A stretch of 64,000 nt of DNA from Mobula hypostoma (lineage: Eukaryota): assembly GCF_963921235.1 (NCBI RefSeq), contig NC_086108.1, positions 27,654,001 through 27,718,000 on the forward strand, written 5' to 3'. The notes under the pieces were generated by a model. That model was not told the DNA's origin and searched no databases. It saw nothing but the letters and a program-made list of their open reading frames with translations. Of the stretch, positions 1-64,000 are shown piece after piece. Positions within the stretch are counted from its first letter, which is position 1, and each line of letters starts with the position of its first letter. The translations under genes were made by a program, and so were the position numbers.

Positions 1-730
1 AACTTCCCATTCCAAAACACCCTCTTCTTACCCCAGGCCCTTTGTAGAATCACTGCCTTGCTCTTGAATCGAAGGAATCTAAGTACTATTGAGCGCAGCT
101 TACTTTCTGTGTCTCCGAGAGACCTCGGGACGAGCACACGATGCGCCCTCTCAGTTTCAATCTCCATAGTCGGGAGAATCTCCTGTGCTTCCTGCAGCAA
201 CTTTTCTACAAACTCCATCATCGACAAACCCTCCACTCCTTCGGGAACATTATTCCTGATATTTTTCTATCGCAATCTTCCCTCCTGGTCAAGCAATTTA
301 CTCTCCTGTTGATTTAGAATTTTTATTGTCTTACTTAGAATTCGTTCCACGTTTTGCACGCGATCTTCCACCTTCTCAATTCGAGTCTCTGCCACCGCTA
401 TTTTCCGATTGACATTGCTGAGCTCTGACTTTATATCATTTAGTTGCTGTTTTATATCTTTTTGGACTTCCTTTAACTCTTCCAGAATTTTTATCATATT
501 TGCCGCTTCACCTGAACAAGGCCCCATGTCAGCTTCGCCACCACGTGCACGTATAGGAGAGCCGCTCGTTGTACCTCTCTGTCCCAAGGCTCCGCAGTGA
601 TGCTTTTTTATCTCCATTCTTTTTCCCCATTCTTGCCCCCCTTATCAATTCTGATATTTTTGGAAGATCTTATATTTGATGGATTAACAGGCCAAAATAT
701 GCGTTTTTCCAGAGGAGCTATTGATTTAGA
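1..730 (-). mobile_element. L1/Tx1-clade LINE 5' end with disrupted ORF1 (coiled coil + RRM), running off the window edge
   Basis: ORF 267..617 has a heptad coiled coil (IAVAETRIEKVEDRVQNVE...LLDQEGRLR). After a stop/frameshift the minus strand reads ...VPEGVEG...IETERAHR...RSIVLRFLRFK, typical L1 ORF1p motifs. Confidence 0.8.
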
Positions 731-1684
731 CGATTGATTTAGCTATTGATTCTGGACGATGAAATCACTGGAACTGCACTTAATTATTTTTCTATAGACT
801 AAACTGACATGCTTTACAAAAATCTTACGCTTATTTAAAAAAAAATTGAATATCCTGTTGTTACAGTCTATACAGGTTATGGGCATTTTACATTTATATA
901 TATAATTTTTCCCTTACCTATGTGCCACCAGAAAGAATTTTTCATTGCCCAACAAGGCTGCACAGGTGTCCCATCATTGATTCACAGACCAACTTATGTG
1001 TCAGATTAAGTCAGATGGAAATAACTTCATCTTTGCCAGAATATTTTTTGTATTCAAGTTGCATTATAGACTTGGGAATATGATGTCAGCTGAAAGTTTG
1101 GTGAATTGTTCTGAGGGGACACTCATCAGTATAAGGTAAGACTCTGATTCACTATTGAAGGAGGATTGACACATCGTTCTCATCAAACAAGTTAGTTATG
1201 TAGCCATAATAGAGAATGAAGTGGAAATACATAGCTGAGGTACATTAAATGTAGCAGCTCCAGAAGGCGGCTGGGAGGAGTAGAGGGTACTTTGGGCAGT
1301 ATGGGGTAGAGTTGAAGAGATGATTGGGAAGCATGGGGAGGAAATTGATGCTGCCAGTGATGACTTGAGAAAAGGGAGGTGGTTGCCTCAATAATTTGGG
1401 AGTAGTGTGGAGATTCAGCAGTGAAGGAGAAGTCCAAGGGAAACTCTGTGGAGACAGTAGTAAATGCAGATGGTGGTATGCAGAGCAGCAAAAAATCTGC
1501 TGGATGAACAGTTCTGCTCAACCCATGAAGAGCACTGGGGAGCCATAATAATTTCCACTGATGGAAGCAGTCACTAAAGGGGAGAGGCGATGGGAGATTA
1601 CACACTGAGGAAAGTAAATAAATTAAATTCCCTAGCAAAGGTCTCCCTAGTGCTGGACCTTATAGCTCACATTAGAATAGGGTA

Positions 1685-2478
1685 AATCATTGAAAGTTAG
1701 CATATGATTCCAACAAATAATTAAGAAGGAAAATTGAAAGAGGATCTCAAGCTTTCCTGGTATATATAACAAATAAACTCTTCTCAGGCTTCCAGCCAGG
1801 TACAGACATCAATTATAACTGACGTTTCAATAAGAAACTGCCATCTTCTTCAAGGATGAAGAAGAAAAATTGTATATCGGTCTTTATTATAAGTAGATTT
1901 GAGCACAAGGTTATTTCTTGCTCCAATTAGCTAAAGCCCTGATGAGAATGCATGTGGATTATGTGTATGCATCTAATCTCCTTACCTAGGAAAAGATATT
2001 CCTGTTATAGAGGCTGTTCAGCAAAGGTTCTCCAGTGATTGTTGTGATGGTGGCTTGTTGAATCAGAGGACATTAAGATGGCTAGTTGAGGAACACTCAA
2101 GTTCAGAAGAATGAATGATAATCTTGCTGAAACAGACAAAATCCTCAAGGGGCTTGAAAGGTTAGATGTGAATATTTCCCTTGGATGGTGTGTTCAGAGC
2201 CAGGTTTTGCACTTTAGAATAAGGGATTAGCCATACAGGGCAGATAAGAGGAGTATTTCTTTCACCCAGACAACGGCAACTCTTTTAAAAGCTATATCCA
2301 GGAGGCTCCGGAGGCTTGTCAACTGGTACATTAAAGTAAGTGGTCGATAAATTCTGGGATTATGACGTGGTGTAAGAAAGGAACATGAGTTTGTAGGTCA
2401 GCCATGATCCTATTCAATGAAGGTGCAGACACGTGCAGCTGAATAACCTACTCCTGCTTCTATATTATGTCCTTATTT
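1685..2478 (+). mobile_element. Old degenerate CR1 LINE 3' fragment with a small PLE-like insert (~1775-1860)
   Basis: Decayed similarity to the CR1 ORF2 C-terminus and 3' UTR at 40770-41467, ending CCTACTCCTGCTTCTATATTATGTCCTTAT. Confidence 0.7.
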
Positions 2479-2782
2479 TCAGTACTCAATCATTGGATAA
2501 GACTATCACTGATGTCAATGCCTGATCTATTCATAAGATGAAGGCACATTAGAACATTTTGTGTGTGCCATCAATCATGAGTTGGAACAGGCTGAGGTCA
2601 TGAGTGTTCACAGCATAGGCACTGAGAAACAGGCTGAATATCCAGAAGAATGCTGCCCACACACAAAGCACATCAATTAACTGGATTTTAGATGAAGTTT
2701 ACTTCTGCAGTACATAAAGTTGTTGTGCTTCTTCAGAGACTGATTAGGTAACGTAATAGTACTTATGGGGAAATTAGAGATG

Positions 2783-3100
2783 AGGCAGTGCCACAGCTAA
2801 CAGAGCTGCTGCCTCACATCTCCAGTGATCCGCTTTCAATGCTTAGCCCTAGTGTGATCTGTGCGCATTTTGCACGTCCTCCATTGTGACTGTATAGGTT
2901 TCCTCCCATTCCACGAATATGTGTGGGTCGATAAGTTAATTGATGACAGCTAATTGCCTCCGATGAGTGATGAGTGGCAGAATCCAAGGTGTATTGATGG
3001 GGTGGCGGGGGTTTAATGTGAGATAAGAATAAATGTGCTTGATAGTCAGTATAGACTCAGTGGGCAGAAGAGGCTGTTTTTATGGTATGCTGTATGATCT
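2783..3100 (+). mobile_element. tRNA-derived SINE (HE1/V-SINE-like), degenerate
   Basis: GCTGCTGCCTCAC head, TTTGCACGTCCTCC...GGTTTCCTCCCA central domain, CR1-like GGGCAGAAGAGGCTGTTT tail. Confidence 0.65.
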
Positions 3101-4320
3101 TAGATACATGGGCATGTTAATAGAATTTACTGCAGGACCTAGGATTTTAAACATAGGTTGCTAACTCATTGCATGACATGTTTAACTTTTATTTTGTGTC
3201 CTCAGTAACCTTCTGCACATTTCTGGTAGGGTGATCGATTGAAATCTGTAAGTCAGACTTCGAAGAATAAAAATGATTGAGTTTTATACTTGAAATGCCA
3301 TTGAGTTAGCACATTGCCGTGCAGCATCCAGATCCTGCAGCAGGTGTCTCCAGCTGTGCACGTCAGGTGCACTGGTAGTTACACACAGAGTGAAGATAGG
3401 ATTAACAAAGGATTACCAGTGACAAGGGAGGTGATTCCAATTTTTCATCTCCTCTACATCTGCCCAATCATCCTGTTCACTGGGAAAAGTCACGGATTGC
3501 ATGCAGCAGCTGGAAAAGGATAGGATTAGGGTCTCCATGGAGATGTCTGCATGATACTTTCTTCACTACTCTATCTTGGCAAAGATCAACAAGCAACGAC
3601 GCAGAAACATACCTGAGCTGTGCAGGCATCTTCAACATAACACCTTTAGCTTCCTTTACAGGGGGGCAACAATGAATATCTCATTTCACAGCCAGTTTCC
3701 AGCCTTTTTATTTCAACACCAGTAACTACTTCGAAAATTTCAAAGGTTTTGAATGTGAATCTGAATATTAAAAAGTGCCTGATTTTCTCACTGGTGAGAG
3801 TATTCTATTTTAATTTCAAGCAAACCCAACAGAGAGATATATTAGATTCAGTGCAATCACAATCTGTGAGCCAAGCTTAATGAATCTGTTTTGTGACATT
3901 CTCATTTCTTTTCAATATTATGCATTGATATTCTTTATATATAGATCACTGTATGCATGGCTGAACCCTGCTTAAAACCTGATTGATGTCTGTATGACAG
4001 AAGGGGAAATGAAATCTGGCTTTGAATTACTGGAAGCAAGCTCGGGTAAAATGCAGGGAGAGTTATTGGGCTACATGCGTAATGTACAGCATGTGGAGCC
4101 AAGAACACCAGCCAATATCACCCTGGAAACAGTTTAAGTGCAGTCAGAATGTGCACCCTGAAAAATCTTTTACTGCTTCAACCTTCAGCCAGTTTAAAAC
4201 AGCAGCTATTTCAAATTCACATACAGTACTTTATGTTCAACCACTTACTAGCTCAGGATGGAATGATTATCATTATGTTCCCTGCATAAAGCAATCATTC
4301 CCTACTGTATCACCTACCTA

Positions 4321-4490
4321 TCCCAATCCCCACACCCTGTAACCCTTTCTCTCCCACACTCTTCCCAATCCCCACACACTGTAACCCTTTCTCTCCCACA
4401 CTCCTCCCAATCCCCACACCCTGTAACTCATCCTCTCCCACACTCCTCCCAATCCCCACACCCTGTAACCCTTCCTCTCCCACACTCCTC
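4321..4490. repeat. Minisatellite, 4 x 42 bp
   Basis: Unit TCCCAATCCCCACACCCTGTAACCCTTTCTCTCCCACACTCY starts at 4321, 4363, 4405 and 4447. Confidence 0.95.
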
Positions 4491-4931
4491 CAACAACGCA
4501 CCATTTTGCTTTTCCTCTCTCAAACTGCTCCCATCGTCACATTCTACAATCCTTCCTCTCCCATATCCATCCCAACAATACTCCTTGTAACTATTTCTCA
4601 TCCATGTCCTTCCCAACCTGCAAGCTCTATTACCCTTCCTTTTCCCTAACCTCACACCCCCGCCCTTTCAATCCTATAATCTTCCCTAACTCTTGCTCTG
4701 TTACCAACTTATGTGATACTATGATTAAGAAACAGGCCATTTGGTACATCGAGTTCCTGCTAGGTCCTAGAAGAGCAACTCCATGAGTTCCATTCTTCCC
4801 TGAACTCTATAACATTCACTTTTATATGAACTTAACATACCTTTGATTTCTTTGCAATTTAACTACACGAGGAAGAAGTCACAGTGGCATTTAAATTATT
4901 GACCTGCCCTTGACATATGGGATGAAACCAG

Positions 4932-5687
4932 AACATAGAAACATAGAAACATAGAAAATAGGTGCAGGAGTAGGCCATTCGGCCCTTCGAGCCTGCACCG
5001 CCATTTATTATGATCATGGCTGATCATCCAACTCAGAACCCAGCCTTCCCTCCATACCCCCTGACCCCTGTAGCCACAAGGGCCATATCTAACTTCCTTT
5101 TAAACATAGCTAATGAACTGGCCTCAACAGTTTGCTGTGGCAGAGAATTCCACAGATTCACCACTCTCTGTGTGAAGAAGTTTTTCCTAATCTCGGTCCT
5201 AAAAGGCTTCCCCTCTATCCTCAAACTGTGACCCCTCGTTCTGGACCTCCCCAACATCGGGAACAATCTTCCCGCATCTAGCCTGTCCAATCCCTTTAGG
5301 ATCTTATACGTTTCAATCAGATCCCCCCTTAATCTTCTAAATTCCAACGAGTACAAGCCCAGTTCATCCAGTCTTTCTTCATATGAAAGACCTGCCATCC
5401 CAGGAATCAATCTGGTGAACCTTCTTTGTACTCCCTCTATGGCAAAGATGTCTTTCCTCAGATTAGGGGACCAAAACTGCACACAATACTCCAGGTGTGG
5501 TCTCACCAAGGCCTTGTACAACTGCAGTAGTACCTCCCTGCTCCTGTACTCGAATCCTCTCGCTATAAATGCCAGCATACCGTTCGCCTTTTTCACCGCC
5601 TGCTGTACCTGCATGCCCACTTTCAATGACTGGTGTATAATGACACCCAGGTCTCGTTGCACCTCCCCTTTTCCTAATCGGCCACCA
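4932..5687 (-). mobile_element. Young 5'-truncated CR1 LINE (756 bp), inserted in a degenerate SINE
   Basis: Open RT C-terminus (YKALVRPHLEYCVQFWSP...FFTQRVVNLWNSLP); (TTTCTATG)n tail; possible TSD ACCAG at 4927-4931 and 5684-5688; near-identical to 40712-41467. Confidence 0.95.
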
Positions 5688-5939
5688 GGGAACCTGAAGT
5701 GGAGTACACGTGCTTCATGCAGCAAACACCTGAGGTCAGTGTTAAACACGCTTCTGGAGCTGTGGCACAATAGCAGGAATGGCTGTGCTGCCATTATACT
5801 TCTCAATCCTGTGACCCTCAGCATATCTCCTGCCTGCCACATTTCTTGTACCTTGCGATACTCAGTCTGCTGTACCTTCCAGTCTTTTGCTGCCCTCCCA
5901 TATCCCTTCAAATCCTTGCACTTTATCCTCAAAAAGCTT

Positions 5940-6462
5940 CAAAAGTTCAAAATAAATTTATCGTCGAAGTACATATCTGTCACTATATAGAGCCCTGCAA
6001 TTCATTTTCTTGCAGGCATACTCAATAAATCCATAGCAAAATAATAACCATAATAGAATCAATGTAAGGCTGTACCAACTTGGGTGTTAACCAGTGCAAA
6101 CACAACAGGAAAGAAATAATAATTAATAAATAAATACCAAGGACATGAGATGAAGAGTCCTTGAAAGTGAATGCATAGGCTAAGGGAACATTTCAATGAC
6201 GGGGCAAGTGAGGTTGAGTGAAGTTATCCCCTTTGCTTCAAGAGCCTGATGATTGAGGCATAATAACTATCCTGAATCTGGTGTTGAGAGTCCTAAGGCT
6301 TCTGTACCTTCTTCCTGATGGCAGCAGCAAGAAGAGAGCATGACTTGGATGGTGGAAATCCCTGATGATAGATGCTGCTTTCCTGCAACAACGGCTTGTG
6401 TAGATATGTAGATAAGGTGGGGAGGGCTTTACCCTAAGAATACACCTTGCTGTGCCACTCAT
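5940..6462 (-). mobile_element. Rex1/Babar-like LINE 3' fragment
   Basis: RKAASIIRDFHHPSHALFLLLPSGRRYRSL C-terminal motif followed by an AT-rich 3' UTR. Confidence 0.75.
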
Positions 6463-6617
6463 GTCAGCTTATACTGCTGCGTGAACCCTGCCTTATTTGC
6501 TATTCTTCCAGTGAATAAATCTCTCACAGTTTCATCCCTCAAATCCATCTGTTTGTATATTTCTTTAGATTGGTGACAATGTGGAAAGGACTCAGTCAGG
6601 CTCTCAACTCACAGTGG

Positions 6618-7235
6618 AGACACAGCAGACTACAGATACTGGAATCTGGAGCAACACCCAAAATGCTGGAGAAAATCAGTGGGTCAAGTAACATCTGCGG
6701 AGAGACATAGACAGTTGATGTTTCAGACCGTGACCCTTCACCTGGATTTCTGGTTCTCTGCTCCATCCACTACCACCTCCCTTCGCCACAAACTTCCTCT
6801 ACTTTGCTTTTAGCAACAGGGGATTTATTTACTGAGAGATACCGCGTAGAAGAGGCCCTTTTGGCCCACTGAGCCACGCCAACCAGCAACCCACCAATTT
6901 AACCCTACCCTAATCACAGGACAATTTACAGTGACCAATTGACACACTAACTGGTGTGCCTTCGGACTGTAGGAGGAAACCGGAGCACCCAGAGGGAAGC
7001 CACACACACATGGGAAGAGCGTACAAACGTTCCTGCAAAGGATGCTGGGATTGAACGCTCAACTTTTATACCCCAAACAGTAATAGCATCATACTAACTG
7101 CTAATAGTAAATCCAACAAATTGGACCTCCAACTTTCAGCTTTGGCATCCAAATGAAGGGTCTCAACCCAAAATCTTGACTGTCCAATTCCCTCCTTAGC
7201 TGCTGCTGGGAATCCAGAGGTTTTTATCTGTTATT
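6618..7235. mobile_element. Old PLE terminal-repeat remnants in inverted orientation (~6618-6748 and ~7148-7235) flanking a SINE
   Basis: CAGATACTGGAATC...AAAATGCTGGAG...GATGTTTCAGACCGTGACCCTTCA and GAAGGGTCTCAACCCAAAATCTTGACTG resemble the PLE end at 45445-45732 in opposite orientations. Confidence 0.6.
6826..7105 (-). mobile_element. HE1/V-SINE-like SINE
   Basis: GGAGGAAACCGGAGCACCCAGAGGGAAGCCACAC (reverse complement of the V-domain) plus a CR1-type tail. Confidence 0.75.
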
Positions 7236-8319
7236 CCCAATTCTCAGTGATTATACAAGACTGTATGTCTGGCTTGTTTTCTTAGCGACTTCTAATAAAG
7301 CTTGTTGTAGGTGGACTTAGTGGAGCTGCCTCCTCCTTGTCTCTTCATTCTCAGAATATGTTTCTTATCAACTGGGTTGTGCAACAAATTGCTTGCACCT
7401 CCTTTAAAAGTTGGCATTAGGCATAATGATATAAATGGGCATCTAAATGATTCGCCTTCCAAATGTGTGATTATCAATAACATATTGGACAAGTACATAG
7501 AAATGAAAGTTTAAAAACAGATGGATCACGTAAGGTAGAAGAGAGTTAGTTTAATTCAGCCTCATGTTCGGCACAGACTTTGTGGTCTGAAGGGTCTTTT
7601 CCAGTGTTACACAGTTCTATGTTCTTCACAAGCTGTAAGCGATGTAACAGTGCCTGTGAAAACACTGAGTGGCATTCAGCAGCAGTGAGACGAAAGAGCT
7701 GTATAGTGGTGCATATTTGGAACAAGCTACCAGAGGAAATGGAAAGGATGGGTACAATTACAATGTTTAAAAGAGAACTAGGATATTGGCCACATGTAGG
7801 CAGGTGGGACCAGCTTAGAGCAAAAGGCCTACTGCTGCATGGCTCTATGACTCTATGACTCTACTTATAAGACCATCCACAGTGGTGGCAATCTCTCCAG
7901 CTGGGCCGGACTAGGACTACAAGTTACAAATCTCACCCCAGTGTCTTCAACTCCATATGCAGACTCGACTCACTCTCTTTCCCAACACACCCTTAGGCCA
8001 CAGCCTCAGTTCTCTAGAGGTATTACACTGATGTACAGTACATATGCTTTGGCATAATTTGCATGGATCACTTGCAAAACGAAGCTTGTCACTGTATCTC
8101 AGCACATGTGGCAATAATAAGCCAATTATATTTCCACCCCAGGAATGAGCGGGATTAATCACACCACACAGTGTCCGAGCTGCGTTTGTTACCAATGGTC
8201 CACAGTCATTAATTGTGCCTACTACCATCTCATCCTGCTTGTTGATGTAAACCTCATGCATACATCTCTTCTGGTTAGTGTACAATCTTCTACATAACAT
8301 TAAGCTGCTTATTCGGAGC

Positions 8320-8790
8320 ACTGCTAACCCACCATGAATCTTTCGTAGTCATTCCAATCACACCTTTGTTCATGCAGATGAAGTCTCAATTTTGAAAACA
8401 CTTACCCTTGTTTTTCATATCCCTCTATTGCCTTGCCATATCACCTCTCTTCAGCACCTCTGACCCCAATTTTTTACATTCCTTCCAACTGCACAACACT
8501 TACAGAACTCTGTGCTCCTTTATTTCTAGTTTCTGGCAATCTATTTACTTTAATTGCGCCATCATTTTCAACTAGCCTTCAGCTACCTAAGCCACAGAGC
8601 CTGAAATTCCTTGGATTCAACTTTATTTCTCTCCTTCATTCTTTAAAGCCAACCTTATTAACTATCTACCAGCCCTTTGACTATCTACCATAGCATCTCT
8701 TTTTGTGCCTCAGTGTCAGGTTCTGCTTGGCAGTGCTCATTGTGGATACAACATTACAATCTATTAGACTTGCTTTATAAATGACATCCA
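8320..8790 (+). mobile_element. Ancient L2-like LINE 3' end
   Basis: Decayed GCCTTCAGCTACCTAAGCC...GAAATTCCTT and terminal GCTTTATAAATG resembling L2 3' ends. Confidence 0.5.
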
Positions 8791-8931
8791 TTGTTGGCCT
8801 TGACCTTTTTAGATTATTATTCCATTACGTCTTGGCCAGTATATCTTGAGATAAGGCAGCCTATGAGTTTATATGCTGGACAGGCTGGGGATAAGAAATT
8901 GAAGAGCATTAACCAGAGACATGGAATGACA

Positions 8932-9237
8932 TGGTAGAATAGCAGTTAATGCAATCAGCACCAGAAGTCTTTGATCAGGGATCGATTCTTGCCCCTATCT
9001 GCAGGACTTTGTATGTTCTCCCTGTAAATGTGTGGGCTTCCTCTGGAAACTCTGGTTTCTCCCACGTTCCAGAGGTATACTGTTAGGGTTAGTGAATTAC
9101 GAGCATGCTATGTTGGTACCAGAAGCATGGTGACACTTGTGGGCTGCCCCCAGCATAATCCTTGGTATGTTTGATGCAAAACAAAGCACTTTACTGTATG
9201 TTTCGATGTTTCAAAGTACATGCGATAAATAAAGCTG
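8932..9237 (+). mobile_element. V-SINE-like SINE
   Basis: B-box-like GATCGATTC, TTTGTATGTTCTCCCTGT...GTGGGCTTCCTCTGG...CTGGTTTCTCCCAC, ends at AATAAAGCT. Confidence 0.65.
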
Positions 9238-10329
9238 GTATCTTTATCTCTGCTTCTGTGTCTCGAGACATCATCAAACTGTTTAAGCTGCAAGTTCACT
9301 GAGATCCAGAGAAGAGGTGGTGATATAGAAAGTGGTTGTGAATTTATTTGATTGGACAATCAAAAGAACCAATCAATTCACACAATATAATACTATTTTT
9401 GCCTTTCTTTCAATGTCAAGTTCAAGAAACAAAAATGTGTATTTAAATTTAAAGTAACAAATCTGACCAAGACATTGCTCCACATTTCTCCACAATGTGG
9501 TGAGTACCCTTATGTTGTTTAATGAGAAAGAACTTCAATTGCAAGATTCATAGAACAGCGGTTTCAAGCCTACCTGTAAGGCATAGCATTGAAACTGACT
9601 ATCAGTATTTGCAGGGTGCTAATGTGGTGGCAAGTCCTTGCATGTCTCACCATGTGACACAGCAGATGAGATCTTCACAGCTAGCTCCTGAATGGACACA
9701 CCACAATGGAAGTAACACTATTCCAATTGCAGGAGAGAATTGCTACTGAATGAATAAATGCTGCAATGATTAGGGTGGGGTGTGAATTTCAACCAGGGAG
9801 TCAGAGAAACATAGATAGTGAAGAAGAATGCTGCAGGAGGACTGCTCTTTGTGGACTGGGGCCTTGGAGTCTGCTTCCAGCACAAGGTTGCCATGGATAT
9901 CGCTCTGCAATCATGAGCACAGCTTCTGAATGCTAGCAGAGCAGCTCAGCATTCATCCCACTTCCACCTGCTCCTCTGTGAACTGAAGGAAAATTAAATG
10001 AGGACTCTTCTCCTTAAATGTGGAGTGGCCCTGCTAATGCAGCAGGGAACAGGAAGTTGTGAAATGTGACAGAGATCAGCAGCAGAAGCCTGGAGTAATT
10101 CTGAGGACAGAAGGCTGAGAGTAACCATGACCCTGAACTCCATTTCAAAGCAGTCATGGCATACTTGAGGAAATGGGAGGTCATAGATCTCAGTGAGGAC
10201 CACAAACACAGCTTAAATATTGGCTCTTTAAATAGTGCTGGGTAACCAAGGTGAAGATGGCTGGTCCGTGGAAAAAAAAATCAGAATACCGTTCTCACAA
10301 TTTGAAACTAAAGCCCTGTTTCCATCCAG

Positions 10330-10996
10330 GCAGTCAGTGTGGACATGGTGGAGGGTTACAAATACCTGGGGATATGAATTGACAATAAACTGGACTGGTC
10401 AAGGAACACTGAGGCTGTCTAGAAGAAAGGTCAGAGCCGTCTCTATTTCCTGAGGAGACTGAGGCCCTTTAACATCTGCCGGACGATGCTGAGGATGTTC
10501 TACGAGTTTGTGGTGGCCAGTGCGATCATTTTTGCTGTTGTGTGCTGGGGCAGCAAGCTGAGGGTAGCAGACACCAATAGAATCAACAAACTCATTCATA
10601 AGGCCAGTGATGTTGTGGGGATGGAACTGGACTCTCTGACGGTGGTGTCTGAAAAGTGGATGCTGTCCAAGTTGCATGCCATCTTGGCAATGTCTCCCAT
10701 CCACTACACAATGTACTGGTTGGGCACAGGAGTACATTCAGCCAGAGACTCATTCCACCGAGATGCAACACAGAGCGTCATAAGAAGTCATTCCTGCCTG
10801 TGGCCATCAAACTTTACAACTCTTCCCTTGGAGGTTCAGACACCCTGAGCCAATAGGCTGGTCCTGGACTTATTTCCTGGCATAACTTACATATTACTAT
10901 TTAATTATTTACAGTTTTATTACTATTTAATTATTTATGGTGCAACTGTAACGAAAACCAATTTCCCCCGGGATCAATAAAGTATGACTATGACTG
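10330..10996 (+). mobile_element. Rex1-like LINE 3' fragment
   Basis: YKYLG, KKGQSRLYFLRRLR, ASAIIFAVVCWG and SHPLH motifs across frameshifts; ends GGGATCAATAAAGTATGACTATGAC. Confidence 0.85.
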
Positions 10997-11134
10997 AAAA
11001 TCCCACCACTGGTGAATTTTCCTTGCTACACTTTTGAGGAGACTGAAACTAGAAAAAAACCAAACCAGTGAGATTGCAAATTCTGCCAAAAAAAAAGAGA
11101 TAAATTTCCTAACCAGATCGTTGATATTTAGATG

Positions 11135-11410
11135 TCACAGAGCCATAAAAAGGTACAGCAGAAAAATGGGCTCTTTTGGCCCCATCAAATGCACCCCTGC
11201 TTTACCCTATATTAATCAACTTGTCCCAGATTATACTCACTTACTCAGAGCCAGATAACCTAACAAGTTGCAGGCCTTTAGAACGTGGGAGCAAACCCAT
11301 GTAGTCACAGGGAAAATGTGTAAACTTCATGCAGACAGCACTGGAGGTCAGGATTGAACCTAGCTCTCCATTGTGAGACAGTGTCTGTACTTGCTATGCC
11401 ACTTTGCTGT
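11135..11410 (-). mobile_element. HE1/V-SINE-like SINE, degenerate
   Basis: AAACCCATGTAGTCACAGGGAAAATGTGTAAACTTC...GGATTGAACC. Confidence 0.6.
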
Positions 11411-12699
11411 GTATAACATTGTTCCATTCCTGGGTAACTCAATTTTCAACAGCATAACTCTGGTCCTTCTGTTGTGGCATAAATAAAATTCTGATCTATA
11501 ATGTACTATAATGAGCCTGATGCTGAAGACAGCAGTTTGAAGTTATGCTGTCCAGGTTCTGGATTTAACTTCTCACCTGTACTTCCCTGCTCATTTGGCA
11601 GTCTGCAATAAACAATTTGTTGGAGAAATATTAATAATACCATAGATACTGCTCAACCCATTGACTTCCTCCAGTACATTGTTTGATGCTTCGGAGTTCA
11701 GCCAATGCACTCTGTTGTGTTTTCATTATAATTTCACTTTTCCTGCTGTTTTTGGCCAATTCATAACAGGTTTGGTTGGAACATAATCCAAATATAACGG
11801 ATTTTACTGTGGTACAAAGGACCGCCCTTTGTGTGGTGGCAACAGCTTTGCAGTTGTCCTGAAGATCCCCAAGGTGACACAAACTGAGCTTCTGACACTA
11901 ACCCAAGACAAGCTTGCAACAAATGTTCAGAATACACTAAAATCCTTCTTGATGCTTGTTTAGCAAAATAGTTATCTCTGAGTCAGCCCATGTACTCTTG
12001 AGAGAATCCTAACATTTTTGCTTTGAACGCTTTTTGCTCTTGTGCTGTAATGTGACCCAGTCACTGAACAAAAACCACAAAACCCTGCTTCATTTATCAA
12101 CTGTCTCCCTTAAGTAGCCAACCTAACATCCTCAGAAGACATTGCAGATGCTAAACACCTGGTGGGCCAGATGTTGCAAATGTGTTTTCTCCCAATTGCA
12201 ATTGAACAGAAAAGGAGAAACCATTATGGATTATGAAAAACAGAAACTTCAGTCCAATTGTTACAAAATTTGCCTCTTCCAATTCCTGCTGATTTAATTT
12301 ACCTTAGTTTATGCCTCTTAACTGGTTCATTTTGAAACCTTACTGAAACTGTTTATCCCACTAAAAATAAAACCTTTAAATATTTACAAGCAGCAGGACA
12401 CTCGGCATCTGTGCAATTTTCCACATCTGTCAGTATCAAGAAAACTTTTGTTGCTTTCATTAAGGTCACCCCAGAAAAGCAACATCATATGAAGAACTCA
12501 CTGAGTATAGACAAAGAGCTTTTGTTTTACAGTGATGTGAAGAGATTAATGATTGTTTTACCACTTGATATACCAGGATTTCCCCTTGGGTTTCATCTTA
12601 ATATTAAAAAATTCAAAGCCTTCTTTTGTAAAGTTCGAAGTAAATTTACAATCAAAGTGTGTATATGTCACTATATACTATCCTTATATTCATTTAAGA

Positions 12700-14185
12700 C
12701 ATGGAGTCATAGAAAAGTACAGCACAGAAACAGACCCTTTGGCCCATCTAGTTCATGCCAGACCTTTAAACTATTGACCTGCACCAGGACCATAGTCCTG
12801 CATACCCCTGCCATCCCTATACTTCCTTAAGCTTTGAAATCTAGCTCATATGAACCACTTGTGCTGGCTGCTTATTCCACACTCACAACCCTCTGAGTGA
12901 AGAAGATTCCCCTCATGTTCCGCCCAAATGTTTTACCTTTCACTCTTAAGCCATGACTCCTAGTTGTAGTCCCACCCAACCTCAGTGTAAAAAGCCTGTT
13001 TGCACTTACCCTACCTATATCCCTCATAATTTGGTATGCCTCTGTCAAATCTCCCACTAATCTATGTTCCAAGGGATAAAGTCCTAAACTATTCAATCTT
13101 GTCTTATAGCTCAGGTCCTCCAGTCCCAGCAACATCCTTGTATCCTTACTTACTCTTCCAACCTTTATTTACATTTTTTCCTGTAAATGGGTGACCAAAA
13201 CTGCATGCAATACTCCAAATTAGGCCTCACCAACACCTCATACAACCTCAATATAACATTCTATCTCCTGTACTTAATACCTCAATTTATGAAGGTCAAT
13301 GCACCAAAAGCTTTCTTCACAACCGTATCTAACTATGCCACCACTTTCAATGAATTATGGACTTGTATTCCCAGATCCCTTTGTTCTACCACACTCCTCA
13401 GTGGCCTACCATTCACTGTGTGAAATCTACCCTGGTTGGTCCTACTGCAGTGCAACACCTCACACTTGTCTGTATTAAATTCCATCTGCCATTTTTCAGT
13501 CCATTTTTTTCCAGCTGGTCCAGATCCTGCTGCAAGCTCTAATACTTTTCCTCGAAATCCACAGCACCCCAAATCTTGGTGTCATCTGCAAATTTCCTGA
13601 TCCAGTTAACCACATTATCATACAGATCATTGATATAGATGACAAACAACAACAGTTCCAGCACCAATCCTTGCGGCACTACACAAGACACAGTCAGAGA
13701 GGCAAACATCTACTACCACTCTCTGGCTTCTCCCACAAAGTCAATGTCAATTTTAGTACCTCATTTTGAATGCCAAGCAACTGAACCTTCTTGACTAACC
13801 TCCCATGTAGCGTACTGTCTTGCTAAAATCCATGTAGCCAACATCTACTGCCTTGTATTCAACATCTTTCCTGATAACTTCCTCAATAAGTTCTATAGGA
13901 TTGGTAGACAGACCTACCTTGCACAAAACCATGCTGACTATCACTAATCAGTCCATTCCTATCCATATACTGGTCCCTTAGAATACCTTCCAGTAACTCT
14001 CCCACTACTAACGTCAGTTTCAACGACCTATAATTTCCTGGTTTACTTTTAAAGCTTTTCTTAAACAGCGAAACAACATTAGCTATCCTCCAATCCTCCA
14101 GTACCTTAGCTAATGCTAAGAATGAGTTAAATCTCTCTCCTAGGGCCCCTGCGTTTTCTGCACATGCCTGTTTCAGGGTCTGATG
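12700..14185 (-). mobile_element. Degenerate CR1 LINE (RT region)
   Basis: ORF fragments KPGNYRSLKLTLVVG, QHGFVQGRS, KWQMEFNTDKCEVLH, FFTQRVV. Confidence 0.9.
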
Positions 14186-14382
14186 GAACACTTGCAGGTA
14201 TTCAGAATAGAACAAAAAAATTCAATAGAATCAATGAAAATCTAAAAACATATATAGACTGACAAACAAATAATAAACCAGCTGTTTTCAGGATATGAAT
14301 GCAAGTGAGATATCAATGGTGATCTAAATTAGTGGTAGAATAGATGCAAATGGCCTTTCTCTTGCGATGAAGCTGAAGGGGG

Positions 14383-15915
14383 AACCATAGAACCATAGAA
14401 ACTACAGCACAGAAACAGGCCTTTTGGCCCTTCTTTGCTGTGCCGAACCATTTTCTGCCTAGTCCCACTGACCTGCACACAGACCATATCCCTCCATACA
14501 CCTCCCATCCATGTATCTGTACAATTTATTCTTAAATGTTAATAAAGAACCTGCATTTACCGCATTTACCACCTCATCTGGCAGCTCATTCCATACTCCC
14601 ACCACTCTCTGTATGAAGAAGCCCTCCCTAATGTTCCCTTTAAACTTTTCCCCCCTCACCCTTAACCCATGTCCTCTGGTTTTTTTCTCCCCTTGCCTCA
14701 GTGGAAAAAGCCTGCTTGTATTCACTCTATCTATACCCATCATAATTTTATATACCTCTATCAAATCTCCCTCATTCTTCTACGCTCTAGAGAATAAAGT
14801 CCTAACCTATTCAACCTTTCTCTGTAACTGAGTTTCTCAAGTCCCGGCAACATCTTTGTAAACCTTCTCTGCAATCTTTCAACCTTATTTATATCCTTCC
14901 TGTAATTTGGTGACCAAAACTGAACACAATACTCCAGATTCGGCCTCACCAATGCCTTATACAACCTCATCGTAACATTCCGGCTTTTATACTCAATACT
15001 TTGATTAATAAAGGCCAATGTACCAAAAGCTCTCTTTACAACCCTATCTACCTGTGACGTCACTTTTAGGGAATTTTGTATCTGTATTCCCAGATCCCTC
15101 TGTTCCACTGCACTCCTCAGTGCCTTACCATTAACCCTATATGTTCTACCTTGGTTTGTCCTTCCGACATGCAATACCTCACACTTGTCTGTATTAAACT
15201 CCATCTGCCATTTTTCAGCCCATTTTTCCAGCCGGTCCAAGTCCCTCTGCAGGCTCTGAAAACCTTCCTCACTGTCTACTACACCTCCAATCTTTGTATC
15301 ATCAGCAAATTTGCTGATCCAATTTACCACATTATCATCCAGATCATTGATATAGATGACAAATAACAATGGACCCAGCACTGATCTCTGTGGCACACCA
15401 CTAGTCACAGGCCTCCACTCGGAGAAGCAATTCTCTACTACCACTCTTTGGCTTCTTCCATTGAGCCAATGTCTAATCCAATTTACCACCTCTCCATGTA
15501 TACCCAGCGAGTGAATTTTCCTAACTAACCTCCCATGCGGGACCTTGTCAAAGGCCTTACTGAAGTCCATGTGGACAATATCCACTGCCTTCCCTTCATC
15601 CACTTTCCTGGTAACCTCCTCGAAAAACTCCAATAGATTGGTCAAACATGACCTACCACGCACAAAGCCATATTGGCTCTCCCTAATAAGTCCCTGTCTA
15701 TCCAAATGCTTGTAGATTTTGTCTCTTAGTACTCCCTCCAATAACTTACCTACTACTGACGTTAAACTTACTGGCCTATAATTTCCTGGATTAACTTTCG
15801 ATCCTTTTTTAAACAACGGAACAACATGAGCCACTCTCCAATCCTCCGGCACCTCACCTGTAGACAGCGATATTTTAAATATTTCTGCCAGGGCCCCTGC
15901 AATTTCAACACTAGA
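14383..15915 (-). mobile_element. Young 5'-truncated CR1 LINE with open RT domain
   Basis: 386-aa ORF 14761..15921 (NYRPVSLTS, QYGF, DFSKAFD, GVPQ, FADD); one frameshift near 14770 into the 14459..14764 frame; (TTCTATGG)n tail. Confidence 0.95.
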
Positions 15916-16721
15916 CCTCATGTATTAGCAAATCCAGCAGTGTTTTATGACGTCACTCCTAAAATGACATCACAATCCACACTCAAATGCAGCAATGAGA
16001 CTCATGTCCATGATTAAAGGACTATCTAAACCCTTGAACTCACAGCATGGTTTAAGGACTGTCTAAATACCATGAAGTCACAAAGGTAATTCTTGTTTTT
16101 CTCTTGTAATGTAATGGAAGCAATAAAAATATCTGGTCACAAAAGGCTGGGGGAAATGCTGTGGATTAGGTATACCTTACTTGCTTGCACATTACCTTGA
16201 CCCTCAAAGGATTTTCATCTATATATTTATCCATTGCATTTCACTGCATGCACATGTTGTCTAAGAGTGATTCACCATGAAAATAAATATGGTGGATATG
16301 GACTTGGGGTTTAGGAAATAAGTACAGTCATGCCCCACTTACTCCAGGGATTGGCTTTAATCTTCACCTTCGGTGTCATCTGTGTAGAGTTTGTATGTTC
16401 TGCCATGACCATGTCAGTTTCCACCAGGTTACCTTCCACATCACAAAATATATGCTGGTTCATTAATTTCAGTAAGTTCCTCCTTATTATAGGTTAGTGA
16501 CAAAAAAGTCAAAGGAAAATTGACAGAGAATGATTTACAAGAAAACACAGGGTAGTAGAGAGTGAATAGACTACATTCTTTGCTGGATGTTGGCACAGAC
16601 CTGTTTCTATGACTACATTAGTAAATATTGCCGATTCTGCAATGGAACAGAAAGGAGAAGGGGAGCTTCAGAAATCCTGAAGCAAACCGATGAGGTGAGA
16701 AAAGGATAGATAAATAGAAAG

Positions 16722-16863
16722 ACACATAGCACTGTGGGTGTACCTACACCCCAGGGACTGCAGCAATCTAAGAAGGTAGCTCATCCCCACCTTCTCAAGG
16801 GCAACTAGGGATGGGCAATAAAGGCTGCCTTAGCTGGCAACGTCCACATCCTGTAAATGAATA
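16722..16863 (+). mobile_element. CR1/L2-group LINE 3' tail
   Basis: CACCTTCTCAAGGGCAACTAGGGATGGGCAATAAA...CACATCC, a tail typical of elasmobranch LINEs and SINEs. Confidence 0.6.
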
Positions 16864-17214
16864 GATAATAAAAAAAAGATACTTCATTAACCTCAAAGGA
16901 AATTATATTGTCACAGTAGCATTACAAATGCACAGATATACAAACATCAGAGAAGTAAGAAAGAATAAAAAATAAGAACACCAAAGAGCAGCAGGTCTGT
17001 GACTCTTTGAGAGAGGAAGGACTGGGTAGATGGTTCACATTTAAAAAAGGTAGACGTCCTGAGAACACTTAGACGGTGGGCAGTGGACATGTAAAGGTTC
17101 GAGGGAATGGGAGCTATGGATAAACGCAGGGACAGACCAGAGGAGTAGTGGTAGAGAAGCAATAGTTGAATGCAGTTAAATCTCCGTACTGAGTGAGGAA
17201 AAAGAGAATGAAAG

Positions 17215-17530
17215 AAAGCAGAGTTGCACAACTGTAGAGCCACTGCTTCATAACGTCAGAGACTAGGGTTCAGTCCTGACCTGGGGTGCTCTCTGTGTGG
17301 AGTTTGCATGTTCTTTTCGAGAATACGTTAACTTCCTCCAGCTGCAGTAGCTTCCTCCCAAAGTCACATGTGTATGGTGAGGTAGGTTAATTGGCCACTG
17401 CAAATTGCCCCTAGTTTGTAGGTGAATGGTAGAATCTGGTTTGAGGAGGATGTGGAGTGAATGGAAAAGGATTAATGTGGGATTAGTGTACAAGGGCAGT
17501 TGCTGGTCAGTGTGGACTCATTAGGGAGGG
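17215..17530 (+). mobile_element. HE1/V-SINE-like SINE
   Basis: GGGTTCAGTCC B-box, TGTGTGGAGTTTGCATGTTCT, AGGTTAATTGGCCACTGCAAATTGCCCCTAG. Confidence 0.75.
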
Positions 17531-18059
17531 GTGCCCAGAACCCATGCTTAATGGTACATGGCAGAAAAAAGGCTGGGAACCTCCGGTCTAGAGGGTTGCG
17601 CTGTTGGATTTTATGGCTACAATTTGGAAATAAATAACACCCTTCAGTGTCAATTGTTTTCTGAAAATAAAGGGTTTTGAAATATACTGCAACTGCTGCT
17701 GCATAGGAAAACAAAAGGCAACCAATTTGTTGGTACCATGGTATGATTCCTGCAGAGATGAATCATGCTGCCATGTTGGACCCATGCCCACTCCTTGCCA
17801 CCAATCATCCTCTTCCACAACCCCATCGCGGTCTAACAACATCTCCTTATCAACCCCCAACGTGACACTCTGTCCCCAAAGCCTTAAGTCTAAAGTAGCA
17901 TCTACCAGAAGTTGGCGGACTGGAAGTTGGAGGGTTTTTTCCCCCAGAGCCAGGAAGCATCTCACTCTCTGCCAGTGTATAATGCACCACCTTCTGTGGG
18001 CAGCCCATATTGTCCATCCCCATGACACTAAATTCTCCAGCCAAAAGTACTGTAGGTAG

Positions 18060-18390
18060 AATAGACAGTCAGAATTTTTTTTTCCTGGGGCAGAAATGCC
18101 AAGTTGTAGATGGAAATCTTTTAAGGTGAGAGGGAGAAAGTTTGAAGGAGATGTGTGGGGCAAGTCTATTACACAGAGAGTGGTGAGTGCCTGCAATGGG
18201 CTGTCAGGGGTGGTAGTGTAACCTGGTGTGATGGTGGCATTTAGGAGGCTCTTAGACATGTGAATGTGCAGGGAATAGAGAGGTTATGGATCACATACAG
18301 GAAGAGGAGATTTAGTTTAATTAAGCCGAATGTTCAGCACAGACACCATGTGCCAAAGGGCATGATACTGTATTGTTCTACATTCTATGT
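18060..18390 (+). mobile_element. CR1 3' terminal fragment
   Basis: TTTAAGGTGAGAGGGAGAAAGTTTGAAGGAGATG...ACACAGAGAGTGGTGAGTGCCTG, ends TTCTATGT. Confidence 0.75.
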
Positions 18391-19313
18391 GCTGAGCTCT
18401 CTGCTTCAAGATCTGACACAGGGATAGATTTTCAGGTGAGAAAAGGCTTGTATAAGTGCCACCAACACAGTTGCCTGTGCAGAGTCAATTACAGTGCTCC
18501 AGTGTTGTTTTCAAAGTAAGCTTTGTGACACCCTCAGAGACTCTTGGGAACCCTGGCTCAAAACACAGAGGGTGCTGACTAACAAGAGCCTCTATAATGG
18601 GAACATGTAGAAGTCACTGACAGACAGTGGAAGAAGCACTTGATATCCTGAACTTTCCTAGTGGTAACACCTACAAATCCTGCATCAAGCTTAGCAGTCA
18701 ACTCAGAATCCTCAGAGCAGGAGTGGAAACAGGTCACCCTTGACCAAAAGGACTGCATAAGGAGAGGAAATGACCACAAATCACTAATGAAGATATTTCT
18801 GGTATATACTGTATATCGGCCAAAATATGCTGATTTCCCCAACTTTTCTGCTGAGATCTTTTGTAAGAAAGCAGACAAATCCTTGATTTAGTATATCACC
18901 CTAACAGATGGCATCTCTGCCACTTATGTGCCCATTAAGATAATGTGATTAAGTCCCCTAAACCTACGACAAGATGTATGGGTGTTTCCAAAAGAAAGAA
19001 CATAGATATTCACACAGGGCTGCTGCAAAAAAGAAATGGAGGAGTGTTTGTGTTCCTTCACTTGGACAACCTTGGATGAGCTTCCAGTTATGCATATAAC
19101 TTGGTTTGGAATGACTGGATCTGAGCTTCAGTCTACGCATATTTTCCTGAATTAACGTCTCTTCAAATGTAGGATGCAACATTTTGAGAATGGTAAGAAA
19201 ATGGCATTGATGCACTAAGAATCAAGACTATAAGCCCGAAGCCCTGAAATTGGATTATGTAGTGGATCTGAGGGATCACAGCTGATACTTGCCCCATGTT
19301 GAATCCTCTACCC

Positions 19314-19393
19314 CAGAGGTTCCCAACCTGGGGTCCATGGACACCTTAATTAGTGTTATTGGTCCAGGGCATAAGGCAGGTAGGGAACCTCTT
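19314..19393. mobile_element. 80-bp hAT-type MITE
   Basis: TIRs CAGAGGTTCCCAACCT / AGGTAGGGAACCTCTT; 8-bp flanks CTCTACCC / CTCTATTC (6/8 match). Confidence 0.65.
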
Positions 19394-21404
19394 CTCTATT
19401 CCCTAATTCAGCTCATTACCTTTAGCAAAAATGTAACTTATTGAAAACAACCTCTCCCTCATTTCCTGTCAAAAGAATCCTCCTGTTCACCATTCAAGGA
19501 AGTTCAGTCTTGTTAAATATGGCTCAGGCATCCTTCATCTTCCTTTTCCCAATGTGATTGACTGCCTATTTTCTCATGGATTATGTTGGCCCTTGATGCT
19601 ACTATTAATGTTTAAGCAGCTTGTTGGAGAAGTGTGTAGTTGCAAATGCAGGATGATACAACTGCAAACTCTTTGTTTTTTTAGCCTTGGTATTAATGAT
19701 TAATCACATTCTTACTGATGGGCATGATAGGAACATACAGTATACAGTAAGTTTCTTTTTTTTAACCATGTCTTAGGTGCTTAATCAACTGTATGGAATG
19801 CCCTTAAAAGGGAAATTCATTTAAGGCTCATAAAAGGAAAGTGTAATAATATTACAACATTATAGCAAATACTTCAGGAAATGTGTTGTTTCTGTTGACA
19901 GTAATTAGGTAATCAAATTTTAATCTCCTTTCTTCTTTTATCGCGCCCTCCCCCCCTCAAAGCCCCCTTCCCCATTTCAGTCTCCAGGATGAGTGCAGGA
20001 TGGTATTTATACCATGAGCCGATGCATCCTTTGTCTTCTATGACCTTTATTCTTAAATTAAGTTGCATCAGCTTAACATTTCAGAGACTTGCTGTCTCCT
20101 TAGTAACAATTAGGTAAAGCTCCTTGGCTGTCAATCACCTCTCTCAATGGTGGGCTTAAGATGCTTGTCTGCTTAAATTGACTGCAGAAGAAGTTTCATA
20201 AATGGTGGTAAGATGGATGGATTTATCTACCAGAAGGTCATAACTACATATAGAACAGATTATCATCTGGGATACTTGTCCGCAGGGAATCTTAAAGGTC
20301 TGAAGTGATTGTTGACATTTTCCAGAAACTGCCTCTTTTTGTGGAAACAGTTTTTAAGCAGAACATGGAATTCAGGGTCAATCACAAGCACTGCATTTTC
20401 TGTAACAAAGTGGTATACAAGATGCATAGCAGTCTAGAATCTTCATTTGCCTTGAGAGAAAGAAACAGCAGGAAAATTACAGCAACCGGTCTGTTTGATG
20501 ACAACACAAGACACAGGCGCAGAAATCAACCAGTTGCTCTCTCAAAACTAGTCCACCATTTAATAAGATCATGGCTTTAACACTACTCTCCCACACTTTT
20601 TAATTTCTGGCTTGACACCACTTCTACAGTCGTCTGGGGTAGAAAATTGCAGAAATTTGCTGTGTTGAGAAGAAATTTATTCTCATCTCCAAAGTGGATA
20701 ACCCTTATTCTGAAAGATGAATTCTATCTCAGCTATCCCATCAGTCCCCCACAAGATCTTTAAGTTCTGATGCAATCACAAGTGATACACAATGAGTATT
20801 CACTTAACTTTCTCATCATTCCTTCCTACATCATCCCAGGATTCAATCGAGTGGTCTTCTTTTGCATTACCAATATACAAACTTATCATTCCTTAAATAT
20901 TGCAACAATCATTGCCAAGTCTTTATGTATATTTAAGACAATAGTTGATAGATTCTTGATTGGTCAGAGCATGAAGGGATATGAGGTGAAACAGGAGATT
21001 AGGGCTGAGAAGGAAAATGGATCAGCCAGAGCAGACTTGATGGGCCAAATTACCTAATTCTGCTCTTATATCTTATCATCTTATGACCTAAAACTCGATA
21101 TATTCCATTGATCTTGCAGTTAACTTCTTGTAATTCATGTACTAGAACTAAGTTCATGCCACAAAATGTTCTCATCCATTTAGATGTTAATTAACATTTT
21201 CATTCCTCCTTCCGAAGTGGATCAACATATTATACTCCACCTGCTAAAATGTTGCCCATTCATTTAATGCATCTGCATTCTATTGCAGGCTCTTCATGTT
21301 TTCCTCACATCTTGCTAACCAAACTACAGTAACTTTCTGTCTTTGGCTAATCTGGCTAGAATATACCTTGCCCTTTCATCTATGTCAATGATGTATGTCT
21401 TCAG

Positions 21405-22217
21405 TCTTTATCTCTACTTTAAACACTTGTATCTTCGGAAACAGCTCTATTTCCATCTTTAATATCTTTAATTTTCCCTTTCAGGGTTCTTTTGAAGACC
21501 CTGACCTGGAGTTACACACTGACTTAAGTACTGCGGGAATGGGACCCGTTCTCGTGGTTTCAGGACCGCCGATATTCGGCACACCAAGGGTTAGGCCAGA
21601 GAGGCGGCCTAGTGTTCGGAAGCCTAAGATCTTGGGGCTCTGGAGATGGGCAGATCAAGGGTCGGTGTCACAGCAGGAGACTCGTGTGTTGTCAGGGAGG
21701 CTGGAAAATCTTTCGCTGTGGGCCCAAAGACCCGAGATCTTTGTGATTTTTGGGCACAGAGCTCTTAAGAAGCAACAAAACGGACTTTTTAACATCATAA
21801 ACCAGTGGGTTCTTGTTATGTCTCCCACTGACTGTAAAAATGAGGGACACCTCCCTCTCCCTTGCCAGGGAGAGAGAGAGAACCTTTGGATTACTGAATG
21901 CCAGATGAAATGCGAAGCTTTTGGGGTAACTTTGGTCTGTATCTTTGCTATCGTTTAGCTCACGCTTGTGCTCGGTAGAGGGTGTGCTTTTTGTTTTGCT
22001 GGTGGGGGGAGGAGGGATTGTTGCTTGCCGCCACTTATGCGCGAGAGGAGGAAGCTGGGGGGTGAAGCTTTGGGGTTCTCATGTTTAACTGTCGTTCATT
22101 CTTGGGGCACTTCTCAGTTTTTGTGGATATTTTGTGAAGAAAAAGCATTTTAGGATGTATATTGTATACATTTCTCTGACATTAAATTGAACCTTTGAAC
22201 TTTGAACCATTGAACCT
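21405..22217 (+). mobile_element. Unclassified ~800-bp non-coding retroposon (copy 1)
   Basis: Colinear with the reverse complement of 43548-44358; 3' end ATTAAA + (TTGAACC)-type tail. Confidence 0.8.
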
Positions 22218-22324
22218 TCTAATGAAATAGCCTGCATCACCCTCTGGAGTAGAAGGAAGAAATTTCTGCACACAAGTTTATAAATGTTCATTTATATTTG
22301 TTGTGTGTTGATTGTCTCTTCCTG

Positions 22325-22485
22325 GAAACACACACAAAGTGCTGGAGGAAATCAGCAGGCCAGGCAGCATCAAGGAAAACAGTACAGTCAATGTTTCAGG
22401 CCAGTGCTGTCTGGCCTGCTGAGTTCCTCCAGCATATTGTGTATGTTCCTCAGATTTCCAGCATCTGCAAATGTTCTCTTGTTTG
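22325..22485. mobile_element. Short fold-back PLE end
   Basis: ACACAAAGTGCTGGAGGAAATCAGCAGGCCAGGCAGCA is inverted to TGCTGTCTGGCCTGCTGAGTTCCTCCAGCATATTGTGT, followed by TTCCAGCATCTGCA. Confidence 0.75.
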
Positions 22486-23083
22486 TCTCTTCCAGGAACA
22501 AAGTATTCACGGATTTCTCCAACAACACAATTAAATTGTAAAATTGTTAAAACTGTAACGCTTTGTACTTACCATCATTTACCCAGTATACAATCATAAG
22601 GAACATTATCATTTAGCCTCTTTACCTCACAGGCTGCATTCTGGTCAGGTCTAGCAGGCAAAAAGGCAGCCTGAAGATGGAAAGTGTTGTGCAATGCATT
22701 GCAAGTATTTGTTCCTTAAACCTAATGTAGTGCTTTGTCCTGCATGAGAAGTAGCTTCAGGGGATAATTCATGGCTACCCCTGTTGCCAGAGCAAGTTAA
22801 TATAAAAATGGAAATAGAGAAGGAGATGGGTGGTGTTGAATTTTTTTCAGTTAAGCTTTGCATTGTGCTGCATATTGGCTCACTATATCTGAACCCAACT
22901 TCTTTTGCATTCTGATTGTAATACTCACCTGTCTAAGTCTCAGTTCAGGCAATCTGTAACCAACTTCCATTAAAAAAACCTCTAGCCAGTTTTTTCTTCT
23001 TCTTCGACAGAATTTAAGTAGTTTGCTTCGCATAAGAGATTTTTGATGCCACTATTGTAGGTAACTGTGAAATACTGGAAAGG

Positions 23084-23445
23084 ATACTTTATACTTTATA
23101 TTTTATTGTCGCCAAACAATTGATACTAGAATGTACAATCATCACAGCGATATTTGATTCTGCGCTTCCCACTCCCTGGATTACAAATATTAAATATTAA
23201 AAATAGTAAAAATGAGTAAATATTAAAAATTTAAATTATAAATCATAAATAGAAAATAGAAAAATGGAAAGTAAGGTAGTGCAAAAAAACCGAGAGGCAG
23301 GTCTGGATATTTGGAGGGTACGGCCCAGATCCGGGTCAGGATCCGTTCAGCAGTCTTATCACAGTTGGAAAGAAGCTGTTCCCAAATCTGGCCGTACGAG
23401 TCTTCAAGCTCCTGAGCCTTCTCCCGGAGGGAAGAGGGACGAAAC
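23084..23445 (-). mobile_element. Rex1-like LINE 3' fragment
   Basis: PLPSGRRLRSLKTRTARFGNSFFPTVIRLLN; (TATAAAG)n tail. Confidence 0.85.
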
Positions 23446-23477
23446 TTGTGCTGTCTGGGTGGGTTGTGTGGATAAAT

Positions 23478-23710
23478 GGTGTGGCGGTGGTAGCATAGTG
23501 ACACGTGTAATACAATTGCAGCACCAGTGTCATAGGTTCAATACACCACTCTCTGTAAGAGTTTTGTACGTTCTCCTAATAGTTGTGTGAGTTTCCTCTG
23601 GGTGTTCTAGTTTCCTTCCATGTCCAAGGACATATGGGTTAGTCAGTTAACTGGTCACATGGTATAATTGGGTAGTGTGGGCTCATTAAGGCAGAAGGGT
23701 CTATTAACCT
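23478..23710 (+). mobile_element. V-SINE-like SINE
   Basis: GGTAGCATAGTG A-box, GGTTCAAT B-box, TTTGTACGTTCTCC central domain. Confidence 0.65.
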
Positions 23711-23869
23711 AAATTTAAAAAAGACACTATGAAAGAGGAAATATTTCACAAATTCAGCAACGTTCAAAGTGAATAACTTGCCAGGTCCAAATGGAATGCA
23801 TCTGAGACTGTTAAAAAAGCAAGAGATGAAATTGAAGAAACACTGATCATCATTATCAGATATGGTCCC

Positions 23870-26468
23870 GTGCAGTCAGGAAGACAAAATGAGAAAACTC
23901 ACAGAAAATTTATTGACACATTTTTAACACTAGTTACACGCTGTGCACGTGGCAAGGTACACAAACCAAAACAGATTCCAGGTGCACCTTGTGCGTCAAT
24001 GACAGTCATGCCTCTCTTCCTGATAACTGATTGCCTTCTATTGCACAGTTTGACGCAATGAATGATGTGACGTTAAGACAAGCCCACTCTCTCGCTGAGG
24101 TGCGAGCACCCTGTCTGGCCACAGCGAAGGTGAGGAAGAATCCTAGCCAGGGTAAACCTACACAAAACTGTGGGGCCAGACAATATATTGTACCTGGTTG
24201 GGTGCTGAGGGATTGTGCGGCTCAGCTAACAGAGAGCTTAACAGACCTCTTTAATATCTCTTTGCAACAGTCCACTACCCCTGCAGGTTTCAAAGCAGCC
24301 ACCATCATTCCAGTGCCCAAGAGAGCAACAGTAACTTGCCTAAATAATGACCGCCCAGTGGCACTGACATCAAAAATCATGAGGTGCTTTGAGCGGCTGG
24401 TAATGGATCGTATAAAATGCCACCTTCAATGATTCAAAGTACATTTATTAGCAAAGAATATATAAATTATACAATTTTGAGATTGTCTGCTTACAGACAA
24501 TCACAAAGCAAGAAACTCGAAAAAACCCAATTAAAAATAAAGGCTAATTTCCAGAGAAAGAGAAAAAAACACAAATCATGCAAACAATAGAAGCAAGCAA
24601 CAACACTCCAAACCAAATTGCGTCCATAGACCCAAATCCCCAGAGCAGCTGCAGTAGGCCCAAAGCCTCAGCTTCAAGTTCATCATATAGCAAGCTCACC
24701 GACATGAAGCACATAGCAGCCGGAGCAGTCTCACAGACTCGGAGCCGCTGAGTGAGGAGTGAACATCACAGGAGAGCGAGCAAAATCAGCCCGACCCTTG
24801 CCTCCAGTCCCAACACCATGCCCTCCCAGTCTGTCTGGGCCAGCATCCCTCACACTATGACGCAGGACCCGCCACAGTGATATGCTCTGGGCCTAGACTT
24901 CACGGCCCAACCCGGTTTAGGTGGACGGACATTGAAGCTGCTTCACTTTGCCTCCTGTCTGAATAGTTTGCTACAGCTACAGCTCCATCTGTGACCCTGT
25001 CACCGTCACTGACTCCGAAACCGTCCTGAGCCCATTATGCTGCGACTTTGCAACACACCAGCTCAGCTCATTCCTCAAGTCAGCTTCACCTTTGCTTGCC
25101 TCTTCATTGCTTGTGGTGATAGTTTACCACATTTTACCTAAACAAAAACGTTACTAATGATGTTTTTAGTCATTTTTCTTGCTTTTTGAACTGCCAGTAA
25201 GCTGTCGCCTAACTTCAGTAGCGCCATCTTAAATGAGAACCTCCCAGCTACATTGGACCCTTTCCAGTTCAAACAAGTCCACTGATGATGCCATCCAATC
25301 TGTCTTGTCCCACCTAGAAAATAATACTTTGTATACCAGGTAAGGTTCTCGTTGGGACTCAACACCCCTCTCTGTAACTGGATCTTTGAGTTCCTGACAT
25401 AAAGACCCCACTCAGTCCGAGTTAGCAGCAAGTTCTCAAACTCTATCACACTGAGCATTGGTGCCCCTCGGGCTGTGTGCTTAACCCATGACTGTTCATG
25501 CTGTTGACTCATGACTGTATTCCCAGATCCTGCTCAAATCTCATCAAGTTGATGATACAGCAGTGATTGGCCTCATCAGCAGCAATGCATACAGAGAAGA
25601 GGCAGAGAGTCTTATCATATGGTGTGAGAACAACAACCTGAGCCTCAACATGGAGAAGACAAAAGAGACGACTGTGGACTTCGGGAAGGTGCAGGCTGAC
25701 CACTTTACTTCGCACACCAATGACTCTGCCATGGCGAGAGTGAAGAGCACCAAGTTCCTTGGTGTGCACATTACAGAGGATCTAATCTAGAACCACAACA
25801 GCTCCTCAGCAGTCAAGAAGGCACAGCAACATCTACACTTTCTCAGGAGATTGAGGCTAAGGCTCCCTTCCTCCATTCTACCAACTTTCTACAGGAGCAC
25901 CATCAAGAGTGGTTTGTCTGGCTGCAATATTTGTGGTACGGAAGCTGCAAGGCATCAGACTATGGGTAGTAAAAGCAGCTGAAAGAATCAATGGGTTTTC
26001 CCCTCCTCTCACCCCCCCCACCCCATGTGTGACATTTACGGGGAGCTGTGTATACAAAGGCCCCAAAGCATTGTTGAGGATCCTTATCACCCATCACACA
26101 ATCTTTTTGACCCACTGTCATTAAGAAAGGAGGAACAGCAACATTCAAAACTTGGGAGTGCCAGACTGGGTAATAGCTTCTTCCCTCAGGCTGTGAGACT
26201 AATGAATACCCCACAACCACCGAGGTCTCGTCACTAGGACAGCAAGCTGGTTACTATTTATGGTATTGTTTACTGTTTACTGTTTACTTGTGCTGCATGC
26301 TGTATGTACTTAGAATTAAATTTGATTAACTTAGTTTGATAATGTTTTATTATACGGGCTGTGTGTGATATATGCCTTGTGGGTGCACCGTGGTCGGGAG
26401 GAACATTGTTCCACTTGGTTGTATATGTGTACAGGCAGATGACAATAAACTTGAAATTGATTTGAAAC
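23870..26468 (+). mobile_element. Degenerate Rex1-like LINE, interrupted at 24428-25237 and lying within old CR1 sequence (~23740-27200)
   Basis: VLRDCAAQL...IIPVPK...RPVALTSKIMRCFERLV; DDTAVIGLI...WCENNNLSLNMEKTKE...KFLGVHIT; HPSHNLF; tail AATAAACTTGAAATTGA. Confidence 0.85.
24428..25237 (-). mobile_element. Unclassified ~810-bp non-coding retroposon inserted in Rex1
   Basis: Splits the Rex1 frame (KCHL | LPATLDPFQF); possible TSD ACCT; minus strand starts near AAGATGGCG and ends AATAAATGTACTTTGAATCATTG. Confidence 0.7.
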
Positions 26469-27883
26469 CTCCCAGGAGAGATGCTGCAGGACTGAAGACC
26501 ATTAATCTTGTGTCATTGTTTAAAAAGAGAGGAAGTGACTTATTTACTGGTTAACCTTCTAAAGTGATTAACTTCCTGAGGAAAAGACATCCAGTGTAAC
26601 ACAAAATAATCGTGAAAAATCAGCATTAGCTTGTAAAGGGAAGGTTCATATCTGAATAATGATTGTATTTTTTGAAGTAGGAACAAGGACAGTGTGTTTG
26701 ATGTAGTCTATGCGGAATTTAACAGTCTTTGGACAAATTTGTATATGGTAGGCTGGAAAAATGGTAAAATATTTTGATATCCAAGGCAGTGTGACAAAAT
26801 ACATCCAAAATTGGCTAGTGTCAGGAAGTAATGGATAATAGTCAAGGGTTTTATTATTGGAAGGTGTTACCAGAGAGTTTCCACAGGAATCAGTGCAGAG
26901 GGGAGAAATAATTGAGCAGTATATGAGGGAATCATATAAAACAAATTAGAAGGACTAATTTTCCCAGCAGAATCCAAGGCTATAAATTTAAACTATTTAA
27001 TAGAATGAGGAAAGGAGAGAGCGTGAAGGAGTTATTCACCCAGAGGGTGAATTCACTGCTTAAAAGGGTGGTGGAATCAAAAGTCATCATCTCAATGAAA
27101 CAGTGCACATACTTGAAAAGCTATGATTTGCAGTACTACAGGACTGAAGAATGAGTTAACTCTGTTTGACCTATCAAACATGATGGGCTGAGTGGCCTGC
27201 TTCAGTATCAGATATTTTTCCCCAAAATGTCACAACTTTCATTGTAATAAATACTTTGAAATGTCATTAACTGTGAAGAACTATAAGACAGGATCATTGT
27301 GATTACAAGAACCCAGCTGCTTCCTCTTAAAAGCAGCATGAGCAAGTCTCATCCGTTGCTCGTTGTGGCAGATGGCTGAATATTTTTGGTACTACTACAA
27401 CTCTTTCAATTTGCCAGTGGTTTCTTGAATGTATCTCCAAAACGCTTGCATTTTTCCGGCAGCCAATTTGCATCGACAGAGGAAGCTCTGCACAGGTAGG
27501 GGCAACTGATTTAAAAAGCAGCATTCGTGGGCTTTTGGCATTTCCCGGCAGCCCAATCGAACTGACAGAGAAGGCTTCACATAAGCAGGTGTGAGCAATT
27601 TAAAAAGTAGTGTTCACAGAATTTTGGCTTTTTCTAACAGGCCAATTGTATCGTGATTCATTAGCAAGGGCAAATAAAAATAAGGTAGGGACAGGCTGAG
27701 CGGCCTTTGTTGTAATGGACCAGTGTTAGACTGGGGAGGCTTAGGCTTACAGGAATGGACAAGGTAAGTTTCTGGTAAGTTTCTTCTTTATTCTTCAGCT
27801 GTTAGTGCATAGATAGTGCCATGAGAATTGCTCAAAGGTCTGTGTGTGTTCTTTGTGTGAAATTTGGGAATTCCTCCAAGAAA

Positions 27884-28117
27884 TTTGTGTTGGGCACGTG
27901 GCCAAGTGGTTAAGTTGTTTGTCTAGTTACCTCAAGGTCGCTAGTTCGAGCCTCAGCTGTGGCAGCATGTTTGTGCCCTTGAGCAAGGCACTTAATCACA
28001 CATTGCTTTAGTCTGTGCGAGGAGTGGCGCCCCACACAGATTTGCAATCTGCGTCTTGTAAGGCATGAAAATGCCCGACACAGGCCTCTCATGGTCTGAG
28101 TTAATGTTCCCAACCCC
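27884..28117 (+). mobile_element. tRNA-derived SINE with CORE-like domain
   Basis: A-box TGGCCAAGTGG, B-box GTTCGAGCC, CCTTGAGCAAGGCACTTAA; TSD CCAAGAAA at 27876-27883 and 28118-28125. Confidence 0.8.
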
Positions 28118-28577
28118 CCAAGAAAACTACATCTGCAAAACATGTACCAAGCTGCAGCTCGTCAGGGGAACTGGAGCTGCAGCTCATTGACCTTTGGCTC
28201 ATACAGGAAACTGAGGAGGTGATAAAAAGGAGCTACAGGGAAGTAGTCAACCGTAAATTACAGGAGGCAGGTACCTAGGAGACTGTCAGGAGAGGGAAAG
28301 GAAATGGACAGTCAGTGCAGAGTACAGTACTTCATAGGCATTCCCCTCAATAATAAATGTATTATTATTGATTTTACACCACATTGGAGACTGTTGAGGG
28401 GGCCAACTTACTGGGTTGGGAGGGCAGAGAACAGTGATCAAGTCTCTGATATTGAGTCTGGTGGTGTGGCTTCGAAGGGAAGTGGGGAGAAGAGGATAGT
28501 AGTAGTGATAGCGGATTCCATAGTTAGAGGAGTAGGCACAAGATTCTGCGGATGTGAAAGAGACACCAGATGATATG

Positions 28578-31500
28578 TGTCACCGGGTTCAGATATGGCC
28601 CAAGTGTGGAGTGAGAGACACAGTAGCGGGTTGATAGTTCACAAAACTTTAAGGCGAACAGTGTTGAATAAAACAACAAACGCTAGGCCAAACAAGGCCA
28701 TTAACTAAATCTTTCAAACGGGAAACAAAGCCTACACTGCTGCTGAAAAGGACATCTAAATTTTAAACAAATACCGTTAGTCTTCAGCGTCAGTTGGCTG
28801 GTCAGTCCAATTTCTCAGGCAAGGCAGATGCAAACAGGCAGCGAAGCGTTGCTGTACTCTGTCCACGTCTCGACAAACATTATGACAAGTATGGAATTAA
28901 ATACTATCTCGATTAAATAATAATTAGCTGACACGTGCATATTCACAAGTGCAAATACCGTATCTACTGCGCTGCTGAATCCGTGGTTGTGAAAGGGCCC
29001 CCCTTCTCTAGGTTGAGGCGCCACGGACCTGTGTCCACTGGAAGTCCCAGATCAGTGACTTGTCCAAGATGTCCTTCACTGGGATCCAAGTACGTTCTTC
29101 TGGGCCATACCCTTGCCAGTCCACAAGATACTGGACCTTACCACATACCCAGCGAGATGCCAGGAAGTGCCGCACAGTATAGACAAGGGAACCATCTACC
29201 AGGCAGGGAGGAGGGGGATTTGGGGTGACTAGGGCCAGGGGAGAGGTAGTAACCGGCTTGAGCTGGGAAACATGGAATACTAGGTGGATTTTCAGTGATG
29301 CTGGTAGACTCCCAAGTCCATTGAATTCCCGGATGTCCAGCCAGACGGGTGGAGTGACCCCATTCCGACACTTTGGAACACACCTCAGCAGGGACAAACA
29401 GCCAGTTGGGAGGTTCCCCATCTGGGCCTGGATCTGATTATTGGGCGGCCCTCACCTCTGCCTCTGCTCCCCAGATCACCGGAGCAGCAATACACGAGCA
29501 AGAAAGAATGGGCTCTGAATGTGCACCATCCTCAGATCTGTTGAACTGCCAGAAGAGAGCAGCGGCTTTGTATTCTTGCTGCTGGGACGATAAGTGAGGA
29601 TGAAATTGAACTGTGTGAAGAAGAGAGCCCACCAGGCTTGACGAGAGTTGAGTCTCTAAGCACCCTGAAAATAGGAGAGGTTCTTGTCATCTGTCCAGAC
29701 CAAGAATGGATGCTCTGCCCCCTCCAGCCAGTGTCGCCAATCCTCCAGGGCCTCTTTGACGGCCAGAATCTCCTGGTTCCCAACATCATAACTCCTCTCA
29801 GCCAGAGTCAAATGACGGGAAAGAAAGGCGCAGGGGTGCAGCCGACTATCCACAGATGAGCGCTGAGAGAGGACATCTCCAATGCCTACGTCGGATGCAT
29901 CAACCTTGACAATGAATGGCTGAGATGGGTCTGAGTATTGCAGCAGCAGGGCAGTGGTGAAACATTGCTTTAGCTCTGAAAATATTTGGTCAGCTTTGTT
30001 CGACCAATGGAATCCTGTCAATATCTTCTTGGTGAGTGCATTAATTGGAGCTGTGATAGAGCCGAAATTCCGGATAAAAGTTCACAAACCCCATGAAGCG
30101 TCGCACCAGTTTACTGTAGACAGTTTGGGCCACTCTGCAACTGCCTGAACTTTACTAGGGTCAATTTGAACATTGGATGTGTCAAGTATATGGCCCAAAA
30201 ATTACACCTGGTCTTTATGGATTTCATATTTTTCAGGCTTGGCGTGCAGGTCATTTTCAAGGCGGCTGAGTACTCTCTGGACATGCTCCTGATAAGAGTG
30301 GGAATAGATGAGGATGTCATCTAAATACACAAACACAAACTGGTTCAACATGTCCCTGAGCACATCACTAACCAAGGCCACCAGGTATTCACAGTGGCCA
30401 TTAGAGATGTTGAAAGCCATTTTCCGCATATCCCTTTCTCTTATGCGAAACAGATTGTATAACCATTGCACAGGTCAATTTTGGAAAATATTGTTGCTCC
30501 CTGGAGATGTTCAAATGCAGACGCCAGCAAGGGAAGAGAGTAGCAGTTCTTCACCTTGATGTTGTTCAGGGGCCGATAATCAATGCAGGGATGGAAATTG
30601 CCACCTTTCTTGCTCATAAAAAGGAAACCCGCTCCTGCTAGCCAGGTTGATGGACGTATAAACCCCATGTTCAATAGTGCCTTAATATATTCCTCCATGG
30701 CCACCATTTCAGGACAAGAGAGGGAAAAGAGCCGACCCTGAGGAGGACTAGTGCCAGGTAGGAGGTCTATGGCATAGTTGTATGGCCGGTGTGGGGGCAG
30801 GGTGGTGGCCTCTCTTTTACTGAAAACCTCAAGGAGATCCGCGTATTCAGCCAGAATCCCAGACAGGTCCACATCCTTAGCTGACACAGGAGGGGATTCA
30901 TAGAATGGAACTTGAGTTGGACGCAGACAAGTAAACAGGCATGCCGGTCTCCACTCTTGGAGTACCTTCAGAGACCAATCCATCCCTGGGTTATGTGGGG
31001 ATAACGGGGGAGACCAGGTACCACTGGCAGTTCAGGTGAATTAACCAGATAGAAAGATAGTTCTTCATGATGGTTGCCTGCAAGCACGAGTTGGAGGGGT
31101 TGGGTGGAAAGGTGGATATGGCCAATTCCCAGAGGTCGACTGTCCAGCGCCTTGACTTTGATCTTTTCTCTTAATTCCTTAGTTGGAACTCCCCATCTTT
31201 GAGCAAGAGAGATGTCCATAAGATTCCTGGCTGCACCAGAGTCAGAGCCTTAAGTTCATGAGTCTGAGACCTCCACGACAAGGAAGCTGCCAGCATTACA
31301 GAATTAGGGGAAGCTGACTGAAGGGAGAACCGACCCATCAGGATTCCCCTCTCGTTTACTGGATGCTTGGAACATGCTGCCCGGAAGTGTCCTGAATCAC
31401 CATGGTAGAAGCAGGAATCTGTTCTCCAGTGCCGCTCTTGTTCCTCCCAAAACAGGCACCTGCTCCCCACTTGCATAGGCTCCTCCATGGGCTGGGTGCT

Positions 31501-32981
31501 GGGTGGTGAGGGCGAGGAAAGATGGTGATCACGTGAAGGAGGGGGACAAGTAAAGACAGTGATCAGGCGGCATGTAGGAAGTTTGAAACATTCTTTCCCT
31601 GTGCCACTCAGTCACCAGGTCATCAACTCGAATAGCCAGATTAATCAGGTCATCCAGACTATCTGCTCATCCTGGACAGTGATCTTATGCTGGACCCCTG
31701 CGTACAGCCCATGCTGGAAGGCAGTGATGAGAGAGCTGTCTCTACTGCAAAGGTATGGAATTTAACTACATAAGCTTTCACTGTTCCTCTGCCTTGGCAC
31801 AGGTCCAAGAGTCGGTGTGCAGCCTCCTGACGCCGTAGCGGAAGATCAAAAACCCTACTTAACTCTGCCGCAAACTGTCGAAACAACTGGACTGTGGGGT
31901 ATCCTTGCTCCCGTAAAGCGTTGAACAGGCTGAGTGGAGGTCCATCAAGAAGATTGACCATGTACGCCAGTTTTCACATCATCACCAAAATGACCAGGCT
32001 GGGCTTGGAATGTCAGCTCGCACTGGGTAATAAAGCTCCATCAAGATCACCAGAATATCTGCCTGGAGGTGGAATACTCGGTTCTTGTACGGACGCGGGT
32101 GTCTGTGGGGGTCCGAATGTAGGGGTCAGCTCTGGTCCAGCCGTGGGAGCAGTAGTTGCAGAGATTGTCGGGGCAGCAGAAAAGGAGGACCTGTGAGATG
32201 CTGGGAGTGGGACTGAGGCTGCTGAATTGCATTGGCAAGAACATTGATGGCTGTCAGCTGATGCTGGCTGTTCACAGTAAGTTCGTGGATGGCTGCCGTG
32301 AGTGTGGAAATCACAGACACCTGAGTCTGATTGTCTGCGGTGGGCTGTTGAACAGTTGCAGCTAGAGACGATACCTGTTCCTCCAAGTGAAACTGGGTTT
32401 GTCGACACGAGATTATTTGCCTCAGTGTCTCCGTCACTTCACTGAGAACAGATTCCATTGCTTGTTGTTTGTCTCCTACCTGACCAATGAATCTCACAGC
32501 CAAGGTCAGCTGCCCGCTCTCTGCTGCGTCCGTCTTTGGGTGTTCAAGACTTGCTCTCACTGGGTTCGGATATGGCCCAAGTGTGGAGTGAGAGGTACTG
32601 AAGCAGGTTGCTAGTTCACAAAACTTTAATGCTAATAGTGTTAAAGGGAAAATAAAACAGTAAACGCTTGGCCAAACAGGGCTGTTAACTAAAGCTCTCA
32701 AACAGGAAACGAAGCCTACACTGCGGCTGAAAGGAACATCTAAATATTAAACGAATGCCGCTAGTCTTCTGAGTTAGTTGGCTCGACAGTCCAATTTCTC
32801 AGGCAAGGCCGATGCAAAAAGGCAGTGAAGTGTTGCTGTGCTCTGTCCATGTCTCGACAAGCACTACGACGACAAGTATGCAATTAAATACTATCATGAT
32901 TAAATAATAATTAGCTGACATGTGCATATTCACAAGCTCAATTGCCATATCTACTGCGCTGCCAAATCCGTGGTTGTGACA
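28578..32981 (-). mobile_element. Ty3/Gypsy chromovirus (sushi-like) LTR retrotransposon, decayed, integrase core deleted
   Basis: LTRs 28578-28994 and 32555-32981; TSD ATATG/GTATG; PPT TAGAGAAGGGGG; degenerate gag knuckle [27 protein letters not shown]; RNase [10 protein letters not shown]...WRHWLEGA; chromodomain YLVDWQGYGPEERTWIP. Confidence 0.95.
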
Positions 32982-33253
32982 GTATGTTCCCTCCCAGGTA
33001 CCAGGATTAGGGATATCTCAGATTGGGTCCACAGCATTCTAAAGGGGAAAGGTGAGTTACCATAATTCCTGATATTGCAGATATTGGCACCAATGACATA
33101 GGAAGGATAAGGGACAAATTCCTGAAGAGAGAATTTTGTGAGTTAGGCAGAAAGCTGAAAAGCAGGACTTCCAGGATAGTAATCTTTGGCTTGCTGCATG
33201 TGCCACGTGCCAGTGAGGTTACAAATAGGATGAGTTGGCAGATTAATGCATCG

Positions 33254-33882
33254 TTGTCCGCCAGAGAAAGCAGGATCTCCCAGTGGCCACACATTTTAAT
33301 TCCACATCCCATTCCCATTCTGATATGTCTATCCACGGCCTTCTCTACTGCAAAGATGAAGCTACACTCAGGTTGGAGGAACAACACCTTATATACCATC
33401 TGGGTAGCCTCCAACCTGATGGCATGAACATTGACTTCTCAAACTTCCACTAATGCCCCACCTCCCCCTCGTATCCCATCCGTTATTTATTTATTTATAC
33501 ACACCCATTCTTTCTCTCTCTCTCCTTTTTCTCCCTCTGTCCCTCTGACTATACCCCTTGCCCATCCTCTGGGTTTCCCCCCCCCCCTTTTCTTTCACCC
33601 TAGGCCTCCTGTCCCATGATCCTCTCATATCCCTTTTGCCAATCACCTGTCCAGCTCTTGGCTCCATCCCTCCCCCTCCTGTCTTCTCCTATCATTTTTG
33701 ATCTCCCCCTCCCCCTCCCACTTTCAAATCTCTTACTAGCTCTTCTTTCAGTTAGTCCTGACAAAGGGTCTCGGCCCGAAACGCCGACTGTACCTCTTCC
33801 TAGAAATGCTGCCTGGCCTGCTGCATTCACCAGCAACTTTGATGTATGTTGCTTGAATTTCCAGCATCTGCAGAGTTCCTCG
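33254..33882 (+). mobile_element. Penelope-like element 3' fragment (GIY-YIG C-terminus + terminal repeat)
   Basis: Highly similar to the reverse complement of 48989-49575 (RQRKQDLPVATHFNS); carries a mutated hammerhead motif at 33754-33789. Confidence 0.9.
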
Positions 33883-34263
33883 TGGTTAAGGAACTGGTGC
33901 AGGGTTCAAGCTTCAGATTTCTGGATCTTTGGAATGTCTTCTGGGGAAGGTACGAGCTATACAAAAGGGACTGAGAGTGACTTGCAGGCAGGTTTGCTGG
34001 AGCTATTGTGGAGGACTTAAATTAATCTGGCAGGTATGGGATAGGGTTTGAGGATAGTGTAGTTGGTATACGAGCAGGTGCAGAGTTCAGTGAGACTGTC
34101 AGCAAGTACAGGCAGATGAAAGAGAAAAGTTGCAGTCAGTGGGATTTGCAGTGTAACATGAGAACAAAATCAAAAAGGGTGACAAATACATAACTAAACG
34201 GATTATATTTGAGTGCATATGAATGCATATTTGAATAAGGTAGATGTTCTTGTAGCACAGTTA

Positions 34264-34403
34264 GATAGATTGATACTTTATTGATCCCAAAGGAAGCTAT
34301 AGTGTCACAGTAGCATTACAAGTATACAGATATACAAACATTAGGAGAGAAATAAGAAAGAATAACACACAGATATACAAATATTAGAAGAGAAGTAAGG
34401 AAG
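34264..34403 (-). mobile_element. Short Rex1-type 3' tail insertion (similar to 16863-16980)
   Basis: GATAGATTGATACTTTATTGATCCCAAAGGAAG...GTCACAGTAGCATTACAA interrupts the CR1 APE frame. Confidence 0.6.
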
Positions 34404-35170
34404 AGATTGGCAAATATGACATTATGGGCATCACTGAGTCATGGCAGAAAGAAGATTATAGATGGGAGCTTAAAATCCAAGGATACATATTACATTGAAA
34501 GGAAATGCAGGTAGGCAGAGGGGCTGATGTGGACCTATTGGTAAAGAATGGAATCAATTCCTTATAAAGAGGTGACATAGGATGTGAAGATGTAGAGTCC
34601 TTGTAGGTAGAGTTAAGAAACTGCAAGGGGAAAATGACCCTGATGGGAGTTATATACGTGCCTCCAAACAACAGCCAGGATGTCTGGTACAAATTAAAAT
34701 GGGAGATAGAAGAGGCTTGTCAAAACAGCAATGTTCTGTAGATATGGGGCATTTCAATATGTACATAGATTGGGAAAATTAGATCAGTCCTGGATCCCAA
34801 CAGAGGTTTAGAATGCCTATGAGATGGCTTTTAAGAGCAGCTTGTGTTTGAGCCCACAAAGGGATCAGCTATTCTGGGTGTGGTGTTGTGTAAGGAACCA
34901 GATTTGATTAGGGAGCTTAAGGTAAAGGATCCCTTCAGGAGTCCATGATTGTGATAAGATAAAATTCACCCTGCAATTTGAGAGGAAGAAGCTAAAGTCA
35001 AATGTATCATTATTACAGTGGAGTAAAAGGAATTACAAAGGCATGAGAGAGGAGCTGGCCAAAGATGATTGGAAGGGAACACTAGCAGTGATGATGGCTG
35101 AAATTTCTGGGAACAATTTAGAATGCACAGGATAGATACAATCAGAAGAAGAAGTGTTCTAAAGACAACT

Positions 35171-36360
35171 TGTTACAAGGGGGCGCTGGTAGCAGACCCA
35201 AATGCAAAACACAAACACTGAAGTACTAGGAACAGGACAAGGGGAGTAAGGAAGAAACATCGCCAGACATGGACACAGGCCCTGGATGAGACAAGGACAC
35301 TGGGCCTGTGCTAGGACTTGGACTAAAGACATGGGACCCATACGGGGAACTAGGAACAACGAGCTTGGGCTAGGAACACGGAACTCCGAAACCAGAGCCT
35401 GGACAAGGACCCGGAATCTGGGTCTTGGTTGGGACTCAGAACCTGGGTCCTGACTCGGAACCGGAACCCTAGTCTAGGCTAGGATTCAGGACTAGGATCT
35501 TGGCAAGGACAGGACATGGCTACAGGACAGGACGAGGTGCTCCAGCACAGGATGAGGTACCCCAACACCGGGCTGGGCAAGGAACTCCTGGGCTGAGCGA
35601 GGCACCGGAACTAGATGAGGACACGAAGCTCAGATTTGGACAGGGCTGGAACATGATGCCTGGACTTGGTCTTGGAACACAGGAACACAGAGCCTTGGAC
35701 TTGGACTGGACGCTCAGAGCCTTGGACAGGACAAGGTACTCCAGGGCAGGACGAGGCTCTTGGACTAGGTTTGGCCTGGCTCTTGGACTCCGCTTGGTTA
35801 GTCTCTTGGGTACGGAGATGGGACTCCTCCTTGAAGCACAGAGCCGGGACCCTTTCTAGGTTACAGGGCCGAGATGACTGCCAAGGACACTTGCCAAGGT
35901 AAACTACTGAAAGATTCCTGGACTGGACGAGAACACAAAGCCTTGACTTGGACAGGACTGGAACACGGCGCCTGGAACTTGGAACACAGGAACACAGAAC
36001 ACAGAGCCGGGACCCCTCCTGGGAACAGGACTTGGGCTGGGATTCTTCTTTGATATGGACACTAAACACGGGGACACAAAGAGATAGTTCCAAACTCAAC
36101 AATAGATAGTTCCTTATCTTGGCGTGACAAGGCTCTGGTCTCACTCCAGCAGTTTAACTTGACAGGGCTTCAGAAGGAAGGGAAAGGGAACAGTCCAGCA
36201 GGGAATCCTTGGTTTGAGAGGTAAATATGTGCCAACAAAAAACAAGAATCAGGTGCCTCAATTAAGGCACCCAATGGAACAAGGGAAAACAGGAAAACCT
36301 GGAATAAGGAATAGGCGGACTGTGAACCGGAATGCAGACTTCACGGACCAGACCACGACA
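35171..36360. mobile_element. Probable solo LTR (1190 bp)
   Basis: TG...CA termini, perfect 5-bp TSD CAACT (35166-35170, 36361-36365), no coding remnant, many GGACT/GGAACACA micro-repeats. Confidence 0.8.
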
Positions 36361-39289
36361 CAACTGTGATGCAACCGTGCCTGAAAAGAGAAGTTAAAGA
36401 CAACGTAAAAGCAAAAGAAAGGGCATATAATAGAAAAAATAGTGTGAATTTAGAGGATTGGGAAGCTTTTAAAAGCCAACAGAAGACAATTAAAAGCCAT
36501 GAGGGAAAAGATGAAATATGAAGGTAAGCTAGCCAATCATATCAAAGAGGATACCAAAAGATTTTTTTTGATATATAAAGAGAAAAAGAGAGGTGAGAGT
36601 AGATATTGGACCACTGGAAAATGATGCTAAAGAGGTAGTAATGGGGGACAAGGAAATGGCAGAGAAACTGAATAAATATTTTGCATCATAGGGAAGCAGA
36701 AGTGAATGCAGTTGCTATTACTGGGGAGAAGGTGCCTGGGATGGTAAAAGATCTGAAGGTAGATAAGTGACCTGAACCAGGTGGATTGCCTCCCCTCCCC
36801 CACCCCAAACCCCCAGGTTTCTGCAAGATGTAACTGAACAGATTGTGGAGGAACTAGTAACTATCTTTCTAGAAGCACCAGATTCAGGCATTTTTCCTGA
36901 GGACTGGAAAATTGCAAATGTCATTCCACTCTTCAAGAAGGTAGCAAGACTGAAGAAACGAAATGATAGGCCAGTTAGCCAGACCTCAGTGGATGGCAAG
37001 ATATTGGAGTTGATTGTTAACTATGAAGTCTCAGTTCAGGGTACTTGGAGGCACATCATAAAAGAGGCCAAAGTTAGCATGGTTTCCTTAAGAAAAAATC
37101 TTCGCTGACAAATCTTTTAGAAATATTTGAGGAAATAACAAGCAAAATAGACAAAGGGGAATTGGTATATGTTGTTTACTTGGATTTTCAGAAGGCCTTT
37201 GACAAGGTGCCACACGAGGTTGCTTAACAAAATAAGAGCCCATGGTATTACTGGAAAGATACTAGCGTGGATAGAAGATTGGTTGATTGGCAGGAGACAA
37301 AGAGTGGGAATAAAGGAAGCTTTTTCTGGTTGACTGGTGGTGACTACAGCAGTTGGTGTTGGGACCACTTCTTTCTACATTTGATTTGGATGATGGTGTA
37401 GATTGCTTTGTGGCCAAGTTTGCAGATGACATGAAGATAAATGGAAAGGCAGATAGTGTTGAGGAAATGTGGAAGCAAAGAGTCTACAGAAGGACTTAGA
37501 CGGATTAGGAGAATGGGCAAAAGAAGTGGCAGATGGAATAGTGTTGGGAAGAGGATGGTAGAAGGAATAAAAGTGTAGACTATTTTCTAAACATGGAGAA
37601 GATTCAAAAATCCAAGGTGCAAAGGGAATTAGGGATCCTTGTGTGGGATTCTCTAAATGTTTGAGTCAGTGGTGAGGAAGGCAAATCCAATGATAGAATT
37701 CATTTCAAGAGGACTAAAATATAAAAGCAAGTATGTAATGATGAGGCTATATAAATATGTAATGTTATGGCCTCACTTGGAGTATTGTGATCAGTTTTGG
37801 GCACTTTATTTAAGAAATGACGTGCTGACATTGGACAAGGTTCAGTGGTTCCCAAGAATGATTCTGGGAATTAAATGGTTATCATATGAGGGATGCTTGA
37901 TGGCTCTGGGCCTACACTCACTGGAATTTAGAAAAATGAAGGAGGATCTCATTGAAGCCTGTCAAATATTGAAAGACTTAGATGGAGTGGATGTGGAGAG
38001 GATGTTATCTGTAGTGGGGGAGTCTTGGACCAGAGGGAATAGCATCAGAATAGAGTGATGTCCATTTAGAATGGAGATAAGGAATTTCTTTAGGCAGAAA
38101 GTGAATCTGTGGAATGCATAGCCACTTTCGACACTGGAGGCAAGGTCATTAGGAGTACTTAAGGCAGAGCTTGATAGGTTCTTGATTAGTCCTGAATGAA
38201 AGGTTACAGGTAGAAGACAGGTGAATGGAGTTGAATGAGAAAGTGGTTCAGCTGTGAAACAGTGAAGTAGACGCAATGGGCTGAATGGCCTAATTCTGAT
38301 CCTACGTCTTATGGTCTTATATGTCACATTTAACATTGTTAATATAAGCATAAAATTATGTATAGAACCTGCTATATCCTTATGTCTGCTGAATCAACGA
38401 GATCTGGTGAAAATTGTGAAAATTCTGTGCATATTTTAAAGAAAGGAATGGATTTATATACAAGGACACATTTTGGCTATAATGGGCTATGATCAGGCTT
38501 TTCTTTCACATTCGTTTTGTTTAAACTGCGGTTCCACAATCATTGACCACCTCATTTTTCCCCTTGACACAATTGTGTGAAAATTGATAAGTTATGGAAA
38601 TAATATTGTGATGAGATACTTGACTGCCTACTCAGTGGATTACTGTGTCATGTGCTGAGTGTAATGAGATTCAAAGGCTGGGAGAAGTTTGGCCTGTATG
38701 CTGAGTTGGCTGATCTCCGAGGTAGATAGAAGGGAAAATAAATTCTTTGTATGTCTGAACCATTCAATGACTTTCCTGCCATTCTCTTATATTACTCAAT
38801 AATTATCTGCTATACTAAATATCCACTCAATGAAAATCTATTATAATGTATTTCATACATATACAGTACTATTTTAGTATGTAATATTACTAAGTAACAA
38901 TTACTGAATGACCTACTTAATTATATACAATTAGTGAGTATTCCTCATGAGAAGCACTGTGCATTGTAGAATCCCATTCTATTACACGCATACTGTACGT
39001 CTACACCTTAAACCTTGTCAAACATTATCTCACACAATTATAAGGTTTCAATGAAAGTCTACTTGTTGAAGAGATTCATAATTTATTTTTCTGCATGTCT
39101 GAAAATATAATACCATTTAGAATTTGACAGCATAAATGAGGGTAGAGATGAGTTAATCAGTTAGATTAGCTTTCATGTATGCAAAGTGTGCTAAACCAGA
39201 AGGAAGTCTGAAGAACTTCAGAGATTCACAGTGACTGGTAAATTATTTAGAAGTTTTGATTCAGTCACATGGTTTCAGCTGCGACCTAG

Positions 39290-41590
39290 CAGTGTCAGAA
39301 ACTGTAGGTTCAAGACCCATTCCAACACAAATGAGGGTGACATACCTGCACACTCTTCTTGTGCTAAGAGAAACAGCATCTTTTAGACTAAACCCTAACT
39401 TAAGCTCCCAGATGGACGTAAATGATTTTATCATAATGTTTTGGAAATTACTGAGGCTCTCTCTCCTAGATTCCAGTCAATATTAGCCAGAGAAAGTGGC
39501 TCACCTGAGGACTGGGAGAAATTCAGAGTTCAGCAGAGGAGGACAAAGGGCTTAATTAGGAAGGGGAAAAAAGATTATGAGAGAAAACTGGCAGAGAACA
39601 TAAAAACGGACTGTAAAAGCTTTTATAGATATGTAAAAAGGAAAAGACTGATAAAGACAAATGTAGGTCCCCTGCAAACAGAAACAGGTGAATTGATTAT
39701 GGGGAGCAAGGACATGGCAGACCAATTGAATAATTACTTTGGTTCTGTCTTCACTAAGGAGGACATAAATAATCTTCCAGAAATAGTAAGGGACAGAGGG
39801 TCCAGTGAGATGGAGGAACTGAGCGAAATACATGTTAGTAGGGAAGTGGTGTTAGGTAAATTGAAGGGATTGAAGGCAGATAAATCCCCAGGGCCAGATG
39901 GTCTGCATCCCAGAGTGCTTAAGGAAGTGGCCCAAGAAATAGTGCATGCATTAGTGATAATTTTTCAAAACTCGTTAGATTCTGGACTAGTTCCTGAGGA
40001 TTGGAGGGTGGCTAATGTAACCCCACTTTTTAAAAAAGGAGGGAGAGAGAAACCGGGGAATTATAGGCCGGTTAGCCTAACGTCGGTGGTGGGGAAACTG
40101 CTGGAGTCAGTTATCAAGGATGTGATAACAGCACATTTGGAAAGCGGTGAAATGATCGGACAAAGTCAGCATGGATTTGTGAAAGGAAAATCATGTCTGA
40201 CGAATCTCATAGAATTTTTTGAGGATGTAACTAGTAGAGTGGATAGGGGAGAACCAGTGGATGTGGTATATTTGGATTTTCAAAAGGCTTTTGACAAGGT
40301 CCCACACAGGAGATTAGTGTGCAAACTTAAAGCACACGGTATTGGGGGTAAGGTATTGGTGTGGGTGGAGAATTGATTAGCAGACAGGAAGCAAAGAGTG
40401 GGAATAAACGGGACCTTTTCAGAATGGCAGGCGGTGACTAGTGGGGTACCGCAAGGCTCAGTGCTGGGACCCCAGTTGTTTACAATATATATTAATGACT
40501 TGGATGAGGGAATTAAATGCAGCATCTCCAAGTTTGCGGATGACACGAAGCTGGGTGGCAGTGTTAGCAGTGAGGAGGATGCTAAGAGGATGCAGGGTGA
40601 CTTGGATAGGTTGGGTGAGTGGGCAAACTCATGGCAGATGCAATTTAATGTGGATAAATGTGAAGTTATCCACTTTGGTGGCAAAAATAGGAAAACAGAT
40701 TATTATCTGAATGGTGGCCGATTAGGAAGAGGGGAGGTGCAACGAGACCTGGGTGTCATTATACACCAGTCATTGAAAGTGGGCATGCAGGTACAGCAGG
40801 CGGTGAAAAAGGCGAACGGTATGCTGGCATTTATAGCGAGAGGATTCGAGTACAGGAGCAGGGAGGTACTACTGCAGTTGTACAAGGCCTTGGTGAGACC
40901 ACACCTGGAGTATTGTGTGCAGTTTTGGTCCCCTAATCTGAGGAAAGACATCCTTGCCATAGAGGGAGTACAAAGAAGGTTCACCAGATTGATTCCTGGG
41001 ATGGCAGGTCTTTCATATGAAGAAAGACTGGATGAACTGGGCTTGTACTCGTTGGAATTTAGAAGATTGAGGGGGGATCTGATTGAAACGTATAAGATCC
41101 TAAAGGGATTGGACAGGCTAGATGCGGGAAGATTGTTCCCGATGTTGGGGAGGTCTAGAACGAGGGGTCACAGTTTGAGGATAGAGGGGAAGCCTTTTAG
41201 GACCGAGGTTAGGAAAAACTTCTTCACACAGAGAGTGGTGAATCTGTGGAATTCTCTGCCACAGCAAACTGTTGAGGCCAGTTCATTAGCTATGTTTAAA
41301 AGGAAGTTAGATATGGCCCTTGTGGCTACAGGGGTCAGGGGGTATGGAGGGAAGGCTGGGTTCTGAGTTGGATGATCAGCCATGATCATAATAAATGGCG
41401 GTGCAGGCTCGAAGGGCCGAATGGCCTACTCCTGCACCTATTTTCTATGTTTCTATGTTTCTATGTTAATATTACTGTCGCTTTGCTATTTGTAGCAGTT
41501 TTCTCTGTTTAAATGGCTACAATTTAAAATGCTCTCCATTGGTTGTAAAAGTATCTTGTGATAACATGAGAGAATGAAAAGCTCTATTTA
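39290..41590 (+). mobile_element. Ancient Deu-domain-like SINE split by the young CR1
   Basis: GGTTCAAGACCC B-box and CAGATGGACGTAAATGAT...CCAGTCAATATT before the CR1; TTGCTATTTG...CATTGGTTGTAAAAG...TGAAAAGCTCTAT after it. Confidence 0.45.
39486..41467 (+). mobile_element. Young 5'-truncated CR1 LINE; ORF2 (RT) open except for one in-frame TGA
   Basis: ORFs 39441..40376 and 40398..41366 share a frame; TSD AATATTA at 39479-39485 and 41468-41474; (TTTCTATG)n tail. Confidence 0.97.
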
Positions 41591-43547
41591 GTGCTTTTTG
41601 CATCATGGTAGCTCATATGACTGTGACATCACAGACTATTGACCTCAAAGTTCTTGTTGGATTTCTGTCCTGCACACTTTAGCTCACAGAAGTTAAAGAG
41701 ATTATCTGAGTTTTAATTACCACAGAATTCATGCTTAAGGCTGTTTACTTCTTTAATGAGCTAAGTCACAGGGAGCTGTGATGACTGAGGTTCATAGTAG
41801 AATCAGAACAGCAGCTGACACGTTCCCCCCTCCCCACCACAGTACAACACCATTCCAACAGCCAGTCACCATCAACTCCCTGTACTGCCCAACTCAGAAT
41901 AGACTACCCTAATATAGAGCAGCTTTACCAAAATAAACCTTCCCAAAGTGCTTTCCAAGACCATTGGACAACTCCTCCCACCAGGAAATGTATAGAATCA
42001 TTTGTTCAGAGAGATAGTTCATGGAGGGGAAGAGCCAGACCTATTTCAAAGGCACTGGCTGAGTTTACAGCCTCAGCATGACTACCAGGAGCGGACTGTG
42101 TAAAACTGGAGATGATAGAGGAGCCAGAATTAGAAGAGCACAGGATGAAGCTATCAAAACCAGTTATAAACTATACTCTCTAGCTCCTTGCTTGGCTCAG
42201 TACATGTCAGAAGATGCCTTTTAGAGAATGGAGCTGTATGTTTTCCAGTTTAACTTTAGCATCATTACATTTCTTCTCTAATGTTCTTTCTGATGAATGG
42301 TGTCGATGAGCGTAGATCTCAATGTCGCCACTGTACACATTATACAATCTCATTAACATAATCTCTTAGTTTCTTATTCTGCAAATTCTTAGTATTATCG
42401 TTGACTTACCAAGCAAATGGGAAATGTGATTAATTGCCTGTGGAAGGCAATAAAAAATGAGTGATAACCCAGGTGAGAGATGCTCCAATACTCATTATTG
42501 TGCAGTTATGGAAGGATCTGCTTCAGGGACTTCACCAGTACAGCCTTCATGATTCATACTGTTTGCTTTTGGAACTGTTATTGCCATCGTATCCTGTCTG
42601 TTTTATTACTTTATTTTTTTTTCATCAAGGTCATAAAATATGCCCAGTAATGGAATGGGAATCACTATTTAAATGTGTTTCATCAAATCAACTATGAAAA
42701 CTTCACAGTCGCATTGCCTGTCTTTATCAATGCTTCTATTTTCTTCACAACTCACTGTAGGTAGGTGATTGACGTTTGTCTATCTTGCAGTGAGAGAAGG
42801 TGAACTGTAATACCTGTCCCAAGCTATTAATATTCTATCTGGAATGGGTGTGTAAGCCTGAGTAAGTCCATGTATAAGTGGCTACAACTGTAATCACGAT
42901 TCATTGTCTTTCCGAAGAGAACCATGTGAGTTACAAGTATACCCAGAATTATCTCCATTGTCTCTCAGTCTCAATAGCTGCCTTCCTTCGAATTGATCGA
43001 GCTGGATTGGCAACACGATACACCGCTGTGTGAAGAAACACTACTGTCATTGTGGCTTCCTGTGAAGCTTTGTGGAAAATACTGAAGCTCCACTTAAATG
43101 TAAAATAAAATCTTGAAAACATGATTTTAGCCTAATGTAAATAGAGAGATTTCTTGAATGGCTTAGAGACCGTCTTCAGCAAGAGGCTAAATCATACATG
43201 GAGGAAAGATGTTTATTTAGAAATTCATGACTGACCAGTGGTACCGAGGTCTGTTCTGCTTCATGTTGTCTTTGATGCCATCCATACTTGGCAACTTACA
43301 CCTTTGTGTGTTATTTCTGATGCTCCTTACTCCAGCACTTAGCAGAATCTTACGGCTATTTGAAAAGCCTGCATTAAAGGCCACAAGCTTGATATAAAAA
43401 TGTTGAACAGGATGCTCTGGGCTCCTCTCAGAGATGTACTAGTAATGCTATAAATAACCCTTTCATGCAGGCAAGTGACCAAAAGTTCAAAGGGAAGTTA
43501 ATGGCATGTGCAAAAGAGAATACATTGTTGATGTACAGAGAAATAAG

Positions 43548-44358
43548 AGGTTCAAAGGTTCACAGGTACAATGTAATGTCACAGAAATGTATACAATATA
43601 CATCCTGAAATGCTTTTCCTTCACATCCATCCATGAAAACAGAGGAGTGTCCCAAGAATAAACGACAGTTAAATGTTAGAACCCCAAAGTCCCCCCCACA
43701 GCTCCCCTCCCTCCCGCGCATAAGTGGCAGTGAGCAACAATCCCTCTCCCCCCACCAGCAAAAATAAAGTTCACCCGCTACCAGCACTCAAGTATGAGCA
43801 AAGCAATGGCAAAGACACAGACTTGTAGTTACCCCAAAGACTACATTGTTCACCCGATAATTCAACATGCTGCAGGCTCGCTCTCTCCTAATAAGGGAGA
43901 AAGAGGTGATCCGTTTTCCAACCAGCGGGGAGATATAACAAACAACTCGCTGGTTTACGCAGTTAAAAGTCCGTTACATCGCGTTTTTCAATACCTGTGC
44001 CTGAAGATCGCAAAGATTCCAGGTCCCCAGGCACACAGCAGATGTTCCGACTCCCCCAGTGACGCACGGGTATTCTGTAGCGACACCAACCTTTGATCCA
44101 CTCGTCTCCAGTTCCTCGAGATCCCAGGCTTCTGAATATGAGCCGAAATCTTAGGCCAAGCCTTTGGCATGTCGAATAGCGGTGGAGTGTGGAACCCCGA
44201 GAGCGGGTCCCATTCTTGCAATGAACCGTTGTCAGCGTGTAACTCCAGGTCAGTGTCTTCAAAAGAACCCTGAGAGGGAAAAATAGAGATATTGTGGATG
44301 GAAATAGAACTGTTTTCAAAGATGCAAACAAAGGAGTTGCCGTTGGGCAACATAACTA
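43548..44358 (-). mobile_element. Unclassified ~800-bp non-coding retroposon (copy 2)
   Basis: Reverse-complement homologue of 21405-22217 (CAGGGTTCTTTTGAAGAC.CTGACCTGGAGTTACAC...CAGGATGTATATTGTATACATTTCT). Confidence 0.8.
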
Positions 44359-45546
44359 CTTAGCTCCGCCTCCTCTAGGGGAAAGGGGTTGCTCTGCTGG
44401 GAACCTGCATAGACCAATGGGCTGAATGCCCTCTGGTATCATGTTAAGTACAGGCTCACCATCTTTCAGTACCCATGGAAAGAGTACTACCAGAATCATA
44501 AGAAAAGAATAAATGCATAAAAATAATGAACCATGCAAAATACATGCACAGCTGACTGGGAAGAAACTAGTTCCACATCTATGTGAGCTCTTAGATGCAT
44601 GCAGTGCACTTCCTTAATAACTCAACATCTGTGTACTTGGACAAATTTCTCTGAGGTCCAAGTTATCCTTCCTTTTTTGAGTGTCCTTACCTGAGCAGCA
44701 GCTTGCCAAGGTGACTGCTCCTCAGTATAAACCAATGAAGAACCTTGTTCTTCACAACTGTCAACAAAATTCCCGGGTTTTCTAGGAAAAATCACTTTCC
44801 GTTATACAGTGGCATCCAAAAGTTTGGGCACCCCAGTCAAAATTTCTGTTACTGTGAATAGTTACGTGAGTAGAAGATGAAATGATCTTCAAAAGTCATA
44901 AAGTTAAAGATTTAACATTCTTTTCAACATTTTAAGCAAGATTAGTGTTTTTTGTTCTGTACAATTTTAGAGTGAAAGAAAGGAAAGGAGCACCATGCAA
45001 AAATTCAGGCACCCCAAGAGATTTGAGCTCACAGATAACTTTTACCGAGGTCTCAGACCTTAATTAGCTTGTTAGGGCTGTGGCTTGTTCACAGTCATCA
45101 TTAGGAAAGGCCAGGTGATGCAAATTTCGAAGCTTTATAAATACTCTGACTCCTCAAACCTTCTCCCAACAATCAGCAGCCATGGGCTCCTCTAAGCAGC
45201 TGCCTAGCACTCTGAAAATTAAAATAAATGATGCCCACAAAACAGGAGAAGGCTACAAGAAGATAGCAAAGAGTTTTCAGGTAGCCATTTCCTCAGTTCG
45301 TAATGTAATCAGTTAACAGGAACAGTGGAGGTCAAGTTGAGGTCTGGAAGACCAAGAAAACTTTCCAAGAGAACTGTTTATAGGATTGCTAGAAAGGCAA
45401 ATCAAAACCCCCATTTGACAGCAAAAGACCCAGAGGAAGATTTAACGCAAACAACAGGAATTCTGCAGATGCTGGAAATTCAAGCAACATACATCAAAGT
45501 TGCTGGTGAACGCAGCAGGCCAAGCAGCGTCTATAGGAAGAGGTGC

Positions 45547-45582
45547 AGTCGACGTTTCAGGCCGAGACCCTTCGTCAGGACT
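45547..45582 (-). ncRNA. Minimal type-I hammerhead ribozyme motif
   Basis: Exact reverse complement of 45634-45669. Confidence 0.8.
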
Positions 45583-45633
45583 AACTGAAGGAAGAGTGAG
45601 TAAGGGAATCCCTTACTCACTCTTCCTTCAGTT

Positions 45634-45669
45634 AGTCCTGACGAAGGGTCTCGGCCTGAAACGTCGACT
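45634..45669 (+). ncRNA. Minimal type-I hammerhead ribozyme motif
   Basis: AGUC-CUGACGA-AGG(GUCUCGG)CCU-GAAA-CG-UC/GACU: stem I AGUC:GACU, intact core boxes, GUC cleavage triplet ending at 45665. Confidence 0.8.
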
Positions 45670-48600
45670 GCACCTCTTCCTATAGACGCTGCTTGGCCTG
45701 CTGCGTTCACCAGCAAATTTGATGTATGTTGTCAGAGGAAGATTTAGTTGACTCTGGAGTGGTGGTGCACTGTTCTACTGTGCAGTGACACCTGCACAAA
45801 TATGACCTTCATGGAGGAGTCATCAGAAGAAAACCTTTCCTGCGTCCTCACCACAAAATTCAGCGTCAGAAGTTTGCAAAGGAACGTCTAAACAAGACTG
45901 ATGCATTTTGGAAACAAGTCCTGTGGACTGATGAATTTAAAATAGAACTTTTTGGCCACAATGAGCAAAGGTATGTTTGGAGAAAAAAGGTTGCAGAATT
46001 TCATAAAAAGAACACCTCTCCAACACAGGGGTGGATTGATCATGCTTTGGGATGTTTTGCAGTCAGTGGTACGGGGAACATTTCACTGGTAGAGGGAAGA
46101 ATGAATTCAATTAAATACTAGCAAATTCTGGAAGTAAACGTCACTCCGTCTGTAAAAAAGCTGAAGATGAAAAGAGGATGGCTTCAACAACAGGATAATG
46201 ATCCTAAACACACCTCAACCTCCACAATGGACTACCTCAAGAGGTGCAAGCTGAAGGTTTTGCCGTGGCCCTCATAGTCCCCCGACCTATACATCATTGA
46301 AAATCTGTGGATAGACCCCAAAAGAGCAGTGCATGCAAGAATCTCACAGAACTAGAAGACTTTTGCAAGGAAGAATGGGCGAAAATCCCCCAAACAAGAA
46401 TTGAAAGACTCTTAGCTGGCTACAGAAAGCGTTTACAAGCTGTGATACTTGCCGAAGGGGGTGTTACTAAGTACTGACCATGCAGGGTGCCCAAACGTTT
46501 GCTTCGGGCCTTTTTCATTTTTTGTTATTTTGAAACTGTAAAAGATGGAAATTAAAAAGTACTCATGCTTAAAATATTAAAGAAATGTATCCTCTTTAAC
46601 TTTATGTCTTTTGGAAATCAGGTCATCTTTTACTCACTTAGCTATTCACAGTAACAAAAATTTTGACCAGGGATGCCCTAACTTTTGCATGCCACTGTAT
46701 CACTCCTCTCTCTGAGCTCTTTGGGACAATAGAAACAGAAACAAACAGTTTGCAAACACAAAGAAGTGCAGGGGTAATGGTTAACGACTGCACCTGACTC
46801 GCAAACATGTGTGCCCTGGCAGTTCATCATCACCAGTCTTGACATTTAATGACAGCACGCTGCGTCTTCAGGAACTTCAATCTCTTCCACTAGCTGGTGG
46901 AATGTTAAAGGCAATTTTGAGATGAACAACCATGAGCAACGTCCACAGACACTCCTCAGAAACTAGCTATCTGAAGGATGAAAATGAAGCAATTGTATAA
47001 GCCCAGGTACTAAAACATTACGAAGATGAGTTGCACACATTGTGAAGTGGATCTTCTTGAAATGACTTAAAACCTCTGGGGTTTGTAATGGAGTCGAAAT
47101 GCAAGTCAGGCATTTTAAAAAAAACACTTATGTTTCTTAAGCTCCTTTAAGTGCATGATTTGAAAATGCATCTCAGAATACAGATCAATCTGGGCATTTA
47201 CTGAAATGCCTCCACTCACAGACTTAACCAGGTGAGCGCAGCAAAGCTGTCTCAAAGAAGATGACCTTATCTAATAATTGATGTGCATCATACATTGTGG
47301 GTGGAATCACTGCTAGGCAAGAATGTTCTATACATTGGATTCCTCACTGTACCTGCATTTCCTAGTGGAGAGCAGGTGTTAGTTAGTTCTAATATTTCAT
47401 CAGTTTTGCTGCTTCCTGCTCCTTAACAGCTGTCAAGAAATCACTAGCTCCTGGACTCGAGAATCCTATCACCACTGACAGCTCCTTGAACCGTGCAACT
47501 GCAAAAGGCTTTGTTGAAAATTTAATCCTCTCAACGATGTATCTTCAAATGACCACCACCATCCAAAGGCAGCCGAAAGATGCAGGCAATCGGAATAATC
47601 TTTTAAAGACTAAGAGCGCTGCCACAATAATTCAATGCAGATGCTGTAAATTTTATGCACTTCATGCTGCAAATATGTGTCAGAGTATCTCAACAAAATA
47701 AAATCTCACACATCAGACTTCCACAGAATGCTGTACTCTGCTCTGCTCTTCTTTCCTAAGGTTTGGATGAGATGTTCCAAGCTCTCACCAGTATGGCAAA
47801 TATTCCATTATTTTACATATTGTCTTCCTGATTTCTGGCTGAGTCAATTCTTCTCATTCCCTTTTATTTATCTTGTCCCTCCTCTACTGTGTCACTCAGA
47901 GTCATAGATTCATGCAGCATGGGACAGGCCCAACAGACGTACTCATTCGTGCCAACCAAGATGTCCATCCAAGCTCGTCCTGTGTTTAGAAGGTATGCTT
48001 CTAACCTTTCATCTCCATGCACCTGTCCAAGTGTCTTGTAAAAGTTGCTATTATACTAGCCTTGGGCACTTAGTTGGTTCCTATTAAATCTTTCCCTTCT
48101 TACTTCCTTCCTTTCCTTTCCCAACTTTCACATCAACAATGATGACTCTCCTTCTGTGGGTGTTCCTAAGATGTGCCCTGAACCTCAGTGCATTCTTTCT
48201 GGTTGGTTTGGGCCAACAAATCCATCCAGCCACAGTATCCCTTCCAGTTTTCACATTGAGATGCATCAGTCCTAAACCCTATGATATCTCAATTCCATGG
48301 TCTTTCTACATAGCTCAACACTCCTTACTTCTGCAAGTGTTAATCCTCCCCATAGTCTTCTTGTGTCTACCTATATTAATGCCTTTTCCAGGGATCTGAC
48401 TAAGACATGGCAGACTCTAGTAAAAGCTGCTAGGGCTGATTCTATGCTGTGAATATCATGTAGGTCTATGCAAGACCGTCATGTAGGACTGCACCCACAA
48501 AACCTGTTACCCCCTTCATCTGGACCTGCAACCACTCAAACCTACTAAACCAAACCAAACAGCCAACTCCTAATGACTTCAAGGTGTCACCATCATGACA

Positions 48601-48988
48601 GTGATGTGGAGAGAATGAGTCATGAGTTTTGACCTGGCCTTCAGCAGGTCCCTGCCTCAAGACCTCCTGATGGTCTTCTGACTGCTCATGCTTCCGTTGA
48701 TCAGAGACATACAGAATTTGTTGGAAATACTTTATTTTTTAAAAAAATTACCGAAGAGTTTCATTTATGTATAGCACTGTCATGGTCTGGTATGTGAAAT
48801 TTGCATTCGGGTTCATGGTCCGGTCCATGACAAGCACATTGGCCATTTTTCTTTATTTAGTAGTTTTCCTTGCCTGTGATGTCCATTTATTGACCATCTC
48901 AGATAGCCTTTGGTGGTGTGATGACTTCTCAATCTGCTGTACTTAAGTAGCAACTTCCAGGATTTAAACCTTACAATAGTAGAAACAG

Positions 48989-49909
48989 CAACACACATCA
49001 AAGTTGCTGGTGAACGCAGCAGGCCAAGCAGCATCTATAGAAAGAGGTGCAGTCGACGTTTCAGGCCGAGATCCTTCGTCAGGACTAACTGAAGGAAGAG
49101 TGAGTAAGGGATTTGAAAGCTGGAGGGGGAGGGGGAGATCCAAAATGATAGGAGAAGACAGGAGGGGGAGGGATGGAGCCGAGAGCTGGACAGGTGATAG
49201 GCAGAAGGGGATACGAGAGGATCATGGGACAGGAGGTCCGGGAAGAAAGACGGGGGGGGGGGTGACCCAGAGGATGGGCAAGAGGTATATTCAGAGGGAT
49301 AGAGGGAGAAAAAGGAGAGTGAGACAAAGAATGTGTGCATAAAAAAGAGTAACAGATGGGGTACGAGGGGGAGGTGGGGCCTAGCGGAAGTTAGAGAAGT
49401 CAATGTTCATGCCATCAGGTTGGAGGCTACCCATACGGAATATAAGGTGTTGTTCCTCCAACCTGAGTGTGGCTTCATCTTTACAGTAGAGGAGGCCGTG
49501 GATAGACATGTCAGAATGGGAATGGGATGTGGAATTAAAATGTGTGGCCACTGGGAGATCCTGCTTTCTCTGGCGGACAGAGCGTAGATGTTCAGCAAAG
49601 CGGTCTCCCAGTCTGCGTCGGGTCTCACCAATATATAAAAGGCCACATCGGGAGCACTGGACGCAGTATATCACCCCAGTCGACTCACAGGTGAAGTGAT
49701 GCCTCACCTGGAAGGACTGTTTGGGGCCCTGAATGGTGGTAAGGGAGGAAGTGTAAGGGCATGTGTAGCACTTGTTCCGCTTACACGGATAAGTGCCAGG
49801 AGGGAGATCAGTGGGGAGGGATGGGGGGGACGAATGGACAAGGGAGTTGTGTAGGGAGCGATCCCTGCGGAATGCAGAAAGAGGGGGGGAGGGAAAGATA
49901 TGCTTAGTG
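48989..49909 (-). mobile_element. Penelope-like element (Neptune-type), 5'-truncated, with open GIY-YIG endonuclease frame
   Basis: Frame reads ...CKRNKCYTC...GVIYCVQCSRCGLLYIGETRRRLGDRFAEH...HF...E...GMN* (stop 49381-49383); TSD AATAGTAGAAACAG at 48975-48988 and 49922-49935. Confidence 0.95.
49051..49086 (-). ncRNA. Minimal type-I hammerhead ribozyme motif
   Basis: Minus strand AGUC-CUGACGA-AGG(AUCUCGG)CCU-GAAA-CG-UC-GACU, in the sense orientation of the PLE ORF. Confidence 0.8.
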
Positions 49910-50308
49910 TAGAAATAGTAGAATAGTAGAAACAGAGTAGTTTCTTGAGCTAGGAGATAGAGGTAGAATTGTCAGTTCACCTGCTGTTCTTCTCCTCCGT
50001 GGCAGTATTATCAGAGTAGTCTCTGCAAGTAATTACAATGACTTTTGCACATAGTACACAATGGAGACACTGTACACTTGTGGTGAAGGAGATAAATCTT
50101 TAGGCTCGTGGATGTGGTGCTAATCAAATAAGCAGATTTGCATTGACATTCTTGAGGGATGTTGGAGCCACACTCATCTCAGCAGTGCCACGTGGATGGT
50201 GGAGAGACCTTTGGGAATCCGGAAGTGAATCATCACTGCAGGCTATATAGCCTTTGACTTGTTTTTGTAGCATGGTATTGTCTCCCTGAGTTTATCGTCA
50301 ATGGTGGC

Positions 50309-53297
50309 TGTTATGTTTTGTAATACCAAAACATAAAATTAATTGAAAGAAAACATGGAACCAGGAAATACGTGTCCTAGTTTCATTTTTACTTTAAAGG
50401 AGGCACGCACTTATATTGTGGTAGTGTGATGATGTATGTCATTCAAGTATTTTTGCATATATATATATACTTTTTTACATATATAAATAAATTACTTAAT
50501 GGAACAAGAAGGATTAATCAAACAATGTATATTGACAATATTACACAGACATTGTTGAAATATTAAATACACAACAGACTCCCTATTATAGTTAGCTATA
50601 AACTCCAACTCAATATAGAAAGCATTTTAATTTATATATATATGTAGGCCATTCACTTCAATCACTCATAACATGTGATATGACAGCAGCATAAGGAAAG
50701 GAGTCACACCCAGGCAAGCTTCACTGGATGGTGTGGATCCTAATGTGTGAGTTCTGTGTCTGTGTCTGACGTCACCATTTCCTTTATCTTTTGAATGCCA
50801 CCTCACACTGCTTTGTCCATGCCTATTTCTTCCCAATCTGTAGCAATGACTTCATGGGATGGAGTACAGTAGCTAGGTTTGGCAGGAACCTGTTATAGTC
50901 ATTGACCAATCTTAAAAACGACGGCATCTGTGACACGTCTTTTGGCCTTCAGGCATTCACCACTGCTTGCATTTTCTCAGAACACTTGTTTAGTTCTTGT
51001 GTGTAATACTGTGATGACAGGAAGTTCTGCTTGGTTTGAAGAACTCTCACTTGTTGCATCGTGCTCTTCGCCTATAATCTTCCAATCTTTTTAACGCTGT
51101 GTTGATATTTTGGAGATGTTCCTTGTCATCCTTACCAGTAACAATGATGTCATCCAGGTAACTGAATGCCTGGGCAGTCTTGCAGCACCTGGTCCATAGC
51201 CTTCTGCCAGAGTGCGGGTGCAGATGCTGCTCCAAAAATAAACTTACTAAAGTGATAAAGCCCTTTGTGAGTGTTTATGGTGAGAAATACTTAAGACCCT
51301 TCTTCCATCTCCATCTGCAGCTTGGCTTCAGCTAAGTTCACTTTGCTGAAGTGCTCCCCTCCAGAAAAGTTTGCAAATATATCCTCCATTTTGGGCAGCA
51401 GGTTTTGATCTGCTTTCAGTACTGGGTGGGTGGTGACCTTAAAATCACTACAGATCTTAATAGACCTATCTTTCTTGGCTACTGAGACCACTGGCATGGC
51501 CCAAGGGGCCCAACCAACCTTTGAGGAATTCCTTCAGCCTCCATGTGATCTAGCTCACTGGCAACTTTATCATGGATGGTATAAGGAAGTGGATAGGCTT
51601 TGTAAAACTTAGGTGTGGCATTTTCATTCAACACTATCTTCCCCTTGGTATATTTGTTTTTCAATGCCATTCTTGAGCACTGTAGTGGTATAATTCAGTA
51701 TCTTTCTTAATTTGCTTCCAGTTGACTCTATTGCAGTGAATGTTGCATGCAAATAGTAGATTTTGAATTAAGTTCTGGTTGTTTCAGCCAATCACATCTC
51801 CACAATGCTGGCCTTCCTGTTTTTACCACATACAAGCCCAATGTGTCTTTTCAGTTGTTATATTTCACTGTTACAAATGTCATTGCCCCAGGAGTTATCT
51901 TTTTCTCCAGTATGAATTTTTAGTTAGATATTTGCAGGCTTCAGTTCAATATTTTTGAAATACCATTCAAATGTATTTTGTAGTATGACTAATACAACTG
52001 AACCAGTGTCCAATTCCATTTTAATTATTTTGCTGTTCGCTTCTGCTGTAAACCATTTTGCTTATCTCTTATCAGTTTTCACTTTGTAAATCTCAAGGCT
52101 ATTCAGTTCTGTTTCACTCTCATCATTATCAGGATTTTTCATCAATAGCATGCAGATTAGTGCTCTTTTTGAAACTACAACTTGACTTTTTGTCTTTTTC
52201 TCTTCCCTGTGCAGTCTATTTATTTTTGTCTGCCCAACATGCTTTTTTTTATATGTCCTGCTTGGTTGCATTTTCTGCAAGTTTCACCTTTAAACTTGAA
52301 TTATTCGGGTGCATATGAGCCCCAGCCTCACTGGTAACACAATTTGTTCTGCCTGGCTGCTTTCCTTTTAGATGTTGCAATTTGATTCATGCTGACTTTC
52401 ATTCCTGACTGTAATTCGATTGCATTCTGTCTGCAGCTTCTATTGATACAGGAATTTCAACTGCTCCTTCAAATGTGAGTTGTGCTTCACTTAGGAGCCA
52501 TTTCTGATCACTTTCTTGTAAGGTTTCACAAACTAAACAGACTTTCAATGTATCATTAAGCCCATCACTGAATTGACAATGCTTGGACAATTTCTTCAGT
52601 TCTGCCACGTAAGCTGAAATAGACTCCCCTTCCTTTTGATTCCGCTTATGAAACCTAAAGTGTTCTGCAATCAACAATGGTTTCAATTCTAAATAATTCC
52701 TCATTACTTTCACAATATCAGCAAAGCTCATTTTAGCTGGTTTCTTTGTACCAGTTAGCTTTCAAAGCAAGCTGTATGCCTTTAAACCCAAAACACTTAG
52801 CAAAACTGGCACTTGTTTTTCATTGGTCATTTCATTTGCTTCAAAATACTGCTCAAATCGCACAGCCTATATATTCCAATAGTGCACATCTACCTTTCTG
52901 ACGTTGCCAGCTATTTCTGCTTTTATAATTTATGATTATTTTCATCTGGTATTCAACTGTTTGTGAACCTTGAATTCGTCATTTTCTGTCTTTGTTTTTA
53001 AAGTAGGACATCTCACTCTACTGTAACAGGTAGGTAGTCAGCTTGGGTTAATTTGGAAACTTCCTTGTTGCCATTATTGTGTTGTGTAATTCCAAAATAT
53101 AAAACTAATTGAAAGAAATCAGAGCCAGAAAATGTGTGTCTTAGTTCCGTTCTGGGATGTAGTGGCATAATGACATATGCGATTCATGTTCTTTTACATA
53201 TAACCTCTAACTAACTATTTAAACAAACAAGAATGTTTAATCAAACAAAATATTTACAATATTACTCAAATATTCCTGGAATATTAAATACACAATG
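50309..53297 (-). mobile_element. Ty3/Gypsy (Mag-like) LTR retrotransposon, decayed, RNase H/integrase missing
   Basis: LTRs 50309-50576 and ~53075-53297; PBS-like TGGCAACAAGGA; gag FHKRNQKEGESISAYVAELKKLSKHCQF; RT PVVSVAKKDRSIKICSDFK and YLDDII. Confidence 0.9.
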
Positions 53298-53299
53298 TG

Positions 53300-54500
53300 C
53301 CTACTAGATGTTATCATTAGAGCAGTGGGTGGTGGTAGAGTCACTGAGGTCAGGGGGAGGTGGTTAGTCTCTCACATTAGCGACAGTCATTGACTGATAT
53401 TTTGTGCTCATCATTGTTGCTTGCTATTTATCGCCACATCTCTGAATGTTGCCTAGCTCCTGCATTCAGACATGCTTCAGTGGCTCAGAAATTATGAATA
53501 TAATTAAACAACATGCATTCTTCAGCAAACATCCCCACTGACAGGGTAATAATTAGCCATATTGGATTCCTCCTGTTTATTTTTTTGTGAACAGGATTTA
53601 ACTGGACAATTTTTCACATTGGTGGGTAGATTCCAGTATTGTAACTTTTCTGGAATAGCTTGTTTACATGCATTGTTTATTCTGACCTCTTGATGGAAGG
53701 AAGATCACTGATAAAGCAGCTGAAGAAGTTTCGTTTCAGGGCATTGCCCTGAGGAACTCCAATAGTGATGACTGTCCTCAACAACAGCAGCCATCTTCCT
53801 TTATGAAAGGTAACTTTCCATCCATTGGAGTCCTTTCTCCTTAATGCACATTGAGTTTAGTTTTACCAGTACTCCATAATGCCACACTCAGTCAAATGTT
53901 GCCTTGACATCAAGGCAAGCACTCTCATCTCACCTCTAGATTTCATCTCTTTAGTCCATGTTCACAAAAAAAACAGTTGTGAGATCTGAATCTGATTGAG
54001 CCTGGCAAAGCTCAAACTGGGTTAAACGGATAGTTTATTGAGACATCTTCTATCATTTAGCTGACTACTGACGGTAGACAGGATAGCTAGATGAAATTTG
54101 GTCTGCCTTTTGTGAATCAGATGATAAGATGTTCTGAGGATTTTTTTTTTTGCATTGCCAGGTAGATTCCAGTGTTGTAACTGCATTGCAACAGCTTGGT
54201 TTGAAGCATGGTTATTTCTGCAGAGCAAATTCTTAGTATTGCAATCAGGATGTTCTCTAGTCTATAGCTTTTTCAGTCTTCTCAACTGTTATATCACAGT
54301 GAGTAAATTGAACTGGCTGGGGACTGGTTTCTGTGATGTGAGAAATCCTGGCAGGAAGTTAAGATAGATCATCCACTTGGTATTTCTGGTTGCAAATGCT
54401 TCAGACTTAACACTTACAACCATTGAAGATAAGGATATCATTAGAGCCTCCCTAGCATTTATTTGTCCACCATTTGATTACAAAATAGTGCAGAATATGA
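53300..54500 (-). mobile_element. Ancient CR1/L2-group LINE RT remnant (host of the Mag-like element; continues at ~50100-50308)
   Basis: Decayed RT motifs on the minus strand (GVPQG from GCCCTGAGGAACTCC; ALDVKATFD-like from TCAAATGTTGCCTTGACATCAAGG). Confidence 0.55.
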
Positions 54501-55698
54501 GCAAACCATTAAACACAAACTCATCTGAAGAATTGCCGTTGGTTAGTTTTACTCGAGACCATTCTAATAAAAGAAAATAAGTCAAAAAATGATCTGATGT
54601 TATGTGTTATAATTGGGGCCACCAGCCCTGTACAAATCCAGAGCTGTGCTGGATATGCCAGATATTATTGGTGTAAAACATAGGAGGGGGCAGATACAAA
54701 GTGCACACTGACAAACCCCCATCATCATCAGTTGGGCAGCTTTTGGAATATTCTTGCACTCAATGGTGAGTGGTAGGTTGGAAACATCTGTACTGCCTGC
54801 ATGCACTGACTTCCAAGCTGGAGTGTGCAGGTACAGAGCACTGACGCATGCACAGCAGGTAGCTGGCAGAGCTAGGGAAAATCCAGCTTTTCACTCACAG
54901 ATCTTTGCCATGTCATGTCTCTCAAAGATCCAAAGCATGTTTTAGGATGGGTTAAGGAAGAAAATTAGTGTGGTTTTACAGCACTGCCCTTACTGAAAAC
55001 ACTGGCAGCTCAGGTTTCTCATGTGGGTGTGGTACTCTCCAATGGAGAGCATTTTACTACGGAGATTTACTACACAATGGTAATCCAGACAGTTGGGAAG
55101 GACTTATTGTTCTTAATATCAGTGATTGCTGGAAAGCTGGCTGCATCCCCTAACCCTGATGCGCAGATACCGGACATACTTCTGTCGATTTGAGATAAAA
55201 GCACTATTCATTCTGAAATTTCTGGCAGTTTCCTTGTAGCAAGAACAGATTACTCGTGTGGGGGGGGGGGGGGTGTCAATGTCTGAGTTGCATTGTGATA
55301 TGAACCAAGTTCCTGCATATTTTCAGTACTGTAGTATACTATTGTTGCAAATTCATAGAAATTGTCCTCAGGGTTCAGCCTCTCTATCCAAGGAATAATG
55401 TCGGTTAACTGTAATTGTTAAACAATTGTGTCAAAGGCATGAAGGGTAATCTGATGAATAATTCTGGTCAGCAAAACCACACACAGGAATCTCTACGCAC
55501 CTCCCTATATCAGGATCAGAATCAGAGAAATGACCCCATTTACTGGCACCTTATACCCAACACCATAGAAACATAGACAACCTACAGCAATATACAGGCC
55601 CTTCAGCCCACAATGCTGTGCCAAACATGTCCTTACTTTAGAAATTACCTAGGCTTACCCATAGCTCTCTATTTTTCTAAGCTCCATATACCTACCCA

Positions 55699-56046
55699 TT
55701 CATCCAGGTGCCTTGCCGTTTGGCATGGGCGATCATGTCTCTCCATCCATCAGTCCCTGACCCTCTGAATTGTACTTGTTGCCTCCCCTGTTTCTAACCA
55801 TGATGTTCTACCATCTATCATTTTCGTTCCCTATCTTTTTCCTTTCAGCTTTCCAGTTGTAACTAAATGCTCTAATGTCTCTGCTCGCATGATGTATCCA
55901 AAGAATTTTGATTGCTGATTTCTGATTTTTTTAAGCAATGTACATTTTGTTTTCATTCTCTGTAGAACTTCTTCGTTGGTTATCCTGTCCATATGTTATA
56001 TGCATAGCATTCTTCTGAGGAACCACATCTCTGCTGCATTAATTCT
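55699..56046 (-). mobile_element. RTE-clade LINE 3' fragment
   Basis: Minus strand reads RINAAEMWFLRRML...RITNEEVL...SKFFGYIMR...GKLKGKR; TSD-like TACCCA/TATCCA. Confidence 0.8.
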
Positions 56047-58778
56047 TATCCAGGAGTCTCTTAAAAGACCCGATCGTATCCGTCTCCACCACCGCCACTG
56101 GCAATCCATTCCACTCACTCTCCACTCTCTGTGTAAAAAACTTACCCCTGACATCTCCTCTGTACCTACTTCCAATCACCTTAAAACTGTGCCCTCTCGT
56201 ACTAGCCATTTCAGCCCTGGGAAAAAAACTTCTGACTATCGAAATAATCAATGCTTCTGTCAACTTGTACACATCTATCATGTCACCTCTCATCCTCCAT
56301 CACTCCAAGGAGAAAAGACCGAGTTCACTCAACCTATTCTCATAAGGCATGCTCCCCAAACCAGGCAACCTCCTTGTAAATCCCCTCTTCACCCTTTCTA
56401 TGGTTTCCACATCCTTCCTCTAGTGAGGCGACCAGAACTGAGCACAGTACTCCAAGTGGGGTCTGACCAGGGTCCTAAACAGCTGCAACATTACCTCTCA
56501 GCTCTTAAACTCAATCCCACAACTGATGAAGGCTAATACACTGTACGCCTTCTTAACCACAGAGTCAACCTGCGCAGCAGCTTTGAGTGTCCTATGGACT
56601 CGGACCCCAAGATCCCGCTGATCCTCCACACTGCCAAGAGTCTTACCATTAATGCTATATTCTACTAACTCATCCCTCCACTTCCTCATCCAGGTCATTT
56701 ATAAAAATCATGAAGAGTAGGGGTCCCAGAACAGATCCCTGAGGCACACCACTGGTCACCAACCTCCATGCAGAATATGACCCATCTATGACCTGTCTAC
56801 AACCTTCTGTGGACAAGCCAGTTCTGGATCCACAAAGCAGTGTTCCCTTGGGTCCCATGCCTCCTTACTCGCTCAATAAGCCTTGCTGAAATCCATATGC
56901 ACTACATCTACTGCTCTACCTTCATCAATGTGTTTAGTCACATCCTCAAAAAATTCAATCAGGCTCGTAAGGCACGACCTGCCTTTGACAAAGCCATGCT
57001 GACTATTCCTAGTCATATTATGCCTCTCCAAATGTTCATAAATCCTGCCTCTCAGGATCTTCTCCATCATCTTACCAACCACTGAAGTAAGACTCACTGG
57101 TCTATAATTTCCTGGGCTATCTCTACTCCCCTTCTTGAATAAGGGAACAACATCCACAACCTTCCAATCCTCCAGAACCTCTCCCGTCCCCATTGATGAT
57201 GCAAATATCATTGCCAGAGGCTCAGTAATCACCTCCCTCACCTCCCACAGTAGCCTGGGGTACATCTTGTCCAGTCCCGGTGACTTATCCAACTTGATGC
57301 TCTCCAAAAGCTCCAGCACATCCTCTTCCTTAATATCTACATGCTTAAGTTTTTCAGTCCACTGCAAGTCATCCCTACAATTGCCAAGATCCTTTTCCAC
57401 AGTGAGTACTGAAGCAAAGTATTCATTAAGTACCTCTGCTATCTCCTCCGGTTCAATGCACACTCTTCCACTGTTATACTTGATTGATCATATTCTCTCA
57501 TATCTTATCCTCTTGTTCTTCACATACTTGTAGAATGCCTTGGGGCTTTCCTTAATCCTGTCCGCCAAGGCCTTCTCATGGCCCCATCTGGCTCACCTAA
57601 TTTCATTCTTAAGCTCCTTCCTGCTAGCCTTATAATCATCTAGATCTTGATCATTACCTAGTTTTTTTGAACCTTTCATAAGTTCAGCTTTTCTTCTTGA
57701 CTAGACTTACAACAGCCTTTGTACACCAGGGTTCCTGTACCCTAGTATCTTTTCCCTGTCTCTTTGGAACGTACCTATGCAGAACCCCACGCAAATGTCC
57801 CCTGAACATTTGCCATATTTCTTCCGTACATTTCCCTGAGAACATCTGTTTCCAATTTATGTTTCCATTTTATGTTTCCAAGTTCCTGCCTGATAGCCTC
57901 ATATTTCCCCTTACTCCAATTAAACACTTTCCTAACTTGTCTGTTTCTATCCTTTTCCAATCCTTTGGTAAAGGAGATAGAATTGTGATCACTATCTCCA
58001 AAATGCTCTCCCACTGAGAGATCTGACACCGGACCAGGTTCATTTCCCAATACCAGATCAAGTACAGCCTCTCCTCTTTTAGGCTTATCCACATGTGTGT
58101 CAAGAAACCTTCTTGAACACACCTAACAAACTACAACCCATCTAAACCCCGCATTCTAGGGAGATGCCAATCGATATCTGGGAAATTAAAATCTCCCACA
58201 ACAACCCTGTTATTTTTACACCTTTCCAGAATCTGTCTCCGTATCTGCTCCTCAATGTCCCTGTTACCATTAGATGGTCTATAAAAATCATCCAGTAGAG
58301 TTATTAACCCCTTCCTGTTCCTATCTTTCACCCACAGAGACTCCCTAGACAATCCCTCCATGACTTCCTCCTTTTCTGCAGCTGTGACACTATCTCTGAT
58401 CAACAGTACCACGCCTCCACCTCTTTTGCTTCCCTCACTGTCCTTTCTGAAACATCTAAAGCCTGGCACTCTAAGTTACCGTTCCTGTCCCTGAGCCATC
58501 CAAGTCTCTGTAATGGTCGCAACATCATAGCTCCAAGTACTGATCCACGCTCTAAGCTCATACGCTTTGTTCATAATAATCCCTGCATTAAAATAGACAC
58601 ATCTCAAACTATCAATCTGAGCGTGTCCCTTCTTTATCATCTGCCTAACCTCCCTCTCATATTGTCTCCAAGCTTTCTCTGTTTGTGAGCCAACCGCCTC
58701 TTCCTCCGTCTCTTCAGTTCAGTTCCCCCCCCCAGTAATTGTAGTTTAAACTCTCCCCAGTAGCCTTTGCAAACCTCC

Positions 58779-59652
58779 TGTAACTGCAGCGGTCCAATGA
58801 AATAATGCCCACGCAACATACAGATGTCCTTGAAGATTTATTTTTATTTCAGTCTCTCTCTTCAGTAGACACCGTGAAAACTACAAGAAAATAATGGACA
58901 TAAAGTTTGAAACATACATCCCTCTGTCTTTTAAAGTCTCTCAAGCTAGTGTCCGCCGATAAACAGGCCCAAACACGTTAGCACATCAGGAGTGTGCACA
59001 TCAGAAGTGTGCTGAAATCAAATAAATCACTAAGATGTATCACACTGTTCATATAAAGACACCTCAACAACATTATATGAAACAAATTAAGAAGAACAAT
59101 TACTGTGTGCGCCTCTTGGACCACATGCAGATGAGGCTATTTTAGGACCATGTGTCTTTCTCTGCTTCCATGTTGGTTCTGACCCATAATACCACAGTCA
59201 CGCTTTTATTAAACGCTAGTCATGTGACCCATTAAACTCTGGTCATGTGACCCATTACACTGTGCATAAAATAAACCTTACATAAAATATTTTAAGGTGA
59301 TAAATTAATCATGAATTTATGACAAAAACATATAAAATAAACGTTTCAATGAAACATGTCCCTGAGACAGTTACACTCCCACCAAATTACTATGATTTAT
59401 AGTCATAGTCATAGCCATAGTCATAGTTATGATAACCTTTATACAAATATTTGAATAAATCTAGTAATTTCAGAACCAAATAATTGGTATTGGTAACAAA
59501 CTCCAAGGTCGAGTTGGGTACTTTAAAGGTGTGACTTTTAAAGGTCATAAATTAATCATAAATTATATTAAATTAATGATAAATTAATCATGAATTTATG
59601 ACAGAAACATATAAAATAAACATTTCAATGAAACATGTCCCTGACAGTTACA
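58779..59652 (-). mobile_element. Collapsed LTR element (one full LTR + short internal remnant + partial second LTR)
   Basis: Termini TGTAACTG/CAGTTACA, TSD CCTCC (58774-58778, 59653-59657); 59299-59375 is repeated at ~59578-59652. Confidence 0.8.
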
Positions 59653-60799
59653 CCTCCCTGCCAGGATATTGGTTTCCCTGGGATTCAAGTGCAACCCGTC
59701 ATTTTTGTACAGGTCACACCTCCCCCAAAAGAGGTCCCAATGATCCAGAGATCTGAATCCCTGCCCTGCTCCAATCCCTCAGCCACACACTTACCCTCCA
59801 CCTCATTCTATTCTTATACTCACTGTCATGTGGCACAGGCAGTAATCCCGAGATTACTACCTTTGTGGTCCTGCCTCTCAACTTCTTTCCTAACTTCCTG
59901 TAGTCTGTTTTCGGGATCTCCTCCCTTTTCCTACCTGTGTCGTTGGTACCAATGTGTACGACGACCTCTGGCTGTTCTCCTTTCCACTTCAGGATAACAT
60001 GGACGCAATCAGAACCATCCCGGACCCTGGCAACTGGGAGGCAAACTACCATCTGTGTTTCTTTCTTGTGACAACAGAATCGCCTGTCTGACCCCCTAAC
60101 TATAGAGTCGCCTGTCACTGCTGCCTTTCTCTTCCTTTCCCTACCCTTCTGAGCCACAGGGCCGGACTCTGTGCCAGCGGCACGGCCACTGTTGCTTCCC
60201 CCAGGTAGGCCGTTCCCCCCCCCCTCAACAATACACAAGCAGGAGTACTTATTGTTAAGGGGAACAGCCACAGGTGTTACTCCCTAGCCTCTGACTCTTG
60301 CCCTTCTCTTTCCTGACTGTTACCCATTTATCTGTCTCCCGAAGCCCTGGTGTGACCACCTGCCTATAGCTTCTATCTATCACCTCCTCACTCTCCCTGA
60401 CCAGACGAAGATCATTGGGCTGCATCTCCAGTTCCCTAACACAGTCCCTAAGGAGCTGCAGCTCGACGCACCTGGTGCAAAGTGGCCGTCCGGAAGTCTG
60501 TGAGTCTCCAGGACTTCCCACATCTGACACCGAGCTAGAACACCAGCTTCACACACATTCTTCCTGTCTGTATTGTGCACAGGCAACCTACCTCACCTTG
60601 ACCCATTATCGCTGAAGTCCCATTGAGCCAAAGCCTTCCTACTCTGTCTCTCTCTACTCTGTCGCTCGCTCTCCAGACACCTGTTCTATAAAGCTGCCTC
60701 CTTTTAAACTCTTATCACTGTTCTAATTGCCTGACATCCATGCACTTGCGCATTAATTAATACTAAATTAATTTCATTTTTATTTATTCTTTCCAGATG

Positions 60800-61010
60800 C
60801 TCCTCAACTTCTGCCCAGATTCTACCACTTCAGCCTTGATGCAATTAACAGTGGCCAATCAACCTATCAACCTGCACTTCATTGTGATGTGGGAGGAATC
60901 CAAAGGAAACCCTCACAAAGGGAGAAAGTGCAAATTTTGCAGACAGTGCCAGGGGTCATGATCGAACCCCAGTCTCTGGCACTGTGAAGCAGCAGCTCTA
61001 TTAGAGATAC
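60800..61010 (-). mobile_element. HE1/V-SINE-like SINE
   Basis: GTGGGAGGAATCC...GGAAACCCTCAC...GTGCAAATT...GATCGAACCC. Confidence 0.6.
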
Positions 61011-61569
61011 AGCTGTGTTCAATACCATCCTGGCATTGATTTAATTTTTTTTATTTTGTTTCAATTTTTTTATTGCTTTGTAAACCTGCTGTATAGGTTG
61101 GAGCAGTTAATAGAGGAAAAGTTTGAACTGTACAGTGCATAGGCTTTTACGTATGTCCATTTGCTTCAAGATAGTTAGAGGGGAAATCAGCCAGAGCTTT
61201 ATTTTCTTTTAACTAATTAGTTACATTAAATGAAAACACAATAGGAGTCACGGATGGGGTAGAATAATATTATTCAAAACTCAGTTCCAATTCTTCAGGA
61301 GACAGTGATTAGTAAAGCATTCACATACTTCATTATATAATTCTGTTGTATCTTTATTTTGTTTTGCATATCTTTCTACTCTAGCTACATCATTGACAAT
61401 CTCTGGTCTTCTTCCTTCATGTTAGGTGGTCTTTCTTATGTCAATATTATTGACAAATACGTGTGATTCTGAATCTATCACTTTCCAAACATTCACACTA
61501 CCTGATGTTTGTGATACTTCTCTCGCCCTCTCAATCTACTTTTCCCAAGACCAGGGAAACATCAGAGTC

Positions 61570-62190
61570 ATACTATACACTTTAGATTCTGCAGATGATG
61601 AAATCCAGAGTAACACACATAAAATGCTGAAGGAACTCAGCAGGTGAGGCAGCATCTCTGGAGAGGAATAAAGCCTTGACATTCTGAGCTGACACCTTTC
61701 ATCAGGACTGGAAAGGAAGCTGGAAGAAACAAGAATAAGAAGGTGAAGAGAGAGGAAGGAGCACAAGCTGGTAGGAAATAGGTGAATACAGATGAGTGGT
61801 GAATAGGTGAAGGCAGGTGGGTAAGGCGGGGGGATGATGAAATGAAATGCAGTGAGAAGCTGGGAGCAGAAAGGTGGAAAAGTGAAAGAGCTGAAGAAGA
61901 AGGAATCTGATTGGAAAGAAGAGAGGACCAAAAGAGAAAGGAAAGGAAGGATTCCAGATGGGGGTGATAGGTAGGTGAAGAGAAGGGAAAGGGTAAGAAG
62001 GGAGCCAGAATGGGGAACAGAAAAAGAGAAAATTACCAGAGCTGGAGAAATCAATGTTCATGTGATCAGGCTTGAGGCTATCAGAACAGAATATGAGGTG
62101 TTGCTGCTCCAACCTGTGATGAGTAGACCAACATGGTGGGCTTGGCAATGGAGAATTGCATTCAACATAGAGATCAATAGCTTTCTGATT
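61570..62190 (-). mobile_element. Older Penelope-like element 3' fragment
   Basis: LEQQHLIFCSDSLKPDHMNIDFS matches the GIY-YIG C-terminus; degenerate hammerhead at ~61673-61710. Confidence 0.8.
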
Positions 62191-62414
62191 TTTGGATGTC
62201 AGGGGTAGGGTTTCAAGGGACATGGGGGTAGGGCAGAAACTGGTGCTTGAGGTGGAGGAGTAGCCCTATTTTTCTTGAACAGTTCCAAGTGTTAATATTG
62301 CCATAAAAGTCCATTATTGTCCATTGTCCATTGCAGTGCAGAACATTTAATGTGGTCATGGTGTTGCTATACTGAGGTATTGATTAAGGTTGTGCCGGTT
62401 GATTGAAGATCCAC

Positions 62415-64000
62415 ATTCTGGTCATCCAGAGGACTAATTTTGTCCCTAGCAATCTTTTTTCTCTTAATGTATCTGTAGAAGCCCTTAGGATTCTTTTTCA
62501 TCTTGTCTGCTAAAGCAACTTCATGCCTTCTTGATTTCTTCCTTGTGGTCTCTTGCATTTCTTGTACTCCATAGGCACCTTATTTGTTTGTACTGTCCTA
62601 TACCTGCTTGCGCTCTATTTTTCTCTTATCCAGGGCCTCTTTATCTCTTGAAAACCAAGGATCCCTACACTTGTAATCTTTACCTTTTGTTCTGACAGGC
62701 ATATACAAGCTTTGCAAAGTCAAAACTTAATTTTTGAAGGCCTCCTACTTTCCAAGTACACCCTTGCCATAAAGCAGCATGTCCCAATCCACTCTTGCCA
62801 GATCATTTCAAAATTGACCTTTCTCCAAATTAGAATCTCAACCCGCAGAGCAGACTTTTCTTTTTGAACATTTACTTTGAACCTAATGGCATTGTGGTTA
62901 CTGGATGCAAAGTGTTCCCCTGCACAAACTTCTGTCACTTGGCCTGTCTCATTCCCTGATAGCAGATCCAACATCACATGCTCTCTCATTGGGACTTTTA
63001 TGTACTGATGAAGAGAACTTTCCTGAACACGTTTATCTCGTCCTTTTACCATAAGGAATTCCCAGTCAATATGTGAAAAGTTACAATCACCTGCGATATC
63101 AACCTTATGTTTCTTGCAGCAGTCTGTGATCTCTTTACAAATTTGTTCCTCTAAGTCCCTAGGACTGCTAGGTGGTCTGTAATATAGCCCATTAAGGTGG
63201 TCATACCTTTCTTATTTCTCAGCTCCACCCATAACACCTCTTTAGTCGAGTTCTTCAGTGTGTCCTGATGGAACACTGCCATGACATTTTCCCTGATCAG
63301 TAATGCCACCTCTCGTTTTGTAATTCCTCTCACTCTGTCACATCTAAAACAACAGAACGCCGGAATATTGAGCTGTCAGTCCTTCCCCCTCCTGCAACCA
63401 AGTGTCACTAATGGCAACAACATCAAAATTCCCGGTGCTGATCCATGCCCTGAGATCATCCACCTTTCCTACGATACTTCCTACATAGAAATATATGCAG
63501 CTCAGGATATTGGTCACACCATGCTCGATCTTTCGATTCCTGACTTTGTCTGAGGTCTTACCAAAACCTGTCTCCACAACCTCTCCAGTAACTGTTCTGG
63601 CATTCTGGTTCCCATCCCCTTCAACTCTAGTTTAAACCCCACTGTGCAGCATTAACAAACTTCCCATAGGAATATTAATTCCTCTCAAGTTCAGGTGCAA
63701 ACCATCCCTTCTGCACAGCACTCACATTCCCTAGAAAAGAGCCCAATGATTAAAAAAATCTGAAGCCCTCCCATCCTTCACCAATTCCTGAGCTATATAT
63801 TAAATTGTATAATCTTTCTAGTTCTGGCCCAACTATCACATGGCACAGGTCCTGAGATCGCAACCCTGGAGGTCCTGCCCTTTAACTTAGCACCTGATTC
63901 CCTGAACTCCCTATACAGAACCTCATTACTTATTCTACCCATGCCATTGCTATCTACATGGACCACGACCTTTGGTTGTTCGCCATCCCACTTAAGATGC
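62415..64000 (-). mobile_element. Degenerate CR1 LINE (ORF1 end + APE domain), running off the window edge
   Basis: FDVVAISDTWL, LWVELRNKKG, LDLLSGNETGQV...SNHNAIRF, KNPKGFYRYIKRK. Confidence 0.85.

Follow-up and report, generated by a model that had tools for sequence, protein, structure and literature searches.

A probable head-to-head insertion of two PLE ends within a decayed Tc1 transposon

A palindromic insert in a Tc1 pseudogene

The window, that is the whole 64-kb stretch of DNA that was analysed, carries on its forward strand a Tc1-family DNA transposon with a transposase pseudogene (44807-46697), recognised by a TA on each side, TA-CAGTG...CACTG-TA ends and old TIRs that are 82% alike. 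Without the insert described below and one TSD copy, this transposon measures 1589 bp. Its coding traces consist of weak Pfam matches to HTH_SB and HTH_Tnp_Tc3_2, below the curated cut-offs; with the insert removed the longest stop-free stretch is 110 aa, and the loose ends of contigs reveal a 10-nt deletion at 45309/45310 relative to other copies of the family. The earlier note on this DNA placed the insertion within a Tc1 transposase: the Tc1 host is retained, but the transposase was already broken independently of the insert. The presence of this Tc1 copy in the sister organism B is only suggested, since the X5 contig leading from the flank into Tc1 overlaps by 26 letters, short of the 31-letter rule.

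Inverted-repeat analysis of the insert gave two arms of 123 nt each (45485-45607 and 45609-45731), 122/123 complementary and separated by a 1-nt spacer, A45608. Pairing is perfect over the inner 108 bp, and the sole mismatch, G45499 against the partner of 45717, lies in the outer part; as G is also present in the copies at 48989 and 33851, the odd base is that of the right arm. The 64 kb contain no second exact inverted repeat with arms of at least 11 and a spacer of at most 10, and five shuffles gave none either. The 247-bp palindrome first reported thus stands with its arms, mismatch and spacer but not as the size of the insert, which is 288 nt once a 40-nt tail on the left arm (45445-45484, minus strand) and a single T on the right (45732, A on the bottom strand) are included. 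This T has no counterpart in the element or in the flank of the left TSD and is probably untemplated in origin.

The insert is flanked by a 14-bp TSD (CAGAGGAAGATTTA) at 45431-45444 and 45733-45746, identical at 14/14 positions, after which Tc1 continues; when 300 pairs of positions were drawn at random from the window, none gave a match of at least 12 even with one mismatch allowed. The perfect TSD claimed earlier is therefore upheld, and with it the reading of an ORF-less insert that arose in a single insertion event. The left arm lies on the minus strand and the right arm on the plus strand in element sense, both being the same pLTR fragment from the 3' end of a PLE, so that a 5'-truncated copy stands head to head with an adjacent inverted copy. 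At the junction (45607-45608) the match to the element runs to 45607 on the top strand and, over 125 nt, to the same position on the bottom strand, with a 1-nt overlap. On the bottom strand the central A corresponds to the next base of the element and is hence element-derived. The palindrome is genuine, yet of an ordinary kind, in which one event placed two short PLE ends head to head.

The parent element and its shared ends

The arms are 96-97% identical to positions 48989-49111 (119/123 for the left arm, 118/123 for the right), which bears out the attribution to the terminal repeat of the PLE at 48989-49909. This separate 5'-truncated copy of the same subfamily (minus strand) has a tail-less end and is bounded by 14 exact bp of TSD (48975-48988 and 49922-49935), with a 12-nt filler at its 5' junction. 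It encodes at 49384-49860 a GIY-YIG endonuclease with a CX4CX2C linker and a CCHH motif, and the match of the arms to the 3' end of a copy bearing such an endonuclease sustains the PLE origin proposed for the insert. The GIY-YIG match itself (E=2e-4, 22.0 bits) falls just under the cut-off of 22.6. The three cysteines of the linker, CKRNKCYTC, are invariant in 9/9 aligned proteins, across which the CCHH residues are invariant or conserved. The protein has 28 relatives (best 94%), which carry RT motifs N-terminal to the linker; no RT of this PLE family was identified in the 64-kb window. A CX2-5CxxC linker upstream of a C-terminal EN is described as common to Neptune and Nematis in the consulted part of PMC8557442. 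By its linker, also present in Nematis, and its vertebrate host, the element may be assigned to the Neptune type, an assignment made from sequence features other than an RT tree. That the insert belongs to the class of two-armed insertions of an EN+ PLE is, in our judgement, almost certain.

The family is abundant in the ray genome. Contigs of X1 (possibly the assembly's own sample), X5, X9 and X15 were aligned to positions 44500-45625, and the resulting counts of ends are lower bounds. The left junction coincides with the main end of the family: at least 109 records of X1 and at least 89 of X5 stop at 45444, and the family contigs that end there have A/T-rich flanks. At least 113 records of X1 end at 45449. 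The outer end of the left tail may thus mark a distal RT start site. The 40-nt tail, confined to the left arm, falls within the range of the optional 30-40 bp PLE tail; homologues of it occur at 22445-22484 and, in part, at 33852-33880. The right junction is the end of the independent 48989 copy and, within ~1 nt, of an arm at 22328, and at least 6 records of X15 stop at 45483, so that a proximal RT start site may be placed at the outer end of the tail-less arm. Both arms carry a rare G at 45529, where A accounts for 98.7% (X1), 95.4% (X5), 98.4% (X9) and 98.9% (X15) of the summed word depth, a measure distinct from copy number. Several of the listed joints stop at 45545-45554, near the predicted hammerhead cut, but were set aside, since alignments are also interrupted at this place by the divergence of subfamilies and by CpG decay. 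The matches listed for the contigs of the four samples, in which repeats swamp the signal, include neither the centre junction nor an empty site.

An older two-armed insertion of a related PLE subfamily (22314-22498) serves as an internal control. Its arms are unequal, the tail-less one measuring ~76 nt and the tailed one ~42+40 nt, and its TSD is 14 bp long with one mismatch (16 if the junction TT is counted). TSDs of ~14 bp surround three of the six PLE-end copies examined in the window; none was found for the other three (6.6k, 33k and 61k). An inverted partner was not detected beside the 6.6k, 33k, 49k and 61k copies (scores 18-22). Searches with two element patterns gave no match in viral contigs or prokaryote genomes, and 0 and 1 matches in metagenomes; the sole metagenomic match (L001) was discarded, as it has no likeness to the element beyond the search pattern. 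A literature search on this family in rays gave no PLE work among the matches listed.

Hammerhead motifs and RNA folding

Each strand of the insert bears the core of a minimal type I hammerhead, as had been noticed: on the plus strand at 45633-45670 in the right arm, with a predicted cut after C45665, and on the minus strand at 45583-45546 in the left arm, with a predicted cut between 45551 and 45550. The motif comprises a helix I of 5 bp, CUGACGA, an unpaired A, a helix II of 4 bp with a CUCG loop, G10.1·U11.1, GAAA and the palindrome ACGU as helix III. All the elements of the minimal PLE hammerhead are thus present: the CUGANGA / GAAA / UH core, helices I and II, an unpaired base at 9-10.1 and a palindromic helix III stub. 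Both arms and the 48989 copy have G·U in place of the conserved G10.1-C11.1 pair, which the 33766 copy retains as G-C. A G·U at this place lowers the activity expected of a hammerhead; it is a variant of the minimal motif that leaves the assignment of origin unaffected.

The description of these motifs as intact ribozymes was overstated. Helix III, the ACGU palindrome, forms one A-U pair around 2 nt, which falls short of a canonical self-sufficient hammerhead, and needs a second copy in the same sense; to this is added the G10.1·U11.1. A single motif is predicted to favour a rod (-11.7 kcal/mol against -7.7 for the hammerhead fold). Rfam hammerhead models gave no match at the gathering score in the 64-kb window, nor at E <=10 in 45400-45800, and all Rfam models together gave none at gathering scores in the 64 kb. 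The 11 matches at E <=10 in 45400-45800 were dismissed as miRNA and sRNA models that fit any hairpin, far below their cut-offs.

The long hairpin that the earlier note expected of a transcript holds in prediction, at -261 kcal/mol. The competition between this hairpin and the ribozyme fold does not hold, for there would be hardly any: as the antisense arm is transcribed first on either strand, the hammerhead fold is predicted to cost ~67-79 kcal/mol, and to lie 67-69 kcal/mol uphill even in nascent RNA. The hammerheads are best modelled as dimer-dependent passengers of the pLTR, and both are predicted to be unable to cut within the insert, since each depends on a partner in the same sense, and the hairpin would bury both. 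The centre of the palindrome was also considered as a hammerhead cut site; this was set aside, the centre lying ~56 nt 5' of the predicted cut.

Origin of the two arms and comparison with known systems

Taken as a whole, the insert is a dead-on-arrival two-armed insertion of a Neptune-type PLE, which two-ended target-primed reverse transcription probably produced in a single event. Its identity, the TSD, the one-sided tail, both junctions at shared ends and the head-to-head joint with a 1-nt overlap are observed. In the proposed mechanism the GIY-YIG endonuclease, probably as a dimer, would nick both strands 14 bp apart and leave two 3' overhangs. From the top-strand end, one cDNA would begin at the distal start site and take in the tail; from the bottom-strand end, the other would begin at the proximal site, which lies 40 nt further in. 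The two cDNAs would abort after ~163 and ~125 nt, just before a G-rich tract, and would then be joined end to end and the gaps filled in. Both would be templated by RNA of one source copy, possibly by one molecule, and their near-equal stops would reflect either chance or a common stop.

Two separately primed cDNAs are favoured because both junctions match shared ends of the element and because the central A is templated on the bottom strand. Further support comes from 22314-22498, which repeats the pairing of a tailed and a tail-less arm and the ~14-bp TSD with arms of unequal length; the comparison of two-armed inserts rests on these two examples. The left nick follows GATTTA. In vitro, the PAc protein of an anole Poseidon PLE cuts and extends both target strands, according to the consulted sections of PMC11167929; this support is by analogy, as it comes from the Poseidon clade rather than from Neptune, and counts to that extent against the proposal. 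So do the bottom-strand nick site, which is not AT-rich, and the missing TSDs of the 6.6k, 33k and 61k copies. The arm ends, equal to within 1-3 nt, and the G45529 common to both arms also weigh against two-ended priming, which needs an extra assumption to explain them. Independent stops within 3 nt would occur in 0.4-5.6% of cases at assumed length scales of 800-60 nt, which is enough in so abundant a family.

The earlier note proposed a fold-back product of reverse transcription, which is only one of two mechanisms to be weighed and, in our view, a possible but rather doubtful one. A tail-primed cDNA would stall at 163 nt, turn back and use itself as template up to the tail boundary, and would then jump to the other target end or be joined to it. 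This single step accounts directly for the equal arm ends and for the rare G45529 in both arms, and junction palindromes, common in rotifer Penelope copies, have been read as self-priming on the antisense template (Arkhipova 2013, PMC3846280, in part). Yet the turn requires a loop of 1 nt, or else three untemplated bases that match the element sequence by chance, whereas no self-priming hairpin is predicted at the stop (-0.9 kcal/mol, with the 3' end unpaired in 12/12 end points). The fold-back would also have to stop exactly at the start of independent copies, and it would not produce the unequal arms of 22314-22498.

Long inverted repeats undergo conversion and centre rearrangement, so that an insert initially less symmetric could have been trimmed at its centre, or its arms homogenised, by template switching or conversion in the host. 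The perfect inner 108 bp, with the only mismatch further out, agree with such a history, and conversion would yield the shared rare base. We nevertheless regard it as unlikely: removal of a spacer exact to within 1 nt is improbable, centre deletions usually leave palindromes less symmetric, and the 14/14 TSD shows little sign of age. The same insert need not be very recent, as was first supposed, for 1 difference in 137 paired sites still has P=0.29 for an insert as old as the split from the sister organism B.

Returning to two-ended priming, one version of it, which we put forward tentatively, is that one RNA was copied twice by a dimer of the PLE protein. The two RT sites would load 40 nt apart on this RNA, and one overhang of the fixed 14-bp stagger would prime each; the tail-less cDNA would lead, and the tailed cDNA would trail it by strand displacement and stop 1-3 nt behind. 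In both short inserts of the window (2/2) the tailed arm is no longer than the tail-less one, as this version predicts. If true, it would give one common explanation of the tail and the inverted copy, of a TSD that hardly varies in length, and of the palindrome with its shared rare base, and would make PLE inversions a rule of the mechanism rather than an accident.

The idea that the palindromic unit is a small non-autonomous mobile element, recopied whole with a fixed turning point, appears very improbable. In its favour, the unit retains both start sites as well as the tail, the pLTRs of PLEs are able to act in cis on cargo of foreign origin (PMC3846280, in part) and animal retrozymes derive from pLTRs (bioRxiv 10.64898/2026.07.22.740005, in part). 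However, no second copy of the 45k centre junction was found within the 64 kb, the 22314-22498 insert turns elsewhere, the 123-bp duplex would probably bury the proximal start site and block the RT, and retrozymes are head-to-tail tandems rather than head-to-head pairs. The least probable explanation of all is an assembly or library artefact in the form of a fold-back chimera. Palindromes are a known artefact of long reads and of amplification. Inverted PLE structures also trouble assemblies (PMC8557442, in part). A fold-back chimera, however, would mirror the flank and would leave no tail confined to one arm, no mismatch between the arms, no TSD of 14 bp and no Tc1 that continues in register, and both junctions coincide here with real element ends.

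As an object the 45k insert has little weight, being an inactive remnant of a very abundant repeat within a transposon that is itself dead, and the combination of an inverted copy, a tail on one side, a TSD and a hammerhead on each strand has already been published. Its value is that of a clean footprint bearing on how PLEs make inverted copies and tails, whose origin is stated as unresolved in the consulted part of PMC8557442. Two-ended priming and fold-back can be told apart without bench work, from how long the arms and TSDs of two-armed inserts are, which arms carry a tail and which variants the arms share. Being near-perfect over 247 bp, the palindrome might also form a fragile site or a source of dsRNA.

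In L1 twin priming both target ends prime cDNA, and the resulting inversion is joined by microhomology inside one TSD. The present insert shares these features; the arms of L1 are adjacent, non-overlapping parts of the RNA, whereas both arms here are the same 123 nt from the 3' end of the element. Animal non-LTR retrozymes are likewise short, ORF-less, hammerhead-bearing and derived from PLE pLTRs, as far as the consulted part of bioRxiv 10.64898/2026.07.22.740005 describes them, but their tandem same-sense repeats permit dimer cleavage, which the one inverted pair found here, with no head-to-tail units or same-sense hammerheads, cannot.

The motifs resemble the metazoan PLE min-HHR in their type I core, short helix I, unpaired base at 9-10.1 and palindromic helix III stub. 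According to the consulted part of Cervera and De la Pena 2014 (PMC4209133), single min-HHRs gave no detectable cleavage, and Schistosoma has min-HHRs in pairs, one on each strand and separated by 100-700 bp. The motifs of the insert differ in helix II (4 bp, against 7-8 bp in Schistosoma) and at 10.1-11.1, where G·U replaces a G-C listed there as highly conserved. The closest layout is that of Pen2a_Av of Adineta vaga, in which excerpts of PMC3846280 and PMC8557442 describe a head-to-head inverted 5'-truncated copy, a junction palindrome, one TSD around the unit and, in insertions of this type with inverted pLTRs, a 30-40 bp tail on one end only. In contrast to Pen2a_Av, both copies here are cut down to the pLTR end, so that the insert consists of palindrome and tail without an ORF; the TSD is 14 bp instead of the 8-10 bp of the rotifer examples, and the junction overlap 1 nt instead of 15 bp.

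The nearest biochemical parallel is PAc of Anolis carolinensis (Frangieh et al. 2024, PMC11167929), whose RT, in the sections consulted, starts at two sites bounding the tail, uses both strands and prefers ATT, the protein being modelled as a dimer. PAc belongs to another clade, lacks the CX2-5CxxC linker and has a hammerhead that overlaps the ORF start, unlike the element described here, and those sections do not tie the two start sites to inverted insertions. Uncleaved RNA serves PAc as template, and both arms of the present insert likewise run through the predicted cut site.

A palindrome within a decayed Tc1 element

The palindrome is real and was correctly spotted in the earlier note, which had described near-perfect arms with one mismatch, a 1-nt spacer and a perfect 14-bp target-site duplication (TSD). 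Indeed, 122 of the 123 arm positions (45485-45607 versus 45609-45731) are complementary around a single A, and exact copies of the TSD, CAGAGGAAGATTTA, lie at 45431-45444 and 45733-45746. The insert between them measures 288 nt: the 247-nt palindrome is preceded by a 40-nt segment that has no counterpart on the right (45445-45484) and followed by a single T (45732). The 64-kb window has no second exact inverted repeat (arms of at least 11, spacer of at most 10), nor did any of five shuffles contain one, and duplications of 12 or more were absent from 300 random position pairs in the window; palindrome and TSD are therefore beyond chance.

The insert lies in a Tc1 element (44807-46697), which is flanked by TA and whose terminal inverted repeats are only 82% alike. 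The proposed Tc1 host is confirmed, but the transposase is already a broken frame without the insert, the longest stop-free stretch being 110 aa once the insert is removed. Contig alignment further revealed that this Tc1 lacks 10 nt at 45309/45310 relative to other copies. A Pfam scan of 25 of the 60 stop-to-stop frames of at least 110 aa in the window, plus two shorter Tc1 frames, gave matches for 10 of 27 frames, each typical of mobile elements, and none for the other 17. A host gene with short exons may lie within the window.

Two further repeat pairs were observed. A 756-bp inverted duplication (4932-5687 and 40712-41467; 99.3% identical, 35 kb apart) overlaps RT-coding sequence; it may consist of two young copies of a single retroelement or mark the boundary of a rearrangement. 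The second pair, in direct orientation, is about 420 bp long (28580-28995 and 32557-32982; 85% alike) and surrounds a chromodomain and SH3_Tf2-like frame, and region 28580-32982 appears to be a decayed LTR retrotransposon.

Source element and ends of the insert

As previously suggested, the arms match the terminal repeat of the Penelope-like element (PLE) at 48989-49909, being identical to its 3' end at 119/123 and 118/123 positions. The minus strand of this copy encodes a GIY-YIG endonuclease (Pfam E=2e-4, slightly below the cut-off) carrying a CX4CX2C linker and a CCHH motif, a signature of Neptune/Nematis-type elements according to portions of PMC8557442. The element is accordingly classed, by its linker and endonuclease motifs, as a putative C-terminal-EN PLE of Neptune/Nematis type. 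Among proteins, its closest relatives come from rays: a Mobula hypostoma protein at 94% and near-full-length Hypanus sabinus matches at 76-88%. This is a highly abundant family: from sequencing run X1, 80,619 contig records align to 1.1 kb, and depth is about 10 million over the arm versus 21.5 in unique flank, although depth does not equal copy number. Ray proteins annotated under the names of host genes (mucin-2, divergent kinase 1C, RTP3-like, chitinase domain protein 1 and NYAP1-like) also contain this PLE endonuclease, through either exonisation or annotation run-in.

Family contigs end at 45444 (at least 109 records in X1 and at least 89 in run X5) and at 45449 (at least 113 in X1), with A/T-rich flanks in both cases, and at least 6 records from run X15 end at 45483. 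Because family contigs terminate at the same position, the left junction corresponds to the family's tailed end. On the other side, the right arm's outer end, CAAC, is the exact end of the independent 48989 copy, and a tail-less arm at 22328 ends about 1 nt from it. The latter is part of an older insertion (22314-22498), from a related subfamily, that has the same plan of head-to-head arms, one tailed. These arms are unequal (tail-less about 76 nt; tailed right arm about 42+40 nt) and 37/42 alike across their overlap, and the 14-bp TSD has one mismatch. The 48989 copy (921 bp) has an exact 14-bp TSD (region 48975-49935), no inverted arm, and at its 5' junction a 12-nt filler resembling the target flank. 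PLE ends are also present as fragments at 33255-33880, 61586-62116 and 6630-6740, which are 72-91% similar to the arms; the hammerhead core of the 33k copy is mutated (CUGACAA, GAAACGCC). Of the six PLE-end copies examined, three have a TSD of about 14 bp, which suggests that the nicks are made at a fixed stagger; those near 6.6k, 33k and 61k yielded no TSD.

Joining of the arms and age of the insertion

In anole Poseidon, as described in parts of PMC11167929, the purified protein cuts both strands of the target and extends them, and reverse transcription begins at two sites bounding the genomic tail; the protein prefers ATT, uses uncleaved RNA as template and is modelled as a dimer. By analogy, each target end would here hold a cDNA start. 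The top-strand start would follow GATTTA at the distal site; the bottom-strand start, with one extra A, would lie at the proximal site, 40 nt away.

At the centre, the element match runs to 45607 on the top strand and the arms overlap by one base. The bottom-strand match continues for 125 nt, likewise to 45607, so the spacer A is the element's next base on that strand. The palindrome was probably produced by two-ended priming, with two cDNAs joined end to end. The earlier note had inferred an ORF-less fold-back product of PLE reverse transcription; the PLE origin stands, but a cDNA turning back on itself to make the second arm is less likely, since the turn requires a 1-nt loop or untemplated bases that happen to match the element (a 1-in-4 probability for the spacer base) and no priming hairpin is predicted at the cDNA end. 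Counting against two separately primed cDNAs are the arm ends, 1-3 nt apart, and a G at 45529 common to both arms. Independent stops this close have a chance of 0.4-5.6% under exponential scales of 800-60 nt, which we consider sufficient given how abundant the family is and how readily a perfect palindrome draws a reader's attention, independence and scales both being assumed. At 45529, A holds 95-99% of summed depth in all four runs; the shared G therefore points to one source copy for both arms, or to one arm having served to copy or convert the other. Later remodelling of the insert is improbable. Neither the centre junction nor the empty site was seen among the contigs listed for X1, X5, X9 and X15 over 44500-45625, and the questions of an artefact and of a mobile family therefore rest on sequence logic.

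Arms and TSD together differ at one of 137 paired sites (95% interval 0.02-4.0%). Contig alignment of the flank gave 6/333 differences between organism A and its sister B, so that, for an insertion dating from their split, one difference or none has P=0.29. The insertion is young, although conversion could mask its age; "very recent", as first proposed, is unsupported.

Hammerhead motifs and relation to known systems

In each arm, a 5-bp helix I accompanies CUGACGA, one unpaired A, helix II of 4 bp, GAAA, ACGU and C, the make-up of the minimal hammerhead in metazoan PLEs. According to parts of PMC4209133, helix III of this form is a palindromic stub requiring a second same-sense copy, a single motif does not cleave in vitro, and opposite-strand pairs 100-700 bp apart were previously reported. 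The claim of an intact hammerhead on each strand holds for the core, but the motif is of the minimal, partner-requiring kind and position 10.1-11.1 is G·U, the conserved G-C being retained by the 33766 copy. The monomer is predicted to prefer a rod (-11.7 versus -7.7 kcal/mol). With this head-to-head arrangement, a transcript of either strand would reach the antisense arm before the arm with the sense hammerhead, and adopting the hammerhead fold is predicted to cost 67.0 and 68.6 kcal/mol while the RNAs are nascent, rising to 78.5 kcal/mol once they are full.

Many of the joints listed at 45545-45554 for other copies of the family stop no more than 5 nt from the predicted cut (45550/45551). 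They could reflect cleaved RNA as template, or else places where subfamily divergence and CpG decay make alignments end. Three of the X1 contigs listed double back by about 35-37 nt across the core (45546-45582), possibly because the motif is tandemly duplicated over a very short span elsewhere in the genome; if true, this would permit a cis dimer.

Retrozyme identity was rejected: retrozymes, as presented in part of bioRxiv 10.64898/2026.07.22.740005, are same-sense tandems, whereas the arms here are head to head. Within the main texts of the open papers searched, nothing linked two RT start sites to inverted inserts, a point on which supplementary Figs S1-S2 of PMC11167929 and earlier literature may bear; the consulted portions of PMC8557442 call the origin of inverted PLE structures undefined, and those of PMC3846280 propose self-priming on an antisense template. 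Sections of both papers describe inverted, 5'-truncated copies set head to head, with a 30-40 bp tail on one side, a palindrome at the junction and a single TSD, in agreement with the earlier statement that PLEs often insert with inverted pseudo-LTRs. The insertion is thus of a kind already known for PLEs, a footprint of PLE integration of modest added value, and shares the layout of typical inverted PLE insertions in its shortest form, both arms being cut to the end of the terminal repeat.
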